Source of the DNA: an uncultured delta proteobacterium
Lineage (GTDB): Bacteria; Desulfobacterota; Binatia; UBA9968
DNA: 64,000 nt
NCBI GenBank assembly: GCA_963804165.1
Contig: CAWDPO010000008.1
Span: 61,067-125,066 of the forward strand
Direction: 5' to 3'
In this document: piece by piece, positions 1-64,000 of the stretch
Position numbering within the stretch: position 1 is the first letter of the stretch
How the letters are laid out: each line of letters begins with the position of its first letter
Position numbers and translations under genes: made by a program
Notes under the pieces: model-generated
Seen by the model: the letters and a program-made list of their open reading frames with translations, nothing else
Told to the model about the DNA's origin: nothing
Databases searched by the model: none

Positions 1-5
1 TCGGA

Positions 6-599
6 GTGTACAGCCTTTCTTTCGCGCTCGTTGTGCAGTTTACCGACCGCGTTCCGATCCCGAATTACGCGCCGACGAATCTCGCGGGAATGCCAATCGC
101 CTTCAAGTTAATTCTATTTTACATTGTTGAAGATTTCGGCCTCTATTGGGTTCATCGCTTGATGCACACGAAATACCTATGGCGGACCCACAAATGGCAC
201 CACTATCCGACGTATATGTACTGGCTTGCCGGAATCCGTACGTCCATCCCTCACATCATTCTATTCAATTTGACCTATGTGGCGGCAAAGCCCTTGTTGG
301 TGGGAGTACCCGGATGGGTATTTCCGCTCATCGCTTTTGAGCACATCGGCCGAAACAACTGGATGCACCTGAACGTGTCCTGGAGATCGACGTGGTTGGA
401 GTGGCTAATTGTCACGCCGCGATACCATCACATTCATCACAGCAACGACCCGGTGCATTATCGCTCCAACCTCGGGTCGTTGTTCACTGTGTGGGATCGA
501 CTCTTTGGAACGTATTTGGACCCGGATAAAGTAAAGCACGAATTTACCTTCGGCATCGGTGAAAGAGTACCCCCCCTGCGGCTGGTCCTGGGAGTATAG
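6..599 (+). CDS. fatty acid hydroxylase / sterol desaturase superfamily membrane protein, probably 5'-truncated by the window edge
   Basis: Histidine boxes HRLMH, HKWHH and HHIHH in a hydrophobic ORF that runs to the window start. Confidence 0.7.
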   Translation: MYSLSFALVVQFTDRVPIPNYAPTNLAGMPIAFKLILFYIVEDFGLYWVHRLMHTKYLWRTHKWHHYPTYMYWLAGIRTSIPHIILFNLTYVAAKPLLVGVPGWVFPLIAFEHIGRNNWMHLNVSWRSTWLEWLIVTPRYHHIHHSNDPVHYRSNLGSLFTVWDRLFGTYLDPDKVKHEFTFGIGERVPPLRLVLGV

Positions 600-732
600 G
601 CGGGCAAAGACAGAAACAATTTTTAGCTCCCTAGGGATCGATTCTTCCTTGGATCGAATCGACCATCGAGAGCTTTGGACTGGCGCAGATCATCCTTGCT
701 GTTTGACAGTTCGCGGAATGGAGAATTAGCGC

Positions 733-1854
733 ATGGCAAAAAACGGCTTCAAGATCTTGGACAGCGACATGCATATCATGGAGCCGCCGGATCTTTGGGA
801 GCGCTACATCGATCAGAAATTTAAAGCGCGTGCGCCGCGCGGCGTCACCAGTAGTAACATACGTGATCTACGCATGGTCTATCCTGACGGCCGCGATTGG
901 GCGCGCACCACGACGCGGCAAAACGATTCAGCGCGCGGGCATAACTTTGAAAGAAATCAGAACGTCTATCGCGCTGACGCGGCGCGCGGGTGGACACCGG
1001 AGGTTCAGCTCGAAGCCATGGATGTTGAAGGCATCGATGTCGCTGTTCTCTATCCTACTCGGGGACTGCGTGCGTTAGTCGTACCGAACATGGAAGCTGA
1101 TTTCGCCGCGGCGATCGCGCGCGCTTACAATGATTGGCTTTATGATTTTTGCAAGAAGCAGCCGCTGCGTTTGATCGGCGCCGGCATGCTCTCACCGTAT
1201 GATATGAATGATGCGGTTGTCGAGGCGCGGCGCTGCGCCGAAGAACTTGGTTTCCGCGCGGTTTTTCTGCGCGCGAATCCACTCGTGCAGCATCAGTGGC
1301 ACACTCCTTACTATGAGCCGCTTTGGCAAGCGCTTGCGGATCTGAATCTCGCTTTGGGCTTTCATGAATCCACAGGCACCGGCAAGCAACAAATCGGTGA
1401 ACGCCTCGAACCGAACCTTATGTTGCGCCGAGTTTATGCGCAGCCGATGGAGCAAATGTTGGCGCTCGGCAGCTTTTGCGCGGGCGGCGTGCTGGCGCGC
1501 CATCCGAATCTGCGGGTCGCGTTTCTGGAAGCGAACTGCAGCTGGTTACCGTGGCTATTGTGGCGGTTGGACGAAGGCTGGGAACGGGAAGGTGATGTCT
1601 GGGCACCAGATGTAAAAATGGCGCCGAGCGAATATTTCAAGCGCCAGTGCGTTGTCTCTGTGGAACCGGACGAAGTTACTATTGCCTATGTGATCGAATA
1701 CACGGGCGGCAAAAATATTGTTTTTTCCACCGACTACCCGCATGGCGATTCAAAGTATCCAAAAGCAGTCGACCACTTCCTCAACTTGCCGATCAGCGAA
1801 GCCAACAAGAAAAACATTCTCTGGGACAATTGCGCGACCTATTACGCGATGTGA
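733..1854 (+). CDS. amidohydrolase family 2 (ACMSD/LigW-like metal-dependent hydrolase or decarboxylase)
   Basis: N-terminal DSDMHIMEP and C-terminal FSTDYPHGD motifs typical of PF04909. Clean 373-aa ORF. Confidence 0.85.
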   Translation: MAKNGFKILDSDMHIMEPPDLWERYIDQKFKARAPRGVTSSNIRDLRMVYPDGRDWARTTTRQNDSARGHNFERNQNVYRADAARGWTPEVQLEAMDVEGIDVAVLYPTRGLRALVVPNMEADFAAAIARAYNDWLYDFCKKQPLRLIGAGMLSPYDMNDAVVEARRCAEELGFRAVFLRANPLVQHQWHTPYYEPLWQALADLNLALGFHESTGTGKQQIGERLEPNLMLRRVYAQPMEQMLALGSFCAGGVLARHPNLRVAFLEANCSWLPWLLWRLDEGWEREGDVWAPDVKMAPSEYFKRQCVVSVEPDEVTIAYVIEYTGGKNIVFSTDYPHGDSKYPKAVDHFLNLPISEANKKNILWDNCATYYAM

Positions 1855-1873
1855 TTTAATTTTGTCACTGTCC

Positions 1874-1905
1874 ACCCGCTCCGGCATTTCGAAGCGGGAG
1901 CGGGT
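1874..1905. terminator. hairpin between convergent genes (possible terminator)
   Basis: Perfect 9-bp stem ACCCGCTCC / GGAGCGGGT with a ~14-nt loop, followed by only a weak T-rich tract (atatattt). Confidence 0.35.
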
Positions 1906-1916
1906 ATATATTTGAT

Positions 1917-2027
1917 TCACCGCGAATAGTATCCATTGGAATAATTGTGACGGTGGTGGCGTCCGTGACAACCCGACGCAATGAAGAGTCCGACCGTCAA
2001 CAACGCCAAAAGTGCGATAGTTTTCAT
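1917..2027 (-). CDS. 36-aa mini-lipoprotein with a His/Tyr/Arg-rich 17-aa mature part
   Basis: The internal ATG at 2027 is preceded by AGGAGG (aggaggcactATG). MKTIALLALLTVGLFIASGC has a signal peptide plus lipobox. The mature peptide is CHGRHHRHNYSNGYYSR. Confidence 0.5.
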   Translation of the reverse strand: MKTIALLALLTVGLFIASGCHGRHHRHNYSNGYYSR

Positions 2028-2108
2028 AGTGCCTCCTTTCTGTAAGCGCTTTTCATACAATACAGTCCAAAGTGGATCTGCGAGTTGTGTTTCGTTCCAC
2101 TCCACTTC

Positions 2109-2136
2109 TTAGACGTTGCTGGCAGTTGTTTGTAAC
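2109..2136 (-). promoter_or_regulatory. candidate ECF-type promoter upstream of the mini-lipoprotein gene
   Basis: The minus strand reads GTTACA-N16-GTCTAA. It shares GTTA..CGTCTAA and near-identical spacing with the motif upstream of the ECF sigma gene at 4020-4048. Confidence 0.3.
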
Positions 2137-2527
2137 GGGCGAAAAAACTGAAAATGCTCAGCGAGTCCAAAACACGTCACCGGCCTGGGCCGCGAGCCAT
2201 TTTCGCTAAAATCCGCGGCTGCTGCGAACCGATTGAAAACTTTTCAGAAGACGCTTCTCGCTGCAGACGGCGCGTAGGCCTAATAATCAGCGCAGGGTGC
2301 TACGAGTTCTTGTGGACGTGACTGTGCGTGCTGACTCGATCCCGCAATGGGTCGGCCGACCCGGTGATGATCACATCGAGTTCACGATGCGTGTCACTCA
2401 ACAAGGAAAAGGCACGACATCACTCGTGTGTCGCGCAGGTGACGTTTCATCTGCGCATGGATGGTTACTGGGGCTAGATTCGCATGGGTTGCTTTAGTCG
2501 GATTCGGAAGCTTAGCACAGAATAATC

Positions 2528-2800
2528 TTAGTCTTCACGACGATCCCGCCGTTGTCTATCATAACGCTGCTTGATTCGGTCGCGCTCGTCCTGTGGTAAA
2601 CGCTGCCAGCGATTCCATTCACCGCGCAGGTGCTCTTTGTCTTGCGGGGGCAACCTCTGCCAACGCTGATAGTTTTCCCGGACTTTGTCTTTCTCCGTCG
2701 GCGTGAGATTGCGCCAATTGTCGTTTGCCGCCATGACTCGCTGAGAACTCGCGAGCAATAGCAAACCAAACATCAATGCTAGGAAATTTCGCCTTTTCAT
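2528..2800 (-). CDS. secreted DUF3106-like protein (repeated RWQRLP..E motifs), third gene of the ECF operon
   Basis: Signal peptide MKRRNFLALMFGLLLLASSQRVMA. Repeats YQRWQRLPPQDKE and WNRWQRLPQDERD. Sits 30 bp downstream of the anti-sigma gene. Confidence 0.7.
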   Translation of the reverse strand: MKRRNFLALMFGLLLLASSQRVMAANDNWRNLTPTEKDKVRENYQRWQRLPPQDKEHLRGEWNRWQRLPQDERDRIKQRYDRQRRDRRED

Positions 2801-2830
2801 ATTACTGTCGATCTAACCGAGAATTAAAGC

Positions 2831-3391
2831 CTAGGCGACTGCATGTTCCAGCCGCACTCGACTCGTCTGGGTATTCGTCGAATCGGTGTCGAGGTCGTCC
2901 TGCTTCTCAAGTGTGCCGAGGGATTCGAGCAAGTCCATCGACTCGAAGAATTGCAACTGGTTTTCATCGGCCAAAATTTCTTGTGGTATTCGTTCTGATG
3001 TCCGATGCACGAACGAATTTAAGTTGCCTTTTCCGAATAACAAACCGACGACGAGAATCGCCACTGCAACCGTGCCGAACGCCGGCACCATCCAGACTTG
3101 CCTTGGCGCGAACAGCGCGCGCCACCAGTGTTTGCGCGCTTCTTGTTGGGCCAACTTAGCGACTGTTTCCCGATAGTACTCATCCCAGAAAGACGGCGGC
3201 ATCTGAGCCGATTTCGCTATTTGCGGCAATAATCGCCGCAAGTCTTCGACAAAGCCTTGACAAGGGACACATTCCGCGAGGTGCTGATTCACTCGGCGCC
3301 GTTCGCTATCGCCTGTCTCGCCGTAGTAGTAAAGCACGAGATCTTCTTCGAAGTGCTTGCATGCGCTTTGGAGTGGTTTTCGATATGTCAT
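2831..3391 (-). CDS. anti-sigma factor (zf-HC2 type, single TM)
   Basis: HLAECVPCQGFVEDL zinc-finger motif, central TM segment (VPAFGTVAVAILVVGLLF), and an 11-bp gap to the sigma gene. Confidence 0.75.
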   Translation of the reverse strand: MTYRKPLQSACKHFEEDLVLYYYGETGDSERRRVNQHLAECVPCQGFVEDLRRLLPQIAKSAQMPPSFWDEYYRETVAKLAQQEARKHWWRALFAPRQVWMVPAFGTVAVAILVVGLLFGKGNLNSFVHRTSERIPQEILADENQLQFFESMDLLESLGTLEKQDDLDTDSTNTQTSRVRLEHAVA

Positions 3392-3402
3392 GATTCTTTC
3401 CC

Positions 3403-3978
3403 CTAAACAAATTCCAGGAGGCTTTGGCGCAGCGCCGCTACGGCCCGATGTAAATAAACTCGAACTGTGCCTTCTGTCGTTTTCATGACCTTGGCAATAT
3501 CCGCTATCGATAATCCCTGATGGTTTCTTAATAAGAAAGCGGTGCGCTGTTTATTCGGCATCGCTTCCAGAGTTTGATCGGCGCGCCGTTTTGCCTCGCC
3601 CGCCATCGCCGCTTGCTCGGGCGCGAATGTTGAATCGGCTAATCGCTTCTGATCGCTCGGCTCCTCACTCATACCATCGAGAGACTCCCAGGTCACGCGA
3701 TTGTGACGGCGCGCATGATCCAGGCAGAGGTTCACCACGATACGGTAAAACCACGTGTAAAAGCTCGACCTGCCATCAAACTGTTTGATGTTAGCAAACG
3801 CCCGCAAAAACGCGTCTTGCGATAGATCCTTTGCCATCTCTGGATCCCGCGTGAAATTAAAGGCGATATGAAAAGCTTTTTGCATATACCTTCGCACAAG
3901 GATCTCGAAGTAGTGCCCCTGGCCTTGCTGGCACATGGACGCCAACTCTTCGTCTCCGAGTTCTTGGGGGTCAACCAT
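3403..3978 (-). CDS. RNA polymerase sigma-70 family, ECF subfamily
   Basis: Region 2 (FYTWFYRIVVNLCLDHARR) and region 4 HTH (LSIADIAKVMKTTEGTVRVYLHRA). 191 aa. Confidence 0.9.
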   Translation of the reverse strand: MVDPQELGDEELASMCQQGQGHYFEILVRRYMQKAFHIAFNFTRDPEMAKDLSQDAFLRAFANIKQFDGRSSFYTWFYRIVVNLCLDHARRHNRVTWESLDGMSEEPSDQKRLADSTFAPEQAAMAGEAKRRADQTLEAMPNKQRTAFLLRNHQGLSIADIAKVMKTTEGTVRVYLHRAVAALRQSLLEFV

Positions 3979-4019
3979 TTGCGTTACGCGCCGCGAAGTT
4001 TCCTACCCGCTACAATCCT

Positions 4020-4048
4020 TTAGACGCCAGAATACGCCAAAGGTTAAC
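4020..4048 (-). promoter_or_regulatory. candidate autoregulated ECF promoter
   Basis: The minus strand reads GTTAACCTT-tggcgtattctggc-GTCTAA. There are 18 nt between AAC and TCTAA, as in sigma-E type GGAACTT-N16-TCTAA promoters. It lies ~40 nt upstream of the sigma ATG. Confidence 0.4.
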
Positions 4049-4095
4049 AGCGCCGAGCGCTTCAACTGGATTGAGATAAGCTGCTAAAACTATGG

Positions 4096-4140
4096 AAAAA
4101 ATTCGTGTGATGGCGGCCAGCCCGATGGAGCCTGGCCGCC
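4096..4140 (-). terminator. possible terminator after the 4156-6012 minus-strand operon
   Basis: Perfect 9-bp GC-rich stem GGCGGCCAG / CTGGCCGCC (4112-4120 and 4132-4140). A T6 run on the minus strand follows, but 10 nt away from the stem, which is atypical. Confidence 0.35.
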
Positions 4141-4155
4141 CAACTTGGGAGTTCG

Positions 4156-4611
4156 CTATTGCCCGGTGGCGAGGGCAATAACGTTTTCGATTATGTCAAG
4201 AATATGGTTGGTGCGCCGGTCGATGAGAATAACGTCTCTTTCAAGGACTACCCGTTCCCAATATTCGGGGAGCCGCGGCAGCCTGCGATCCAGGTCAGCC
4301 GGCAGGGGCTCGAGCCGCTTTTGTAATCCGGGCGGAAGCTGGCCGTTCTTGTCCAACTGCTTCTGTAACCCCGGAGGCAGCTTTCCGCCGCGTTTGGCCA
4401 ACCCAGGCGGCAGACCTTTGGCTTTACTCTTTTTCCCCTGGCGATAGTAATCTTCTATGGCTCGGCGCTCCTCCGGAAGAAAATGAGACGGCCGATTGAC
4501 GTCCAATGCCAGCGCCGAACCCCTGGTCCAGGGAATCATGGCGACAGAAAGAGAAAACGCTAGGAATAATCGTCTTTGGTAATTCACGGTAATCCGCCTC
4601 CGGTAATTCAC
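4156..4611 (-). CDS. secreted protein with LPPGL(A/Q)K repeats (CigR/RcnB-like flavour)
   Basis: N-terminal hydrophobic signal. Three repeats: GLPPGLAKRGG, KLPPGLQKQL and QLPPGLQKRL. The C-terminal part resembles RcnB-like domains. Confidence 0.55.
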   Translation of the reverse strand: MNYRRRITVNYQRRLFLAFSLSVAMIPWTRGSALALDVNRPSHFLPEERRAIEDYYRQGKKSKAKGLPPGLAKRGGKLPPGLQKQLDKNGQLPPGLQKRLEPLPADLDRRLPRLPEYWERVVLERDVILIDRRTNHILDIIENVIALATGQ

Positions 4612-4619
4612 CTATCGAC

Positions 4620-5534
4620 CTATTTGCCGTGGCCCTTGCCATTCGCCATGCCGTTGCCATTGCCGCCACCGGCGGAAACGATTCCTCCATTCGAACCAGC
4701 GCCGCTGCCGGAACCGGTCACAATGCCGCTTCGGTTGAGGCCGTAGGCGTTGCCGTTCCCCTTGCCCGAAGCCGTAACGATCCCGTCGCCGGAGCCTTTA
4801 CCACTGGAAACGCCGTGGTTCGAGCTACCGTGCGATTTTCCGCTACCCGAAACGATGCCGCTTTCCGTTTTTTTGCCGCTCGCCGCGGTCACTCCACCCT
4901 TACTAGACGACGGATTTGTGGTGCTCGCCAAATTGTGGTTTGCGCTCTTCATTCCCGCGATCACCGGCCCGAGCTTGTATCCTAGTTTCTGAGCGATCTG
5001 TCCCCAGCCCATGTTCTGACTGCGCATGGTGAGGATGCCTTGTAAATTGGTTGTCGTCGTCGTTGCGGTGGCGCCTGTGCCGGTCGTCTGTGTGATCGAT
5101 CCACCGGTGAGGGCAGCCTGCAACTGTTCCGGTGTCGGCTGGGTGATTCCTAATGTACTCAGTTGCTGCTTTGCCAGCGCCAACGAAATATAGACGTTGC
5201 CGAAACCCATGTGACCAGTAGGCGGAGCGATCACGGTCGTATTGGTCGTGGTCACTGGCAAACCGCCCGGTGTGCTACTCGGAGTCGTACTTGTCGACGT
5301 CAGCGTTATCGGCGTACCATTCCTGAGACCCGTGACGACTGCGGGTGCGTCGGAGCCGAGAAATGAATTAAAATCGCTGCTGATCTTGTTGATAACATTC
5401 GTTTGCCCCTGGTTTGCCGTTGCGTTGTTCATCGTGGTCACTTGGCTGTTCAAATCCGAAGCGGTCTGGGCCAGGGCCAAAACTGGCGCTGCGACCGCCA
5501 GGCTCACGGTTAAAATCGCTGCTGAAAGCTTCAT
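4620..5534 (-). CDS. secreted Thr/Ser/Gly-rich low-complexity protein
   Basis: AGGAGG RBS. Signal peptide MKLSAAILTVSLAVAAPVLALAQT. Conserved-looking core MGWGQIAQKLGYKLG. C-terminal GSG/GNG/SSNHG repeats. Confidence 0.65.
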   Translation of the reverse strand: MKLSAAILTVSLAVAAPVLALAQTASDLNSQVTTMNNATANQGQTNVINKISSDFNSFLGSDAPAVVTGLRNGTPITLTSTSTTPSSTPGGLPVTTTNTTVIAPPTGHMGFGNVYISLALAKQQLSTLGITQPTPEQLQAALTGGSITQTTGTGATATTTTTNLQGILTMRSQNMGWGQIAQKLGYKLGPVIAGMKSANHNLASTTNPSSSKGGVTAASGKKTESGIVSGSGKSHGSSNHGVSSGKGSGDGIVTASGKGNGNAYGLNRSGIVTGSGSGAGSNGGIVSAGGGNGNGMANGKGHGK

Positions 5535-5556
5535 ACTTTTCCTCCTCGGTTTCTGC

Positions 5557-6012
5557 TTAGCTGATTCCTAACGCCCTTTCAGTTTGAATGATAATCTCTG
5601 TCGCGGTCGCACGATCTTTGAAGAAAAAGCCTTGCTTTGCCACCGTGCGAATACGCGTGGTTTTATTACTGACCATCTCCAGCTCGATCTCGATATCACG
5701 GTCGTTGGACACCGCCTTGATTGCTTTGCCTTGATCGATCTTAGAGGTCGCTTCGACTTTGATGCCCATCCGGTCGAGCGCAGTCCGCGTGGCGTTTTCG
5801 ACCTGCGGCAGCGGGGCCGTAAATGTCTTATACGCAATGCCATCCAGCGTGTACGCGACCGATGTGCCTGTGGTGACTCCTGCGCCGACGCCAAGTAGAG
5901 TTAAGCCTACGCCAGCGGCGCAACCCTGGAGCGTCAAAAGAATAGCTGCGAGAGAAATAACTTGGGGGATTCGACTGTTTTTGTTTGCCATATGGCGATT
6001 GACCATAGGCAA
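5557..6012 (-). CDS. DUF3568-like lipoprotein
   Basis: Lipobox LTLQGC after a hydrophobic stretch. The overall sequence resembles the DUF3568 family. Start codon is uncertain (M1 or M8). Confidence 0.55.
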   Translation of the reverse strand: MPMVNRHMANKNSRIPQVISLAAILLTLQGCAAGVGLTLLGVGAGVTTGTSVAYTLDGIAYKTFTAPLPQVENATRTALDRMGIKVEATSKIDQGKAIKAVSNDRDIEIELEMVSNKTTRIRTVAKQGFFFKDRATATEIIIQTERALGIS

Positions 6013-6172
6013 TTAACGAGCCAGAGCGGTCGTAACGATATCTAGGGAACGGCTTGGAATTACGTTGACTGCGAGGGCGGTTGTGAGCCTGGACGCACAG
6101 ACAAAAATGTTTACGGTACCGGAAATAATTACTGGCCGAAGTTCGCCCGGTAACGATTCCTTGGGGAGGTTT

Positions 6173-6826
6173 TCAGTGGCCGCCGATGCCGGTGATTTTG
6201 ATGCTGCCGTGCTTGGATTTGTATTTGCGGTTGAGGGCAATGATGACGCCGGTCAGCCCCTCTATCACGTACGCATTGCTTGCGGGCCCGGCATCGTAGG
6301 CAGCAGCACCGATGCGTTGAATAATCTCCATAACACGCAGCTTCGCGGTCGCATCGTCACCGCATACCAGGACATCGCCGAGCGGCGCATCGACGTCGCC
6401 TAAATCGACGGCGGAGATGTTGTGCAGCGCGCCCACGACCGGTGCTTCGCCCTCGAGAATATGCTGCGCTTCCTGCAATGCCGACCCCGCCGGCGGAACA
6501 AACGGCTTCACCTTGTTGAGCGGCACCACAGTATCGATAACGATCTTGCCCGCGAGCTGTCCTTTGAGGTCGGAAACCATTTGCGCGTGCCCTTCGTAAG
6601 GGACGGCAATGACGACGAAGTCGGCGCCCTTTACCGCTTCCTGGTTGGTCTTGCCGACTAATTCACCCGCGCGTAATTTAGGCTTCAACGTCTCGACTGC
6701 GTTTTTGGCTTTCTCCGGGTCGCGCGAACCGATAATAATTTTTACTCCCGGCGCGCCGAGGCGAAGCGCCAAGGCGCTGCCCAAATTGCCCGTACCGCCG
6801 ACGATTGCCACACTGAATTGATCCAT
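6173..6826 (-). CDS. npdG: NADPH-dependent F420 reductase
   Basis: N-terminal Rossmann motif VAIVGGTGNLGSALALRLG..IIIGSRDPEKA. Last gene of the F420 biosynthesis operon. Confidence 0.8.
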   Translation of the reverse strand: MDQFSVAIVGGTGNLGSALALRLGAPGVKIIIGSRDPEKAKNAVETLKPKLRAGELVGKTNQEAVKGADFVVIAVPYEGHAQMVSDLKGQLAGKIVIDTVVPLNKVKPFVPPAGSALQEAQHILEGEAPVVGALHNISAVDLGDVDAPLGDVLVCGDDATAKLRVMEIIQRIGAAAYDAGPASNAYVIEGLTGVIIALNRKYKSKHGSIKITGIGGH

Positions 6827-6840
6827 AGTTTCACCAAGAA

Positions 6841-7593
6841 CTAGCGAAAGAGATCCTCGGCCCTCGGCCGAAGAAGCTCCTGCGCCGATCCATGCTCCTT
6901 TTTTTCCGCCTCAAAGCCGCGCACGAGTACTACGGGTACGTCGTCGCGCTTGCCCATCACTAATTCCGCCGCGGCGGCAATTTCATCCGCCACGGCGGCC
7001 ACTGCTGCCTTGAGTTGGTAGCCATGGCGATCATGCGTCCCTCGTTCATCTTTGATTGCCTTCATCCCGGCGATGCCGATCGCTACATCGACGGTGCCCA
7101 AGCGCCACGGGCGACCAAAGCTATCACTGATAATAATAGCCGGGCTCTTGCCAGAGCGTTCGTGAATTTCGCCGAGCACTTCGCGCGCCGAGCGATCCGG
7201 ATCCTCCGGCAACAGGGTAACTTGCTTCAAGCCGATGTTCGATTGATCGACGCCCGCGTTGGCGCAAATAAACCCGTGCTGGGTTTCAACGATCAATGCT
7301 CGGCCGCCGGTGCGAATCACGCCGCGGCTCTCGCCGAGAATCACCTCGACCAGTTCCGCTTCTTTGTCGAGTTCGCGCGCCAATTCTTTAGCGCGCTCCG
7401 AGGGTTGAACGTCTTTTAAGTCAATTATGCGCCCTTCAGCCTTGGAGACGATTTTCTGCGCAATGACAAGCACATCGTTGTCGTTGATCTCAATGCCCTG
7501 ACGTGAACAAGCATCAACAATTAAATAACCTAAAGAATCGCCGGGGCGAATCTCCCCGATGTTTTCAAGGCCAAGCAACTCGAGCCTCTTCAT
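6841..7593 (-). CDS. cofE: coenzyme F420-0:L-glutamate ligase
   Basis: CofE signature GFICANAGVDQSN. 250 aa. Overlaps cofC by 4 nt. Confidence 0.85.
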   Translation of the reverse strand: MKRLELLGLENIGEIRPGDSLGYLIVDACSRQGIEINDNDVLVIAQKIVSKAEGRIIDLKDVQPSERAKELARELDKEAELVEVILGESRGVIRTGGRALIVETQHGFICANAGVDQSNIGLKQVTLLPEDPDRSAREVLGEIHERSGKSPAIIISDSFGRPWRLGTVDVAIGIAGMKAIKDERGTHDRHGYQLKAAVAAVADEIAAAAELVMGKRDDVPVVLVRGFEAEKKEHGSAQELLRPRAEDLFR

Positions 7594-8279
7594 ACGTCAC
7601 CCGAGCGTGAGGATTCACTTGCGTGCTGTTCGGCCAAAAGTTTCAACGCTACTTGCGTCGCCTCGCCGTCTTTAAGCCCGTAGGAAAGAAAACGTTCGAG
7701 ATCTGTTGGTTCGTCGATGTCTAGAGCGATGTGCTCGTTCTCGACATAGCGAGCCGGCAAACCTCGCGCGACCACCTGGCTTAAGTGAAAGGTAAAGCTG
7801 TCGTAGCCGAAGCGGAGCTTGATGACATCGGGCGGCGCCAACAGCAGCGCATTGGTCCCGAGCCGGTCATGCGACGGCACCAACAAAGCAAATGGTGCTG
7901 CCGCATCATCCGGCACTTGCGCTATGACGTACTCGATATCGGTCGCGCGCACCAGCGGCATGTCGCCGGGAATAATCAATACGGACTCGCGGCCGAGGCT
8001 CTTCAATTCCGTCCTGGCGAAGTCGACCGCCGTGGTTTCACCATTCTCCGCTTTCTCGCGAATCACCTCCGCGCCGGCAGCCGAGGCAATAGTCGCAACT
8101 CTGTCGTCGCCGGTGACGACAAACGTCCCGGCAAGTCCGCGCGCTAGTCTCGCTTGACGCAAAACATCGCGAAACATCACTTCAGCCAAAAGTTCGCGCG
8201 CGGCGCAACTCAAGACAGGGCTGAGCCGTTGCTTGGCGTTACGAAAACCCTTCACAGGCATCAGTGCGACGACGTTCAT
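7590..8279 (-). CDS. cofC: 2-phospho-L-lactate (or PEP) guanylyltransferase
   Basis: N-terminal MPVKGFRNAKQRLSPVL and IIPGDMP motifs typical of CofC/FbiD. Operon context supports the call. Confidence 0.8.
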   Translation of the reverse strand: MNVVALMPVKGFRNAKQRLSPVLSCAARELLAEVMFRDVLRQARLARGLAGTFVVTGDDRVATIASAAGAEVIREKAENGETTAVDFARTELKSLGRESVLIIPGDMPLVRATDIEYVIAQVPDDAAAPFALLVPSHDRLGTNALLLAPPDVIKLRFGYDSFTFHLSQVVARGLPARYVENEHIALDIDEPTDLERFLSYGLKDGEATQVALKLLAEQHASESSRSGDV

Positions 8280-8305
8280 GCGCGGTCCAAAAGAGTTTGT
8301 TTAGA

Positions 8306-9232
8306 CTATTTTTTAACTAACGCCAAGACCTCGCGGGCGAGGCGTCTCTTATCGGCGAGAGTCGTCATGCGGATGTTCGTACAGACAGTTTTAATATTCG
8401 CCGCCGCAATGAGCTCAGCCAGGTTCCTATCTTCTTCCGCGATCAGAAATGCGTCGAGGAAATCGCTGTACCACTGCGCCACGCCGAGCGCGGACGCTTC
8501 CCGGCCGCTGGCTTTCATTAATTTATGCGCCGGACCCGAGAACGCCGTTGTGCCGATCAATGGGCTGACGCCAACGACCGCTGCGGCGGTTTCCGTCAAT
8601 GCCGAGCGAATTCCCGGCACGGCAAGAATTGGCCCGATGCTCGTGATCGGATTGCTCGGACAGATGATGATTGCTTCGGCGCGGAGAATCACCTCAAGCA
8701 CACCTGGTGTAGGATGGCTGCTCTCGACGCCATTAAATCGAATTTCTGTCACCTCACGCGACCATCGCTCTTTGACAAAAAATTCCTGAAAGGAAATTTC
8801 TCCATGCGGCGTGTCGACGCGGGTTTCAACCCGCTCGTCGGACATCGGCAAAATGATCGATTTGATCCCAAGGGCTCTGCGTATTCTGTCGGTTGCCTGC
8901 GACAGCGTCAAACCTTCATGCATGTATCGCGTGCGCGTGATATGCGTCGCCAGATCTCGATCGCCAAGCTTGAACCACGTATCGGCGCCCAAGCGGTGTA
9001 GCTGATCTAACGTGTTGAACGTGTCATCTTTGATGCCCCAGCCTTTGGCCGTATCAATCAAACCCGTCAACGTATACGTGATGGTATCGACATCAGGCGA
9101 GACGTAGAGGCCATGGAAGATCGCGTCGTCGCCCGTGTTCCCGATGATTGTCAGGTCGGCAGGATCGATTTCGGCAGCGAGCCCCTCGATTAGTTTAGCG
9201 CCGCCGGTGCCGCCGGTGAGAGCGGCGATCAT
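8306..9232 (-). CDS. cofD: 2-phospho-L-lactate transferase
   Basis: N-terminal ALTGGTGGAKL and ICPSNP motifs. 308 aa. Confidence 0.9.
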   Translation of the reverse strand: MIAALTGGTGGAKLIEGLAAEIDPADLTIIGNTGDDAIFHGLYVSPDVDTITYTLTGLIDTAKGWGIKDDTFNTLDQLHRLGADTWFKLGDRDLATHITRTRYMHEGLTLSQATDRIRRALGIKSIILPMSDERVETRVDTPHGEISFQEFFVKERWSREVTEIRFNGVESSHPTPGVLEVILRAEAIIICPSNPITSIGPILAVPGIRSALTETAAAVVGVSPLIGTTAFSGPAHKLMKASGREASALGVAQWYSDFLDAFLIAEEDRNLAELIAAANIKTVCTNIRMTTLADKRRLAREVLALVKK

Positions 9233-10449
9233 CCAGAGGGCCCTGGGGTCGATGGAGTCTTGGAGTGATGGGAGAATGTCGTCAGCGGCCCGTTGTTTCT
9301 CGCCAAGCCGTCCGGACCGGAGAGCTGCTCAACATATGGAATCAGCGATGGCGCGAGAAATTTCTCAGCACGCCGAATAAATTCCGGATAGATCGGCAGA
9401 CGCGCCTTGAGCTCGAAGCCGGCTTGCGCGCTCTTTTCCTGCAACAATCGTAGCGCCGGCCAAGGCGCTTCGGGATTGATGAAATCGGGAGTCAGCGGTG
9501 ACACGCCGCCCCAGTCGTTGATGCCCGCGTCCAAGTAAAGCTCGTAACCGTCCGGCGTTAAATTGGGCGGCGCTTGGATGTTCATTTCTCCGCCGAGTAT
9601 GAGACGGGCGAGAGCAATGGTTTTCATCATATCGTCGCGGCTGGCATCGGGATGAGCGTGCATTGGGATCGTCGACTTGGCGCGGAAATTTTGCACGATG
9701 ACTTCTTGAATGTGGGCGTAGTGACCGTGCAAATCGCGAATCGCCAGTAGCGAATCGATCCGCTCCTGCCAATTTTCGCCGATGCCGATGAGGATTCCCG
9801 TCGTGAATGGGATAGCGAGCTTGCCCGCTTCTTCGAGCGTTTTCAGCCGCACGGCGGGCGTTTTATCCGGCGCATTATCGTGCGCGGCGCCTGGCCGCAG
9901 CAATCGCTCGCTGACGCTTTCGAGCATAAGCCCCATGCTCACGTTTACTTGTTTAAGCTTTTGCAGATCGCCTTTGCCCATCACGCCTGGATTAGAATGC
10001 GGTAGGAGCTCGGTTTCCTCCAAGACGATTCGACAAGCATCGCGCAGATAATCGAGCGTGCGCTGATGACCGCGCTCGGCTAAGAATTGCTTCATCTCCG
10101 GATAGATCGCTTCCGGCTTATCGCCGAGACTGAACAGTACTTCGGTGCAGCCGAGAAGCTTGCCCTGGCGCACCACTCGAAGCACGTCGTCCAACGTCAT
10201 CGTCTTCGCGCCAGGCTCATCCGGCGCTTTGCGAAACGTGCAGTAGCCGCAGAAGTCGCGGCACAGATTGGTCAGAGGTACGAAGACTTTTGGCGAGAAC
10301 GTGACGACTCGCCCTTTGTGATGATCTCGCACACGTGCCGCCGTGGTGATCAAAGCTTGCAGCTCGTCGCCACTCAAAGCGGCGAGCCGGTGCGCTTCCG
10401 TGCGATTCGGCAATTTGCCTTGCAGGCAGTCTTTCAAGATTTGCAGCAT
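9229..10449 (-). CDS. cofG: FO synthase subunit 1 (radical SAM), with a ~40-aa C-terminal extension
   Basis: CRDFCGYCTF radical-SAM cluster in the CofG-type context VFVPLTNLC. 4-nt overlap (ATGA) with cofD. Confidence 0.85.
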   Translation of the reverse strand: MLQILKDCLQGKLPNRTEAHRLAALSGDELQALITTAARVRDHHKGRVVTFSPKVFVPLTNLCRDFCGYCTFRKAPDEPGAKTMTLDDVLRVVRQGKLLGCTEVLFSLGDKPEAIYPEMKQFLAERGHQRTLDYLRDACRIVLEETELLPHSNPGVMGKGDLQKLKQVNVSMGLMLESVSERLLRPGAAHDNAPDKTPAVRLKTLEEAGKLAIPFTTGILIGIGENWQERIDSLLAIRDLHGHYAHIQEVIVQNFRAKSTIPMHAHPDASRDDMMKTIALARLILGGEMNIQAPPNLTPDGYELYLDAGINDWGGVSPLTPDFINPEAPWPALRLLQEKSAQAGFELKARLPIYPEFIRRAEKFLAPSLIPYVEQLSGPDGLARNNGPLTTFSHHSKTPSTPGPSG

Positions 10450-10517
10450 CTGCTTGCTTGCATATCGAATCGGTCGGCCAGTTTCAAATCACGACTGCTG
10501 CGGATCGCCAAGGGCGC

Positions 10518-10534
10518 CTCTTAAGATTTCCAGT
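10518..10534. repeat. left copy of the IS target-site duplication (CTCTTAAGATTTCCAGT)
   Basis: Identical 17-mer at 11881-11897, directly abutting both IS ends. Confidence 0.8.
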
Positions 10535-11880
10535 GTCGTAGCAACGTCAATATGTCATGTTAACAGCAACGTAAAAATGTCAGGGTGACACCTCAGGTTG
10601 AATGGCCAGCATAGAAAGCGGACCATAGCGGAACCCCTCCTTTTTGCCGTTCGTTCGATATAGGCCAATTGTGTGCGTTGTTTTTGAATCGAAGGTTGCG
10701 ATTTTCTCGGTCTTGTAGAAAAACTCCACCGCGCCATCGAAAGCACGATGCACATCGATTCTCTTGTTGGCATGAGAGCGAAAGGGCGATGTCTTAGGGA
10801 TCTGCAAGACCGTCCCTTCGAAAGTCACCGTGTTGTCCTTAGCCACCGTACGCTGTTGTTTGAAACACAAAGCCCGTTCGATCTGAAGAGCACTGACTTT
10901 TCTCCAGGCCGGCTGTGCTTTAGCGGGCTTAGCAAATTACGGTTATGCACGGGGAGATAACGATCCAGGACGACGGTTGCCTGTTCCATGGTCTTGGCCT
11001 TGGCCAGCCGCAGCTCACTGACCAGCCGGTCCTGGAAAGTGTTCCACAGTCTCTCGATTCTGCCCTTGGCCTGAGGGGAATGGGCTAGGATCAAGGTCAC
11101 CCCGAGCTCTTCTAAGCCTCGGCCGACTTCGGTGGTGGGTTTTCTGTTGATCAACTGCTCCTCTAACGTCGGTTCCCGGTCGGTCCAGAATACCGAGTGA
11201 CAGTCGGTATAGATCGACTGGGACACTCCATGCTGCTTGAAGATCTCGGAGAACAGATGGAAGTAACCCCAGGAGCTCTCGGCCTGGGCAAAAAAAGCTC
11301 CCATCACTTTGCTCGTGGCATCGTCGATGGCGCCGATCAGACACAGACGCGGCCCTCGGCCTTGGAGCCAGTCATGCGGGGAGCCATCGACCTGGAGCAT
11401 CATCCCTTCACTGGCCCGTCTTTCTCGGCGGCTTCGGTGCTTGATCCCGCGGCGCTTCTTGGGTGAGGCGATCCCGTGGGCACGAAGGATACGGCGCACT
11501 TTCTCACGGCTGAGCTCGATCTGTTCTTGTTCTTTGAGCTTCTCGGTCAGATGATGATCGTTGAAGTCTTTGTATTTACCTCGGGCTAATTCCACGACCG
11601 TTTGACCGTCTTCTCCTTGATCTTGCGTTTACACCGCCGTCCGCGGTTGCCGTGAACCACTCCCTTGGCTCCGGCCTTACCGACCCGTGCTTTGATCCGG
11701 TAACACTGCCGTTCGCTTACTCCCATCACCAGTGCGGCTTGCACCACGGTCAGCTCGCTTCGATACACTCGTTGTATTACGTCTAGTCGCTTCTCGTCTT
11801 GCATTGTCAGGGTTGTCATCCTCCCACCCTGACATAATTACGTTGCCGTTAGCCCCTGACATAATCACTTTGCTACTACA
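10535..11880 (-). mobile_element. insertion sequence, ISNCY / IS1202-group-like, ~1.35 kb
   Basis: Imperfect ~55-bp terminal inverted repeats: TGTCGTAGCAACGTCAATATGTCA...AATGTCAGGGTG versus the reverse complement TGTAGTAGCAAAGTGATTATGTCA...TTATGTCAGGGTG. Flanked by a 16-17 bp direct repeat. Encodes one HTH + DDE(rve) transposase. Confidence 0.8.
10580..11819 (-). pseudogene. IS transposase read through two -1 frame breaks (ORFs 11586-11819, 10825-11595, 10580-10870)
   Basis: N-terminal HTH (LTVVQAALVMGVSERQCYRIK..HGNRGR). rve core (DGSPHDWL..LIGAIDDATSKV..YTDCHSVF). C-terminal part (FAKPAKAQPAWRKVSALQIERALCFKQQRTVAKDNTVTFEG). The breaks are near 11590 and 10936, the latter at a short A/T run. 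No slippery heptamer is present. Confidence 0.75.
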
Positions 11881-11897
11881 CTCTTAAGATTTCCAGT
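11881..11897. repeat. right copy of the IS target-site duplication
   Basis: CTCTTAAGATTTCCAGT, identical to 10518-10534. Confidence 0.8.
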
Positions 11898-11945
11898 TGC
11901 CCGAAAGACTTTCGCTATGGTAGGTCTTGAGCGACTATCGATAAG

Positions 11946-13184
11946 ATGTCGCCGCTAGCAGACAACGACCCGGAGGATAGTGTGATGGACAATTTGGATA
12001 ACGTTCTCGTCATCGACGCCGACGGCCATGTTTACGAAGGCAACGTCGATTTATCGCCTCGCATGCCTGAAAAGTGGCGCTCCCAGGCGCCGGTGCGATT
12101 AAAAGACAACGAAGGCAATTCGCGAATCCTGTTGGAAGGCCGCTTGTGGTCTGCTTCGCAAGGGCTTGCTCCCGGTGTGTCAGGTCCCATGACGGAAAAA
12201 GCGCGCGGCTATCGCGCCGGCATGGTCGATCCTGTCGCTCGGCTCAAAGACATGGACGAGGAAGGCATCGACGTCGCAATTTTGTTCGGTACCCAGATCG
12301 CGCTCACGGTCAACGGTTTAATGCACAAGGAATTGGCCGCTGTGCTGTGCCGCGCGGTGAACGAGTGGCTGGTTGAATACTGTTCCGCGGATCCCAAGCG
12401 TCTGCTCGCGGTCGGCTTGGTTCCCTGCCAAGATCCGCCGGCAGCGGTTAAAGAATTGGAGTATCTCAAGAAGGTTGGCGCGATTACGGCGATGCTGCCG
12501 ACCAACGTTTACGGCTTGAATAACATGGGCGATCGCATGTTCGACCCGATTTATGAATGCGCTCAGGCGATCGAAATGCCGCTGAGCGTACATCCGCAAA
12601 CCGGCCACGACGGGGTGCTCGGTGTCTCGGGCGTCATGGGCGCCGGCAGCGAGCGCTTTCGTAAATACGCCTACGTCCACATGACCGCGTTTCCATTCGA
12701 ATTGATGATTGCCATGATGCACATGATCGGCGAAGGCGTGTTCGATCGCTACCCGGGATTGCGCGTCGGCTTCATGGAAGGCGGCGCCGGTTGGTTGCCA
12801 TTTTGGGCCGAGCGATTCGACGAGCATATCGAAAAGCTCGCGCCGCAGATGCCCGAGCTGCAACGTCGGCCGAGCGACATCATCCGTGGCGAACAGATCA
12901 CGTTAACCTGTGAATCAGAAGAAACCGGCCTCGACCGCGTATTCGCAGCCAATGGCGAGAACACCGTGATGTATGCTTCGGACTATTGCCACTGGGATTG
13001 CCACTTCCCTTATTCGGTCAAAGACGTTGTCGACGGCAAAGAGCTTTCCTTCGCCCAGAAGGAAAAGTTGCTGAACAAGACGGCCATCGAATTCTTTAAG
13101 CTCAAGAATCTGCCCCAAGCTAACGCGCTTAAGTTCGCGCGCCGGAGCTGGGAAAACGGCAAGGCGAAAGCAGCCAACGAGTAA
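11946..13184 (+). CDS. amidohydrolase family 2
   Basis: VIDADGHVYEG near the N-terminus and YASDYCHWD near the C-terminus (PF04909 pattern). Confidence 0.85.
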   Translation: MSPLADNDPEDSVMDNLDNVLVIDADGHVYEGNVDLSPRMPEKWRSQAPVRLKDNEGNSRILLEGRLWSASQGLAPGVSGPMTEKARGYRAGMVDPVARLKDMDEEGIDVAILFGTQIALTVNGLMHKELAAVLCRAVNEWLVEYCSADPKRLLAVGLVPCQDPPAAVKELEYLKKVGAITAMLPTNVYGLNNMGDRMFDPIYECAQAIEMPLSVHPQTGHDGVLGVSGVMGAGSERFRKYAYVHMTAFPFELMIAMMHMIGEGVFDRYPGLRVGFMEGGAGWLPFWAERFDEHIEKLAPQMPELQRRPSDIIRGEQITLTCESEETGLDRVFAANGENTVMYASDYCHWDCHFPYSVKDVVDGKELSFAQKEKLLNKTAIEFFKLKNLPQANALKFARRSWENGKAKAANE

Positions 13185-13195
13185 GGAGCGAAAGA

Positions 13196-14131
13196 ATGAA
13201 GCTGGGAATACTCGCCTTCATCTTCTTTATTTGCTCCGTTTCTGCACAGGCCGCGGAGACTCCGTACAAAATAAGAATAGGCTTTCCCTCCCTGGCATTT
13301 TCCTACATGCCATTCTACGTGGCGCAGGAAAAAGGCATCTATAAAAAATATGGCATCGAGTCTGAATATATTCAGATGGGCACCACGATTCAGCCCCAGG
13401 CTGTGGTTGGCGGTAACATCAATTACTTCACCTCGGTCTCGACCGGAATTTCCGCCGCGGTGGCCGGACTGCCTTTAGTCATCGTCATCAACTTTTGCGA
13501 CAGTTCGCCATGGGTGTTGGTCACGCACAAGGACATCAACAAGCCGCAAGATCTGATCGGTAAAACCGTCGCACTCTCCGGGATTCGGACGTCGCCATAC
13601 TATTTCTTTCAGGCATTTTTAAAAAAATCCGAAATCAACGAGAAGGACGTGAGCACCATCAGTACAGGCGGTACGGCGGATAGTTTTCGCGCGTTGACAA
13701 CCAACCGTGTTGTCGGCACCGTCTTGACGCCGCCGTTCGACGACAAGGCGGTGTCGTTGGGTTATAAGAAATTCATGCAGCTCGGCGATCTGGCAGACAT
13801 CCCTTACGTTGGATTGGTAACGTCGCAAAATGAAATCAAAAACAATCGCGAGTCGGTGCGCCGAACGGTGATGGCAGTTACGGAATCGTTGGCCTGGCTG
13901 CGCGCCAACCGCGCTGAGAGCGCGAAGATGATCGTCGACAAGTTCAAAGTGAACCAATTGGAAGCGGAAAATACTTACGCAACGTTAATCCGGCTCTTGA
14001 ATAAAGACAGCCGGCTCAATCCCAAGGTCGCGCGCGGTTATCTCGATATTCTCCGTCAGGAACGATCGATCCCGGCAGATTTCGATCTGGCAAAAATCGT
14101 CGACTTCTCGTTCCTGCCGGGAAATCGGTAA
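13196..14131 (+). CDS. ABC-type substrate-binding protein, NMT1/THI5 (SsuA/TauA-like) family
   Basis: AAGGAG RBS and signal peptide. Typical RIGFPSLAFSYMPFYVA start of NMT1-like binding proteins. Confidence 0.8.
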   Translation: MKLGILAFIFFICSVSAQAAETPYKIRIGFPSLAFSYMPFYVAQEKGIYKKYGIESEYIQMGTTIQPQAVVGGNINYFTSVSTGISAAVAGLPLVIVINFCDSSPWVLVTHKDINKPQDLIGKTVALSGIRTSPYYFFQAFLKKSEINEKDVSTISTGGTADSFRALTTNRVVGTVLTPPFDDKAVSLGYKKFMQLGDLADIPYVGLVTSQNEIKNNRESVRRTVMAVTESLAWLRANRAESAKMIVDKFKVNQLEAENTYATLIRLLNKDSRLNPKVARGYLDILRQERSIPADFDLAKIVDFSFLPGNR

Positions 14132-14141
14132 GCACCAGCCC

Positions 14142-14801
14142 GTGGAGCGAATGAGATTCCTGTTGATTGTTAAATTTCTGGTCGTTTTAGTTTTATTTTT
14201 CGTATCGGCCGGGAGCAGTCATTCGCAGACGCGTCGGCACATCAAAGTGGTTTTGGAAACCAAACAGTCCGGCACGAGTAACCAGGAGATCGTGCAAGGG
14301 TCTGGCGGCGTCGTCATTCGCCGCGGCACGGTAAACCCTTCCGGGAGAATTGTCGCGAACGACCGCCAGATAACCGTACGGCGCTCGAGCGGTATCTTCA
14401 CTCTGGTGCTCGACGGCAGCGAATCTATTCTCACCGTGGCGACGCGGGTGCCCCAGAGCCAAACCGGCTATTTTTACAATTACGCCCTCGGCGTGGGCTA
14501 CATCGAACAACGAATCGTCTTCAATGACGTCGGCACTTCGCTTCGGGTAAACGCTGCGACGCTGGCGGACGGACAGATAAAATTACGCCTGACGCCTCGA
14601 ATCAGCTACTTCTCAACGGAACGTCCCGGCGCCATCGATTTCACCGAAGCCGCGACCGAACTGATCGTGCCCAACGGCCAAGCGGTCTCGTTGGGGGGTG
14701 CGACGACCAAGCTGCACGAGATTACGCGCCAAATCCTCGGCTACCGCGAGCGCGCGAGCAGCGATGAAATCAGCCTTGTCGTAACAGCGACCTTGCAATA
14801 A
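14142..14801 (+). CDS. secreted hypothetical protein with a secretin-like C-terminal motif
   Basis: Strong signal peptide. The beta-rich sequence ELIVPNGQAVSLGGATT...SLVVTATLQ resembles the end of secretin domains, but the protein is only 219 aa. Confidence 0.45.
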   Translation: MERMRFLLIVKFLVVLVLFFVSAGSSHSQTRRHIKVVLETKQSGTSNQEIVQGSGGVVIRRGTVNPSGRIVANDRQITVRRSSGIFTLVLDGSESILTVATRVPQSQTGYFYNYALGVGYIEQRIVFNDVGTSLRVNAATLADGQIKLRLTPRISYFSTERPGAIDFTEAATELIVPNGQAVSLGGATTKLHEITRQILGYRERASSDEISLVVTATLQ

Positions 14802-14847
14802 TTGCGAGCTTTCGCTTACAGATTCTCCGCCAGTTGCCGCCCAACCG

Positions 14848-15928
14848 ATGACGAATAAAAAACAATTATTCTTGTCCCCGTGGTTTTACTGTTCGCTGGC
14901 ATCGCTTTTGCCCAATCGAAGGAGGAAAAACTGCGGGTCGCGACTCGGCTGATTCGACCTTTCGTCTATGAACAACAGGGGCAGCTCACCGGCTTCAGCG
15001 TCGAGCTCTGGCAGGAAATTGCCAAGCAATTGAACGCGCAGTCCGAATTTATCGTCAAGCCGACGGTCAAAGAATTGCTCGATGCAGTCAAGTCGAAGAA
15101 CGTGGCTCTCGGCATCGCGGCGATTTCGATCACAGCCGATCGGGAAGTGGAGTTGGACTTTTCCCAGCCGATGTTCGATGCCGGGTTGCAAATCCTGACT
15201 CCCGTTCAAGGGAGCCGTGGCGCCTTTGTCGAAGCGATCATGGCTAATTTATTGTCAACCACCGTCCTGCTCTATGTTTTGGGAGTAGCCCTTATTCTTC
15301 TCATGATGGCGCATTTGGTGTGGTTTTTTGAGCAGCGCAATTCCACCGGCATGCTGACTCATCGAGAGTATTTCCCGGGCATCTGCGAGGTGTGCTGGTG
15401 GGCCGCTTCGACGTGGCTACCCAGGCCGATCAAATGCCGCGCGCGGCGATGGCGCGGATCGTCGCCGTCATCTGGATGTTCATGAGCGTCATCTTCATCG
15501 CGTACTTTACTGCGGCGGTCACTTCTTCTCTGACTGTGCAACAATTGCGCGCTAATATTAACGGCCCCGAGGATCTTCCCGGCAAACGCGTCGCCAGCAT
15601 AAAGGGCAGCACATCCGTGGAGTATTTGCGGCAGCATAGCTTTGAGCCAGTAGAACTTACCAGGATGGAAGAAGCGTATCAGGCGATTCAGGACGGCCAC
15701 GTCGACGCCATAGTCTACGACGCGTCGGTGTTGCTCTTTTACGCGGCGCACGAGGGCAAGGGCAAAGTTCAAACGGTTGGGGCGATCTTTCGTAATGAAA
15801 ATTACGGCATCGTTTTTCCGTCCAACAGCCCGTACCGAAAACCGGTCAACGAAGCGTTACTGAAGCTCAAAGAAAACGGCGTTTACGATCAGCTGTATAC
15901 GAAATGGTTCCGCAGCAACGGCTCATAA
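14848..15928 (+). pseudogene. periplasmic binding protein / ion-channel fusion (prokaryotic iGluR or GluR0-like), interrupted by two 1-nt deletions
   Basis: The ATG at 14848 gives MTNKKQLFLSP, then a frame break in a C4 run joins to VVLLFAGIAFAQ, forming a signal peptide. SBP_bac_3 lobe 1 follows, then TM1, a pore loop, TM2 (ARIVAVIWMFMSVIFIAYFTAAVTSSLTV) and lobe 2. The second break is near 15406 inside the pore helix (ORFs 14880-15485 and 15392-15928). Confidence 0.7.
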
Positions 15929-16048
15929 TTTTCGGTTCCAGGGTTCTAGTTCCTAATTCACCGGAAACTAGAGACTTGAAACTAGAAACTCTTGACAAAA
16001 TCGCCTTGTCTTGATGACCTGAGTATCGACCTGAAGGAGGACATAGCC

Positions 16049-17143
16049 ATGTCGTTTAACGGCCATACGATTGTCGACGCCGACGGTCACGTGATCGAAG
16101 ACTGTCAAGCAATCATCGACTACATGCCCCAGCCCTATCGCGATAAGTACGAGACCCATAGTTTTTTTAATCCGTTTCCGCCGCTCGATCACCTGCACTC
16201 GTCGAACTTGCATGATTTCCAGCCCGGGGCGTTTAATAAAGTGGGGCCCGATGGCTGGGTCGATTTTTTAGAAGACGTTGGCATCGAGATGACCGTTCTC
16301 TACACGACTCTCGGCCTCGCCTTCGGCAAGATCGTCAGCCGCGATTGGGCGATCGACGTGGCGCGTGCCTACAACGATTGGCTTTACAACACCTATATGA
16401 AGCGCAGCTCGCGATTTAAGGCAATGGGGTTGATCGCGCTGCAAGAACCCACAGCCGCGGTGGAAGAACTTAGAAGGATCGTCAAAGAACTCGGCATGTG
16501 CGGGGCGATGCTGCCGTCGACCGGCATCCAAGCCAATCTCGGCGATCAGCGCTATTGGCCGATTTATGAGGAGGCGAACCGGCTTGGCTGCGCCATAGCG
16601 GTGCACGGCGGCGCTCATGAAAATCTCGGATTGGACGATCTCACTCCTTACGCGCCGGTTCATTCTCTGGGACATCCTTTCGGCCAGATGATCTCGTTCG
16701 GCGGCATGATATTTAACGGAATTTTTGAAAAATTTCCCAACGTCAAATTTGGCTTTATGGAAGGCGGCGTCGCGTGGTTTCTCGTCTGCCTGGAACGCTT
16801 CGATCGTTCATGGGAAACCCATATTCAGCATGATCCGCGCAAGCGTTTTCTCGAGCTCCGACCCAAGGAAAAAGTCAGCGAATATATCGCCCGCCACATC
16901 GACGCCGGGCGGATCTTCGTCGGGTGCGAAGGCGAAGAACCGGACATCGCGCACGCGATTAAGAGAATCGGCAACAAACCCTGGGTCTACTCGAGCGACT
17001 ACCCGCACGAAGTCAATAACGAGTTTTGCAAGCACGAGATCAACGAATTTCTCGAAAACCAAGAGATCAGCAGCGCCGACAAGGCGGCGTTTCTACACGG
17101 CAACGCGCGGCGGTTTTACAATCTCGGAGCGGCGGGACTATGA
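16049..17143 (+). CDS. amidohydrolase family 2
   Basis: The ATG at 16049 follows GAAGGAGG. IVDADGHVIED and YSSDYPHE motifs are present. Confidence 0.85.
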   Translation: MSFNGHTIVDADGHVIEDCQAIIDYMPQPYRDKYETHSFFNPFPPLDHLHSSNLHDFQPGAFNKVGPDGWVDFLEDVGIEMTVLYTTLGLAFGKIVSRDWAIDVARAYNDWLYNTYMKRSSRFKAMGLIALQEPTAAVEELRRIVKELGMCGAMLPSTGIQANLGDQRYWPIYEEANRLGCAIAVHGGAHENLGLDDLTPYAPVHSLGHPFGQMISFGGMIFNGIFEKFPNVKFGFMEGGVAWFLVCLERFDRSWETHIQHDPRKRFLELRPKEKVSEYIARHIDAGRIFVGCEGEEPDIAHAIKRIGNKPWVYSSDYPHEVNNEFCKHEINEFLENQEISSADKAAFLHGNARRFYNLGAAGL

Positions 17144-17841
17144 GTACACCCGTCAGCATCGGCTTGATCATTCCTTCTGGGAACCGGCTCACTGAGCCGC
17201 AATTCAACGCCTATCTTCCGCCTAGCATTGGCGTTCATGTGACGCGGCTGCGCATGACCGGAAAATTTCGCAAGCCGCTCGGCGAGCTCAAACGTCCGCT
17301 CACCGAAGCCGCCGAGGCGCTCTCGGACATCGATCCCGGCGTCATCGTTTTTCACTGCACGGCAAATTCCATGGAGAGCGGCCTGGCGCACGAAAAGGCG
17401 CTGGTCGACATCATTGAACAGGCGAGCGGCTGCCCGACGATCACGACGGCGCAAGCGCTCACGCAGGCGTTTGGTCAATCTGGCATCAAAAAGCTGGTCC
17501 TCATCAGCCCCTACGTCAAAGCCACTAACCAGCTCGAAGTCAACTATCTCACCGAGACGGGTTTTACCGTGCTCCACGAGCTGGGGCTTGGTCTGGAGCC
17601 CCATGCCTACTCGACCGTAACGCCGCAAGAGTGGAAGAGCATCGTGAAAGAAAACGCCCGCACCGATGCTGACGGCTATTTTCTAAGCTGCACCAACACG
17701 CGCATGATCGAAGCGATTGAAGATCTGGAAAAAGAGCTCGATAAGCCGGTCATCAACAGCAATCAAGCGACGATTTGGGCTTGCTTGAAAAAACTTGGCA
17801 TTCCGCACACAAACAAAAAACTCGGACGTCTCTTTCAGTAG
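17140..17841 (+). CDS. Asp/Glu racemase superfamily protein, maleate cis-trans isomerase / arylmalonate decarboxylase-like
   Basis: ATGA start/stop overlap with the upstream gene. IGLIIPSGNRLTEPQF, VFHCTANS and LSCTNTR match the two catalytic Cys motifs of this family. Confidence 0.7.
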   Translation: MSTPVSIGLIIPSGNRLTEPQFNAYLPPSIGVHVTRLRMTGKFRKPLGELKRPLTEAAEALSDIDPGVIVFHCTANSMESGLAHEKALVDIIEQASGCPTITTAQALTQAFGQSGIKKLVLISPYVKATNQLEVNYLTETGFTVLHELGLGLEPHAYSTVTPQEWKSIVKENARTDADGYFLSCTNTRMIEAIEDLEKELDKPVINSNQATIWACLKKLGIPHTNKKLGRLFQ

Positions 17842-17926
17842 TGCGATTGCACACACCGGATGCGCGCGATTTAAGGCGTTTCGTCGTCGGGATTTTACGG
17901 CGGCAGAATTCGCCCTCTCGTCTCAG

Positions 17927-20206
17927 TCAGCCATCCATTTCCTGCGTCGAAAGTTTACTCGGCCGCGCCATGCCGGCAAGCTTTTCCATCAACCCGGTGT
18001 TGCGCTTCTCGACGCGAAAATTGCGGATCGCCATGGCCAGGGCTTTGCGGCTGCCGACGATGACGACCAGCTTTTTGCCGCGGGTGACGGCAGTGTAAAG
18101 AATGCTCCGATGCAGCAGCAAATAGTGCGACGTGTGCAACGGGATGACGACGACCGGGTACTCGCTACCCTGGCTCTTGTGCACGGAAGTGGCGTACGCC
18201 AAACCAATTTCGTCGAGCTCGTCGGACTCGTATTCGACGACCTTGTCTAAAAAATCGACTTTCACATTACCGACTTCCCGATCGATACCGACAATGCGAC
18301 CCAGGTCGCCGTTGAAAACGCCTTTGTCGTAGTTGTTGCGCAGCTGCATGACCTTATCGCCCCAGCGCAATGCGGATCCGGCGCGCTCCAAAGCGGCGCC
18401 CGACGGATTGAGCAGAGCCTGAAGCTCGCGGTTGAGATTGATCGTTCCTAACAAGCCGCGATGCATCGGCGTCAGCACTTGGATCGCCTGGCCAACTTCA
18501 TCCGAGTCCAATTGCAGCGAGCGCGGGATTTCCTCCCGCAATAACATCTTTACCGTTTCCAGGATTTCGTCTTCGGACTCCCGCGCCAGAAACGCAAAAT
18601 CGCTGCCGCCCTCGTCGCGCAGCCAAAGTGACTGTCCCTGCAGGATTCGATGCGCATTGACGACAATCAGACTCTGGCGATCTTGGCGGAAGATTCGTCG
18701 CAACACAACTTTTGGCACCACGCCGGAATCGATCAAATCGCGCAACACGCTGCCCGGCCCCACCGATGGCAGCTGATCGACATCGCCGACGAGAATAAGA
18801 TGGCTGTGCGGATCGACGGCGCGGAGCAAATGATCCATCAACGGCAAATCGACCATCGAGGTCTCGTCGATAATGATAAAATCGACTTGCAGCGGATTGT
18901 CCTCGCTTCTTTGAAAGCCGCCTTCGCGCGGATTGTATTCCAGTAGTCGATGAATCGTCATCGCTTCTTCGCCGGCGCTCTCGGTCATGCGCTTTGCCGC
19001 CCGTCCCGTCGGCGCCGCCAGCGCGAACTTGACCTTGGCGCGCCGTAAGATCGTCAGCAGCGCGGTGAGCAGTGTAGTTTTGCCCGTGCCCGGTCCGCCC
19101 GTGATAACAAGCACCTTCTCGCGCAGCGCCTGCTCGGTGGCGCGCATTTGGTCTTCATCCAAAGTTACTGAGGCGGGTCCGAACAACTCAGGACTAACCA
19201 AATCGATTGCGCCCCGAGACGATTGGCCGAGCCGGCTTCGGGGACCGAAAATTGTTTCACCCTGCAGGTGCGATGGCGTCGACAAAAGACCTTGAAACGC
19301 CGCAGCGACACGGCGCTCGGCGTAATAAAGCTCCGCCAAATAGACTTGGGATTCGAGACTCTCGGGACTGTCGTGGAGAACCAATTCGGTTCGTGCGGCA
19401 AGTCTGGCCACCGCCGCGTCCACCGGATCTTCGTCGATATTCAAGAGCGCGGCCGCGTTTCGTTTGAGCGATGCGAGTGGCACGTAGCAATGGCCGCGAT
19501 CCGCCATTTCGCGCAGCACGTGCAATACTCCGGCTTGCACGCGCAGCGGAAAGTCGCCGCGAATACCGATTTGATTGGCCAATCGGTCTGCCAAGAGAAA
19601 GCCGATGCCATGCACCTGCTGCGCCAGCGCGTAGGGATTTTCTCGAACTCGAGTAATCGTGTCGGCGCCGAAAACCCGATAGATTCGCAGTGCTAATGAG
19701 GCTCCGACGCCGTGCCCCTGTAGAAAAACCATGACGTCCTGAATGCCGCGCTGTTCTTGCCACGCCTGTAGGATGCGGCGCGCGCGAACTTCGCCGATGC
19801 CGTCGACTTCCAGGACGCGGAGCGGCTGTTCCGACAAAATTTTCAGTGTGTCCAATCCAAATGCCGCCACCAACCGTTTCGCGTACGTCGGTCCGATCCC
19901 TTTGATCAAACCGGAGCCGAGATATTTCTCGATGCCTTCGATCGTCGCGGGGTCGATCTTCTCCCAATGATCAACTTGAAATTGCAAGCCGTAACGCGGA
20001 TGGCGCTTCCAGGCGCCGGTGACTTTGATCTCTTCGCCTTCCGTGACCGGGAAAAGCGTGCCGACGATGGTTGTGCCCGGACCGCCGTCGTCATCCAGAC
20101 GCGCCACGGTGTAGTGCGTCTCCGGATGTTGATAGGTGATCCGGCCGATTGTGCCTTGGATCGATGTCGTCTCGTTCTGTTTTTCCGCCAATGGAATCTC
20201 CGGCAC
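17927..20206 (-). CDS. recD2: RecD2-type SF1B ATP-dependent DNA helicase
   Basis: 759 aa. N-terminal OB/HhH region, Walker A GGPGTGKTT, Walker B IIIDETSMVD, and C-terminal ATSVHKSQGSEY. Confidence 0.9.
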   Translation of the reverse strand: MPEIPLAEKQNETTSIQGTIGRITYQHPETHYTVARLDDDGGPGTTIVGTLFPVTEGEEIKVTGAWKRHPRYGLQFQVDHWEKIDPATIEGIEKYLGSGLIKGIGPTYAKRLVAAFGLDTLKILSEQPLRVLEVDGIGEVRARRILQAWQEQRGIQDVMVFLQGHGVGASLALRIYRVFGADTITRVRENPYALAQQVHGIGFLLADRLANQIGIRGDFPLRVQAGVLHVLREMADRGHCYVPLASLKRNAAALLNIDEDPVDAAVARLAARTELVLHDSPESLESQVYLAELYYAERRVAAAFQGLLSTPSHLQGETIFGPRSRLGQSSRGAIDLVSPELFGPASVTLDEDQMRATEQALREKVLVITGGPGTGKTTLLTALLTILRRAKVKFALAAPTGRAAKRMTESAGEEAMTIHRLLEYNPREGGFQRSEDNPLQVDFIIIDETSMVDLPLMDHLLRAVDPHSHLILVGDVDQLPSVGPGSVLRDLIDSGVVPKVVLRRIFRQDRQSLIVVNAHRILQGQSLWLRDEGGSDFAFLARESEDEILETVKMLLREEIPRSLQLDSDEVGQAIQVLTPMHRGLLGTINLNRELQALLNPSGAALERAGSALRWGDKVMQLRNNYDKGVFNGDLGRIVGIDREVGNVKVDFLDKVVEYESDELDEIGLAYATSVHKSQGSEYPVVVIPLHTSHYLLLHRSILYTAVTRGKKLVVIVGSRKALAMAIRNFRVEKRNTGLMEKLAGMARPSKLSTQEMDG

Positions 20207-20410
20207 TTTATCCTACGCGAAAGCATGGAAGCCGTAAACGACGTCCCCTTGCCTTTTACCAGTAGGCGGTTAGAATTCCAGCCAAGATTGTCAATGCCCG
20301 GACCTGCTTCCAAGTATTGGCCCGCTCTCGCTTAATCCTTTGCTAAACGCGCAAAACACTCCCGCCGTTTCGCCGCTTTACAGACTGGCGAAAATTAGGA
20401 GAATTCAACG

Positions 20411-21724
20411 ATGACGATAGAGTTTTTTTGGCTTGAGGCGATCTGGATCATGGCTTTGATTATGGCGAACGGGTTTTTTGCCGCCTCCGAGATCGCCATG
20501 ATCGCCATGCGCAAAAGCCGTATCGACGCTTTAGTCGAGAGAGGCGTCAAAGCCGCAGCCATCGTCGCACGGCTAAAGGAAGATCCCGACCGTTTCCTCG
20601 CCACCGTGCAGATCGGTGTCACCGTGGTCAGCTCCTTCGCTTCCGCCATCGGCGGCGCGGCGGCCATCGGCTACTTAAAGCCGCGGTTTGCCGCTTCGCC
20701 TTTGCCCCTCGTCGCGCAGTGGGCTGAAGTCTTGGCGCTCCTCGTCGTGGTCTTGCCGATCTCTTACTTATCGCTCGTCTTGGGCGAACTGGTACCGAAA
20801 TCCCTCGCCCTGCGGTATTCCGAGCAGATCGCCTGTTTTGTCGCCCGGCCCATCGAATTCCTCGCGCGCATCAGTGCAATTTTTGTGAAAGTATTGACTG
20901 CCTCGAGCAACTTGGTTCTCAGACTCTTCGGCGGCAGCGAAAACGAGAGTGCTAGTTTCATCTCCGTCGACGAAGTCAAATCGTTGATTCGCGAGGGCGC
21001 CGCCAAAGGAATATTCAACGAGACCGAAGAACAACTGATCCACAGTGTGTTCGAATTCACCGACACGCCGGTGAAAGCGGTGATGATCCCGCGCACCGAG
21101 ATCCATGCCGTCGAAGCGCACGTCTCGTTCGCCGACGTGGCGCAGAGTTTCGTCGAAAGCGGCTTCTCGCGCATACCGGTTTACGAGGGCGAATTGGACA
21201 GGATCATCGGCATACTCTACAACAAGGATGTTTTGAAAGCTTTGCAGGAAAAGAGTGAATTTCGCATTCGCGATCATCTCCACCCGGCGTTTTTTGTGCC
21301 CAGCACGCTGCCGGTCAGCGAATTATTGAAGCAGCTCCAGCGCCGGCGCCTCGCCATGGCCTTGGTGGTCAACGAATTCGGCGAAGTCGAAGGGCTCGCC
21401 ACGTTGGAAGATTTAGTCGAAGAAATCGTCGGCGAGATTCGCGATGAGTACGATCGTGAAGAGCGCGGTCCGGTGGAACGGTTGCCGGACGGCTCGTTGG
21501 TGATCCAGGGCTCCGCCTTACTCAAAGACCTGAAGACCGACTTCGGCCTGCCATTCGAAGAGTCGCCGGATTACCACACACTGGCGGGTTTCATGCTTGC
21601 CAAGCTCAAGCGCATTCCGCGCGGCGGGGAGTGGGTCGAAGAAAATGGTTATAAGCTCACCATCGTCGACATGGAAGGACGACGCATCGTAAAAATAAAA
21701 TTAGAGCGAATCGCGAGCGCGTGA
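20411..21724 (+). CDS. CNNM(DUF21)-CBS-CorC_HlyC family transporter (hemolysin/TlyC-like)
   Basis: N-terminal 4-TM DUF21, a CBS pair, and a C-terminal CorC domain (GYKLTIVDMEGRRIVKIKL). Confidence 0.85.
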   Translation: MTIEFFWLEAIWIMALIMANGFFAASEIAMIAMRKSRIDALVERGVKAAAIVARLKEDPDRFLATVQIGVTVVSSFASAIGGAAAIGYLKPRFAASPLPLVAQWAEVLALLVVVLPISYLSLVLGELVPKSLALRYSEQIACFVARPIEFLARISAIFVKVLTASSNLVLRLFGGSENESASFISVDEVKSLIREGAAKGIFNETEEQLIHSVFEFTDTPVKAVMIPRTEIHAVEAHVSFADVAQSFVESGFSRIPVYEGELDRIIGILYNKDVLKALQEKSEFRIRDHLHPAFFVPSTLPVSELLKQLQRRRLAMALVVNEFGEVEGLATLEDLVEEIVGEIRDEYDREERGPVERLPDGSLVIQGSALLKDLKTDFGLPFEESPDYHTLAGFMLAKLKRIPRGGEWVEENGYKLTIVDMEGRRIVKIKLERIASA

Positions 21725-21743
21725 TCAATGCACCGCCGTAGCG

Positions 21744-22157
21744 TCAATAGCAGCGGATCTCGATCTCGTTGCCGTCCGGATCGAGAAAGTACACTGACGT
21801 CGCCCGTCCCCGCGCGCCCCAGCGCGAGACCGGCCCTTGGCGAATGGCGATTTGGTTGTCCTTTAGGCCCTCGATCACTCCGGCGAAGTTTTCCGCGTCG
21901 ACAACTAAACAAAAATGATTTAAATTGCCGTTGAATTTCTCGTCGGCGCGCGGATGCGAACTTTCTTTGCTTGGAAACAAATCGATGATCGTCGCATCGT
22001 TGATACGCACCGACGGAAACCCGACCTTGCCGGCTGTAAACTCCTCGACGCGTTCGCCGGCTAAACCCAAAACGTCGGTGTAGAATTTTAGCGAGCGGTG
22101 AATATCGCCGACGTTGAGGACGATATGGTCCAGCTCCGTAATTTTGATCCGCGCCAT
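21744..22157 (-). CDS. VOC (glyoxalase/bleomycin resistance/dioxygenase) family protein
   Basis: The ATG at 22157 follows AAGGAG. LDHIVLNVGDIHRSLKFYTDVLG and the ending DPDGNEIEI are typical of the family. Confidence 0.75.
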   Translation of the reverse strand: MARIKITELDHIVLNVGDIHRSLKFYTDVLGLAGERVEEFTAGKVGFPSVRINDATIIDLFPSKESSHPRADEKFNGNLNHFCLVVDAENFAGVIEGLKDNQIAIRQGPVSRWGARGRATSVYFLDPDGNEIEIRCY

Positions 22158-22181
22158 AACCGAACTCCTTTCCCGCGACAA

Positions 22182-23255
22182 TCAGCCGCGCTCGGCGCGC
22201 GACGACTCGATGACCGCTATTTCTTGCAACAACGCTTGAACCTCAGTCGCCGTCCCCACCGTGATGCGCAAGCAGTCTTGTAAACCGGCGACGTCAAAGT
22301 AGCGCACTAAAATCTTTCTTCGCTTGAGCTCTTCGTAGACACCCTTTTGATTCCGCCCGCTTTTTCGCGCCAGTACAAAGTTCGCATGGGACGGATACAC
22401 GTCGTAGCCCGCGCGTTTGAGCCGGGTCGTCAACTTTTTGCGGGTGCGCTGAATACGCCGCGCGTTGCGCGCCATCCACGGCAGATCCTGTAGCGCCGCC
22501 GTCGCCGCGATCAGACTCAGCCGGTTCACATTATACGAATCTTTGACCTTCATCATCCCAGATATAATCTGCTCGGATGCGAAAGCGAGCCCGATGCGCA
22601 TTCCCGCGAGTGAGAATGACTTCGAAAATGTCCGTAGGACCACCAGATTGGGCAGTCGTTGGATCAACGGAATCGACGATGAGCCTTCGCTCGCGGCAAA
22701 ATCGACGTAGGCTTCGTCGACAACCAAGATACCCGGCAGCGACCGCGCGAGTTTTTCGATTTCCGGCAAGGGTACGAGCGTTCCGGAAGGGGCGTTAGGA
22801 TTGCACAGAAAAGTGAGCGCGGCGCCCTGCTCAGCCAGCGCGGGGGGCAAGGAATAGTCCGCAGGAAAGTCCACCGGCGCAGGGACTCCGTCTTGAATAG
22901 CCACCAAGGTATCATAGAGCGAATAAGTCGGAACCGGAAACGCGACACGGTCGTGCGGACCGACAAAGCAGCGCAGCAGCATCGACAAGAGCTCATCCGA
23001 GCCGTTACCTACAATGATGTTGGCCGCTTTCACTCCATAAATGCTTCCCGCTCTGGTCCGCAGCGTGTCACTTCGCGATTCCGGGTAAAGGCGCAGCGAC
23101 GCATCAATCGCTTTCCTCAGCGCCGCGCGAACTTTCGGCGACGGCGGGTAAGGATTCTCATTCGTGTTGAGTTTTATGATACCGCTATCTTGCGGCTGCT
23201 CGCCCGGGACGTAACCGCCCAATGCGATAATATTAGGTCGGAAATAGTGTCGCAT
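22182..23255 (-). CDS. hisC: histidinol-phosphate aminotransferase
   Basis: 357 aa. LNTNENPYPPSP motif and the PLP lysine context RTFSKSFSLAGMRIG. Confidence 0.9.
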   Translation of the reverse strand: MRHYFRPNIIALGGYVPGEQPQDSGIIKLNTNENPYPPSPKVRAALRKAIDASLRLYPESRSDTLRTRAGSIYGVKAANIIVGNGSDELLSMLLRCFVGPHDRVAFPVPTYSLYDTLVAIQDGVPAPVDFPADYSLPPALAEQGAALTFLCNPNAPSGTLVPLPEIEKLARSLPGILVVDEAYVDFAASEGSSSIPLIQRLPNLVVLRTFSKSFSLAGMRIGLAFASEQIISGMMKVKDSYNVNRLSLIAATAALQDLPWMARNARRIQRTRKKLTTRLKRAGYDVYPSHANFVLARKSGRNQKGVYEELKRRKILVRYFDVAGLQDCLRITVGTATEVQALLQEIAVIESSRAERG

Positions 23256-23528
23256 GCGGCGAAATTCTATCGGCAGCGCCCGTCCTTTTCAAACCGTCAT
23301 TTGACTAGCCTCTGTCGCGCTCGCATCGGATAACGGGGCGAATTGCTAATTCGAATCTTGCCAAGTGACTCGCTCGAACACCCATGGTGCTCTAGCACAC
23401 ATCGCGACATTTTTGTCCAAGGATTCCCGACGTTGGCCAAAATTCCCCGTTTTGCCAAACCTATTACCAAAAACGTTGTTCTTCTTTCTACTAAGTAGTT
23501 GAAATTGCGAAATTCCTAATTTCAGGCC

Positions 23529-23544
23529 TGGCATGTTTTTGGCT
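23529..23544 (+). promoter_or_regulatory. candidate sigma-54 (-24/-12) promoter
   Basis: TGGCATGTTTTTGGCT versus the consensus TGGCACG-N4-TTGCW. GG and GC are separated by exactly 12 nt. It lies ~80 bp upstream of the coiled-coil gene ATG. Confidence 0.3.
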
Positions 23545-23621
23545 ACAGCGACAGCGTTGGTAAAACATTTCCTAAGACTTGGCAAGCAAAGCGGAAAAAT
23601 TGTAAACAAAATACGATTCCT

Positions 23622-24974
23622 ATGGATGCGCCCAAAATTCCCATAAACGACCCGTCTATCCTCTTACTCAATGAAATCGAGATCCTGCTCGCGCAATCGC
23701 GCCTGCTCGAGCTCTACCTAAAACAAACGCAAGCGTCGGCTGCCTACGAGACGGCTCGCGCCTATCATCGCCATCAGAGTGAGCTGGCCGAGCTCCGTGC
23801 TGCCCTTTCCGAGAAAGAGAAAATTGTCGTAGCGAAGGAAAACACGGTCGGCGCAAGAGAACGGGATCTTCAAGAAAGAGTCCAGAATCTGGAAACCGAC
23901 TTGAGCGAAGCTCAACGTCGGCTCCAATACCGCGACGTCGAATTCCAACGCGTCGAGTCTGAAGCGGCAGACCTGCGCGGGCTCATCGACCAACTGGAAC
24001 TCTCGAAGGCACAAGCGCAAACCACCGCGCGAGAATCCGCGATGGCTCGCCAAGAACTCACGGCAGAACTGGCGGTCCTGCGTGAGCGTCTCGAAGAAAT
24101 CCAGGCAAACTTCCAAAATCAACAGCTGGCGTCTCGGCAACTTCAAGAGGATCTACAAACCCAGATCGCGCAACTCCAGGATCAACTTCGTGAAAAAGTG
24201 ACTTGGTCGCGCACCGCCGACGGCGAGCTACAACAAGCCAAGCGGGAGATCGCCGAACTGCACGAGCGGGTCGCGGAACTTCAAACGAGCCGCCAAGAAG
24301 CCCAATCGAGCGCGGCGCGCGAGCTGGCAGACTCGCGCGCACACTTTGAAATGCAGCTCAACGGCCTCCAGACCGCGCTTGCTGAGCGCGAGCATGTCCT
24401 CGAAGAAACCCACCATGCGATGATCGAACTCGAGCACGGCCTCAGAACCGAGATCGTCATGCTGCATAGCCAACTCGAGCAGAAGCAAGAACTGATCGGT
24501 TTTCGGGACGAGGAACTGCGCGGCAATCAATCGCAATTCGCTGCGCTCCAGCAACGGGTCGCAGAGCTCGAAGCGGCCGAACAAGCAGCGCGGGTCAGTG
24601 CCGAGCAAATCGAAGACACACGCCGCTCCTATGAGGACCGGGTCGTTGCCCTGCAGCATGAAGTCACAGCCCGAGAGCGAGCGCTGACGGAACGTCAGGA
24701 AGCCGTGAGCGCGGTGGAGCTGGCGTTGCACGGCAAAATCCAGTCTCTCCAGCAGGAGCTGGCCCTCAGCCACAGCTTGAACGAAGAGCGCGAAAACGCG
24801 CTGCGAAGTTCCCGCACCGAGAATGAAGCCTTGCGCGAACGGATCGCCGAACAAGAATCTGCCGCTTCCGCGGATCTGCTGGCGCGCCAGCGCGTTGAAG
24901 AGCACATGTCGCGGTTTGGAAACCGAAATATCCGGCTTGCACGCAACATTGGCGCAGAAGGAATACGCGCTTGA
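23622..24974 (+). CDS. giant coiled-coil protein, N-terminal ORF fragment (continues in 24823-27633 after a +1 indel near 24905-24918)
   Basis: Continuous Q/E/L/R/A heptad-like sequence. Coil-like reading stops at ..LLARQRVEEH in this frame and resumes as LETEISGLHATLAQKEYALDH in the next frame. Confidence 0.75.
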   Translation: MDAPKIPINDPSILLLNEIEILLAQSRLLELYLKQTQASAAYETARAYHRHQSELAELRAALSEKEKIVVAKENTVGARERDLQERVQNLETDLSEAQRRLQYRDVEFQRVESEAADLRGLIDQLELSKAQAQTTARESAMARQELTAELAVLRERLEEIQANFQNQQLASRQLQEDLQTQIAQLQDQLREKVTWSRTADGELQQAKREIAELHERVAELQTSRQEAQSSAARELADSRAHFEMQLNGLQTALAEREHVLEETHHAMIELEHGLRTEIVMLHSQLEQKQELIGFRDEELRGNQSQFAALQQRVAELEAAEQAARVSAEQIEDTRRSYEDRVVALQHEVTARERALTERQEAVSAVELALHGKIQSLQQELALSHSLNEERENALRSSRTENEALRERIAEQESAASADLLARQRVEEHMSRFGNRNIRLARNIGAEGIRA

Positions 24975-27633
24975 CCACCAGGGAAAAGCCATCACCTCCC
25001 TCGAACAGCGGTTGACCACGGACATTGAACAGCTTCATCGCCAACTCGAACAGCAGCAAAATTTGTCGGACGCCGGCGCCGCAGAGGTCACGCGCTTGCG
25101 CTCGGAGATCGCTGCGGTCGAGGAACAAAAGACCCGGCTGGCGGATTCCCGCGACGAGCTCGAACGGAGCCGACAGCAAGAGGCGGTGACACGTCAGGAA
25201 CTAGAAGCGCGCCTCCAGGTCAAGGATGACGAGCTGCGGGCAGTTCAGGCAAACGCCCAAGAACTTATGCAAGCCGCGCTGAGGGACCAAGAAGCTCACT
25301 TTAAATCACTCGCACAGCAAACGAGCGGCGATATCGTCGGACTGCAAAATCAGTTGCAAGAGCAAGGGCTCGCGGCGCAACAACACCAAACTGAGCTCGT
25401 GCAATTACATGCCGAGATCGCCGGCTTGCGGCAACAGATTGCGCAAACCGAACATTCCCGCGATACCCTCGAACAGGCCTTGCAACAGGCCGCCGCCCAG
25501 CGCGAGGAGTTAGCCGGGCGCTTACAAACTAGAGAGAATGAATTTAGCGCTACCCAGGTGCACGCGAGTGAACACTTGGCGGCTCTTGAGGAGCAGCAAA
25601 CCCGCTTTAATTCCATCGAAGAAGAGCGATGCAAAGAAATCAGCGAGCTGCGTGGCCAATTGGACCAGCAAAGGCTTCACGCCGATTCACTGCACGAAGA
25701 ACTTGCCCAACTGCGCTCGGAGAACGCTGGGATCCAGGAACAAAGGGTTCAAGCCGAGCAATTCCGCCAAGAGCTCGAACAAAACCGGCAGGAAACCTCA
25801 GCGCTGCGCGCGGAACTCGAAACGCGGCTACTGGCAAAAGACGCCGAACTTCAGGCGGCCCAATCCGACGCAACTGCACTAAAGAACCATTTCGATACCA
25901 AGCTCAACGAACTGCAGCTCCACCTCGCTGAAAAACAGCTGCTCGTGGAGGGCAGAGCTGCGGAGTCCGAGAACCTCAAAGGCCAGCTGGATCGCTTATC
26001 GGAACAATTGACGCAGCGAGATTCCGCAAGCGCCGAATTCCAAGCGCAGTTTCAAAAAGAAACCGAATTGGCGCGCGCCGAGCATCAGACGGCAATCGCC
26101 GTGTTGCGCAATGAATTTCAGATCAAACAGAGCAACCAGGACAATGAGCTCGCTCAGGAAAGGCAGCGAGTCGCCGAACTTACTCTTCAGATTGGTGAAT
26201 TCGAGCAGCAGAAGGCCGCTACTGAAACGCAGCTCCAAGAGCGCCAGCGAGAGCACGAAGCCGCCGTGGTCGAAGCCGCGGCATTGCGATCGCGCTTGGA
26301 TGAGCTGGAAACACGTCACCAGATGGAACTCTCCGCCGCAGAGCGGGAGCAAAATCAAGCTCGAAACCAGCTCGAAACAGAACTGTCCGCCGCGCGCGCC
26401 GAACTGCAACAGAACGCGAGGGTGGCGACTCAACATCAAGCGGCAATTGCCGAATTGCGGAATGAATATCAGATCAAACAGAGCAACCAGGACAATGAGC
26501 TCGCCCAGGAGAGGCAGCGAGTCGCCGAACTTACTCTTCAGATTAGTGAATTCGAGCAGCAGAAGGCCGCTATTGAAACGCAGCTCCAAGAGCGTCAGCG
26601 GGAGCATGAAGCCGCCGTGGTCGAAGCCGCGGCATTCCGATCGCGCTTGGATGAGCTGGAAACGCGGCGCGAGACAGAACTCTCCGCCGCAGAGCGGGAG
26701 CAAAATCAAGCTCGAAGCCAGCTCGAAACAGAACTGTCTGCCGCGCGAGCCGAACTACAACAGAAGGCATGGTCGTCGGCCCAGCATCAGGCGGCCTTGG
26801 AAAACCTTGCTCTCGCCCACAAGGACCAAATCCAAAAACTCGAAGGTAGACTTACCGACCAGCAGAACAGCATCAAAGATCGCAATCTCGAGGTGGAGCG
26901 ATCTCAGTCGCAAGCGCGATTACTGGAGCAACGTATCGAAGGGCTCAGTACAGAGCTGCGACAAGCCGAACTAACCGCGATCAACCGAGCCGTGCAAATC
27001 AAGGAAGAATATGGAGTCCGCATCGCGGACTTGGAAAAGCAAGTCGCGCAAAAGACCATCGAGGTGCAGAAGCGCGGCCTGTCAAGGACGGAAGTGGAGC
27101 AAACACTTCGACTCGAGATCGACCGGCTGACTCGCGAAGGTCAAGAAAGACACCAAATTTTGCAGGACCGTAATGAAGAGCTCGTCCGAGTCAAAGTCGA
27201 GATGGATACGTTTCAGGAGCAATGCCGCAATTTAGAATCGGCGGCAAGCCAGAACGAAGCGTCTCTTGGCACCGAAATGGAGAAAATGCGCACGGAATTT
27301 CAAGCGCAGCTCGCGCTATTGCAAGCGGAACTAAGTCAAAGAGACTGGGCTCTAGAGGAGCAGCGCGCGGCGAAGAGCACCATAGAGCTGCAATTCCGTC
27401 AGGATCTCGAAACTTTAAACCAACAGTTGGCGGAAACCGAAGTGCGCGCCAAAGAAAATCAGGATAAGTTTGTGATGGGTGACGATAAGTTAACCCCCGA
27501 GCAACAGGACCGTTATCAAAAATACAGAAACGTAATGGACGCTGTCGCTGTTGGAAGCGACGGATCATTTCCGGCGTCGGAAAATCGCCGTTGGCGCGGT
27601 CGTTTCGGTTGGAAGAGGCGTTGGAAATCATAG
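24823..27633 (+). CDS. giant coiled-coil protein, C-terminal ORF fragment (combined product ~1,330 aa)
   Basis: 936-aa ORF of uninterrupted coiled-coil-type sequence. No TM, signal peptide or NTPase motifs. Basic-aromatic tail RRWRGRFGWKRRWKS. Confidence 0.8.
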   Translation: MKPCANGSPNKNLPLPRICWRASALKSTCRGLETEISGLHATLAQKEYALDHQGKAITSLEQRLTTDIEQLHRQLEQQQNLSDAGAAEVTRLRSEIAAVEEQKTRLADSRDELERSRQQEAVTRQELEARLQVKDDELRAVQANAQELMQAALRDQEAHFKSLAQQTSGDIVGLQNQLQEQGLAAQQHQTELVQLHAEIAGLRQQIAQTEHSRDTLEQALQQAAAQREELAGRLQTRENEFSATQVHASEHLAALEEQQTRFNSIEEERCKEISELRGQLDQQRLHADSLHEELAQLRSENAGIQEQRVQAEQFRQELEQNRQETSALRAELETRLLAKDAELQAAQSDATALKNHFDTKLNELQLHLAEKQLLVEGRAAESENLKGQLDRLSEQLTQRDSASAEFQAQFQKETELARAEHQTAIAVLRNEFQIKQSNQDNELAQERQRVAELTLQIGEFEQQKAATETQLQERQREHEAAVVEAAALRSRLDELETRHQMELSAAEREQNQARNQLETELSAARAELQQNARVATQHQAAIAELRNEYQIKQSNQDNELAQERQRVAELTLQISEFEQQKAAIETQLQERQREHEAAVVEAAAFRSRLDELETRRETELSAAEREQNQARSQLETELSAARAELQQKAWSSAQHQAALENLALAHKDQIQKLEGRLTDQQNSIKDRNLEVERSQSQARLLEQRIEGLSTELRQAELTAINRAVQIKEEYGVRIADLEKQVAQKTIEVQKRGLSRTEVEQTLRLEIDRLTREGQERHQILQDRNEELVRVKVEMDTFQEQCRNLESAASQNEASLGTEMEKMRTEFQAQLALLQAELSQRDWALEEQRAAKSTIELQFRQDLETLNQQLAETEVRAKENQDKFVMGDDKLTPEQQDRYQKYRNVMDAVAVGSDGSFPASENRRWRGRFGWKRRWKS
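26084..26785 (+). repeat. two tandem 351-bp (117-codon) units inside the coiled-coil gene
   Basis: aatgaatttcagatcaaacagagcaaccaggacaatgagctcgc starts at 26110 and again at 26461. By eye the units are >90% identical over ~290 nt, and a diverged third start follows at 26786. Confidence 0.9.
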
Positions 27634-27746
27634 CGCACCAACCGGCATCATCGCGCGTGATTCTTTGAACGAACTCAATTTAAGAAACCAAGAGGACGTT
27701 GAGTAACCATTTGGCGAAATTATAGCTCAGCGGTCGAAGGACGGTC

Positions 27747-28473
27747 ATGTTACAAACAGAACGTGTATCCACTGGAATCGTCGGGCTCGACCCGCTGCTT
27801 GAGGGAGGTTTTCCCCAGGGCCGGTCGGTCCTCATTACCGGGGAGCCCGGACACGGGAAAATCAATTTTCGCCCTGCAATTTCTTGGTGAAGGGCTCAAT
27901 CGCAATGAGAAGGGTATTTTCGTGACCGCGGACGAAAGCCCGATGGACATACTCGAGCAAGCAGCTTCAATTGGCTGGGACTTTGAGCGGCATATCGAGA
28001 CCAAAGATCTGTCGATTTTGAACGCCGGCACGTATCTCAGCTCGCTGCCGGGTGCGGGCAAAGAACGTCATATCGACGTGCAAAAAGCGGTCAGCGACCT
28101 GGCGAGCTTCGTCAAACAACTCGGGGCCAAGAGACTAGTGCTCGACCCCGCGGGGCCGTTTGTCCTATTGCGCGATAGCGCGGCACGCATCCAAGACCAG
28201 GTCCGCTTGTTAATAAAGTTGATGCGATCTTCGATGCCGACAACCAACGTCCTTACCTCCTATGCCGTTCCGAGGACCGGCGAACGATCCATGCATGGCA
28301 TGGAGGAGTATCTCGTAGCCGGTGCGATCGTCTTAGAGATGGTCTGGAAAAACGGCGAGCTCGCTCGCAGCCTGATCGTCGAGAAGATGCGTTGCACGGA
28401 CGTGAAGCCGACTCAACTCGAATTCGATATCGTAAAGGGGCAAGGCATCGTGCTTCATCCCCCGCTTCGCTAA
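27747..28473 (+). pseudogene. single-domain KaiC/RecA-like ATPase A (COG0467-type), frame broken inside Walker A
   Basis: The ATG at 27747 (GAAGGA RBS) gives [35 protein letters not shown]. An extra nt at 27852 then shifts to [11 protein letters not shown] (ORF 27763-28473). Walker B is RLVLDP. Confidence 0.8.
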
Positions 28474-28490
28474 AATTTAAAGTTTAGGGA

Positions 28491-29283
28491 ATGGATCTCC
28501 AGCGCATTTCAACCGGCATCGCGGGCCTCGACGCTTTGCTTCACGGTGGCTATCTAAGAGGGCGCACCTACCTGGTGACCGGCGACACCGGCACGGGAAA
28601 AACCATCGCTTGTTTGCAGTTCCTGCTGAACGGCCTCTAAGCGCGGGGAAAAGGCGGTCTACGTCACCGTCGACGAACGCCCGGGTGAGATTTTAGACTC
28701 GGCGGCGTCATTTTCCTGGGATCTCCAGCCGTACATTCAAGAAAAGAGCTTGGTCATCCTGGATGCCTCGCCCTATTTTGGCGCCCGGAGCGCGAGTGCG
28801 ACGGAAAAAGGTATCGATCCGCAAAAAGTCGTCGCCGATCTTGGCAACTATGCAAGAAGGCTCAGCGCAACGCTTCTCATCATTGATCCGATAACGCCGC
28901 TCATCCTGCCGAACGACGCAACCAGCCCAAGCCAGGACCAAGCCCGCTCCCTTGTACAATTGATACAAACTCAACTAAATACGACCAATCTGTTTACCGC
29001 CCACCTGCCAAAAGTGACGGCCCAGAGCAGCGCGAACGGCATCGAGCAATATCTCACCTCCGGCGTGTTGGTTCTCAAAACCGATGAGATCGACGGCAAA
29101 TTTAAGCGCACCGTGACCATCAAGAAAATGCGCGGCACACCCGTTGAACCTGGTAACTTTCCTTTTGCGATTCTCGCAAATGACGGAATTGTCCTGACGA
29201 GTTGTCGCGCCGGAGAAGTCTCGCGGATGGATGGCCCGGCGCCGATGTTTGAATTTTTTCACCTTTCCAAAAGACAATCCTGA
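28491..29283 (+). pseudogene. single-domain KaiC/RecA-like ATPase B, frame broken just after Walker A
   Basis: The ATG at 28491 gives MDLQRISTGIAGLDALLHGGYLRGRTYLVTGDTGTGKTIACLQFLLNGL. An extra nt near 28638 then shifts to KRGEKAVYVTVDERPGEILDSAASFSWD (joins ORF 28750-29283). Walker B is LLIIDP. Confidence 0.8.
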
Positions 29284-29391
29284 CCCCGAAATTCTGAATT
29301 TGCGTTCGGCGGTCGACGCTCGACGGGATACCGAAGGCGCTCGGGCGTCGCCATGAATTATTTCGCTTTTCTCGCTGCGTTTCGGGCTTTC

Positions 29392-29419
29392 TTGACAGCC
29401 GGCGAAACGATGCTTAGAT
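29392..29419 (+). promoter_or_regulatory. sigma-70-like promoter for clpB
   Basis: TTGACA-16 nt-TTAGAT, 25 nt upstream of the clpB ATG, with a GAGGA RBS. Confidence 0.4.
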
Positions 29420-29443
29420 TTTTCCACAAATGAGGACTCCAAA

Positions 29444-32071
<2,628 letters not shown>

Positions 32072-32395
32072 GTCCGTCGTCGAAAAAAGTTCCGCCGGGG
32101 TTGGCGCGGGTGCGAAAAGAGATTCCTCGGCCAAGTCAGATTTTTAAGAAGCAAGAAGACCGATCAGCGCAGGCTGGCAAAAGAAGCAATTCGCCGGGAG
32201 CTAACAGAAACTCTCCCGCCAAAATCCTCTTAACCGCAATCCACGGTTCTTTTTACCGGCGGGCGCGTGTCGCAATTTCGCGTCCGCCTTGGTTTTAAGC
32301 GCTGACAGCGAGCCGATGATTGTTCGTGCCTTTTTTGCCGTGCCACGGAGCCAAGATTCCCGCGAGTTTTCTCGTTTCGATCTCATGCGGCCAAT

Positions 32396-33842
32396 TTGAT
32401 GAATCGCGCAGCGGACAGCACCGGTGTGGCGGTCCAGCAAAGACGGCTCACGTTGATTTTATTCAACGTTTGCGTCGGCCAGTTTATCGTCGGCCTCGAC
32501 CAGCGCGCCTTGCTGGTCGCGCTGCCGACCCTGACCGAAACATTTCAATACCAGCCTGACGACCATCCAATGGGTTTTATTGATCTATGATTGCTTTTGA
32601 TCGGCACCGTGATCACCGTCGGCCGTTTGGGCGATCTTTTCGGCCGGCGGCGGTTTTACGCCGTGGTTTTCTGGTTTTCGTTTTGAGCTCAGCGCTTTGC
32701 GGTTTCGCTCAAACCGCGGGACAAATCATTTTGTTCCGCGGCTTGCAAGCGCTCGGCGGCGCCATGATTTCAGCCAACGGTAGGGCGATCGCTCCGTCGC
32801 GTTTCCGTCCAGCGAGCGCGGCAAGGCCATGGGCTTCGCCTCTATGGCCTTCCATGTCGGGTTCTTGACTGGTCCAACCCTCGGCGGATTTTTGATCGAC
32901 ACGATCGGTTGGCGTTGGATTTTTTTCATCAATCTGCCGATCGGCATTTGGGGCGCGTTCCTAGCGCTGAAACTCTTGAAGAAAGCAAAGAAGAGGTCAA
33001 AGGAATTTCGGTCGATTTTCCCGGCGCGATCCTGCTCATGCTGACCTGCAGTCTTTTCATCTACGCCATGAATCAGCTGCCGCATGTCGGCTGGCAGGAT
33101 CCGTTAGTGACCCGAACGATGTGGACTGTCTGTCGTGGCTCTGGCGCTTTTCGTATTCGCCGAGCTGAGATCGCCCATGCCGATCTTAAGCTTTTCGCTC
33201 TTTCGCAATCGGCTTTTCACCGCCTCCATGCTCAGCTTGTTTTTCATCACCTCGACGCAATCGGCCATCAGTTTTCTGATGCCGTTTTATTTGCAGAACA
33301 TACTCCATTTTTCCCCGACACATATGGGCTGGATCATCATCGCCAATTCTGCGGTCATCGTCATGGTCGCGCCCATAGCCGGATGGCTGTCGGATCGCAT
33401 GGGTTCGCGTCTGCTGTGCACCGTTGGCTCCGGGTTGATCGTCGATCGGACAGTTCTTCATCGCATCGTTGGGAATTGATTCGTCGATTCCGCGGATCAT
33501 TTTGCCGTTATTCTTGATCGGCTTTGGCTGGGCATATTCAATTCACCGAACCAGAGCGCAATCATGGGTTCGGTACCTCGCGACAAACTCGGTACGGCAT
33601 CGGGCATGAACACCGACCACTGCCCGGACCGGCGGCGCGATGGGCGTCGCCCTTTCCGCGACTTGTTCACCTACGGACTCGCCGCCGCGGCATGACCGCG
33701 AGCGCAAATCGAATCGCCGCAAACTTGGGGCACCGCGCCGGAAGTATTCGTCCATTCATTTAATCACACGGTGCATATCGTTAACATCTTCACGATTCTC
33801 TCGGTCCTGTTTTCGGTGGTGCGCGGTCCACGCCACGAGTAG
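32396..33842 (+). pseudogene. MFS transporter (DHA2/EmrB-like, 14-TM type), copy 1, broken by many frameshifts
   Basis: Conserved blocks are spread over all three frames: ALPTLTETF, TSLTTIQWVLLIYD, LLLIGTVITVGRLGDLFGRRRFY, LFRGLQALGGAMISANGRAI, MGFASMAFHVGFLTGPTLGGFLIDTIGWRWIFFINLPIG and FLMPFYLQNILHFSPTHMGWIII. At least 8 breaks. Confidence 0.75.
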
Positions 33843-33866
33843 CCCAACAATTTGTGAACGAGTTCC

Positions 33867-35234
33867 ATGACGACGGCGGAACAAACCATTTCACGACGGA
33901 CATCGCGGCTTATCCTGTTAAGCGTCTGCATCGGCCAGACCATCGTCGGTCTCGATCAGCGCGCCCTCACGGTGGCTCTGCCCACTCTGACGAGCGCGTT
34001 CCACACGCCTTCACGACGATCCAATGGACGATCTTCGTCTATGATCTAGTGCTGATCGGCCTGATCATCACGATGGGACGATTGGGCGATTTGTTCGGGC
34101 GACGCCGTTTCTACAGCATGGGGTTTTTGATTTTCGTGGCCGCGTCCGCCATTTGCGGCCTGTCGCAAAGCGCCGGCCAGCTGATTTTTTTCCGCGCGCT
34201 GCAGGCGCTCGGCGGTTCCATGATCGCCGCCAACGGCCGTGCGATTGTCTCGGTTAATTTGCCGCCGGAGGACCGCGGGCGCGCTCTCGGCCTGACTTCC
34301 ACGGCGTTCCACATCGGTTTTCTCACCGGCCCGTCCTGGGTGGTTTTCTGATCGATACCATCGGCTGGCGCTGGATTTTCTACATCAACATGCCGTTCAG
34401 CCTGTGGGCGCTTATCTCGCGTGGAAGGTCGTTCCCGAGACACGCGATGGCGGAAAATCGGCGATCGATATTCCTGGCGCTCTGCTGCTACTCGTGACCA
34501 ATGGCCTGTTTATTTACGCCATCGATCAACTGCCGCGGATCGGCTGGCGCCACCCGATGTTTCTACTGACTCTGGTGCTTTCGGTGATCTCGTTATTTTT
34601 CCTGTTGCGCATCGAAGCCAGGGCGAAGACACCGATTTTGATTTTGTCGATGTTTCGCTCTCAACTTTTTAGCGCGGGCATTATGAGTCTGTTTCTAATC
34701 TCCGGCACCTTATCGGCAATCAATTTTCTCCTGCCGTTCTTCCTGCAGAACTTGCTTGGCTATTCGCCATCGCAGGTCGGCTGGATCATCGTCGCCGACT
34801 CAGCGATCATCATGATCATGGCGCCGATCGCCGGGGCCTTGTCTGATCGTCTTCGGCTCGCGATTGCTCTGCACAGTCGGCTGCGCCGTCGTCGCCGTCG
34901 CGCAATTCTTCCTGGCCACCCTGGACCTGCACTCGTCGCTGATCAGGATATTTTCCCATTGGCGCTCTGGGGCGTAGGGTGGGCGTTATTCAACGCGCCC
35001 AATCAAAGCTCGATACTGGGCGCGGTCAATCCGGACAAGATCGGCGCCGCCGCCGGCATGATCGCGACCACAGCGCGCACCGGCGGCGCTATGGGAGTGG
35101 CTCTGTCGGCGACGCTGTTTGGCTATCTGCTATCGGCGGCGGGCTTGAGCGGGGGCCAAATTGGCTCGCCTGAAAGCTGGCGCGCTGCGCCGGACACCTT
35201 TATGGTGCCTTCAGCACAACGATTTACTTTTTGA
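33867..35234 (+). pseudogene. MFS transporter (DHA2/EmrB-like), copy 2, tandem paralog, several frameshifts
   Basis: Same block order as copy 1: ALPTLTSAF, TTIQWTIFVYDLVLIGLIITMGRLGDLFGRRRFY, FFRALQALGGSMIAANGRAI and FLLPFFLQNLLGYSPSQVGWIIV. Spread over ORFs 33867-34049, 33854-34351 and 34404-35234, with an internal out-of-frame patch. Confidence 0.75.
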
Positions 35235-35425
35235 ATGTCTTCACGTTGTTGGCAGTTTTTTCATCCGCGATCCGGGGGAAGAGACCGGGAGATTGAATTT
35301 CCTACTGAGGAGAATAACGGTCACGCCGGCTTCGTCCGCTAACTGGTTCGCCGCACTGTACTTACAGCAAGTCGGAGACTAACCTAACCTCGACGCTGGA
35401 TTGAGGTAAGTCTTCTCGGAGGACC

Positions 35426-36419
35426 ATGAAGATTCGGACGTCGCGGGCCACAACCGTGCTGGGGATAACACTTGCTATTTTACCGGTTTGTCCACAGCGC
35501 CCCCGCTTCGCCGCCGAAACGCCTCGCTGCGCGGGGTTTATAATGCTCTAGGCGGCACCATGTCGCCGCATGGATCGCCCAAGACTAGAACTTTTCACCA
35601 AGCACGGGCTGCAACACAACCTTAACTACTCGCCGCGACCACGGCGATCCAGGCCATCGTCGGCGGCACGAGGAGATCGGCTTGGTTGGCAATCAAGGCA
35701 TCGACGTGGCCTTGGAAGGGGCGGATACGGTCTACATCGCCAACACCGCGGCGCGCTTCGTCTTCCATCTGTACGGCGACCCGGCGATCAAAACTGTCGC
35801 TGATCTCAAGGGCAAAGTTCTTGCGGCGACGCAACCTGCGGCATCGACGGATTACGCCGGCCGCATGCTGCTGCGCCGCTCCGGTTTAGTCCCGGATAAG
35901 GATGTGAAGATTATTTACGCCGGCAGCAGTGCCAGCGCTCCTCACCACCTTGAAATCAGGTAATGCCGCCGCCGGTCTCATGAGCGCGCCGACCACGTTT
36001 CAGGCCCAAGAATTGGGTCTGAAACAGATTCTCAACGTCACCGAACTGAATATTCCTTTTATATTCGTGAGCGTGGTCACGACGCGTAAGGTCATCCAAC
36101 AAAAGCCGGACGCTGTAATGCGCTATCTCAGAGCCTACACGGAGGCGATCTCGGTGATTCAGCGCGACAAAGAAACCGCGATGAAAGTCATGAGCAAATT
36201 CATGAAGACCGACAACCGGAAAATCCTCGAGGCGGTCTACGAGGAACACCACCGGTTTTTCAGCGCGTGCCGCTGATGACCAAAGGAATCCGTACAAGCC
36301 GTTCTAGATGTCGCCAAGGGCCCTAGAGCCCAGCAAGTCAAGCCGGAAGAGTTTTACGACAACTCGTTTATCAAAAACTCGAGGTTTCCGGTTTTATCAA
36401 TTCGCTTTACGCGCGCTAA
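35426..36419 (+). pseudogene. NMT1-type substrate-binding protein, broken by at least 5 frameshifts
   Basis: GGAGGA RBS plus MKIRTSRATTVLGITLAIL signal. Fragments 35682-35963 and 35929-36276. The true C-terminus KKLEVSGFINSLYAR* is recovered only by shifting frame in an A5 run near 36373. Confidence 0.65.
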
Positions 36420-36464
36420 AAAGTCACTATCCATGCGAAAGCGGGTCGACCAATGATCTCACGC

Positions 36465-36545
36465 GTTCAAGGTTCCACGTTCAAGGTTCAAGGACATACT
36501 CCAGCTTCTGACGTTGAACTTTGAACCTTGAACTTTGAACTTCCA
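36465..36545. repeat. imperfect palindrome made of GTTCAAGG / CCTTGAAC units
   Basis: Left arm GTTCAAGGTTCCACGTTCAAGGTTCAAGG, right arm TTGAACTTTGAACCTTGAACTTTGAAC. Lies between the binding-protein remnant and dinB. Confidence 0.6.
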
Positions 36546-36599
36546 GTCGTGGATCCACCGCGGATAGGCCGCATTGACATGGCGCTCAGGTAAAATGAC

Positions 36600-37721
36600 A
36601 TGGCTTGGTATCTGCACATCGACATGGATGCGTTCTACGCGTCCGTCGAACAGGTGCTCGATCCAAGTCTGAAAGGCAAACCGGTGATCGTCGGCGGCCG
36701 CAACGGACGCGGCGTTGTCACGTCGGCTTCTTACGAAGCGCGAAAATTCGGCGTGCATTCCGCGATGCCGGGCTTCCAAGCGAGAAAACTTTGCCCGCAA
36801 GGTATCTTTGTACCGAACCGCCGCCGCGTTTATTCTGAATTTTCTCACAAAGTCTTCGCTATCTTGGAGCAATACTCGCCTGAGGTTCACGCGCTTTCCA
36901 TCGACGAAGGACTCGTCGATCTTACCGGCACCGACAGGCTCCTTGGACCGCCGTTGAAAAGCGCCGACGCGATCATTCGCCGCATCGAAACCGAGCTGGG
37001 TTTGCCGTCATCTGCCGGACTGTCAAGCAGCAAAGTAACGGCGAAAATCGCCGCCACGTTGGCCAAACCGCGCGGACTTATTTACGTGCCGGCCGGTTCG
37101 GAAAAAGATTTTCTTGGGCCGCTGGCCGTGGAAATGATTCCCGGCATCGGACCGAAAACCTATAAGGCACTAAATCAGAGGGGCATCAAGACTATCGAAG
37201 ACCTATTGGCGCGTGCCGAATTGTCTGAACGCTATTTGGACCTCGTCGCATCGACGGAGCATCGCCATCACCATGATCACTCGATCGGCAACGAAACCAC
37301 GCTCGATCAACCGGTCAAAGAAATCGCGCAAATGGAAAAAATCCTCTGGGAGTTGGTCGAAGAAGTCGGCGGTAGACTGCGCCGCGATGAGTTTTACGCG
37401 CGCTGTCTAACCGTAAAGATCCGTTACAGTAATTTCCAGACCATCACGCGCTCGCGCACACTACCGTCGCCGACTTGCTTCGACAAAGAAATTTTCGAGA
37501 TCGTGAGCGCGCTATTGCGTGAAAACGTCATCCGCGGAAGAGCGGTGCGTCTGCTCGGGGTGAGCGCCAGCGCGCTGCAAAGGTCCGGTTGGCAAGAACC
37601 GTTGCTAGACCGCGACAAGCGCAAATCCTTCGAGCAGCTTTACAAGGGCATCGACGATTTGCGCCGCAAGTACGGCGAAGAAGCGATCGGCGCGGCCACA
37701 CCGCGCAACCGCGCCGGTTGA
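36600..37721 (+). CDS. dinB: DNA polymerase IV (Y-family)
   Basis: HIDMDAFYASVEQ, SIDEGLVD and a little-finger region. 373 aa. Confidence 0.9.
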   Translation: MAWYLHIDMDAFYASVEQVLDPSLKGKPVIVGGRNGRGVVTSASYEARKFGVHSAMPGFQARKLCPQGIFVPNRRRVYSEFSHKVFAILEQYSPEVHALSIDEGLVDLTGTDRLLGPPLKSADAIIRRIETELGLPSSAGLSSSKVTAKIAATLAKPRGLIYVPAGSEKDFLGPLAVEMIPGIGPKTYKALNQRGIKTIEDLLARAELSERYLDLVASTEHRHHHDHSIGNETTLDQPVKEIAQMEKILWELVEEVGGRLRRDEFYARCLTVKIRYSNFQTITRSRTLPSPTCFDKEIFEIVSALLRENVIRGRAVRLLGVSASALQRSGWQEPLLDRDKRKSFEQLYKGIDDLRRKYGEEAIGAATPRNRAG

Positions 37722-37763
37722 TTTTGCCGCCAAAGCCCCTTACTGTTTAAAACTCCAAGCATC

Positions 37764-38798
37764 ATGGCCAAGCCAAATCATGCTTTCCTGGCTGCCTGTC
37801 GGCGCGAACATTCTTCCTACACTCCCGTTTGGCTAATGCGCCAAGCCGGGCGCTACATGGAGGAATACCGCAAGCTCCGCGCCCAATACGATTTCCTCGA
37901 ATTGTGCAAGAAACCGGATCTCGCCGCTGAAATCACGATAACCCCGGTAGAACGTCTTGGCGTTGACGCCGCGATACTCTTCGCCGACATCCTACTCGTT
38001 CTCGAACCGATGGGCGTTGGATTGGAATATTCCAAAGGCGATGGCCCGGTCATTCATCATCCGGTGCGTAGTGGCAAAGACGTCGACGGCCTTAAAGAGT
38101 TTTCTCCCGAGAAGGAACTCTCCTTCGTTTACGACGCCGTAAAAAAAATCTGCAAATCCCTCAAAAACAAAGTTCCTCTCATCGGCTTCGCCGGCGCGCC
38201 GTTTACCCTCGCCTCTTATCTGATCGAAGGCGGCGGCTCGCGTAATTACGTGCATACCAAGAAACTGTTCTACAGCACGCCGGAAGCGTGGAAACGGCTG
38301 ATGGAGCGACTCGCCAAAATCGTGACGGAATATTTGAATTGCCAGATCGCCGCCGGCGCTGAGACCGTGCAGCTCTTTGACAGTTGGGCCGGTTGCCTGA
38401 CGCCGACCGATTACGAACAGTTCGTGCTGCCGTACACAAAGTCCGTGATCGACGCGATCACCCCAAGTGTCCCGGTAATCCACTTTAGCACCGGCACCGC
38501 CGGATTATTGAAACAGATCCGCGCCGCCGGCGGCGACGTGATCGGTCTCGACTGGCGCGTGAATCTTGATGACGGATGGGCGGCGGTCGGACATGATGTC
38601 GCGGTGCAAGGTAATCTCGATCCCATCGCGCTGTTCGCGTCACCCAAAGACATCAAAGGGCGCGTCGCCGAAATCTTGCGCCGCGCTAACGGTCGCCCCG
38701 GCCACATTTTTAATTTGGGACATGGAGTTCTTCCCGAGACACCGGTCGATCACGTGATCGCAATGGTCGACGCCGTCCACGAACTGAGCTCGCGATAG
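37764..38798 (+). CDS. hemE: uroporphyrinogen decarboxylase
   Basis: PVWLMRQAGRYMEEYR signature. 344 aa. Confidence 0.9.
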   Translation: MAKPNHAFLAACRREHSSYTPVWLMRQAGRYMEEYRKLRAQYDFLELCKKPDLAAEITITPVERLGVDAAILFADILLVLEPMGVGLEYSKGDGPVIHHPVRSGKDVDGLKEFSPEKELSFVYDAVKKICKSLKNKVPLIGFAGAPFTLASYLIEGGGSRNYVHTKKLFYSTPEAWKRLMERLAKIVTEYLNCQIAAGAETVQLFDSWAGCLTPTDYEQFVLPYTKSVIDAITPSVPVIHFSTGTAGLLKQIRAAGGDVIGLDWRVNLDDGWAAVGHDVAVQGNLDPIALFASPKDIKGRVAEILRRANGRPGHIFNLGHGVLPETPVDHVIAMVDAVHELSSR

Positions 38799-38808
38799 CT
38801 CCTGCAAA

Positions 38809-39753
38809 ATGTCTCATCCGTACGAAGCCGTCCTTTTGATCGCCTTCGGCGGTCCCAGTTCGCCGGCGGAAATTCGCCCGTTTCTTGAGCGCGTTACGAA
38901 AGGCATTGCGCTGCCGCCCGAGCGTCACGAAGAAGTGGCGCATCACTACGAAGCCGTCGGCGGCAAATCGCCGCTCAAAGAAATTACCTTCCGTCAGGCC
39001 GATGCACTTCGAAAGTATTTAGAATCAGCGAGCATAAAACTTCCCGTCTACATTGGCCTGCGCAACAGCAGCCCGTTTTTTACGGACACATTGAGACGAA
39101 TGACGAGCGACGGCGTTACGCGAGCCTTGGGTTTCATTCTTTCTTCACATCGAACCGAAGCAAGCTGGGATCGCTATCAGAAAAATATCGCCGATGCGCA
39201 AGCCGAACTTGGCGTCGAAGCTCCGGCGATAGATTTTTGCGAAGGCTGGCACGACCATCCACTTTTCATTCAAACTTGGTCGAAACTGACTGAAGCTGCA
39301 TTCGGCAAAATTCCACATGATAAAAGAAGTGATACACCCTTGATTTTTACAGCTCATAGTTTGCCCACATCGATGGCTTCACGATCGCCGTACGTCGAGC
39401 AGCTCGAAACCACAGCTCGGTTAATCGCTGAACGGCTGGGTCATCGTCGCTGGTCGCTCGCATATCAAAGCCGCAGCGGTAGACCGAGTGATCCGTGGCT
39501 CGAGCCCGATATTGGCGATGCCATCCGAAAAGTAGCCAACGAAGGTCGCAAGGAAGTCGTCGTCGCTCCGATTGGCTTTGTTTGCGATCACGTCGAAATT
39601 TTGTACGACCTCGACATCGCGGCAAAACAAATCTCAGAAGATCTCGGCGTGGGGTTTCATCGAGCAAACTGCCCAAATGATCATCCGACGTTCATCCGGA
39701 TGATGGCCGACGTGATTGAGCAAAAACTAAAAAGAACCGAAGATCGAGGATAG
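38809..39753 (+). CDS. hemH: ferrochelatase (possibly coproporphyrin ferrochelatase, given the hemE-hemH-hemY order)
   Basis: LLIAFGGPSSPAEIRPFL, FTAHSLP and CDHVEILYDLD motifs. Confidence 0.9.
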   Translation: MSHPYEAVLLIAFGGPSSPAEIRPFLERVTKGIALPPERHEEVAHHYEAVGGKSPLKEITFRQADALRKYLESASIKLPVYIGLRNSSPFFTDTLRRMTSDGVTRALGFILSSHRTEASWDRYQKNIADAQAELGVEAPAIDFCEGWHDHPLFIQTWSKLTEAAFGKIPHDKRSDTPLIFTAHSLPTSMASRSPYVEQLETTARLIAERLGHRRWSLAYQSRSGRPSDPWLEPDIGDAIRKVANEGRKEVVVAPIGFVCDHVEILYDLDIAAKQISEDLGVGFHRANCPNDHPTFIRMMADVIEQKLKRTEDRG

Positions 39754-39809
39754 AAGATGGAGAATCGCGATCCTCGATCATCGATCCTCCATCCTCGACC
39801 TTCTGTCTC

Positions 39810-41241
39810 ATGAACCGGCGCGTCGTCGTCATCGGCGGCGGCGTCGCCGGCCTTGCTGCCGCACACCGCATTGCCGAGCTTGCCAACGAAAGATCTCTCA
39901 GTGTCGAACTCACACTGCTCGAAGCCTCGCAACGGCTTGGCGGCACGATCGCCACGGAAAGAGTCGGCGATTTTCTCGTCGAAGCCGGACCGGACTCATT
40001 CATCACGGAAAAACCCTGGGCACTCCGTCTCTGCGAGCGCATCGGCCTCACATCACGACTTGTCTCAACCCAGTCCGCGTATCAAAAGATCTACATCGTC
40101 CACCGAGGAAAGCTGATCGCGCTGCCCGAAGGTTTTTTTCTCCTCGCACCGACGCGTCTTTGGCCTTTTGTCCGGACGCCGCTTTTCTCATGGTCGGGCA
40201 AACTGCGCATGGCGAGCGAACTTCTGCTTCCGCGCGGTAATATGAATGAGGATGAAACCCTCGGTTCGTTTGTCCGCCGGCGTTTCGGCAGCGAAGCTCT
40301 TGAGCGCGTCGCTCAGCCCCTGGTCGGCGGCATCTATGCTTCCGACCCGGACCAACTGAGTCTCGGCGCGACCATGCCGCGGTTCAAAGAGATGGAATCA
40401 AAGAAGCGCAGCGTCATCTGGGCAATGTGGTCCGAGCAAAGAATTCGCGCCCGCAACCGTGAAGCCGGCAGCGGCGCACGCTGGAGCTTGTTCGTCACGC
40501 TCGCGGGTGGAATGCAGGAATTGGTCGATACCCTCGCCAAGCGTCTTCCCGAACCGACAATCCGTCTCAATTCTCGCGTCACCGGTTTGCTTTGCGACGA
40601 AACCAATAAAACTTGGCGGATCACCATTGGCAACGACGAAACGATGCTTGCCGATGCTGTGATCCTCGCGACGCCCGCGTTTCAAACCGGCGCCATCACT
40701 TCTGCAATTACGAAGGACGCAGCCATCGAACTCAAGAATATCTCTTATGCTTCTACAGCGACCGTGAGTCTCGGCGTACCGTCGCGACGACTTCACCCAG
40801 GCACCGGATAGCTTCGGTTTCGTCGTGCCGGCGATAGAACATCGTAAGGTCATGGCTTGCACCTTCAGCAGTCTGAAATACCCTGGCCGAGCGCCGGAAG
40901 GTCATGTTTTGCTGCGCGCTTTCGTCGGCGGCGCGTTGCAACCGGAATTGTTTGGCGACGACGACGCGGCCATGGGGAATAACGTCCGTGAGGAACTTGC
41001 AAATTTACTTGGCGTCCGCGCCCAACCTATCTTCGCACGCATTAGGCGCCATCCGAATTCAATGCCACAATACCACGTCGGCCATGAAGCTCGCATCAAA
41101 CGAATCGAAGCTTCTTTGCGCCAATTTCCCACGCTCGCCCTCGCCGGCAGCGCCTATCACGGCGTCGGCATTTCCGATTGTGTTCGAAGCGGCGAAGAAG
41201 CCGCGGCAAAACTCATCGCCCAGATCGATTCCGCAACGTAA
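39810..41241 (+). pseudogene. hemY: protoporphyrinogen/coproporphyrinogen III oxidase (HemY/CgoX type), single +1 frame break at ~40776
   Basis: FAD motif VVVIGGGVAGLAAA. ORF 39810-40811 ends artificially. Skipping one g at 40776 gives VSLGYRRDDFTQAPDSFGFVVPAIEHRKVMACTFSS, joining ORF 40825-41241. Confidence 0.85.
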
Positions 41242-41393
41242 ACAGCCTGGTCGGGTTCTTGGCTCGACGCTTTATTCCGAATCACACCACGACGCCCAAT
41301 TACGGTTCAACTCCTTCGGCAATGCGCAGGATAAACGCCGGGAGAAATCTTTTCTTCTTGACGCCTGTATCGAACCCAGATTATGAATCGGTC

Positions 41394-42235
41394 ATGCTCA
41401 TCATCGACTCCCAAGTCCACATTTGGGCGCCCGAGACGGCGGAAAAACCTTATGCCAGAGAAGATGCGTCGCCGCCGCACCGACCTGTGCCGCTCGGCCA
41501 CGAGGAACTCTTGCGTGAGATGGACGGCGCCGGAGTCGCGCGTTGCGTGCTCGTACCGCCGACCTGGGAAGCCGATCGCAACGATACCTCGTTGGAGGCC
41601 GCAAGATTGCACCCCGATCGCTTTCGCGTCATGGGTCGACTCGCGCTGACAAAAGCCGGAAAGCCGCGCGCTCATGGCGACGTGGAAAAATCAGCCGTAT
41701 ATGTTGGGCATCAGGATGGTTTTTAATGCGGGGAAAACGCGACAATGGCTGGACGACGGCACAGTCGGACTGGTTCTGGGACGCCGCCGAACGCTACGAC
41801 GTGCCGGTGATGGCATTCGCGCCAAGTGCCGTGCCCAAGCTCGGTGAGATCGCGGAACGCCACCCGGGACTGCGCATGATCATCGATCACATGGGACTTA
41901 GCTCGGCGCTGCGCGGCAACTCACTCGAACCTTCCGTGGCCAACACCATCAAGCTCGCGCGCTTGGCCAACGTTGCAGTGAAAGTGTCCGCCTTGCCGTG
42001 CTACGTGGATGAACCTTATCCATTTCCGACTCTGCATCCGCTGGTGCGCAGCGTCGTCGACGCTTTCGGCCCGCGACGCTGCTTCTGGGGCACGGATTTG
42101 TCTCATCTCCCCTGTCCGTACAAGCAAGTGGTGACACTGTTCACCGAGGAAATGAAATCGCTTTCGGCGCCCGAATTAGAATGGATCATGGGCCGCGGCA
42201 TAGCGGAATGGCTCGGCTGGCCGCTGCCGGAATAA
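41394..42235 (+). pseudogene. amidohydrolase family 2, two +1 frame breaks (~41655 and 41764)
   Basis: MLIIDSQVHIW start. The middle section KPESRALMATWKNQPYMLGIRMVFN is in a second frame. The C-terminal part DWFWDAAERYDVPVM...FWGTDLSH is in the third frame. Confidence 0.75.
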
Positions 42236-42251
42236 TGAGGAGGCTAAGGTC

Positions 42252-42962
42252 ATGAGAATTATCAATCGTGATTTGAACATAGAAAAAGACGGAATCCCTG
42301 GCTACCTAGCTCATCCCGACCGCAAGGAGCCCGGCCCTGGCGTACTGATCGTGCATCACCATTATGGCGTGACGGGGAACATGAAAGTAAACGTCTGTGA
42401 GTTTGCCAAGCTGGGCTACACGACCATCGTGCCGGATCTCTACAAGATGCTCGGCGAACCGGACGGCGTCCACGAAGCGCAAAAGAAGACCAGCGACGGA
42501 CAATTCGCGGAGATCGTCAACAGCGCGTGGCGTTATTTGACAACAAGGCCCGACGTCGACGGCAAGCGTTGCGCCGTCGTCGGTTATTGCATGGGCGGGC
42601 GCATCGGAATCCACTTCGTGGCCGCCACGCCGAGCGTGCGCGGTTTCATCGGCTACTATCCGTCCGTCCGTGACGAAGAACCGAGCTCCTTAAGACCGCG
42701 CCATCCCAACGACGCGGTGAAAGACTTCAAGTGTCCGTCACAAATTTTCTTCGGCGCCAAGGATCACGTCGCCAGTGTTGCCGTGCAGCAGCGCCTGATG
42801 GCGAGCTTTCAGTCCAACGGCCAACCCTTGGACTGGCACTTCTTCCATCGCGCCGGTCACGGTTTCGCCATGGCCGACGGCGAGTGCTACGATCCGGGGC
42901 TCGCGGAACAGGCGTGGGGTTTAGTGTCGGATTTTCTCGGGAGAGAATTGGGAAACGAATAA
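42252..42962 (+). CDS. dienelactone hydrolase family protein
   Basis: GVLIVHHHYGV, nucleophile elbow GYCMGG, and the C-terminal HGF motif. Confidence 0.8.
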   Translation: MRIINRDLNIEKDGIPGYLAHPDRKEPGPGVLIVHHHYGVTGNMKVNVCEFAKLGYTTIVPDLYKMLGEPDGVHEAQKKTSDGQFAEIVNSAWRYLTTRPDVDGKRCAVVGYCMGGRIGIHFVAATPSVRGFIGYYPSVRDEEPSSLRPRHPNDAVKDFKCPSQIFFGAKDHVASVAVQQRLMASFQSNGQPLDWHFFHRAGHGFAMADGECYDPGLAEQAWGLVSDFLGRELGNE

Positions 42963-43028
42963 ACAATAAGAGCCGAAATTTCGTCGATTGCTGATAGTAA
43001 TGGCGAAACAATAATCTCGAAAATCGGG

Positions 43029-43469
43029 TCACTTGATAGGTACTGGCCTGTTCCACTCTAATTTGCACAGACCATCGACTAACTCAATTTTCGGTGCTGG
43101 GACCTCCCTGCAATCAGATAGAACCTTTCGTGCACTATTGTAATTCTTTGCTTGCTGGTTGTATTCATCGACTAGTACTTTTAATTTAGATTCATTGGTT
43201 TTTGCCACCGAATAAGCCAAATAAGTCGCCGGCCCACCACATGGTTTATGACCGAATGCTATTGATCTACACTGGGAGAGATCTTTGGCTCGGGCGTCGC
43301 CTATTTCTTCTTTAATGATTCGTCCCAGCTCTGTCATTCGGTCCAAATCAAACTGTTGCAACGCGAAAGCCGTCGAGTCAGTGCGGGAGTCAAGGTGAAT
43401 CACCCGCAGTGTAAGCGTTCCAGTCGTAAGTCCTAATAGCAATAGAAAAACAGCAACGATCGTGCGCAT
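43029..43469 (-). CDS. secreted 4-Cys hypothetical protein in a visibly AT-richer patch
   Basis: Signal peptide MRTIVAVFLLLLGLTTG. Four Cys (CRSIAFGHKPCGGP .. C .. C). I recognise no family. The flanking intergenic DNA is also AT-rich. Confidence 0.55.
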   Translation of the reverse strand: MRTIVAVFLLLLGLTTGTLTLRVIHLDSRTDSTAFALQQFDLDRMTELGRIIKEEIGDARAKDLSQCRSIAFGHKPCGGPATYLAYSVAKTNESKLKVLVDEYNQQAKNYNSARKVLSDCREVPAPKIELVDGLCKLEWNRPVPIK

Positions 43470-43593
43470 GGTCAGTTTCTAGCTTTCCACTAGATTGTTT
43501 CCTAGATCAAAAACTTTTTAGCGAATCCACCGCACCAACTTGAATAGCTGCTCAACTGGGACGTAGCTTGAAGTCGAATGGAGTTTCTCCGAT

Positions 43594-44769
43594 TTAGATA
43601 ATCCCCTTCTCTTTAAACTCGACCAGCTTTGCATCGTCATAGCCGAGCGGTTTCAAATACTCCGCGTTATGTTCGCCGAGCTCCGGCGGAGGCTGCGGAT
43701 GGGGATTTTTCGTGTCTCCATATTCGTTTGGAAAGGCCACCGTGCGGATCGTCGGCTTATCCTTACGCTCGATCTTGATCTCCAAGCCCATATGTTTGAT
43801 CTGGGGGTCTTCGAAGACCTCGAGTAAATTGTAAACGGGCGTGTGCGGCACGTCGTTGACTTCCAACTGTTCCAGCCAAACGGCTCGAGGCTTCTCTTTG
43901 AAGAACTCCGCGAAAACTCTGCTCAGTTCGGAATAGTTTTTCCTGCGATTCGGCCTTGTGTTGAAGCGCGGATCGTCGATCACTTCAGGATGACCGGCGG
44001 CCTTACACAATCCTTCCCAGAATTTCTGCGGCGAGGAGAGATGAATCGCGAACGGCAGGCCGTCAGAGCCGCTGAACGCATAAGTCTGTGACTGCATCGG
44101 CCGGGTGTACGGGCCCGGGATTTTGCCCGTCGCAAGCGCGCTAGTCGCCGGGGCGATCAGGAAGGCGAGCGTGGAGCCCGCCATCGTCGTATCGACTTGC
44201 TGACCCTTGCCGGTCTTCGCGCGCGCTGCGAGCGCCCCGAGGACCCCGATACAAGCAAACATGCCGCTCAAGCTGTCCGCATAGTTCGGGCCGATGGGTC
44301 GCGGGTTCTTCGCATCCATCAATAAACTCAACATGCCGCCGAGCCCCTGACCGACGGTGTCGTATGCCGGCCGTTTCACGTACGGTCCACTCGGTCCTGT
44401 ACCGGTGACTGAGAGATAAATCACTCCTGGATTCGTCTTGCTCACGGTGTCGTAGTCGATGCCGAGCTTCTGCATCACGCCTGGGCGATAGTTGTCGAGC
44501 ACCACATCCGCCTTCTTGGCGAGCGCCAGAAAGATTTCTTTTCCCTCCGGCGTCTGTAGATTCAACGTGATGCTTTTCTTACCGCGATTGTACGCCCAAA
44601 AGTTCGGCTGATCACCGCCCAAGTCCCAACCGCGAAACGGGTCGCCGCCCTTGGGGTTTTCGACTTTGATGACTTCCGCGCCCATGTCGGCGAGCAACAT
44701 TGCGCCGTAAGGTCCCGAGATAAAATTCCCCAGCTCCAAAACTTTAATGCCGTCCAGACAACCGTTCAT
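43594..44769 (-). CDS. CoA-transferase family III (CaiB/BaiF-like), intact copy
   Basis: KVLELGNFISGPYGAMLLADMGAEVIKVE N-terminus. 391 aa. Confidence 0.9.
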   Translation of the reverse strand: MNGCLDGIKVLELGNFISGPYGAMLLADMGAEVIKVENPKGGDPFRGWDLGGDQPNFWAYNRGKKSITLNLQTPEGKEIFLALAKKADVVLDNYRPGVMQKLGIDYDTVSKTNPGVIYLSVTGTGPSGPYVKRPAYDTVGQGLGGMLSLLMDAKNPRPIGPNYADSLSGMFACIGVLGALAARAKTGKGQQVDTTMAGSTLAFLIAPATSALATGKIPGPYTRPMQSQTYAFSGSDGLPFAIHLSSPQKFWEGLCKAAGHPEVIDDPRFNTRPNRRKNYSELSRVFAEFFKEKPRAVWLEQLEVNDVPHTPVYNLLEVFEDPQIKHMGLEIKIERKDKPTIRTVAFPNEYGDTKNPHPQPPPELGEHNAEYLKPLGYDDAKLVEFKEKGII

Positions 44770-44831
44770 TTTGCGCTCCCATTTCTACCCTTCCACTTTT
44801 CCCTCGCGGTGTTTGCGCATTCGCGCGATAA

Positions 44832-46009
44832 TCAGATGACGCCCTTCTCTTTAAACTCCGCCATCTTCGCGTCGTCGTAACCGAGCGAATTTAGAAACTC
44901 ACCGTTATGCTCGCCCAACTCCGGCGGCGGTGCCGGGTGGAGAGGCTTGGTTTCGCTGTACTCCAAGGGAAATTTCACCGTGCGGATCGACGGTTTGTTC
45001 TTCCGGTCGATCTTGATTTCCATGCCCATGTGTTTGATCTGCGGGTCTTCGAAGACTTCTGCCAGATTGTATACCGGCGTGTGCGGCACATCCTTGGCTT
45101 CGAGTTGCGCGAGCCAGTAGGCGCGCGGTTTATTGTTGAAAAATCTCCGCGAAGGTCGCGTTCAACTCATCGTAATTTTTCCGTCGATCCGGCCGGGTAT
45201 TGAAGCGCGGATCTTCGATCAGCTCGGGGTGCTCAGCCGCATTGCACAAACCCTCCCAAAATTTTTGCGGCGAAGACAGATGAATCGCGAACGGCAAACC
45301 GTCCGAGCCGGAGAACGCATACGTCTGCGATTGCCGCGGGCGAGTGTACGGACCCGGCGGCCGTCCGTGCGCCAAAGTTTCGGTCGCCGGCGCGATTAAA
45401 AATCCCAGCACCGCTCCGGCCATGGTTGCGTCGACTTGCTGTCCCCTGCCGGTTTTTGTTCTGGCGGCCAGCGCGCCCAAAACGCCGAGCGCCGAGTAGA
45501 GCCCGCTTAAATGGTCGGCGTAGGCCGGCCCGATGGGGCGTGGATTCTTAGGATCCATCAAAACACTCATCATACCGCCCAACCCTTGGCCAACCGTGTC
45601 GTACGCCGGCCGGTTGACGTACGGACCCGTCGGGCCGGTGCCGGTAATCGAGCAGCAGATAATCTGATCGTTAATTTTGCTTAATGTTTCGTAATCGATG
45701 CCGAGTTTTTTCGTCACTCCCGGACGATAGTTTTCGATGACCACGTCGGCGTGTTTGGCAAGCCCGTAAAAAATTTCCTTTCCTTCGGCAGTCTGAAGAT
45801 TTAACGTGATGCTCTTTTTGCCGCGATTGAAAGCCCAGAAATTCGGCTGATCGCCGCCCAAGTCCCAGCCCCGAAACGGATCGCCGCCCTTTGGGATTTT
45901 CGACTTTGATCACTTCTGCTCCCATGTCGGCGAGCAAGCACGCGCCGAACGGCCCGGAAATAAAATTTCCCAACTCCAAAATCTTGATCCCTTCCAAACA
46001 ACCTTTCAT
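44832..46009 (-). pseudogene. CoA-transferase family III, tandem paralog with two +1 frame breaks (~45886 and ~45132)
   Basis: Fragments 45671-46009 (MKGCLEGIKILELGNFISGPFGACLLADMGAEVIKVENPKG), 45130-45861 and 44832-45089 are colinear with, and by eye ~80% identical to, the intact neighbour. Confidence 0.8.
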
Positions 46010-46074
46010 CCTTCTCTCCTACTTTTTGATCTTAATTCTTCCTCACGCCTGTTCCTAACACCTGTCTTGGTTTA

Positions 46075-46170
46075 AACGATTTGAACTGAGCGTAGCCGTT
46101 GAACGTTTTGAACACTCGCGCTCTTGAATATTGCCTTTGCCTGTTGCCTTTTCTGTTGCCTAACGCCTTG
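46075..46170. repeat. intergenic short-repeat patch (TTGAAC units followed by TTGCC units)
   Basis: gatTTGAACtgagcgtagccgTTGAACgtTTTGAAC, then taTTGCCtTTGCCtgTTGCCttttctgTTGCCt. Confidence 0.55.
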
Positions 46171-46219
46171 TTCTTCAGATAATGGAGCTTTCATATATCC
46201 CATTTCCAAGGAGCACAAG

Positions 46220-47591
46220 ATGGCTACGCCGCCACCCGTCACGGATACAATGGTTCGCTTCGTGATCGAAACCGACTTTGCCGTGATATCGGATCAAACC
46301 CGTGCCAACGCGAAAATGCATATCCTCGACACGCTCGGCGTAGCGCTCGCCGGTGTCGAGCAACCGGCGGCAGCGATCGCGCTCGATTACTGCCGTCGCC
46401 TCGGTTCTTCCAATGAAGCATCCGATCTGGGGCACGCGATCAAATGCATCGGTGTCGACGGCGGCATTCGCCAATGGTCTTTTTGCCCACGCGCTCGACT
46501 ATGACGACTGGGAGCCGTTCATCCACGTCGGCCACCCGTCCAGCATGATTATCGGCGCGGCGTTGCCGCTGGCCGAAAGTACCGGGGCGACTGGTAAGGA
46601 ACTGCTAAAGGCTTACGTGCTGGCCATCGAAGTCATCTGCAAGCTCGCCGCCAACGCGCCGAACATGCAAGACCGCGGCTTCCACAGCACGCCGGTCTTT
46701 GGCAGCCTTGGCGCCGCCGTCGCTTGCTCGAGTCTTGTTGAAGTTGGATGCGGCAAAATCAAAGGCCGCTCTGGGTGTTGCTGCATCGGCCGCCGGCGGT
46801 ATCCACCGCCAGCAAGGATCCATGGTGAAGCCGTTTCACGCCGGCAACGCCGCGCGCAACGGCGCCGAAGCAGCGCTGCTCTCAGCGGCAGGTTTCACCG
46901 CCGACGCGGCGATCCTCGAAGCGCCGCGCGGATTTTGCGACACCTTCTTCGGTCCGGGCACCTGCAATTACGAAAAAATGATCGAGAACATCGGCAAGCC
47001 ATACTTTTTGGAATCGCCCGGCTTGGGCCTCAAATGGCACCCATGCAGCGCGCCGCAGTTTCTCGCCGCCGACGCGGCACTCTACTTGAAGCGCGCGCAC
47101 AAGATCGATTTCGCCAATGTTGCGAATATCGAAGTCAGCATTCCTCCCCTGCGTTACCAGCGCCACTACGCTGCCGAAGTCAAAACCGGACTGCGCGGCA
47201 AATTTGCCATCAACTACGTCGTCGCGCATGTGCATCTTCGACGGCAAACTGGAACTGGCGACGTTTACGGACGAGAAAGTCAATCGGCCGCAAGTCCAAG
47301 AAGCGTTGCAAAAAGTTAAAGTAATCTGCGACGAAACCATTCCCGAGCCCGGGCCCTACTGCCCGGTCACCGTCGAACTAAAAGACGGCACGCGCTTGAG
47401 CCACACGGCGAAAATCGCCAAAGGCGATCCGCGCAATCCCATGACGGAAGAACGAAGTCGTGGAAAAGTTTCGCGGCAATGCCAAGTTGGTGATTTCGGA
47501 GAAACAAGCGGAAGAGTTGATTGCGACCGTGCGCAACTTGGAAGCCGTCGACAATGTGAAAGACCTCGTCAGTCTGCTCGCGCCCGCATAG
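46220..47591 (+). pseudogene. MmgE/PrpD family protein (2-methylcitrate dehydratase-like), four +1 frame breaks
   Basis: AAGGAG RBS plus MATPPPVTDTMVRFV. Colinear PrpD-like blocks run through frames 2, 0, 1, 2, 0 (..FANGLFAHALDYDDW.., ..AALGVAASAAGGIHRQQGSMVKPFHAGNAARNG.., ..DGKLELATFTDEK.., ..VVEKFRGNAKLV..LLAPA*). Confidence 0.75.
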
Positions 47592-47593
47592 AA

Positions 47594-47960
47594 CGCATAT
47601 TGTTTCAGATGCACTTATTGTGTCATTCCGAGGCGAAGCCGAGGAACCTCTGTCGAAAGGTAAGATCCTCCGAGTCCGCGGGCCTGCGTGAAAACACCGT
47701 TCATGGTTCCCTTCGTTATTGAGCTCCGGGCAGGCTGGCTCACCACGAACGGTGCGGTTTCGTTCAAAATAAAGTCTTTAACCGCTCGCCCTGAGACTCG
47801 TCGAAGGGTTCCGATAGAGTTTTCGCCCAGTCTGCCGTTGATGAAAGAGTTTCTGCCGGATGGGTTGAGTGCAGCGAAACCCATCGTTGCACCACTCCAA
47901 TACTCCACCACTCCATTTCTCTTCCCCGGATTGGACAACTTTTCCCGACTGCGATAAGTC
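47594..47960. repeat. non-coding patch composed of several short repeat motifs
   Basis: Contains gtcattccgaggcgaagccgaggaacc, ttaaccgctcgccctgagactcgtcgaaggg, cgaaacccatcg and cactccaatactccaccactcc. Related motifs occur at 54085-54164, 56679-56750 and 61440-61520. Confidence 0.5.
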
Positions 47961-48003
47961 ACAATCGAGTTCGAGAACTGTTCTTTTCTCTCAGGAGGCT
48001 TTC

Positions 48004-50124
48004 GTGTCCAGCATCAACCCCTAGCTCCACTCTTTGAAGCGGATCGTCTCGCCATCATCGGCGCCAGCGAGCGTAATCACTATGCGGTCAATATCTTCAA
48101 GAACTTGCAAAATATCGGTTTCGATACAGGCGAACATCGTGCCGATCAATCCGGGACGCCCCGAAGTCTTCGGCTTGAAAGCCTATCCCAGCATCGTCGA
48201 CGTTCCTGGAGAAATCGCGCTCGCAGTCATCGCAGTCAATACGCAAACCGTGCTTTCCGTCGTCGAAGACGTCGGTAAGAAAGGCGTCAAGGCCGGTGTC
48301 ATCTTCGCCGACGGCTTTGCCGAAGGCGGCGACGCTGGTAAAAAACTGCAGCAGGAAGTCACCGCTGCAGCCAAGGCGGCGAATTTGAAACTGCTCGGCC
48401 CCAACTGCATGGGTTTCGTCTCCCTGCGCGCTAAGTTGGGAATCTGGGGCGGCGAGCTGCCGAAAAATATCCGCGCCGGCAACATTGGCTGCATTTTTCA
48501 AAGCAGCGGCATGATGAATCTGCTGATGAACTTCGGCGTCAAGCGCGGCTTGGGTTTTCACGTCTGCGCCAGCGGCGGCAACGAAATCGTGCTCAACTCC
48601 GCCGACTATCTCGCCTATCAAGCCGAGTGCCCCGAGATCGACGTCATCGCGACTTATTTCGAAGCCGCGCCGAAAGAACCGCAACGCTTCGCCGAAGCCC
48701 TCGACCGCGCGATCGCCAATGGCAAAAGCGTGCTGATTCTGCGCGCCGGCAGAACTGAGCGCGCCAAGCGCAACGTCATTGCCCACACTGGCCAGCTCGC
48801 CGGCTCCGCCGCCGCATGGGACGCTTTTTTCGAGCAGCACGGCGCGATCATCGTCAACGACCTCGACGATTTGATCGATACGACGGCGCTCTTCGCCGGC
48901 GCCAAGATTCGTCCCGACAAGCACGAGCGCGGCGTCGGCCTGATCACGATTTCCGGCGGCGACTGTACCTTGCTCTGCGATATCGCCGATCAGGAAGGCG
49001 TGCCCGTGCCGGAACTCAGCCCCGAAACGCAACAAATAATGATCGATGCGCTGGATAAGCCGACCTTGCTCGGCAATCCGCTCGACGTCGAAGATCTCCA
49101 ACGCATGAAACCTGAAGCGTTCGATCGCTGTTTGGAGAAGTTTTTCGCGGAGCCAAAGATCGACATGCTCGGCGTGCGATTGAATCTGCCCGAAGCCATC
49201 ACGCCGCCGTCGGAAAAACTCTACCGGCAGATTTCCGACTTGGGCAAAGCAAACGATAAGCGCGTTTTCATCCTCACCCGCGCCACCGAACCGCCGGCGC
49301 AGGCTTGGTACGACAAACTCAACAGCCTTGACCTTACGTTTACCGGCGATTATCGCAAATCCCTGCGAGCCATGAGCCGTTTACGGAAAAGCGAGGGCGA
49401 CCGCGCCGTCGGCCGCTTTCTGCCCGTGACACGCTCCTGCGCAGCGCCGTCGCGACGACCACTCGGCGGCGGGGTGTTGTCTCACCATGCAACCAATGAG
49501 CTATTGCAGGCCTATGGAATTGTCGTGGCACCCGACGTTCTCACGCGTTCGGTGAGCGAAGCCGTCGCCGCCGCCGATAAGCTCGGTTATCCTTGTGTGC
49601 TCAAAGTCGCCTCCGTCGACATCCCGCACAAAACCGAGCTCGGCGCGCTCCGCCTCGGTTTGGCTGATCGGGTGGCGATAGGAACCGCCTACGAAGAGAT
49701 GCTCGCGAATGTTAAAAACAAGAAGCCGAATGCGAACATAGAAGGCGTTCTCGTTCAGCGGCAGATCAAAGGTGTCGAATGTCTGCTCGGTATCTCGCGC
49801 GACGAGCAGCTCGGGCCGACTTTGGTCATGGGCCTTGGCGGCGTCTTCGTCGAAATTCTCGCCGACGTGGCGATTCGCATCCCGCCGATCAGCGCCAACG
49901 AAGCGCGCCGCGCTCTTCAAAGCTTGAAAGGCGCGAAAGTATTTGCCGGCGCCCGCGGCGCCCCGCCCGCCGATATCGACGCTCTCGCCGACATGGCCGC
50001 GCGCCTGTCATGGCTTGCCTTCGATTTGCGCGACGACATCGCCGAATTGGATTTGAATCCGGTCGTCGCTCTGCCGCAGGGGCAAGGCGCCTTCGCGGTG
50101 GACGCACTGGTGGTGGGGCGTTAA
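48004..50124 (+). pseudogene. ADP-forming acyl-CoA synthetase (acetate--CoA ligase family: CoA-binding + ligase-CoA + ATP-grasp), two frame breaks near the 5' end
   Basis: AGGAGG-5 nt-GTG at 48004 gives VSSIN. A deletion in a C-run (~48021) is followed by PLAPLFEADRLAIIGASERNHYAVNIFKNLQNIGFDTG, and an extra nt at 48132 joins NIVPINPGRPEVFGLKAYPS of ORF 48034-50124. Confidence 0.8.
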
Positions 50125-50254
50125 CTCTGTTTGCTGCGCCACAGAGACTAATGGCGATTGAGCGTTAGAGGCTGCGGAGCTGGCGAGCCATGGACTTGAA
50201 ATAGAGGCAATCGTTGATCAGATGTTAGTGTGATTCGCTGAGGCAGTAACACAC

Positions 50255-50662
50255 ATGTCCGAGAAAACCGAAGTCCCTACCGAACCGGCACCGTCGCTCG
50301 TCACCGTTACCCACTTCGTGTATGCCTTGCACACTCTGAGCCTTCTCATCGGCATAACGACCGCTGCGACAATCATCGGTGCCTTCGTTTTTGGTGTGCC
50401 CTCGATCATTGCCGTCGTCATCAACTACCTGAAGAGAGGAGAAGCGAGAGGGACCTTTCTCGAGTCACACTTTCGCTGGCAGATTCGGACGTTTTGGTTT
50501 GCGCTGCTCTGGTGTCTGATCGGCGGGTTTTTCTTCGCAACTTTTATAGGCATTCCGCTCGCAATGATGGTTTTCATCGCGGCCGGCGCGTGGGTCATCT
50601 ACCGGATCGCTCGCGGCTGGCTGGCGCTGCGAGATGGAAAGCCGATGTATGCGAACGGATGA
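50255..50662 (+). CDS. small integral membrane protein (COG3671/DUF4870-like)
   Basis: 135 aa with 3-4 predicted TM segments. The VTHFVYALHTLSLLIG start resembles that family. Confidence 0.5.
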   Translation: MSEKTEVPTEPAPSLVTVTHFVYALHTLSLLIGITTAATIIGAFVFGVPSIIAVVINYLKRGEARGTFLESHFRWQIRTFWFALLWCLIGGFFFATFIGIPLAMMVFIAAGAWVIYRIARGWLALRDGKPMYANG

Positions 50663-50869
50663 CTACCGACCCACCCTTATCCCGCGAAGGAGATCCATTT
50701 GCGAGTCGCATTTTAGATCACAACTTCTGCAATTCCGCGCGCACCTCCGGATTCGTCGACCCGCCGCCCTTGCACTTAGCAATCGCAACACGGAAGTAAA
50801 GACGCGGCCCCGCGCTGATTTCCGACGCATTGATCTCGACATCGCGCGTTCGTCGGGCATAGACATTTC

Positions 50870-51676
50870 ATGATGCCAACCTCGCTCATTCCATTGACAG
50901 CTGCTTTCCTTTCGACGTTTTTCGTCTTTCATCTGCTGACACTTTCGTCGGCTTTTTCTTGGTTCGACAAAGGCCATCGGATCGTCGGCTTGATCGCCCA
51001 GGCAAATCTCACCGCCGAGGCGCGCACGGAGATTGAAAAGATCCTTCCCGGCAGCATGACGCTGGCGGACGCCGCGATTTGGCCGGACCATGAGGGGCGA
51101 AGCATACGAGATTTCGATCCCCTCCACTACGTCATCATTCCGGAGAATGCCGATGGCTACGATCAAGCGCGCGACTGCCCGGAGCGAAACTGCATGGTCG
51201 AAGCTCTCAAATGGTTTTTAGCGGTGGTCGCAGATAGGAATGCGCCGATCATGACGAGGAGACTCGCGCTACACTACGTCGCCCACTTGGTAGGTGACAT
51301 GCACCAGCCGCTTCATGCCGGTCGAGCCAAGGATGCCGGCGGCACCGGTATTCGCATAGCTTACAGAGGACAGACAACGAATCTCCACTTTTTTTGGGAC
51401 ACAAACCTGGTGGAAATGGAAACAGGCAACGACGAAGAAGTCGCCAAGCGGCTTACCGCGAACCTCACGGAAGAAGAGCGCCTCAAATGGCAATCGGGTG
51501 ATCCCACACAGTGGACTAATGAATCGCTAATGTTGGTGCGGTCGCACGCCTACGAGACTGGATCGTCGGTCGAGCTCACCGACGAATATGTGGAGAAGGC
51601 CCGCCCAATTGTTCGAACCAGACTTGCTCAGGCGGGGATCAGATTAGCATGGTTGCTGAACATCGCTTTGAAATAA
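50870..51676 (+). CDS. S1/P1-type nuclease, secreted
   Basis: The mature N-terminus WFDKGHRIV has the Trp zinc ligand. HYVAHLVGDMHQPLH and HFFWD motifs are present, with a signal peptide. Confidence 0.8.
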   Translation: MMPTSLIPLTAAFLSTFFVFHLLTLSSAFSWFDKGHRIVGLIAQANLTAEARTEIEKILPGSMTLADAAIWPDHEGRSIRDFDPLHYVIIPENADGYDQARDCPERNCMVEALKWFLAVVADRNAPIMTRRLALHYVAHLVGDMHQPLHAGRAKDAGGTGIRIAYRGQTTNLHFFWDTNLVEMETGNDEEVAKRLTANLTEEERLKWQSGDPTQWTNESLMLVRSHAYETGSSVELTDEYVEKARPIVRTRLAQAGIRLAWLLNIALK

Positions 51677-51834
51677 GCAAAAGCGCGCGGAGTACCGACT
51701 CCGGCCTGACTCTCCACCCTTCACTTGGAATCAGCCATGGCTATCATGATAATCTTTCTTTAGAAATCCAGGCTGTTACGCTGCCAGCAGCACCTCATAG
51801 TATTGGGTGACTCTGAGACATCGAGGCAACGATT

Positions 51835-52104
51835 ATGTGTAGAAACATTAAAACGCTTTTCAACTTCCAACCGCCCGTGAGCGAGGAAGAGATTCGCGCG
51901 GCCTCATTACAATTCGTGAGAAAAGTCAGCGGCTTCAACAAGCCGTCGAAAGCCAACGAAGCTGCGTTCCTCGCCGCCATTGACGAAATAGCGGTGATCT
52001 CCGGTAGGCTTCTGCGGTCCCTCGAGACCAACGCGCCGCCGAGGAACCGCACAGAAGAAGCTGCCAAGGCGCAGGCACGCGCTGTTCAGAGATTCCCTAA
52101 GTAA
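51835..52104 (+). CDS. DUF2277 family protein
   Basis: MCRNIKTLFNFQPPVSEEEIRAASLQFVRKVSGFNKPSKANE matches the characteristic DUF2277 N-terminus. Confidence 0.75.
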   Translation: MCRNIKTLFNFQPPVSEEEIRAASLQFVRKVSGFNKPSKANEAAFLAAIDEIAVISGRLLRSLETNAPPRNRTEEAAKAQARAVQRFPK

Positions 52105-52154
52105 TTGCTCAAGGAAGGCGGTCAGGTCGCACGCGTACAACAGCGGACCATCGG

Positions 52155-52260
52155 TGGACTCTCCGACGATTATGTCGAGAAACTCCGCTCGATTGTCCGA
52201 CGAAGACTTGCACAGGCTGGCATTAAGTTAGCCGGATTGCTGAATAACGTGTTGAAATAA
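52155..52260 (+). pseudogene. relic 3' end of a second S1/P1 nuclease gene
   Basis: Translates to ..LSDDYVEKLRSIVRRRLAQAGIKLAGLLNNVLK*, colinear with the end of 50870-51676 (LTDEYVEKARPIVRTRLAQAGIRLAWLLNIALK*). No upstream body is present. Confidence 0.55.
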
Positions 52261-52532
52261 CGATAGACCCGCCGAGTACGAGACGCGCGCCCTTGATCAC
52301 AATTCCCCTCAAGAATCGGGCGCCGGTAGAATCCAGACTCGGGCCAGACCGCGTTTCGCGTCCTCCGGCACGCTGTCCAGTCTAAGACGATTCACAATCT
52401 GTTTCGCCAAACGTCTAACGACTTGGCGCTTGACGCTGCATGGGGGAGTTTCAGACGGCTCTCATTCAAAAGCCCCCTCGTCCCTCGCCGCATACGAGGA
52501 TACGGTTAACTCCTCGCCAAGGAGGAAGGGTC

Positions 52533-53321
52533 ATGATCGGAGAATCCACCGCGCAGACGCGGCTTTGCCCATACTGTGCCAACAGCATCGCGGAGGATGC
52601 CGCGGATTGTCCTTATTGCAAGGCCGATTTCTCTTCGCAAATTGCCCCCAAATGGCTCAGGCGCGGCGAACCATCGTCCGAACCAAGAATTGGCTCGGAT
52701 AATCACAAGAGATCCTCAATCCCTGCAAAGTTTATCTGGCCGGCCGCCTTGCTCGTTCTGGCTTTGATTGCCTTTTTTGCCGGCGGGTACATACAACGCA
52801 GCGAGCTATTGCTGTCGTCGCAGGCCAACCTAAAGCGGCTCCAAGCAAAGGATCAAATGATTCAAAGTCAGGAAGCGCAACTTGCTCAAACGCGGCAACA
52901 ACTGAACGAGAACGCCAATCAACTCGCCGAAATGAAGACTAAACTCGAGGCAAGCCAGAAAGAACTTTCGCTAACACAGCAGCGGCTAACTGTCGCCACG
53001 CGTCCAGTAGATCGTCCGAACGCGAGCCGGTCTCCGGCTGTCATGAGAACTGCATCGCGCGCACCGGATACGACTGCGTCACTTCCTCAGCCGGTGGCGG
53101 CAAGACGCACAGCGGCACCGGGAGTCTACGAGACAACCAAGGCGACGTCGGTATATGAAAATCCGTCATCGGCTTCGCACGTCATTTCGCAAGTCGACAG
53201 AGGAACCAGGATCAACGTCGTAGGTTCTAACGGCGGTTGGTTGGAAGTGCGGTCGAAGCGCGGCAATCCTCCGGGATATGTACGCTCCGATGATGCGCGG
53301 CAGATCGGCGGAGCGAGCTGA
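52533..53321 (+). CDS. zinc-ribbon / single-TM / coiled-coil / SH3b-domain protein
   Basis: AGGAGG RBS before the ATG at 52533. CPYC..CPYC ribbon, TM FIWPAALLVLALIAFFAGGY, a coiled-coil segment, and a C-terminal SH3-like VYENPSSASHVISQVDRGTRINVVGSNGGWLEV. Confidence 0.65.
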   Translation: MIGESTAQTRLCPYCANSIAEDAADCPYCKADFSSQIAPKWLRRGEPSSEPRIGSDNHKRSSIPAKFIWPAALLVLALIAFFAGGYIQRSELLLSSQANLKRLQAKDQMIQSQEAQLAQTRQQLNENANQLAEMKTKLEASQKELSLTQQRLTVATRPVDRPNASRSPAVMRTASRAPDTTASLPQPVAARRTAAPGVYETTKATSVYENPSSASHVISQVDRGTRINVVGSNGGWLEVRSKRGNPPGYVRSDDARQIGGAS

Positions 53322-53488
53322 GAAACGCCCCCCGGCGCCCGAGCTGCAAATCGATTTTTTCCGTCGGTGATCGGCAATGCCTCGAGACGTTGGTTTTTCA
53401 CGCGACGATTCTGGTCTCGCGAGTTGTCAAAGTGCGCAGCTTAATTAGGCTCTGCGGTTCGCCGCAGGCGAATCCGGACCGGCGCTGA

Positions 53489-53950
53489 TTAGCTGCGCTG
53501 CGATTCCATTACCTGTTTTAGGTTTTGCAATACCTCCCCCCAAGCCAACTTGTTGGATTCAAAAAATTCACTCCGTTCATCATAGCGGTCTTGGGAAAAA
53601 TCCAACGTCGTGGCGCGGACCTGATCGGGATTGGCGCCGGACGACACGACGTTATCGCGCTCGACGATCTCGAAAATGAAGTGTGTACCCGTCCAGGCGG
53701 AAGCCGGGCTGCTCTTGGGATGGGTACTGATGCACTCCCATTCAACCCGCTTGTTCGGCACCTGTTCGACCACTCTCAATTTCACCACTCCGTGCTCCGG
53801 ACCCGGATTGTGTTCCAAGACCAGGCCGCGATCGGTTTGGGTGGCCGTTTGTTTGTCCCACCAAGTGCTGATTCCGTCCGCCGTCGAAAGCGCTTCATAC
53901 ACTTTCGCCACCGGCGCGTTGATCAAAACCTGATGACGGATGGTTGCCAT
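53489..53950 (-). CDS. SRPBCC (AHSA1/START-like) family protein
   Basis: AGGAGG RBS before the ATG at 53950. IRHQVLINAPVAKVYEALSTADGISTWW is typical of the family. Confidence 0.75.
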   Translation of the reverse strand: MATIRHQVLINAPVAKVYEALSTADGISTWWDKQTATQTDRGLVLEHNPGPEHGVVKLRVVEQVPNKRVEWECISTHPKSSPASAWTGTHFIFEIVERDNVVSSGANPDQVRATTLDFSQDRYDERSEFFESNKLAWGEVLQNLKQVMESQRS

Positions 53951-54084
53951 AATGACCCTCCTAAAACCGCTCTCTAGAACTTCATAACTTTTATGTAGCT
54001 GGTTCAAGACGGGGCGCCTCGGAGGCGGCAGGCCGCTGAAAAAGATTCATAGGCTTCGTTACACTCAATCGCCTCATCGGGACT

Positions 54085-54164
54085 GGAGTAATGGCATGAC
54101 GGAGTGGTGGAGTGATGGGTTTGAGACCCAATACTCCAATATTCCATTACTCCAACACTCCATT
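54085..54164. repeat. inverted ACTCCA-type repeat element
   Basis: GGAGTAATGG..GGAGTGGTGGAGTGATGGGTTTGAGACCCAATACTCCAATATTCCATTACTCCAACACTCC. Same motif family as 47868-47917, in opposite orientation. Confidence 0.55.
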
Positions 54165-54321
54165 TTGTCCTCGCGCCTCGCCTCTAGGATCTTTTTGAAT
54201 GTCCAAGCCAGCCCCCTTAAACCCTAAAAATTTCCCTCGACATAGAAAATTGGCTTTTATAATGTGGCCGTGACCGGTTTCGGCGCCTGCCCGGTATTTT
54301 GTTTCCAGGAGGGACTGAACA

Positions 54322-55302
54322 ATGAAAAGAATCATCCTGCCGATGATCTCGTCGCTGCTGATCGGTGTGTTGCTGCTTCCCGGCCAATCGGCATTCGCCC
54401 TCGATAAAATCAACGTCACTCTGCCATCCAAGTCGTTTCAATTCATCATCTTTCCGCTCGCCAAGGAGCGCGGTTACATGAAGGAGGAAGGGATCGATCT
54501 CAATATCGTCGTTATGGCCTCCACCACCGGCCTGCAAGCCGTGCTCGCGGGAGAAATGGATTTCACCGGTTCCGGCAGCAGCGCCCTGGTCGCCGTCACT
54601 CAAGGCAACGCGCCGCTCAAAACCGTGTTGGCCGTCAACGATCAGGTGCTACAGTGGTTGATGGTCCGGCCCCAGTACAGCACTTTCAAAGATCTCAAGA
54701 ATAAAAAAATCGCTGTCACCGGCATCGCCGCGGTGGCGACGTTCATGTTGAAAAAAGTTGCGCCAAAGTACGGCCTCGACGCCAACAAGGATTTGACGTT
54801 TCTCGCGCTGCCGCCGGGCCAGCGTCTTGCGGCGCTACAGTCGGGGGTCGTGGATGCCGGGCTATTGAGTTCGGAGGAACGCTTTGCCGCCCTCGATCAA
54901 GGCATGAAAGAGATCTTGTATCTGGGCAAAGAAGTGAAAAATTCCTGGGGCACGGTGGCGACCAACGACCAATTCATCAAAGCTAAACCCAAGTTGATGC
55001 ATGGATTCATGCGCGCCCTGCTCAAATCCCTGCGGCTGGTCAAGCAGAACCGCGAGGTTGCGATGGATACCATGATGAAATTTTCCGAGTTAGACAGAGA
55101 ATTGGCGGCGCGTACTTACGACGGCATGATCAAAACTTTTACGACCAACGGCGTGGTCGACGAAGAAACGCAGAAAAACGATCTCGACATTGTTCGCGAA
55201 GTTCTCAAAGTCACCAAGGAAGTGCCCATCGAGCGCGCCTACGATTTCAGCTTTGCAAAGAAAGCCGACAGCGAGCTGACCCAAGCGGGCTGGAAACCGT
55301 AG
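54322..55302 (+). CDS. ABC-type substrate-binding protein, NMT1/THI5 family
   Basis: Signal peptide and a fold-typical sequence. Paralogous to 13196-14131. Confidence 0.8.
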   Translation: MKRIILPMISSLLIGVLLLPGQSAFALDKINVTLPSKSFQFIIFPLAKERGYMKEEGIDLNIVVMASTTGLQAVLAGEMDFTGSGSSALVAVTQGNAPLKTVLAVNDQVLQWLMVRPQYSTFKDLKNKKIAVTGIAAVATFMLKKVAPKYGLDANKDLTFLALPPGQRLAALQSGVVDAGLLSSEERFAALDQGMKEILYLGKEVKNSWGTVATNDQFIKAKPKLMHGFMRALLKSLRLVKQNREVAMDTMMKFSELDRELAARTYDGMIKTFTTNGVVDEETQKNDLDIVREVLKVTKEVPIERAYDFSFAKKADSELTQAGWKP

Positions 55303-55361
55303 AGACTTCACGAAGACGATTGTCTAATCTCCTTGCAATATACGGTAGCGGATACATAACT

Positions 55362-56528
55362 ATGAAGCGCAGCACGGAAAAAATTCTCACGACCCACGTC
55401 GGCAGCCTGATCCGCCCGGTGGAAATTATCGATGCCATGCGAGCCAGGGTAAACAAAGAGCCCTACGACCGGGAAAGCTTGGCCGAGAGTTTGCGCAAAG
55501 GTGTAACGGAGGTCGTGCGCAGGCAGGCCGAAGTTGGCATCGACGTCGTCAGCGATGGAGAGTTTGGCAAGTCGGGGTTTGCAGCTTATATCAATGAACG
55601 GCTTGGCGGATTTGAACGCCGGCCGGGCAATCCCGGCGAGTCCGGCGTATCGCGGGGCAAGGATCGCAGGGACTTCGCCGACTTCTATCGAGAGTATGAC
55701 CGCCTTACGCAATCCCACCGTCCGGCGAGCGCGAAATGGGTGTGCACCGGACCGATCACCTACGATCCGACACTGCTACAGATCGATATCGCCAATTTCA
55801 CGGCGGCACTCGCTGGCGTAGACGTGGCAGAAGCGTTCATGCCGGTGGCCGCGCCCATTACCGTGGAGACGGACCGCCGCAACGAGTACTACCCAAGTCA
55901 GGAAGCCTACCTTTACGCCATCGCGGATGCGCTGAAACAAGAGTACAAAGCGATTGTCGACGCGGGCTTTCTGGTCCAGCTGGACGATCCATGGATTACC
56001 GCGCGCTGGGACCAGTTGCTGCCCAACGTCGATCTGAAGGAATTCCAGAAATTTTGTGAAACGCGGATCGAAGCGACTAACTACGCGCTCGCTGACATTC
56101 CGCGGGATCGCATCCGCTACCACATTTGCTGGGGCAGTTGGCATGGGCCGCACAGCACGGATATCCCGATCAAGCATATCCAGTCACTATTTCTGAAGGT
56201 CAAGGCTGGTGCCTATCTGTTCGAAGCGGCCAACGTGCGCCATGAGCACGAATGGCAGGTGTGGCGGGACATCAAGCCGCCGGAGGGAACGGTGCTCATT
56301 CCCGGCGTCGTCACCCATGCGACCAACTTGATCGAGCATCCCGAGCTGGTGGCGCAGCGCATCGTGCGGCTTGCCAAACTCGTCGGGCGCGAAAACGTCC
56401 TTGCCGGCACCGACTGCGGCTTTTCCCAAGGCCCCTTCAGCGCCAAGGTCCATCCATCGATCCAGTGGGCGAAGCTCAAGGCGTTGGTGGAGGGGGCGGA
56501 ACTAGCGAGCAAGAAGCTATGGCCGTAA
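55362..56528 (+). CDS. cobalamin-independent methionine synthase II (MetE C-terminal-like, COG0620) family protein
   Basis: ILTTHVGSLIRP start. HICWG and DCGF metal-ligand contexts. Confidence 0.75.
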   Translation: MKRSTEKILTTHVGSLIRPVEIIDAMRARVNKEPYDRESLAESLRKGVTEVVRRQAEVGIDVVSDGEFGKSGFAAYINERLGGFERRPGNPGESGVSRGKDRRDFADFYREYDRLTQSHRPASAKWVCTGPITYDPTLLQIDIANFTAALAGVDVAEAFMPVAAPITVETDRRNEYYPSQEAYLYAIADALKQEYKAIVDAGFLVQLDDPWITARWDQLLPNVDLKEFQKFCETRIEATNYALADIPRDRIRYHICWGSWHGPHSTDIPIKHIQSLFLKVKAGAYLFEAANVRHEHEWQVWRDIKPPEGTVLIPGVVTHATNLIEHPELVAQRIVRLAKLVGRENVLAGTDCGFSQGPFSAKVHPSIQWAKLKALVEGAELASKKLWP

Positions 56529-56678
56529 GGCCGTGCCGCGGCGCCGCCGGTGATGTCTTGCACGGGGTGGATGCGCGTGAAGGAATACCGAATTGAATGC
56601 TAAGATTGCTATACCCGCCCTAAATTATGTTTTCCATGAGCTACGGTAGAGAAATTAAGTTCGCCACATAAGTAGAAC

Positions 56679-56750
56679 GTCATTCCGGGCAACCCCCGCG
56701 AAGGCCCGGGGCGACCCGGAATCCACCTTCTCGTTTTCACGGGAATGACG
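56679..56750. repeat. palindromic GTCATTCC...GGAATGAC REP-like element
   Basis: GTCATTCCGGGCAACCCCCGCGAAGGCCCGGGGCGACCCGGAATCCACC..CACGGGAATGACG. The outer 8-bp arms and inner CCGGG/CCCGG arms pair. Confidence 0.65.
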
Positions 56751-56851
56751 ACTGAAACACCTATGACTTTTGCAAGGAATTTCTGATACAGGACACGAGT
56801 AGCGCTGTTCCTTTATCGGCAACGGTTGCGAAAATTTGAGAGGAGAATTCG

Positions 56852-57634
56852 TTGAACTCAATCGCAAAGTATTTTGATTGCCATTTTCATATCATCGACA
56901 AGAACTTTCCCGTCGTGTCCAATCAAGGATTCATGCCCGACGCGTTTACCAGCGAGGATTATTTGGAGCGCTTGAAAGCGGTCGACCTTTGCGGCGGCGC
57001 GGTGGTGTCCGGCTCCTTCCAAGCTTTCGATCAATCGTATCTCTTCCATGCTTTGAAAGTGCTTGGCCCGACCTTTGTCGGAGTCACGCAAGTGCCGCAG
57101 ACCGTCTCGGATCAGGAGTTACGGGAACTCAACAGCGCAGGGGTTCGCGCCGTCCGTTTCAACGTCAAGCGCGGCGGTTCGGAAGAAATCCACCACCTGG
57201 AAAACTTTGCGCGGCGCGTTCATGAATTGGTGGGCTGGCACACCGAGTTGTATGTCGATTCCACCGAGCTGGCCGATCTGTTTGAGACTCTTGTCGCGTT
57301 GCCGGCGGTCAGCATCGACCATCTCGGTCTGTCTAAAGCAGGTTTTCCAACGCTGCTCAAACTTGCGGAAAAAGGTGTGCGGGTGAAGGCCACCGGCTTC
57401 GGACGAGTAGACTTTGATGTGCGCCCCGCGCTGACTGACCTCTATGCGGCCAATCCGCGGGCGCTCATGTTCGGCACCGACCTGCCGTCCACACGCGCAC
57501 CAAGGCCTTATCAAGATGACGATTACACGCTGGTTCTGGGAATATTGGGAGAAGAAAAGGCGGCGAATGTTTTCTACAAAAACGCCATTGAGTTTTATCG
57601 GCCGAAAAGATTGGGTAGGCGCTGGGCTGACTAG
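56852..57634 (+). CDS. amidohydrolase family 2, LigI (2-pyrone-4,6-dicarboxylate hydrolase)-like
   Basis: FDCHFHIID N-terminus and MFGTDLP near the C-terminus. TTG start after GAGAGGAG. Confidence 0.7.
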   Translation: MNSIAKYFDCHFHIIDKNFPVVSNQGFMPDAFTSEDYLERLKAVDLCGGAVVSGSFQAFDQSYLFHALKVLGPTFVGVTQVPQTVSDQELRELNSAGVRAVRFNVKRGGSEEIHHLENFARRVHELVGWHTELYVDSTELADLFETLVALPAVSIDHLGLSKAGFPTLLKLAEKGVRVKATGFGRVDFDVRPALTDLYAANPRALMFGTDLPSTRAPRPYQDDDYTLVLGILGEEKAANVFYKNAIEFYRPKRLGRRWAD

Positions 57635-57874
57635 GTTGGCCGCCTCGGAATCCGATGATGAGCGATAAACTGCGGCTTTATGCATCAAATGCATGCCACA
57701 ATTTGAGCTATAAAAAAGTTTTTCAACAATTCAACGGCTACGCCGTAAGTGATTCTGTCACGAGAGGGTTTTCTAAAACTTACTGAGCCTCTTCTGGACA
57801 GGTATAGTTATTTCGATCGATATCGGGAAGAATGATAGCGGCGGATTCATCCCCCTGACCAAGGAAGTCACACG

Positions 57875-59366
57875 ATGACGCACGTCCCTAACCACCCCGC
57901 CGCCGCGCGATTCGCCTTCGACAATACCTATGCGCGCGAACTCGAGGGCTTCTACGTGCCCTGGAAGGCGGCGCAAGTGGCGCGGCCTAGCTTGGTCAAG
58001 CTCAACCGTGAGTTGGCTGAAGAATTGGGGCTTGAATGCCGGTGCTCTCGATTCCGATGGAGGCGCGAGGATCTTTGCCGGTACTGAGATACCCGAGGGA
58101 GCGCTGCCATTGGCCCAAGCGTACGCCGGCCACCAGTTCGGTGGCTTCGCGCCCCAACTTGGCGACGGCCGGGCGCTGCTCTTGGGCGAGGTGATCGACC
58201 GCAACGGACGTCGTCGTGACATTCAGCTCAAAGGCTCGGGTCCCACTCCCTTTTCGCGCAACGGCGACGGCCGGGCAGCGCTCGGTCCCGTGCTGCGTGA
58301 ATACCTGATCGGCGAAGCGATGCACGCGCTCGGGATCCCAACGACCCGGGCGCTTGCCGCAGTCGTTACTGGCGAGCCTGTCTTTCGCGAGGAGGGTGCG
58401 CTGCCGGGCGCCGTTTTGACGCGGGTTGCTGCCAGCCACATCCGTGTCGGCACCTTCCAATTGTTCGCCTCCCGCGGTGAGCAGGCCAAGGTGCGTCGCC
58501 TGGCCGATTACGTCATCGATCGTCACTACCCTGACCTGGAGGGCCACGCGAACCCCTACGTGGGATTGCTCGAGCGCGTGTGCGACAGCCAAGCAGCGCT
58601 CATTGCCAGCTGGATGCACGTGGGCTTCATCCATGGCGTGATGAACACCGACAATATGGCGATCTCCGGTGAGACGATCGACTACGGCCCATGCGCCTTC
58701 ATGGATCATTATGATCCGGCGACAGTCTTCAGCTCCATCGACACTCGGGGTCGCTATGCCTACGCCAATCAGCCCAGGATCGCGCATTGGAACCTTGCGC
58801 GGTTTGCGGAGACGCTGGTCCCGCTGATCGATGCCGATGAAAAGCGCGCCATCGCGCACGCCACCGGAGTGATCAATGCCTTTCCAGAACAATACGAACG
58901 CCACTGGCTGAAGGGCATGCGCGCCAAGCTCGGGCTGGTCAGTGAGGACGAGGCCGATCTCAACCTCGCCACCGGTTTGCTCGCCGCAATGGATGGCAAG
59001 AACGTCGACTACACGTTGGCTTTCCGCTACCTTGCCGATGCGGCCTTGGGCGAGGAGCAACCAATTCGCGCGCTGTTTGCCGATCCGTCGGCCTACGATC
59101 TCTGGAGTGGACACTGGCGCGCGCGCCTTGCGCGCGAGGCGGTGGCGCCTTTGGCGCGCGCGCAGGCGATGCGGCGTGTTAATCCCGCGTTCATTCCGCG
59201 CAATCATCGAGTCGAAGAAGCCTTGAGCGCTGCAGTGGAGCGCGACGATTACGCGCCTTTCGAGACGCTGCTGAATATCCTATCGCACCCGTTCGACGAT
59301 CAGCTGGAGTTTGCCGCCTTTGCCGAACCTGCGCCGGAAGGGCGTGAGCGCTACCAAACCTTCTGA
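57875..59366 (+). pseudogene. selO: protein adenylyltransferase SelO (YdiU/UPF0061), single +1 frame break at ~58034
   Basis: ORF 57875-58087 gives ..[11 protein letters not shown]. Skipping one g joins [35 protein letters not shown] of ORF 57930-59366. Confidence 0.85.
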
Positions 59367-59534
59367 GGCACCTGAGTCACGCGTCCGGGCGACGCAAAAT
59401 TTCACGAGCTTCACCAGCAAGAACGCTTTCCGTTTGCGACCAACTAGTGTCCCGGCCCAGAAGTTCGCAAAACAAGTCGGAGGTCACATCGTCGTGCCGT
59501 CGAAAGCCAGCAGGCATCCAGGTTCGCGATTTTT

Positions 59535-59590
59535 CTGGATTCCGGGTCGCGCTACCCCGGACTGTGATCCGGGGTTGCCCGGAATGACGG
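59535..59590. repeat. second copy (opposite orientation, partial) of the GTCATTCC/GGAATGAC element
   Basis: CTGGATTCCGGGTCGC..GGGGTTGCCCGGAATGAC. The 18-mer at 59571-59588 is the exact reverse complement of 56679-56696. Confidence 0.65.
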
Positions 59591-59829
59591 ATGAATTATG
59601 TAGCGAACTTCTAAGTCGGCACATTATCCTCACGACAACCCGGACGGACAGATAAAGGTCAAAGCCATGGCGCTTCTCAACTCTTAGAAATTCGGGGAAG
59701 GTGTTAGCGACAATCGCCGTAATCAATTGTCTCAAGAGAAAAGCGTCAACAAAATACCAAACTCAAAGATTTGACACTACTTGCTATCAGTAGATGCTCC
59801 TGGACCGGAGCGTTTCACTATTGACTGGC

Positions 59830-59847
59830 GTTCGCAATAATGCGAAC
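59830..59847. promoter_or_regulatory. perfect palindrome, likely antitoxin operator
   Basis: GTTCGCA-ATAA-TGCGAAC, located between a TTGACT -35-like hexamer (59821) and the toxin ATG (59864). Confidence 0.45.
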
Positions 59848-59863
59848 ATAACTTTCTGAGACT

Positions 59864-60229
59864 ATGCCAAAGACAACCGTTGTCTTTTACCAAGATGACC
59901 CGGACACGGTCCCGGTGCTCGATTGGTTAGATTCGCTGCCTATGAAAGCTCTGGACAAATGTCGGGTTCGAATCGAACGGTTGCGTGATTTGGGTCATGA
60001 ACTTCGACGCCCAGAGGCCGACTTCTTACGAGATGGGATTTATGAACTACGGGTTCGACTCAGAACCACGAATTATCGAATGCTATACTTCTTCCATGGT
60101 CGGATTGCAGCGGTACTGGCGCACGGTCTGGTAAAAGAAAGTGAAGTACCTCAACACGATATTGAGCTAGCGATCCGAAGAAAATTGAATTTTGAACTCG
60201 ACCCGGATCGATACACGTACAAGGAGTAG
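59864..60229 (+). CDS. type II toxin, Gp49/HigB-like (RelE/ParE superfamily)
   Basis: 121 aa. VLDWLDSLPMKALDKCRVRIERL..GIYELRV..YRMLYFFHG pattern of phage Gp49-like killer proteins. Upstream of an HTH gene with a 5-nt gap. Confidence 0.7.
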   Translation: MPKTTVVFYQDDPDTVPVLDWLDSLPMKALDKCRVRIERLRDLGHELRRPEADFLRDGIYELRVRLRTTNYRMLYFFHGRIAAVLAHGLVKESEVPQHDIELAIRRKLNFELDPDRYTYKE

Positions 60230-60234
60230 AAATC

Positions 60235-60567
60235 ATGGCAAAAACAAAGAGGAAAGCGACAGCGGATGCCGTTGAAATTCTCCACCGTCGCTATTATGCA
60301 GGCAAGCCGCGCCGACTCGCGGCTTTGGAGCAAGCACGATCGAACGACCACGTCGCTCGAAAGCTAACCGCACTGAGAATTGCGAACCGGCTAAGCCAAC
60401 GTCAATTGGCACAACTCATCGGAACCACAGCGTCAGTCATTTGTCGTCTCGAAGACGCCAGCTACGAGGGTCATTCCCTGGCGATGCTCAACCGAATCGC
60501 CGCGGCGCTAAATCAGCGCGTCGAGATTCGTTTTGTGCCGGCAGAACGACGCTTGCGCTCCGCATGA
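60235..60567 (+). CDS. XRE-family HTH antitoxin (HigA-like)
   Basis: HTH LSQRQLAQLIGTTASVICRLE. 110 aa. Operon partner of the toxin. Confidence 0.7.
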   Translation: MAKTKRKATADAVEILHRRYYAGKPRRLAALEQARSNDHVARKLTALRIANRLSQRQLAQLIGTTASVICRLEDASYEGHSLAMLNRIAAALNQRVEIRFVPAERRLRSA

Positions 60568-60619
60568 TTCCAACCGACTGGACAGGCGCCAATATTTAAA
60601 GGAACCAGATCGACTCGGC

Positions 60620-61378
60620 ATGGCGCAAAAATTTTACGTGGTATGGTCAGGACGGCAGACCGGCGTATTTACGGATTGGGCGACCGCTCAGCGGGCCGTA
60701 ACCGGATACGCCGGCGCGCGCTTCAAGGCCTTCCCGACCCGCTCGGAAGCGGAGGAGGCGTTTGCTCGTGGCGGCGCCGGAAGCATTTCGGCCAAAACTC
60801 CGAGCGCGCTAAAAACACGGGCAGCCGACAGCGAACGCGCCGCGAGGCATACCGCTCATCAGTTCGATGTCAGCATTTATTGCGACGGCGCCTGTGAACC
60901 CAACCCCGGCAATGCCGGCTCTGGCATCGTGGTGTATCGAGCCGGTAAACTTGCGGAATTGTGGTACGGCCTGTACCACCCCAGGGGAACCAACAACACC
61001 GCCGAACTGAACGCGCTCTATCACGCCTTGCGCATGGCCGAAGCGGAAATCAAAACCGGCAACACCGTCGAGGTGTGCAGCGACTCGGCGTACGCGATCA
61101 ACTGCATTCGCAGCTGGGCGCCGAGCTGGGAAAAGAAAGGCTGGAAAAAACCCGGCGGCGAGATCAAGAACCTGGAAATCATCCAGGACTGCTACGCGAT
61201 CTACCGACGTATTAAAAAAGAATTGACCCTCACCCACGTCGCCGCCCACGTCGGCACCGAAGGCAACGAGCTCGCCGACCGCATGGCCATGCTCGCCGTG
61301 CAGCGTAAAGAAAAAAAACTGTGTCTGTATCTGGAAACGATGGACATTCCGACCCTGCTCAAGATGCGTGCGGGGTGA
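60620..61378 (+). CDS. rnhA: ribonuclease HI with an N-terminal hybrid-binding (HBD / viroplasmin-like) domain
   Basis: FYVVWSGRQTGVFTDWATAQRAVTGYAGARFKAFPTRSEAEEAF forms the HBD. The RNase H DEDD contexts follow: YCDGAC, TNNTAELNAL, CSDSAY and NELADRMA. Confidence 0.85.
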   Translation: MAQKFYVVWSGRQTGVFTDWATAQRAVTGYAGARFKAFPTRSEAEEAFARGGAGSISAKTPSALKTRAADSERAARHTAHQFDVSIYCDGACEPNPGNAGSGIVVYRAGKLAELWYGLYHPRGTNNTAELNALYHALRMAEAEIKTGNTVEVCSDSAYAINCIRSWAPSWEKKGWKKPGGEIKNLEIIQDCYAIYRRIKKELTLTHVAAHVGTEGNELADRMAMLAVQRKEKKLCLYLETMDIPTLLKMRAG

Positions 61379-61399
61379 GCGCCTCAAAACCCACCGATC

Positions 61400-61540
61400 G
61401 AACGACTTGAACAGTTTGAACGAACGGAACCGCTGGACTCAAACGGCTTGAACGGAGCGAATCCTTCGACAAGCTGGATGAGCGAAGTTCGAGCTGCTCA
61501 TGGTGAGCTCTGGTCGAACCATTTGAACGATTTGAACGCT
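61400..61540. repeat. intergenic TTGAAC-repeat patch
   Basis: Five TTGAAC units (61406, 61415, 61448, 61523, 61532) flank a ttcgacaagctggatgagcgaagttcgagctgctcatggtgagctc core. Confidence 0.55.
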
Positions 61541-61577
61541 CGATGTCGTCTGTGCGATCCGCCCACGCCTACAATTT

Positions 61578-62678
61578 CTACTTCAACGAAGCCATATCGA
61601 TGACAAAGCGGTATTTCACATCACTTTTGAGGAGACGCTCGTAGGCTTCGTTGATCTGCTCAACCCGGATCACTTCCACGTCCGAGGTGATATTGTGCTC
61701 GGCACAGAAGTCGAGCATCTCCTGGGTCTCGCGGGTGCCACCAATGCTGGAGCCAGCGATCTGCCGCCGCTTCGGCAGCAGGCCAAAGATTTCGATCGGC
61801 AGCGGTTTTTCCGGCGCACCGACCATGGTCAGTGTGCCGTCGCGCTTCAACAACTCGAGATAGGCGTTTAAATCGTGCTCCGCCGAAACCGTATCCAAGA
61901 TAAAGTCAAAGCTCAGCCCATGTTTCTTCATCTCCGCGGCATTTTTTGACACCACGACTTCGTGCGCGCCAAGCCGCCGCCCGTCTTCGATCTTGTTCGG
62001 CGAAGTCGTGAAGAGCACGACTTCCGCGCCGAAAGCGTTTGCGAACTTCACTCCCATGTGACCCAACCCGCCGAGTCCCACGATGCCGACCTTCTGGCCT
62101 TTGCCGACCTTCCAGTGGCGTAGCGGCGAGTATGTCGTGATACCGGCGCACAGCAGCGGCGCCGTCCCGGCGAGATCCAATTTCTCCGAAGCCCGCAAGA
62201 CAAACGCTTCATCGACCACGACGCTCTCGGAATACCCTCCATAAGTTACACCGCCCAGGTGTTTGTCTTCCCCATTGTAGGTGAGCGTGGGAAAGCTATC
62301 GCAATACTGCTCTTCACCGGCGCGGCATGAGGCGCACGCGCGGCAGGAGTCCACCATGCAGCCGACCGCGGCGAGGTCGCCGGCTTTCAACTTCGTTACT
62401 GCACTCCCGGTTTTAACGACCCGGCCGACAATCTCGTGGCCCGGGACGCACGGATAAGTTGTCGGCATCGCTTTCTGCCACTCGTTGCGCACCTGGTGCA
62501 AATCCGAATGACACACCCCGCAGTACAAAATGTCGATCTGCACATCCTGCGGTCCGGGGATGCGGCGCCGAATTGTCAATGGCGCCAGACCTGACGTGGG
62601 ACTTTGAGCCGCAAAAGCTTTTGCCGTTTGGGAAACGCCTTTTTCCTGCTGCGCGCTTTGTGGAGTCGCTCCGCTCAT
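61578..62678 (-). CDS. zinc-dependent NAD(P) alcohol dehydrogenase (cinnamyl-ADH / YahK-like)
   Basis: GVCHSDLH, GHEIVG, the structural Zn Cys cluster CRACASCRAGEEQYC, and GLGGLGH. Confidence 0.85.
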   Translation of the reverse strand: MSGATPQSAQQEKGVSQTAKAFAAQSPTSGLAPLTIRRRIPGPQDVQIDILYCGVCHSDLHQVRNEWQKAMPTTYPCVPGHEIVGRVVKTGSAVTKLKAGDLAAVGCMVDSCRACASCRAGEEQYCDSFPTLTYNGEDKHLGGVTYGGYSESVVVDEAFVLRASEKLDLAGTAPLLCAGITTYSPLRHWKVGKGQKVGIVGLGGLGHMGVKFANAFGAEVVLFTTSPNKIEDGRRLGAHEVVVSKNAAEMKKHGLSFDFILDTVSAEHDLNAYLELLKRDGTLTMVGAPEKPLPIEIFGLLPKRRQIAGSSIGGTRETQEMLDFCAEHNITSDVEVIRVEQINEAYERLLKSDVKYRFVIDMASLK

Positions 62679-63029
62679 ATCGGTATCCCTCCTAATACTT
62701 GATTATTGGATTCGAAAGTCGCAAGAGAAGTGCCGGACGGTGTCGATATCCACAATATTATATCGTTAGATTCAGATAGCTAGAGACTTCTGTTATTTGA
62801 TCCGGCCTGGAATAGCGAAGATTGATGACAGAATGTCGACGGCTGCCGAAATGTCCCCGCGCGCTTGTTGGGTACTCATGATCATCTCAGATGGAAGCCG
62901 ACCTTTCGATGTGTGCAGCGACTCGGCCTACTCCATCACTGCAGTTCGCAGTTGGGCATGGCGATCAATCTAGACTTTAATCGATTCATAACGTAGTAAA
63001 TTTCATGCGCGAAGAAGGAGAATAGGCTC

Positions 63030-63860
63030 ATGCGTTGGGAAGTCGCGGCACGCAGCATCGCTTCGATAGTCGAATCTCCGCAATTCCGCCACACCGTAAC
63101 GGCCCTGATCTTGGTCAATGCGATCGTCGTCGGCCTGGACACTTACCCCGAGGTCAGAGCCGTTTATGGGGATGTCCTTCAAACCGCTGACCGTATTGTT
63201 CTGTACCTGTTCACAGCGGAGCTGGCGCTGCGCTTTCTTGGAGCCAGTCCACCGCCGGCGTTTTTTCGCAGCGGCTGGAACATCTTCGATCTTGTTATCG
63301 TCGCGCTCGGCTTTCTGCCCGCATCGGAATTTTTCACGGTCGCGCGCCTGTTCCGCATCATCCGCGTGCTGCGGGCCATCAGCGTCATCCCTGATCTGCA
63401 AAAAGTCGTCGCCGCCTTGCTGCCTAGCCTGCCGTCGTTGGGTCACATCGCAGCCTTGCTTGGGCTTCTGATCTATGTTTACGGCGCCATCGGCACGTCG
63501 TTGTTCGGGGCCTTTGCACCTCGATACTTCGGCACCCTGCATCAAAGCGTGCTCACACTATTTGGCGTGATTACCCTTGAGGGCTGGGTGACCGTGATGG
63601 ACGAAGTGCTGCCGCACATGCCCGCGGCGTGGATCTATTTTGTGACGTTTATTCTGCTCGGCACTTTCGTCGCTCTCAATTTTTTTGTCGGCGTCATCGT
63701 CAACAACCTTCAGTCGGTGGCGACCGACGAGGTCAATGACTTAGCTGAGATCCGTAAAGCCCTGGCGCGCCTGGAAGCCCACCTGCAGACCGAGCCAAGC
63801 GATGAAAAACTTAACGATCGCCGCGTCGTGAATGTCCGGACGATAGAAAGCGCCTCTTGA
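63030..63860 (+). CDS. voltage-gated ion channel, single-domain BacNaV (NaChBac-like)
   Basis: S4 with Arg every third residue (RLFRIIRVLRAI). Pore LFGVITLEGWVTVM fits the FxxxTxExW BacNaV filter. 6 TM, and a C-terminal coiled-coil-like tail. Confidence 0.8.
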   Translation: MRWEVAARSIASIVESPQFRHTVTALILVNAIVVGLDTYPEVRAVYGDVLQTADRIVLYLFTAELALRFLGASPPPAFFRSGWNIFDLVIVALGFLPASEFFTVARLFRIIRVLRAISVIPDLQKVVAALLPSLPSLGHIAALLGLLIYVYGAIGTSLFGAFAPRYFGTLHQSVLTLFGVITLEGWVTVMDEVLPHMPAAWIYFVTFILLGTFVALNFFVGVIVNNLQSVATDEVNDLAEIRKALARLEAHLQTEPSDEKLNDRRVVNVRTIESAS

Positions 63861-64000
63861 GGTGTGCGGTCCGACTCGCACAACAGGTCGAGCTTCTTGA
63901 CGAGCGCCGCTGCGTAGCGTAACTTCAGTTGACCAGAATTTTGGTCGAGTCGTCGAAGGACCGCTAGCATGTCCAAAACGATCCCTATCTCAGAGGTGAA

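Follow-up and report, generated by a model that had tools for sequence, protein, structure and literature searches.

A coiled-coil rod protein encoded in an apparent operon with single-domain KaiC-like ATPases in a lineage of uncultured soil bacteria

The KaiC-like ATPases and their described counterparts

In E. coli, the psp operon combines a sigma-54 promoter, an upstream activator site, and an IHF site with a helical coiled-coil effector. The KaiC homologues of Pseudomonas and other non-cyanobacterial organisms have been linked to stress resistance; they are non-circadian, their mechanism is obscure, and they are encoded virtually always beside histidine kinases or response regulators (bioRxiv 10.1101/2022.01.26.477890). 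In the archaellum, a single-domain KaiC-like ATPase, ArlH (FlaH), is accompanied by a coiled-coil scaffold protein, ArlX (FlaX); the latter assembles into a 30-nm ring and interacts with FlaH and FlaI (PMC5019145). We analyzed a 64-kb stretch of DNA, hereafter the window, in which a coiled-coil rod gene is followed on the + strand by two KaiC-like genes, KaiC1 and KaiC2. The intergenic gaps are 113 bp (coil to KaiC1) and 17 bp (KaiC1 to KaiC2), exactly as given in a preliminary description of this DNA.

KaiC1 (positions 27747..28473, + strand) encodes 241 aa after removal of an extra A at 27851, and its paralogue KaiC2 (28491..29283, + strand) encodes 263 aa after removal of an extra T at 28638. 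With these frameshifts bridged, which is the condition for the scores to be valid, both proteins matched Pfam PF06745 over profile positions 1-229 of 231 at E ~1e-58 (KaiC1, 4e-58 and 196.9 bits; KaiC2, 5e-58 and 196.5 bits; gathering cut-off, 26.6), in agreement with the two single-domain KaiC-like ATPases first proposed. The best PDB match of each was the KaiC CI domain (121 bits versus 40 for CII with KaiC1; 121-131 versus 40-46 bits over both proteins), and the archaeal single-domain KaiC-like proteins PH0186, PH0284, and SSO2452, which share PF06745, were also among the best matches. A split KaiC, with one protein representing CI and the other CII, was rejected because both are CI-like. 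The Walker A motif, acidic pair, Walker B motif, and Arg finger of KaiC1 (GEPGTGKS, VTADES, LVLDP, and KMRCT) and KaiC2 (GDTGTGKT, VTVDER, LIIDP, and KMRGT) all align with those of KaiC CI, the second and fourth reading VT(A/V)DE and KMR(C/G)T; Walker A/B, the catalytic Glu, and the Arg finger are thus features conserved with KaiC CI and the archaeal proteins. The KaiC2 motifs were conserved in 21 KaiC2 orthologues. To judge from these motifs, both ATPases look catalytically competent.

In contrast to KaiC, KaiC1 and KaiC2 lack a CII domain and phosphosites, have a presumed coiled-coil partner, and belong to an operon apparently driven by sigma-54. Each has one domain instead of CI plus CII (~500 aa) and scored 97-112 bits on the circadian NCBIfam model circ_KaiC (cut-off 546). 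No kaiA, kaiB, sasA, or cikA lies beside the module, the neighbors in related loci being hisC, glyoxalase, CNNM, recD2, clpB, and MFS genes. Unlike Pseudomonas-type KaiC proteins, the module ATPases are single-domain and have no adjacent kinase or regulator. On the ArlH model NF052589 they scored 49-51 bits, compared with a cut-off of 215, and no ArlI-like or ArlJ-like gene was found in related loci. The rod also differs from its archaellum counterpart in lacking a TM anchor, in its length of up to ~1600 aa, and in its bacterial host.

KaiC1 has more than 1000 homologues, and the best 120 are 78-95% identical and nearly all 238-245 aa long. In comparison with the related locus L001, the Ka/Ks value of KaiC1 (0.04) was equal to that of clpB (0.04), and that of KaiC2 was 0.10, hisC giving 0.11. 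KaiC2 carries a conserved C-terminal peptide, APMFEFFHLSKRQS, with the motif xFEYF(D/E). It was present in 74 of 87 loci and missing from the other 13, so that the two ATPases do not form the fixed pair initially described; KaiC2 is a usually present but dispensable paralogue. No coil motif tracking the presence or absence of KaiC2 was seen in the 87 loci.

The coiled-coil rod protein and its family

The coil gene (23622..27633, + strand) encodes 1336 aa after removal of one inserted base at ~24901-24904. The bridged protein contains no internal stop and consists to 63% of Q/E/L/R/A, consistent with the ~1,330-aa coil rich in these residues that had been read from the two ORFs. All five prolines are located in the first 11 or the last 45 residues, which leaves a Pro-free stretch of 1280 residues. 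As previously stated, no Walker A motif was found in the whole 1336 aa and no TM segment was indicated, the most hydrophobic 19-residue window reaching 1.2. The diverged recurring modules were likewise recovered, the six quoted peptides starting at residues 241, 337, 432, 757, 524, and 729. A recent, near-perfect tandem duplication at 26083..26765 (+ strand; 351 bp or 117 aa, 1.9 copies, 92% identical in Tandem Repeats Finder) had escaped mention. The same program found repeat arrays of 267, 309, and 351 nt, with up to 5.8 copies, in the coil genes of relatives.

Members of the family range from 279 to ~1620 aa, and intact orthologues in short-read assemblies from 1063 to 1519 aa; the ends are conserved, and the variable center lengthens through tandem duplications of 89, 103, or 117 aa. 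The "giant" size named earlier is therefore lineage-variable and does not define the family. The conserved N-terminal module (23649..23726, + strand; DPSILLLNEIEILLAQSRLLELYLKQ) lies within a helix of ~60 aa and was kept in 19 loci and in family alignments A1 and A4. A highly conserved C-terminal helix (27094..27444, + strand; residues 1158-1274), which includes ILQDRNEELVRVK and TEFQAQLALLQAELSQ.DWALEE, showed 22-35 invariant columns in A1 and A4 and was conserved in 87 loci. After a disordered linker, the protein ends in a Trp/Arg-rich tail (27586..27630, + strand; RRWRGRFGWKRRWKS), in which a W and KRRW do not vary among the aligned family members; AlphaFold2 (AF2) predicts it to be disordered, and it may bind membrane or nucleic acid. 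The AF2 model of a 316-aa homologue consisted of long helices and disordered linkers, one of them of 60 residues, with no globular fold (pTM 0.27). A helix was predicted at residues 11-71 (pLDDT 82-94), and the C-terminal helix was continuous, with a pLDDT of 94-98 over most of its length. The Ka/Ks value of the coil gene against L001 was 0.21, evenly along the gene. The coil protein is a headless, essentially all-helical rod.

Among 1.84 billion representative proteins, 224 matches to the coil family were obtained. Searches of the coil protein against Pfam, NCBIfam, PADLOC, and PDB sequence profiles, and with Foldseek on the AF2 model, returned generic coil matches or nothing, including a weak match to the intermediate-filament family PF00038 (18 bits; cut-off 40). 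Judged by its sequence, the coil protein is a member of an undescribed family, as the preliminary description had supposed. The only match to PADLOC anti-phage systems was a partial P-loop match to mad8 (28.5 bits, E 2.5e-7), and no other MADS genes were found. The long coiled-coil composition is shared with the arms of SMC, Rad50, MukB, JetC, and LmuB; the profile matches were nevertheless weak and confined to arm segments, with 62 bits on SMC_prok_B (cut-off 567) and 24 on Rad50 (cut-off 1000), that is, 10-40 times below the cut-offs, and E values of 1e-3 or weaker against LmuB and JetC. No ABC-type ATPase head, hinge, or zinc hook was found in the coil protein, and the earlier statement that it matches none of these systems holds. 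In addition, a strictly paired antiparallel arm is hard to reconcile with tandem duplication within a single stretch. Like crescentin, FilP, and Scy, the protein is long, heptad-rich, and devoid of enzymatic domains; it differs from them in having no detectable homology, in its apparent sigma-54 induction, in its obligate linkage to a KaiC-like gene, and in its extreme length variation among close relatives.

Single-base insertions in the three genes

Each of the three genes requires the deletion of one base (~24901-24904, 27851, and 28638) to be readable. The coil gene is split into the ORFs 23622-24974 and 24823-27633, in adjacent frames of the + strand, by an extra base at 24901..24904 (+ strand; GAAGAGCACATG, compared with GAAGA-AACATG in L097); tblastn placed the frame switch at 24911/24916. 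The two ORFs join as one protein as proposed, whereas the site lies just upstream of 24905-24918, to which it had been assigned. The extra A of KaiC1 falls within the Walker A codons, and the DNA as written gives GEPGHGKI or GSPDTGKS, not GEPGTGKS. In KaiC2, GDTGTGKT (ORF 28491-28640) and LIIDP (ORF 28750-29283) are in different frames. The KaiC motifs originally listed (GEPGTGKS/LVLDP and GDTGTGKT/LIIDP) are thus present once the frames are bridged, but both genes are frame-broken as written. All three genes are unbroken in L097, the closest intact relative (84-88% nucleotide identity), and programmed frameshifting was rejected, since relatives including this one have no shift at these sites.

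MFD MAGs are derived from Nanopore sequencing (PMC12313526). The inserted bases of all three genes lie outside homopolymers, a location not typical of the most frequent Nanopore error. Broken frames occur throughout the window, in a PrpD-like gene (46353-47722), a GluR-like gene (14880-15928), an Amidohydro_2 gene (40904-42235), and MFS genes; within 17-39 kb they cluster in 5 of 13 genes. The ORFs 2831-3391 and 3403-3978 were rejected as a frameshifted pair, being separate anti-sigma and ECF sigma genes. In relatives, no frameshift was present in 142 kb of flanking genes from short-read loci, while 94 kb from long-read-style loci contained 20; the density in the window was 5 in 13.5 kb.

A decaying pseudogene cluster, with real insertions in all three genes and a module inactivated in this genome, would account for three consecutive genes each carrying a frame-breaking insertion that is not a homopolymer extension, and for the contrast within 17-39 kb between the intact housekeeping genes recD2, hisC, clpB, dinB, and hemE and the broken accessory genes, namely the module and two MFS genes. 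We regard it as improbable. The genes show no in-frame stops, deletions, or surplus amino-acid changes, KaiC1 shares 95% identity with its orthologues (Ka/Ks 0.04), unrelated genes across the window are also frameshifted, and the density in the window is similar to that in the long-read assemblies of relatives, whose short-read counterparts are never frameshifted. The three inserted bases are most likely long-read assembly errors and do not reflect gene death. Because frameshifts among relatives are confined to long-read-style assemblies and Ka/Ks is 0.04-0.21, the coil gene, KaiC1, and KaiC2 are probably intact in vivo, and the earlier proviso that real indels would mean dead genes, which concerns three genes and not one, probably does not apply. 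In practical terms, the frame breaks here would be a data-quality problem of long-read metagenome assemblies, not biology.

Putative promoter elements, conservation, and proposed function

A sigma-54-type (-24/-12) promoter sequence (23529..23544, + strand; TGGCATGTTTTTGGCT, GG-N10-GC) lies 77 nucleotides ahead of the start codon of the coil gene. No second site of this kind occurs in the 64-kb window, and the element fits the pattern TGGCAC-N5-TTGCW, with GG and GC 10 nucleotides apart, upstream of a gene. The region given in the preliminary description starts at 23529 and so coincides with this promoter, which was left unmentioned there. In each region-bearing locus of the first 35, the motif occurred once with GG and GC invariant, in an otherwise unalignable spacer, and a fixed-pattern scan of a later locus set found it again in most region-bearing loci. 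Farther upstream lies a putative bEBP activator site (23406..23440, + strand; GACATTTTTGTCCA), formed by the palindrome GACA-N4-TGTC and a second copy, TTGGCCA (TTGTCCA-like), 21 nucleotides downstream. Among 30 promoter-bearing loci, 20 had the first copy (ACA-N3-5-TGTC) at -122 relative to the -24 element, give or take 2 nucleotides; in 19 loci it was at -122/-123 and in the others at -101 to -143, and its flanks were not conserved. A conserved site mostly near -122 suggests an activator, which would bind there. Between the two elements is a tentative IHF-like site (23492..23504, - strand; reverse complement TTTCAACTACTTA), close to WATCAR-N4-TTR, which we take to be the IHF consensus; a motif, yTAAsTAnnTGAwwTT, was partly conserved at this position in an alignment of 19 loci. 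No gene for a GAFTGA-type enhancer-binding protein was found in the 64-kb window. The invariant sigma-54-type promoter, the distance-fixed activator site, and the IHF-like site are newly described here.

The coil gene, KaiC1, and KaiC2 form an apparent operon, as first proposed, since they share a strand and an RBS is the only element conserved in the coil-KaiC1 spacer among relatives. An internal promoter ahead of KaiC1 was rejected, none being conserved in this spacer. Among 115 related loci, KaiC1 followed the coil gene without exception wherever downstream sequence was available, which answers the question of neighborhood conservation raised at the outset for one narrow lineage of uncultured soil bacteria. 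All 115 loci share one synteny (recD2, CNNM, glyoxalase, hisC, coil, KaiC1, KaiC2, clpB, and MFS). Because the conservation is confined to a single lineage in which this order is fixed, the adjacency could partly reflect inertia, and it carries less weight than conservation in several phyla would. The module is lineage-restricted; the MAGs carrying it are labeled Candidatus Binatia or "delta proteobacterium," and the lineage has no known cultured member. The neighboring clpB (29444-32071) has, as reported, its own sigma-70-like promoter (29392..29420, + strand; TTGACA-17-TAGATT), and L003 has this element ahead of clpB as well. clpB adjoins the module in nearly all loci, but L007 lacks it at this position. 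No terminator-like site was found on the + strand between KaiC2 and clpB.

The most plausible guess is that the module makes an inducible rod or scaffold, with a KaiC-type ATPase acting as its switch. Transcription would start at the sigma-54 promoter and need an enhancer-binding activator at the fixed upstream site, with IHF bending the intervening DNA, and the module would be made only upon a specific signal. The rod would be a parallel dimer, ~40-240 nm long depending on the species, acting as a scaffold or tether. Its conserved ends may dock a KaiC1 hexamer, whose ATP-hydrolysis or autophosphorylation state would switch rod assembly or signaling output, and the basic aromatic tail may anchor one end to membrane or nucleic acid. 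We assign a probability of roughly 55% to the overall explanation, which comprises a genuine operon, artefactual frameshifts, and a sigma-54-switched rod scaffold with docked KaiC1.

Other functions were weighed against this scaffold. A self-assembling filament of the crescentin/FilP/Scy type, disassembled or remodeled by KaiC-like hexamers along the lines of the preliminary description, would be in keeping with the long, heptad-rich, Pro-free sequence, the weak matches to intermediate-filament and SMC coil profiles, and an ATPase encoded in the same operon. It is nonetheless unlikely: signal-dependent sigma-54 control would be expected of an inducible function more than of a housekeeping cytoskeleton, and a six-fold length range, with a 316-aa member containing a 60-residue disordered linker, is unusual for a filament former. 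To our knowledge, moreover, no KaiC-family protein remodels polymers. The promoter layout and helical coiled-coil effector are shared with PspF/PspA, and a Psp-like effector of membrane or envelope stress, bound to the membrane by the invariant RRW...KRRW tail and regulated by the ATPase, could even co-induce the nearly always adjacent clpB by read-through across the terminator-free gap. We consider this doubtful, given that none of 15 coil family members scanned matched PspA/IM30 (PF04012) at E <= 0.05, no pspF-like gene is nearby, the ATPase is RecA-fold and KaiC-like instead of AAA+, clpB carries a promoter of its own and is lacking at L007, and membrane binding by the tail is a prediction from its sequence. 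A role in DNA repair or chromosome organization, with the ATPases serving a headless SMC-like arm whose basic tail binds DNA, appears very improbable. The ATPases do have the RecA/RadA superfamily fold, SMC and Rad50 arms were the best NCBIfam matches of the coil, and recD2 and dinB lie within 8 kb; however, those matches fall far below their cut-offs in coil segments only, head, hinge, and zinc-hook motifs are missing, both ATPases are closest to KaiC CI and not to RadA or RecA, and recD2 lies three genes away on the other strand.

The roles of many KaiC homologues beyond cyanobacterial clocks are largely open, and those studied so far are linked to histidine kinases. Here, a KaiC1 under the same constraint as ClpB is encoded with an undescribed coil under apparent sigma-54 control, which suggests an output partner of another kind. 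The three-gene module is small and defined and could be produced in a heterologous host despite its uncultured host lineage. Speculatively, it could represent a new kind of bacterial ATP-switched scaffold, in which a sigma-54-induced coil serves as a "ruler" or tether of ~40-240 nm, with its length tuned by duplications of 89, 103, or 117 residues and its ends recruiting CI-type KaiC hexamers. If so, the KaiC family would gain a structural or mechanical partner in place of the kinase partners known so far.

Reading frames of the three genes and origin of their disruption

The coiled-coil protein gene (coil gene; 23622-27633, + strand) was covered by two ORFs in neighbouring frames, 23622-24974 and 24823-27633, and deletion of one base yielded a single protein of 1336 aa without an internal stop, in agreement with the ~1,330 aa proposed in a preliminary description made from the sequence alone. 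Alignment with the intact gene of L097, the closest relative found, confirmed one extra base and placed it at approximately 24901-24904, slightly upstream of the 24905-24918 interval originally suggested. As described, Q, E, L, R, and A were abundant (63% of the residues), all of the quoted recurring peptide modules were found, and no Walker A motif was detected in the protein. The absence of a transmembrane segment was also upheld because the most hydrophobic 19-residue window scored only 1.2. All five prolines are located within the first 11 or the last 45 residues, and the ~1280 residues in between are compatible with a helix. An AT skew of up to ~0.3 was observed across the gene. Long ORFs of 237-287 aa also overlap it, antisense at 24228-25025 and 25996-26709 (− strand) and out of frame at 26111-26974 (+ strand); we take these to be by-products of repetitive GAG/CAG/CTG-rich codon usage and not genes.

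KaiC1 (27747-28473, + strand) and KaiC2 (28491-29283, + strand) follow after gaps of exactly 113 bp and 17 bp, as reported. When one inserted base was removed from each gene, both products matched the Pfam KaiC family along their entire length (E ~1e-58), as expected from their proposed identity. For both, the nearest match was the CI domain at the N terminus of KaiC (121-131 bits, versus 40-46 bits for the C-terminal CII domain), and the archaeal single-domain proteins PH0186, PH0284, and SSO2452 were close as well. Since both proteins matched CI better than CII, the pair represents two CI-like paralogues, and a KaiC split into CI and CII was rejected. Each ATPase has kept its Walker A and Walker B motifs, the acidic pair of residues, and the arginine of KMR(G/C)T. 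At its C terminus (29239-29280), KaiC2 carries, beyond a variable linker, a short peptide that is conserved, (P)xFEYF(D/E)xxK (APMFEFFHLSKRQS in the window); KaiC1 has no counterpart of this extension.

Three frameshifts, not the single indel first recognized, were found at the locus, because both KaiC-like genes are also broken. KaiC1 contains an extra A at 27851 within the Walker A codons, and the quoted GEPGTGKS is therefore readable only after the frame is bridged. KaiC2 contains an extra T at 28638, and its Walker A and LIIDP motifs fall in separate ORFs. If these insertions were real, the module would be pseudogenized in this genome, and the facts that the inserted bases are not extensions of homopolymers and that the local breaks hit accessory rather than housekeeping genes fit that explanation. 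We nevertheless consider it unlikely, since frameshifts occur throughout the window: a gene of the PrpD/MmgE type (46353-47722) is spread over three frames and one for a GluR-like SBP_bac_3/Lig_chan protein (14880-15928) over two, an Amidohydro_2 (amidohydrolase) gene (40904-42235) is apparently split, and the two MFS transporter genes (32400-35300) are broken several times. With ~0.2 frameshifts per kb, the whole window behaves like an indel-prone long-read assembly.

In the flanking housekeeping genes of related loci, no frameshift was detected in 142 kb from 22 short-read-style loci, whereas 20 were detected in 94 kb from 13 long-read-style loci, and the window itself had 5 in 13.5 kb. The long-read-style loci were those with "contig_N" names, mostly Microflora Danica MAGs, which derive from Nanopore sequencing (PMC12313526). 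Furthermore, all three genes are intact in L097 (84-88% nucleotide identity), and the low Ka/Ks values against the related locus L001 indicate that the genes are constrained: 0.04 for KaiC1, equal to that of clpB, 0.10 for KaiC2, and 0.21 for the coil gene, uniform along its length. These four lines of evidence agree that the three genes are probably not dead and that their frames were most likely broken by assembly errors.

Coiled-coil family and its gene neighbourhood

The coil protein had no described relative in Pfam, NCBIfam, PADLOC, PDB, or Foldseek, consistent with the earlier failure to recognize a known family. Only sub-threshold coil matches were obtained with Pfam, NCBIfam, and PADLOC, and a PDB search with the family profile gave nothing meaningful. 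The AF2 model of a 316-aa member (pTM 0.27) consisted of a helix (residues 11-71), a disordered linker, a long helix (143-268; mostly at pLDDT 94-98), and a tail that was again disordered, and it had no Foldseek match. Among 1.84 billion representative proteins, the family profile found only 224 matches at E <= 1e-3. A scan of one genome per species (185,579 species) gave 28 loci; all lie in MAGs, most of which bear the label Candidatus Binatia or "uncultured delta proteobacterium".

Three parts are conserved among the family members: the N-terminal module reads MDxxxxxxDPxxLLLNEIExLLAQxRLxELxLKQ; the C-terminal helix, ~120 residues long, is invariant at many positions, among them ILQDRNDELVRVK and TEFQAQLALLQAELSQKEWALEE; and the tail reads RRWxxGFGWKRRW(K/R)S. 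The central region is almost absent in the shortest members (279-316 aa in total), brings the longest to ~1620 aa, and contains tandem arrays of 267-, 309-, or 351-nt units in up to 5.8 copies (L016), to which the 351-bp duplication of the window gene (26083-26765) belongs. The coil protein is rod-like and helical; its ends are conserved, and its centre is free to vary. The giant size emphasized previously thus changes among members and evolves fast, and it does not define the family. The repeat units of the window and of L005, L010, L013, L016, L018, and L030 correspond to 89, 103, and 117 aa, all 5 modulo 7 and two heptads apart, so that the same heptad discontinuity would recur in each unit.

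Gene order was compared in 115 related loci (35 from genome/protein look-ups and 80 from metagenome contigs) and was recD2, CNNM, glyoxalase, hisC, coil, KaiC1, [KaiC2], clpB, and MFS. KaiC1 followed the coil gene in every locus with downstream sequence. KaiC2 was missing in 13 of the 87 loci open to judgement, and the ATPase pair is therefore not the hallmark it had appeared to be. KaiC1 is a CI-type KaiC ATPase under strong constraint and with its catalytic motifs in place, and KaiC2 is a dispensable paralogue. In addition, L007 lacks clpB, L027 lacks CNNM, and L022 has other sequence instead of the 5' part of the coil gene. The coil-KaiC1 pair persists through local rearrangement, although all of the evidence comes from one lineage. 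In L022 (1100-6870; MAG labelled Syntrophobacter sp. SbD2), the usual upstream synteny is replaced as well, and the tyrosine-recombinase-like ORF and the sequence resembling a translated tRNA gene end that stand there suggest that a mobile element was inserted or that the contig is chimeric. L012, L017, L020, and L015 share the common synteny, with proteins 70-90% identical, under the labels Chloroflexota, Verrucomicrobiia, Limnocylindrales, or Thermodesulfobacteriota, and are probably mis-binned or mis-labelled Binatia-type contigs.

Sigma-54-type promoter and structure of the conserved operon

A sigma-54-type −24/−12 element, TGGCATGTTTTTGGCT (GG-N10-GC), begins at 23529, the position from which the locus had originally been delimited, and is the sole such site in the window. 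Among the first 35 loci, it was present once in every locus containing the region, with GG and GC invariant and the surrounding spacer unalignable; a fixed pattern found it again in most region-containing loci of the later 80. Of 30 promoter-bearing loci, 20 have GACAwTTTTGTCCA within 2 nt of −122 from this element, and TTGTCCA usually recurs 21 nt beyond (23406-23440 in the window). This arrangement is the usual layout of an enhancer-binding-protein site and is regarded as a putative one from its sequence. A partly conserved IHF-type motif (WATCAR-N4-TTR-like; 23492-23504) lies between these repeats and the promoter element. No GAFTGA-type activator gene was found within the window.

The coil-KaiC1 spacer (22-135 nt) retains only a GAAGGA ribosome-binding site, which points to co-transcription, as the proposed operon implied. 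The sigma-70-like promoter attributed to clpB was also confirmed and is conserved (TTGACA-17-TAGATT). No terminator-like hairpin was found between KaiC2 and clpB (29284-29443, + strand); transcripts from the sigma-54-type promoter could therefore read into clpB, besides those from its own promoter. Elsewhere in the window, an ECF sigma factor (Sigma70_r2/r4) gene is directly followed downstream by one for a zf-HC2 anti-sigma factor (2831-3978, − strand); a frameshifted single gene was rejected in favour of an ordinary ECF sigma/anti-sigma regulatory pair.

Proposed working of the module

The rod, ~40-240 nm long by estimate, may be a parallel dimer, because a one-stretch duplication fits a strictly paired antiparallel hairpin poorly. 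Its conserved ends would dock KaiC1 hexamers, whose nucleotide or phosphorylation state would switch rod assembly or output, and its Trp/Arg tail may bind membrane or nucleic acid. The C-terminal xFEYF(D/E) peptide of KaiC2 resembles a docking motif. In function, the closest precedent is archaeal FlaH-FlaX, in which a KaiC-like ATPase is paired with a coiled-coil scaffold (PMC5019145); the window module was tested for membership in this system and did not qualify. Bacterial KaiC homologues typically occur in a histidine-kinase or response-regulator context (bioRxiv 10.1101/2022.01.26.477890), whereas such a context is absent at the coil-KaiC locus.

The observation in the preliminary description was thus largely right, though incomplete in its count of frameshifts, and its interpretation is partly supported through the operon, the lack of a family match, and the clpB promoter; the sigma-54-type promoter, with its putative upstream sites, is a new addition to the account of the locus. 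These results define a lineage-restricted KaiC-like ATPase module with a previously undescribed coiled-coil partner.
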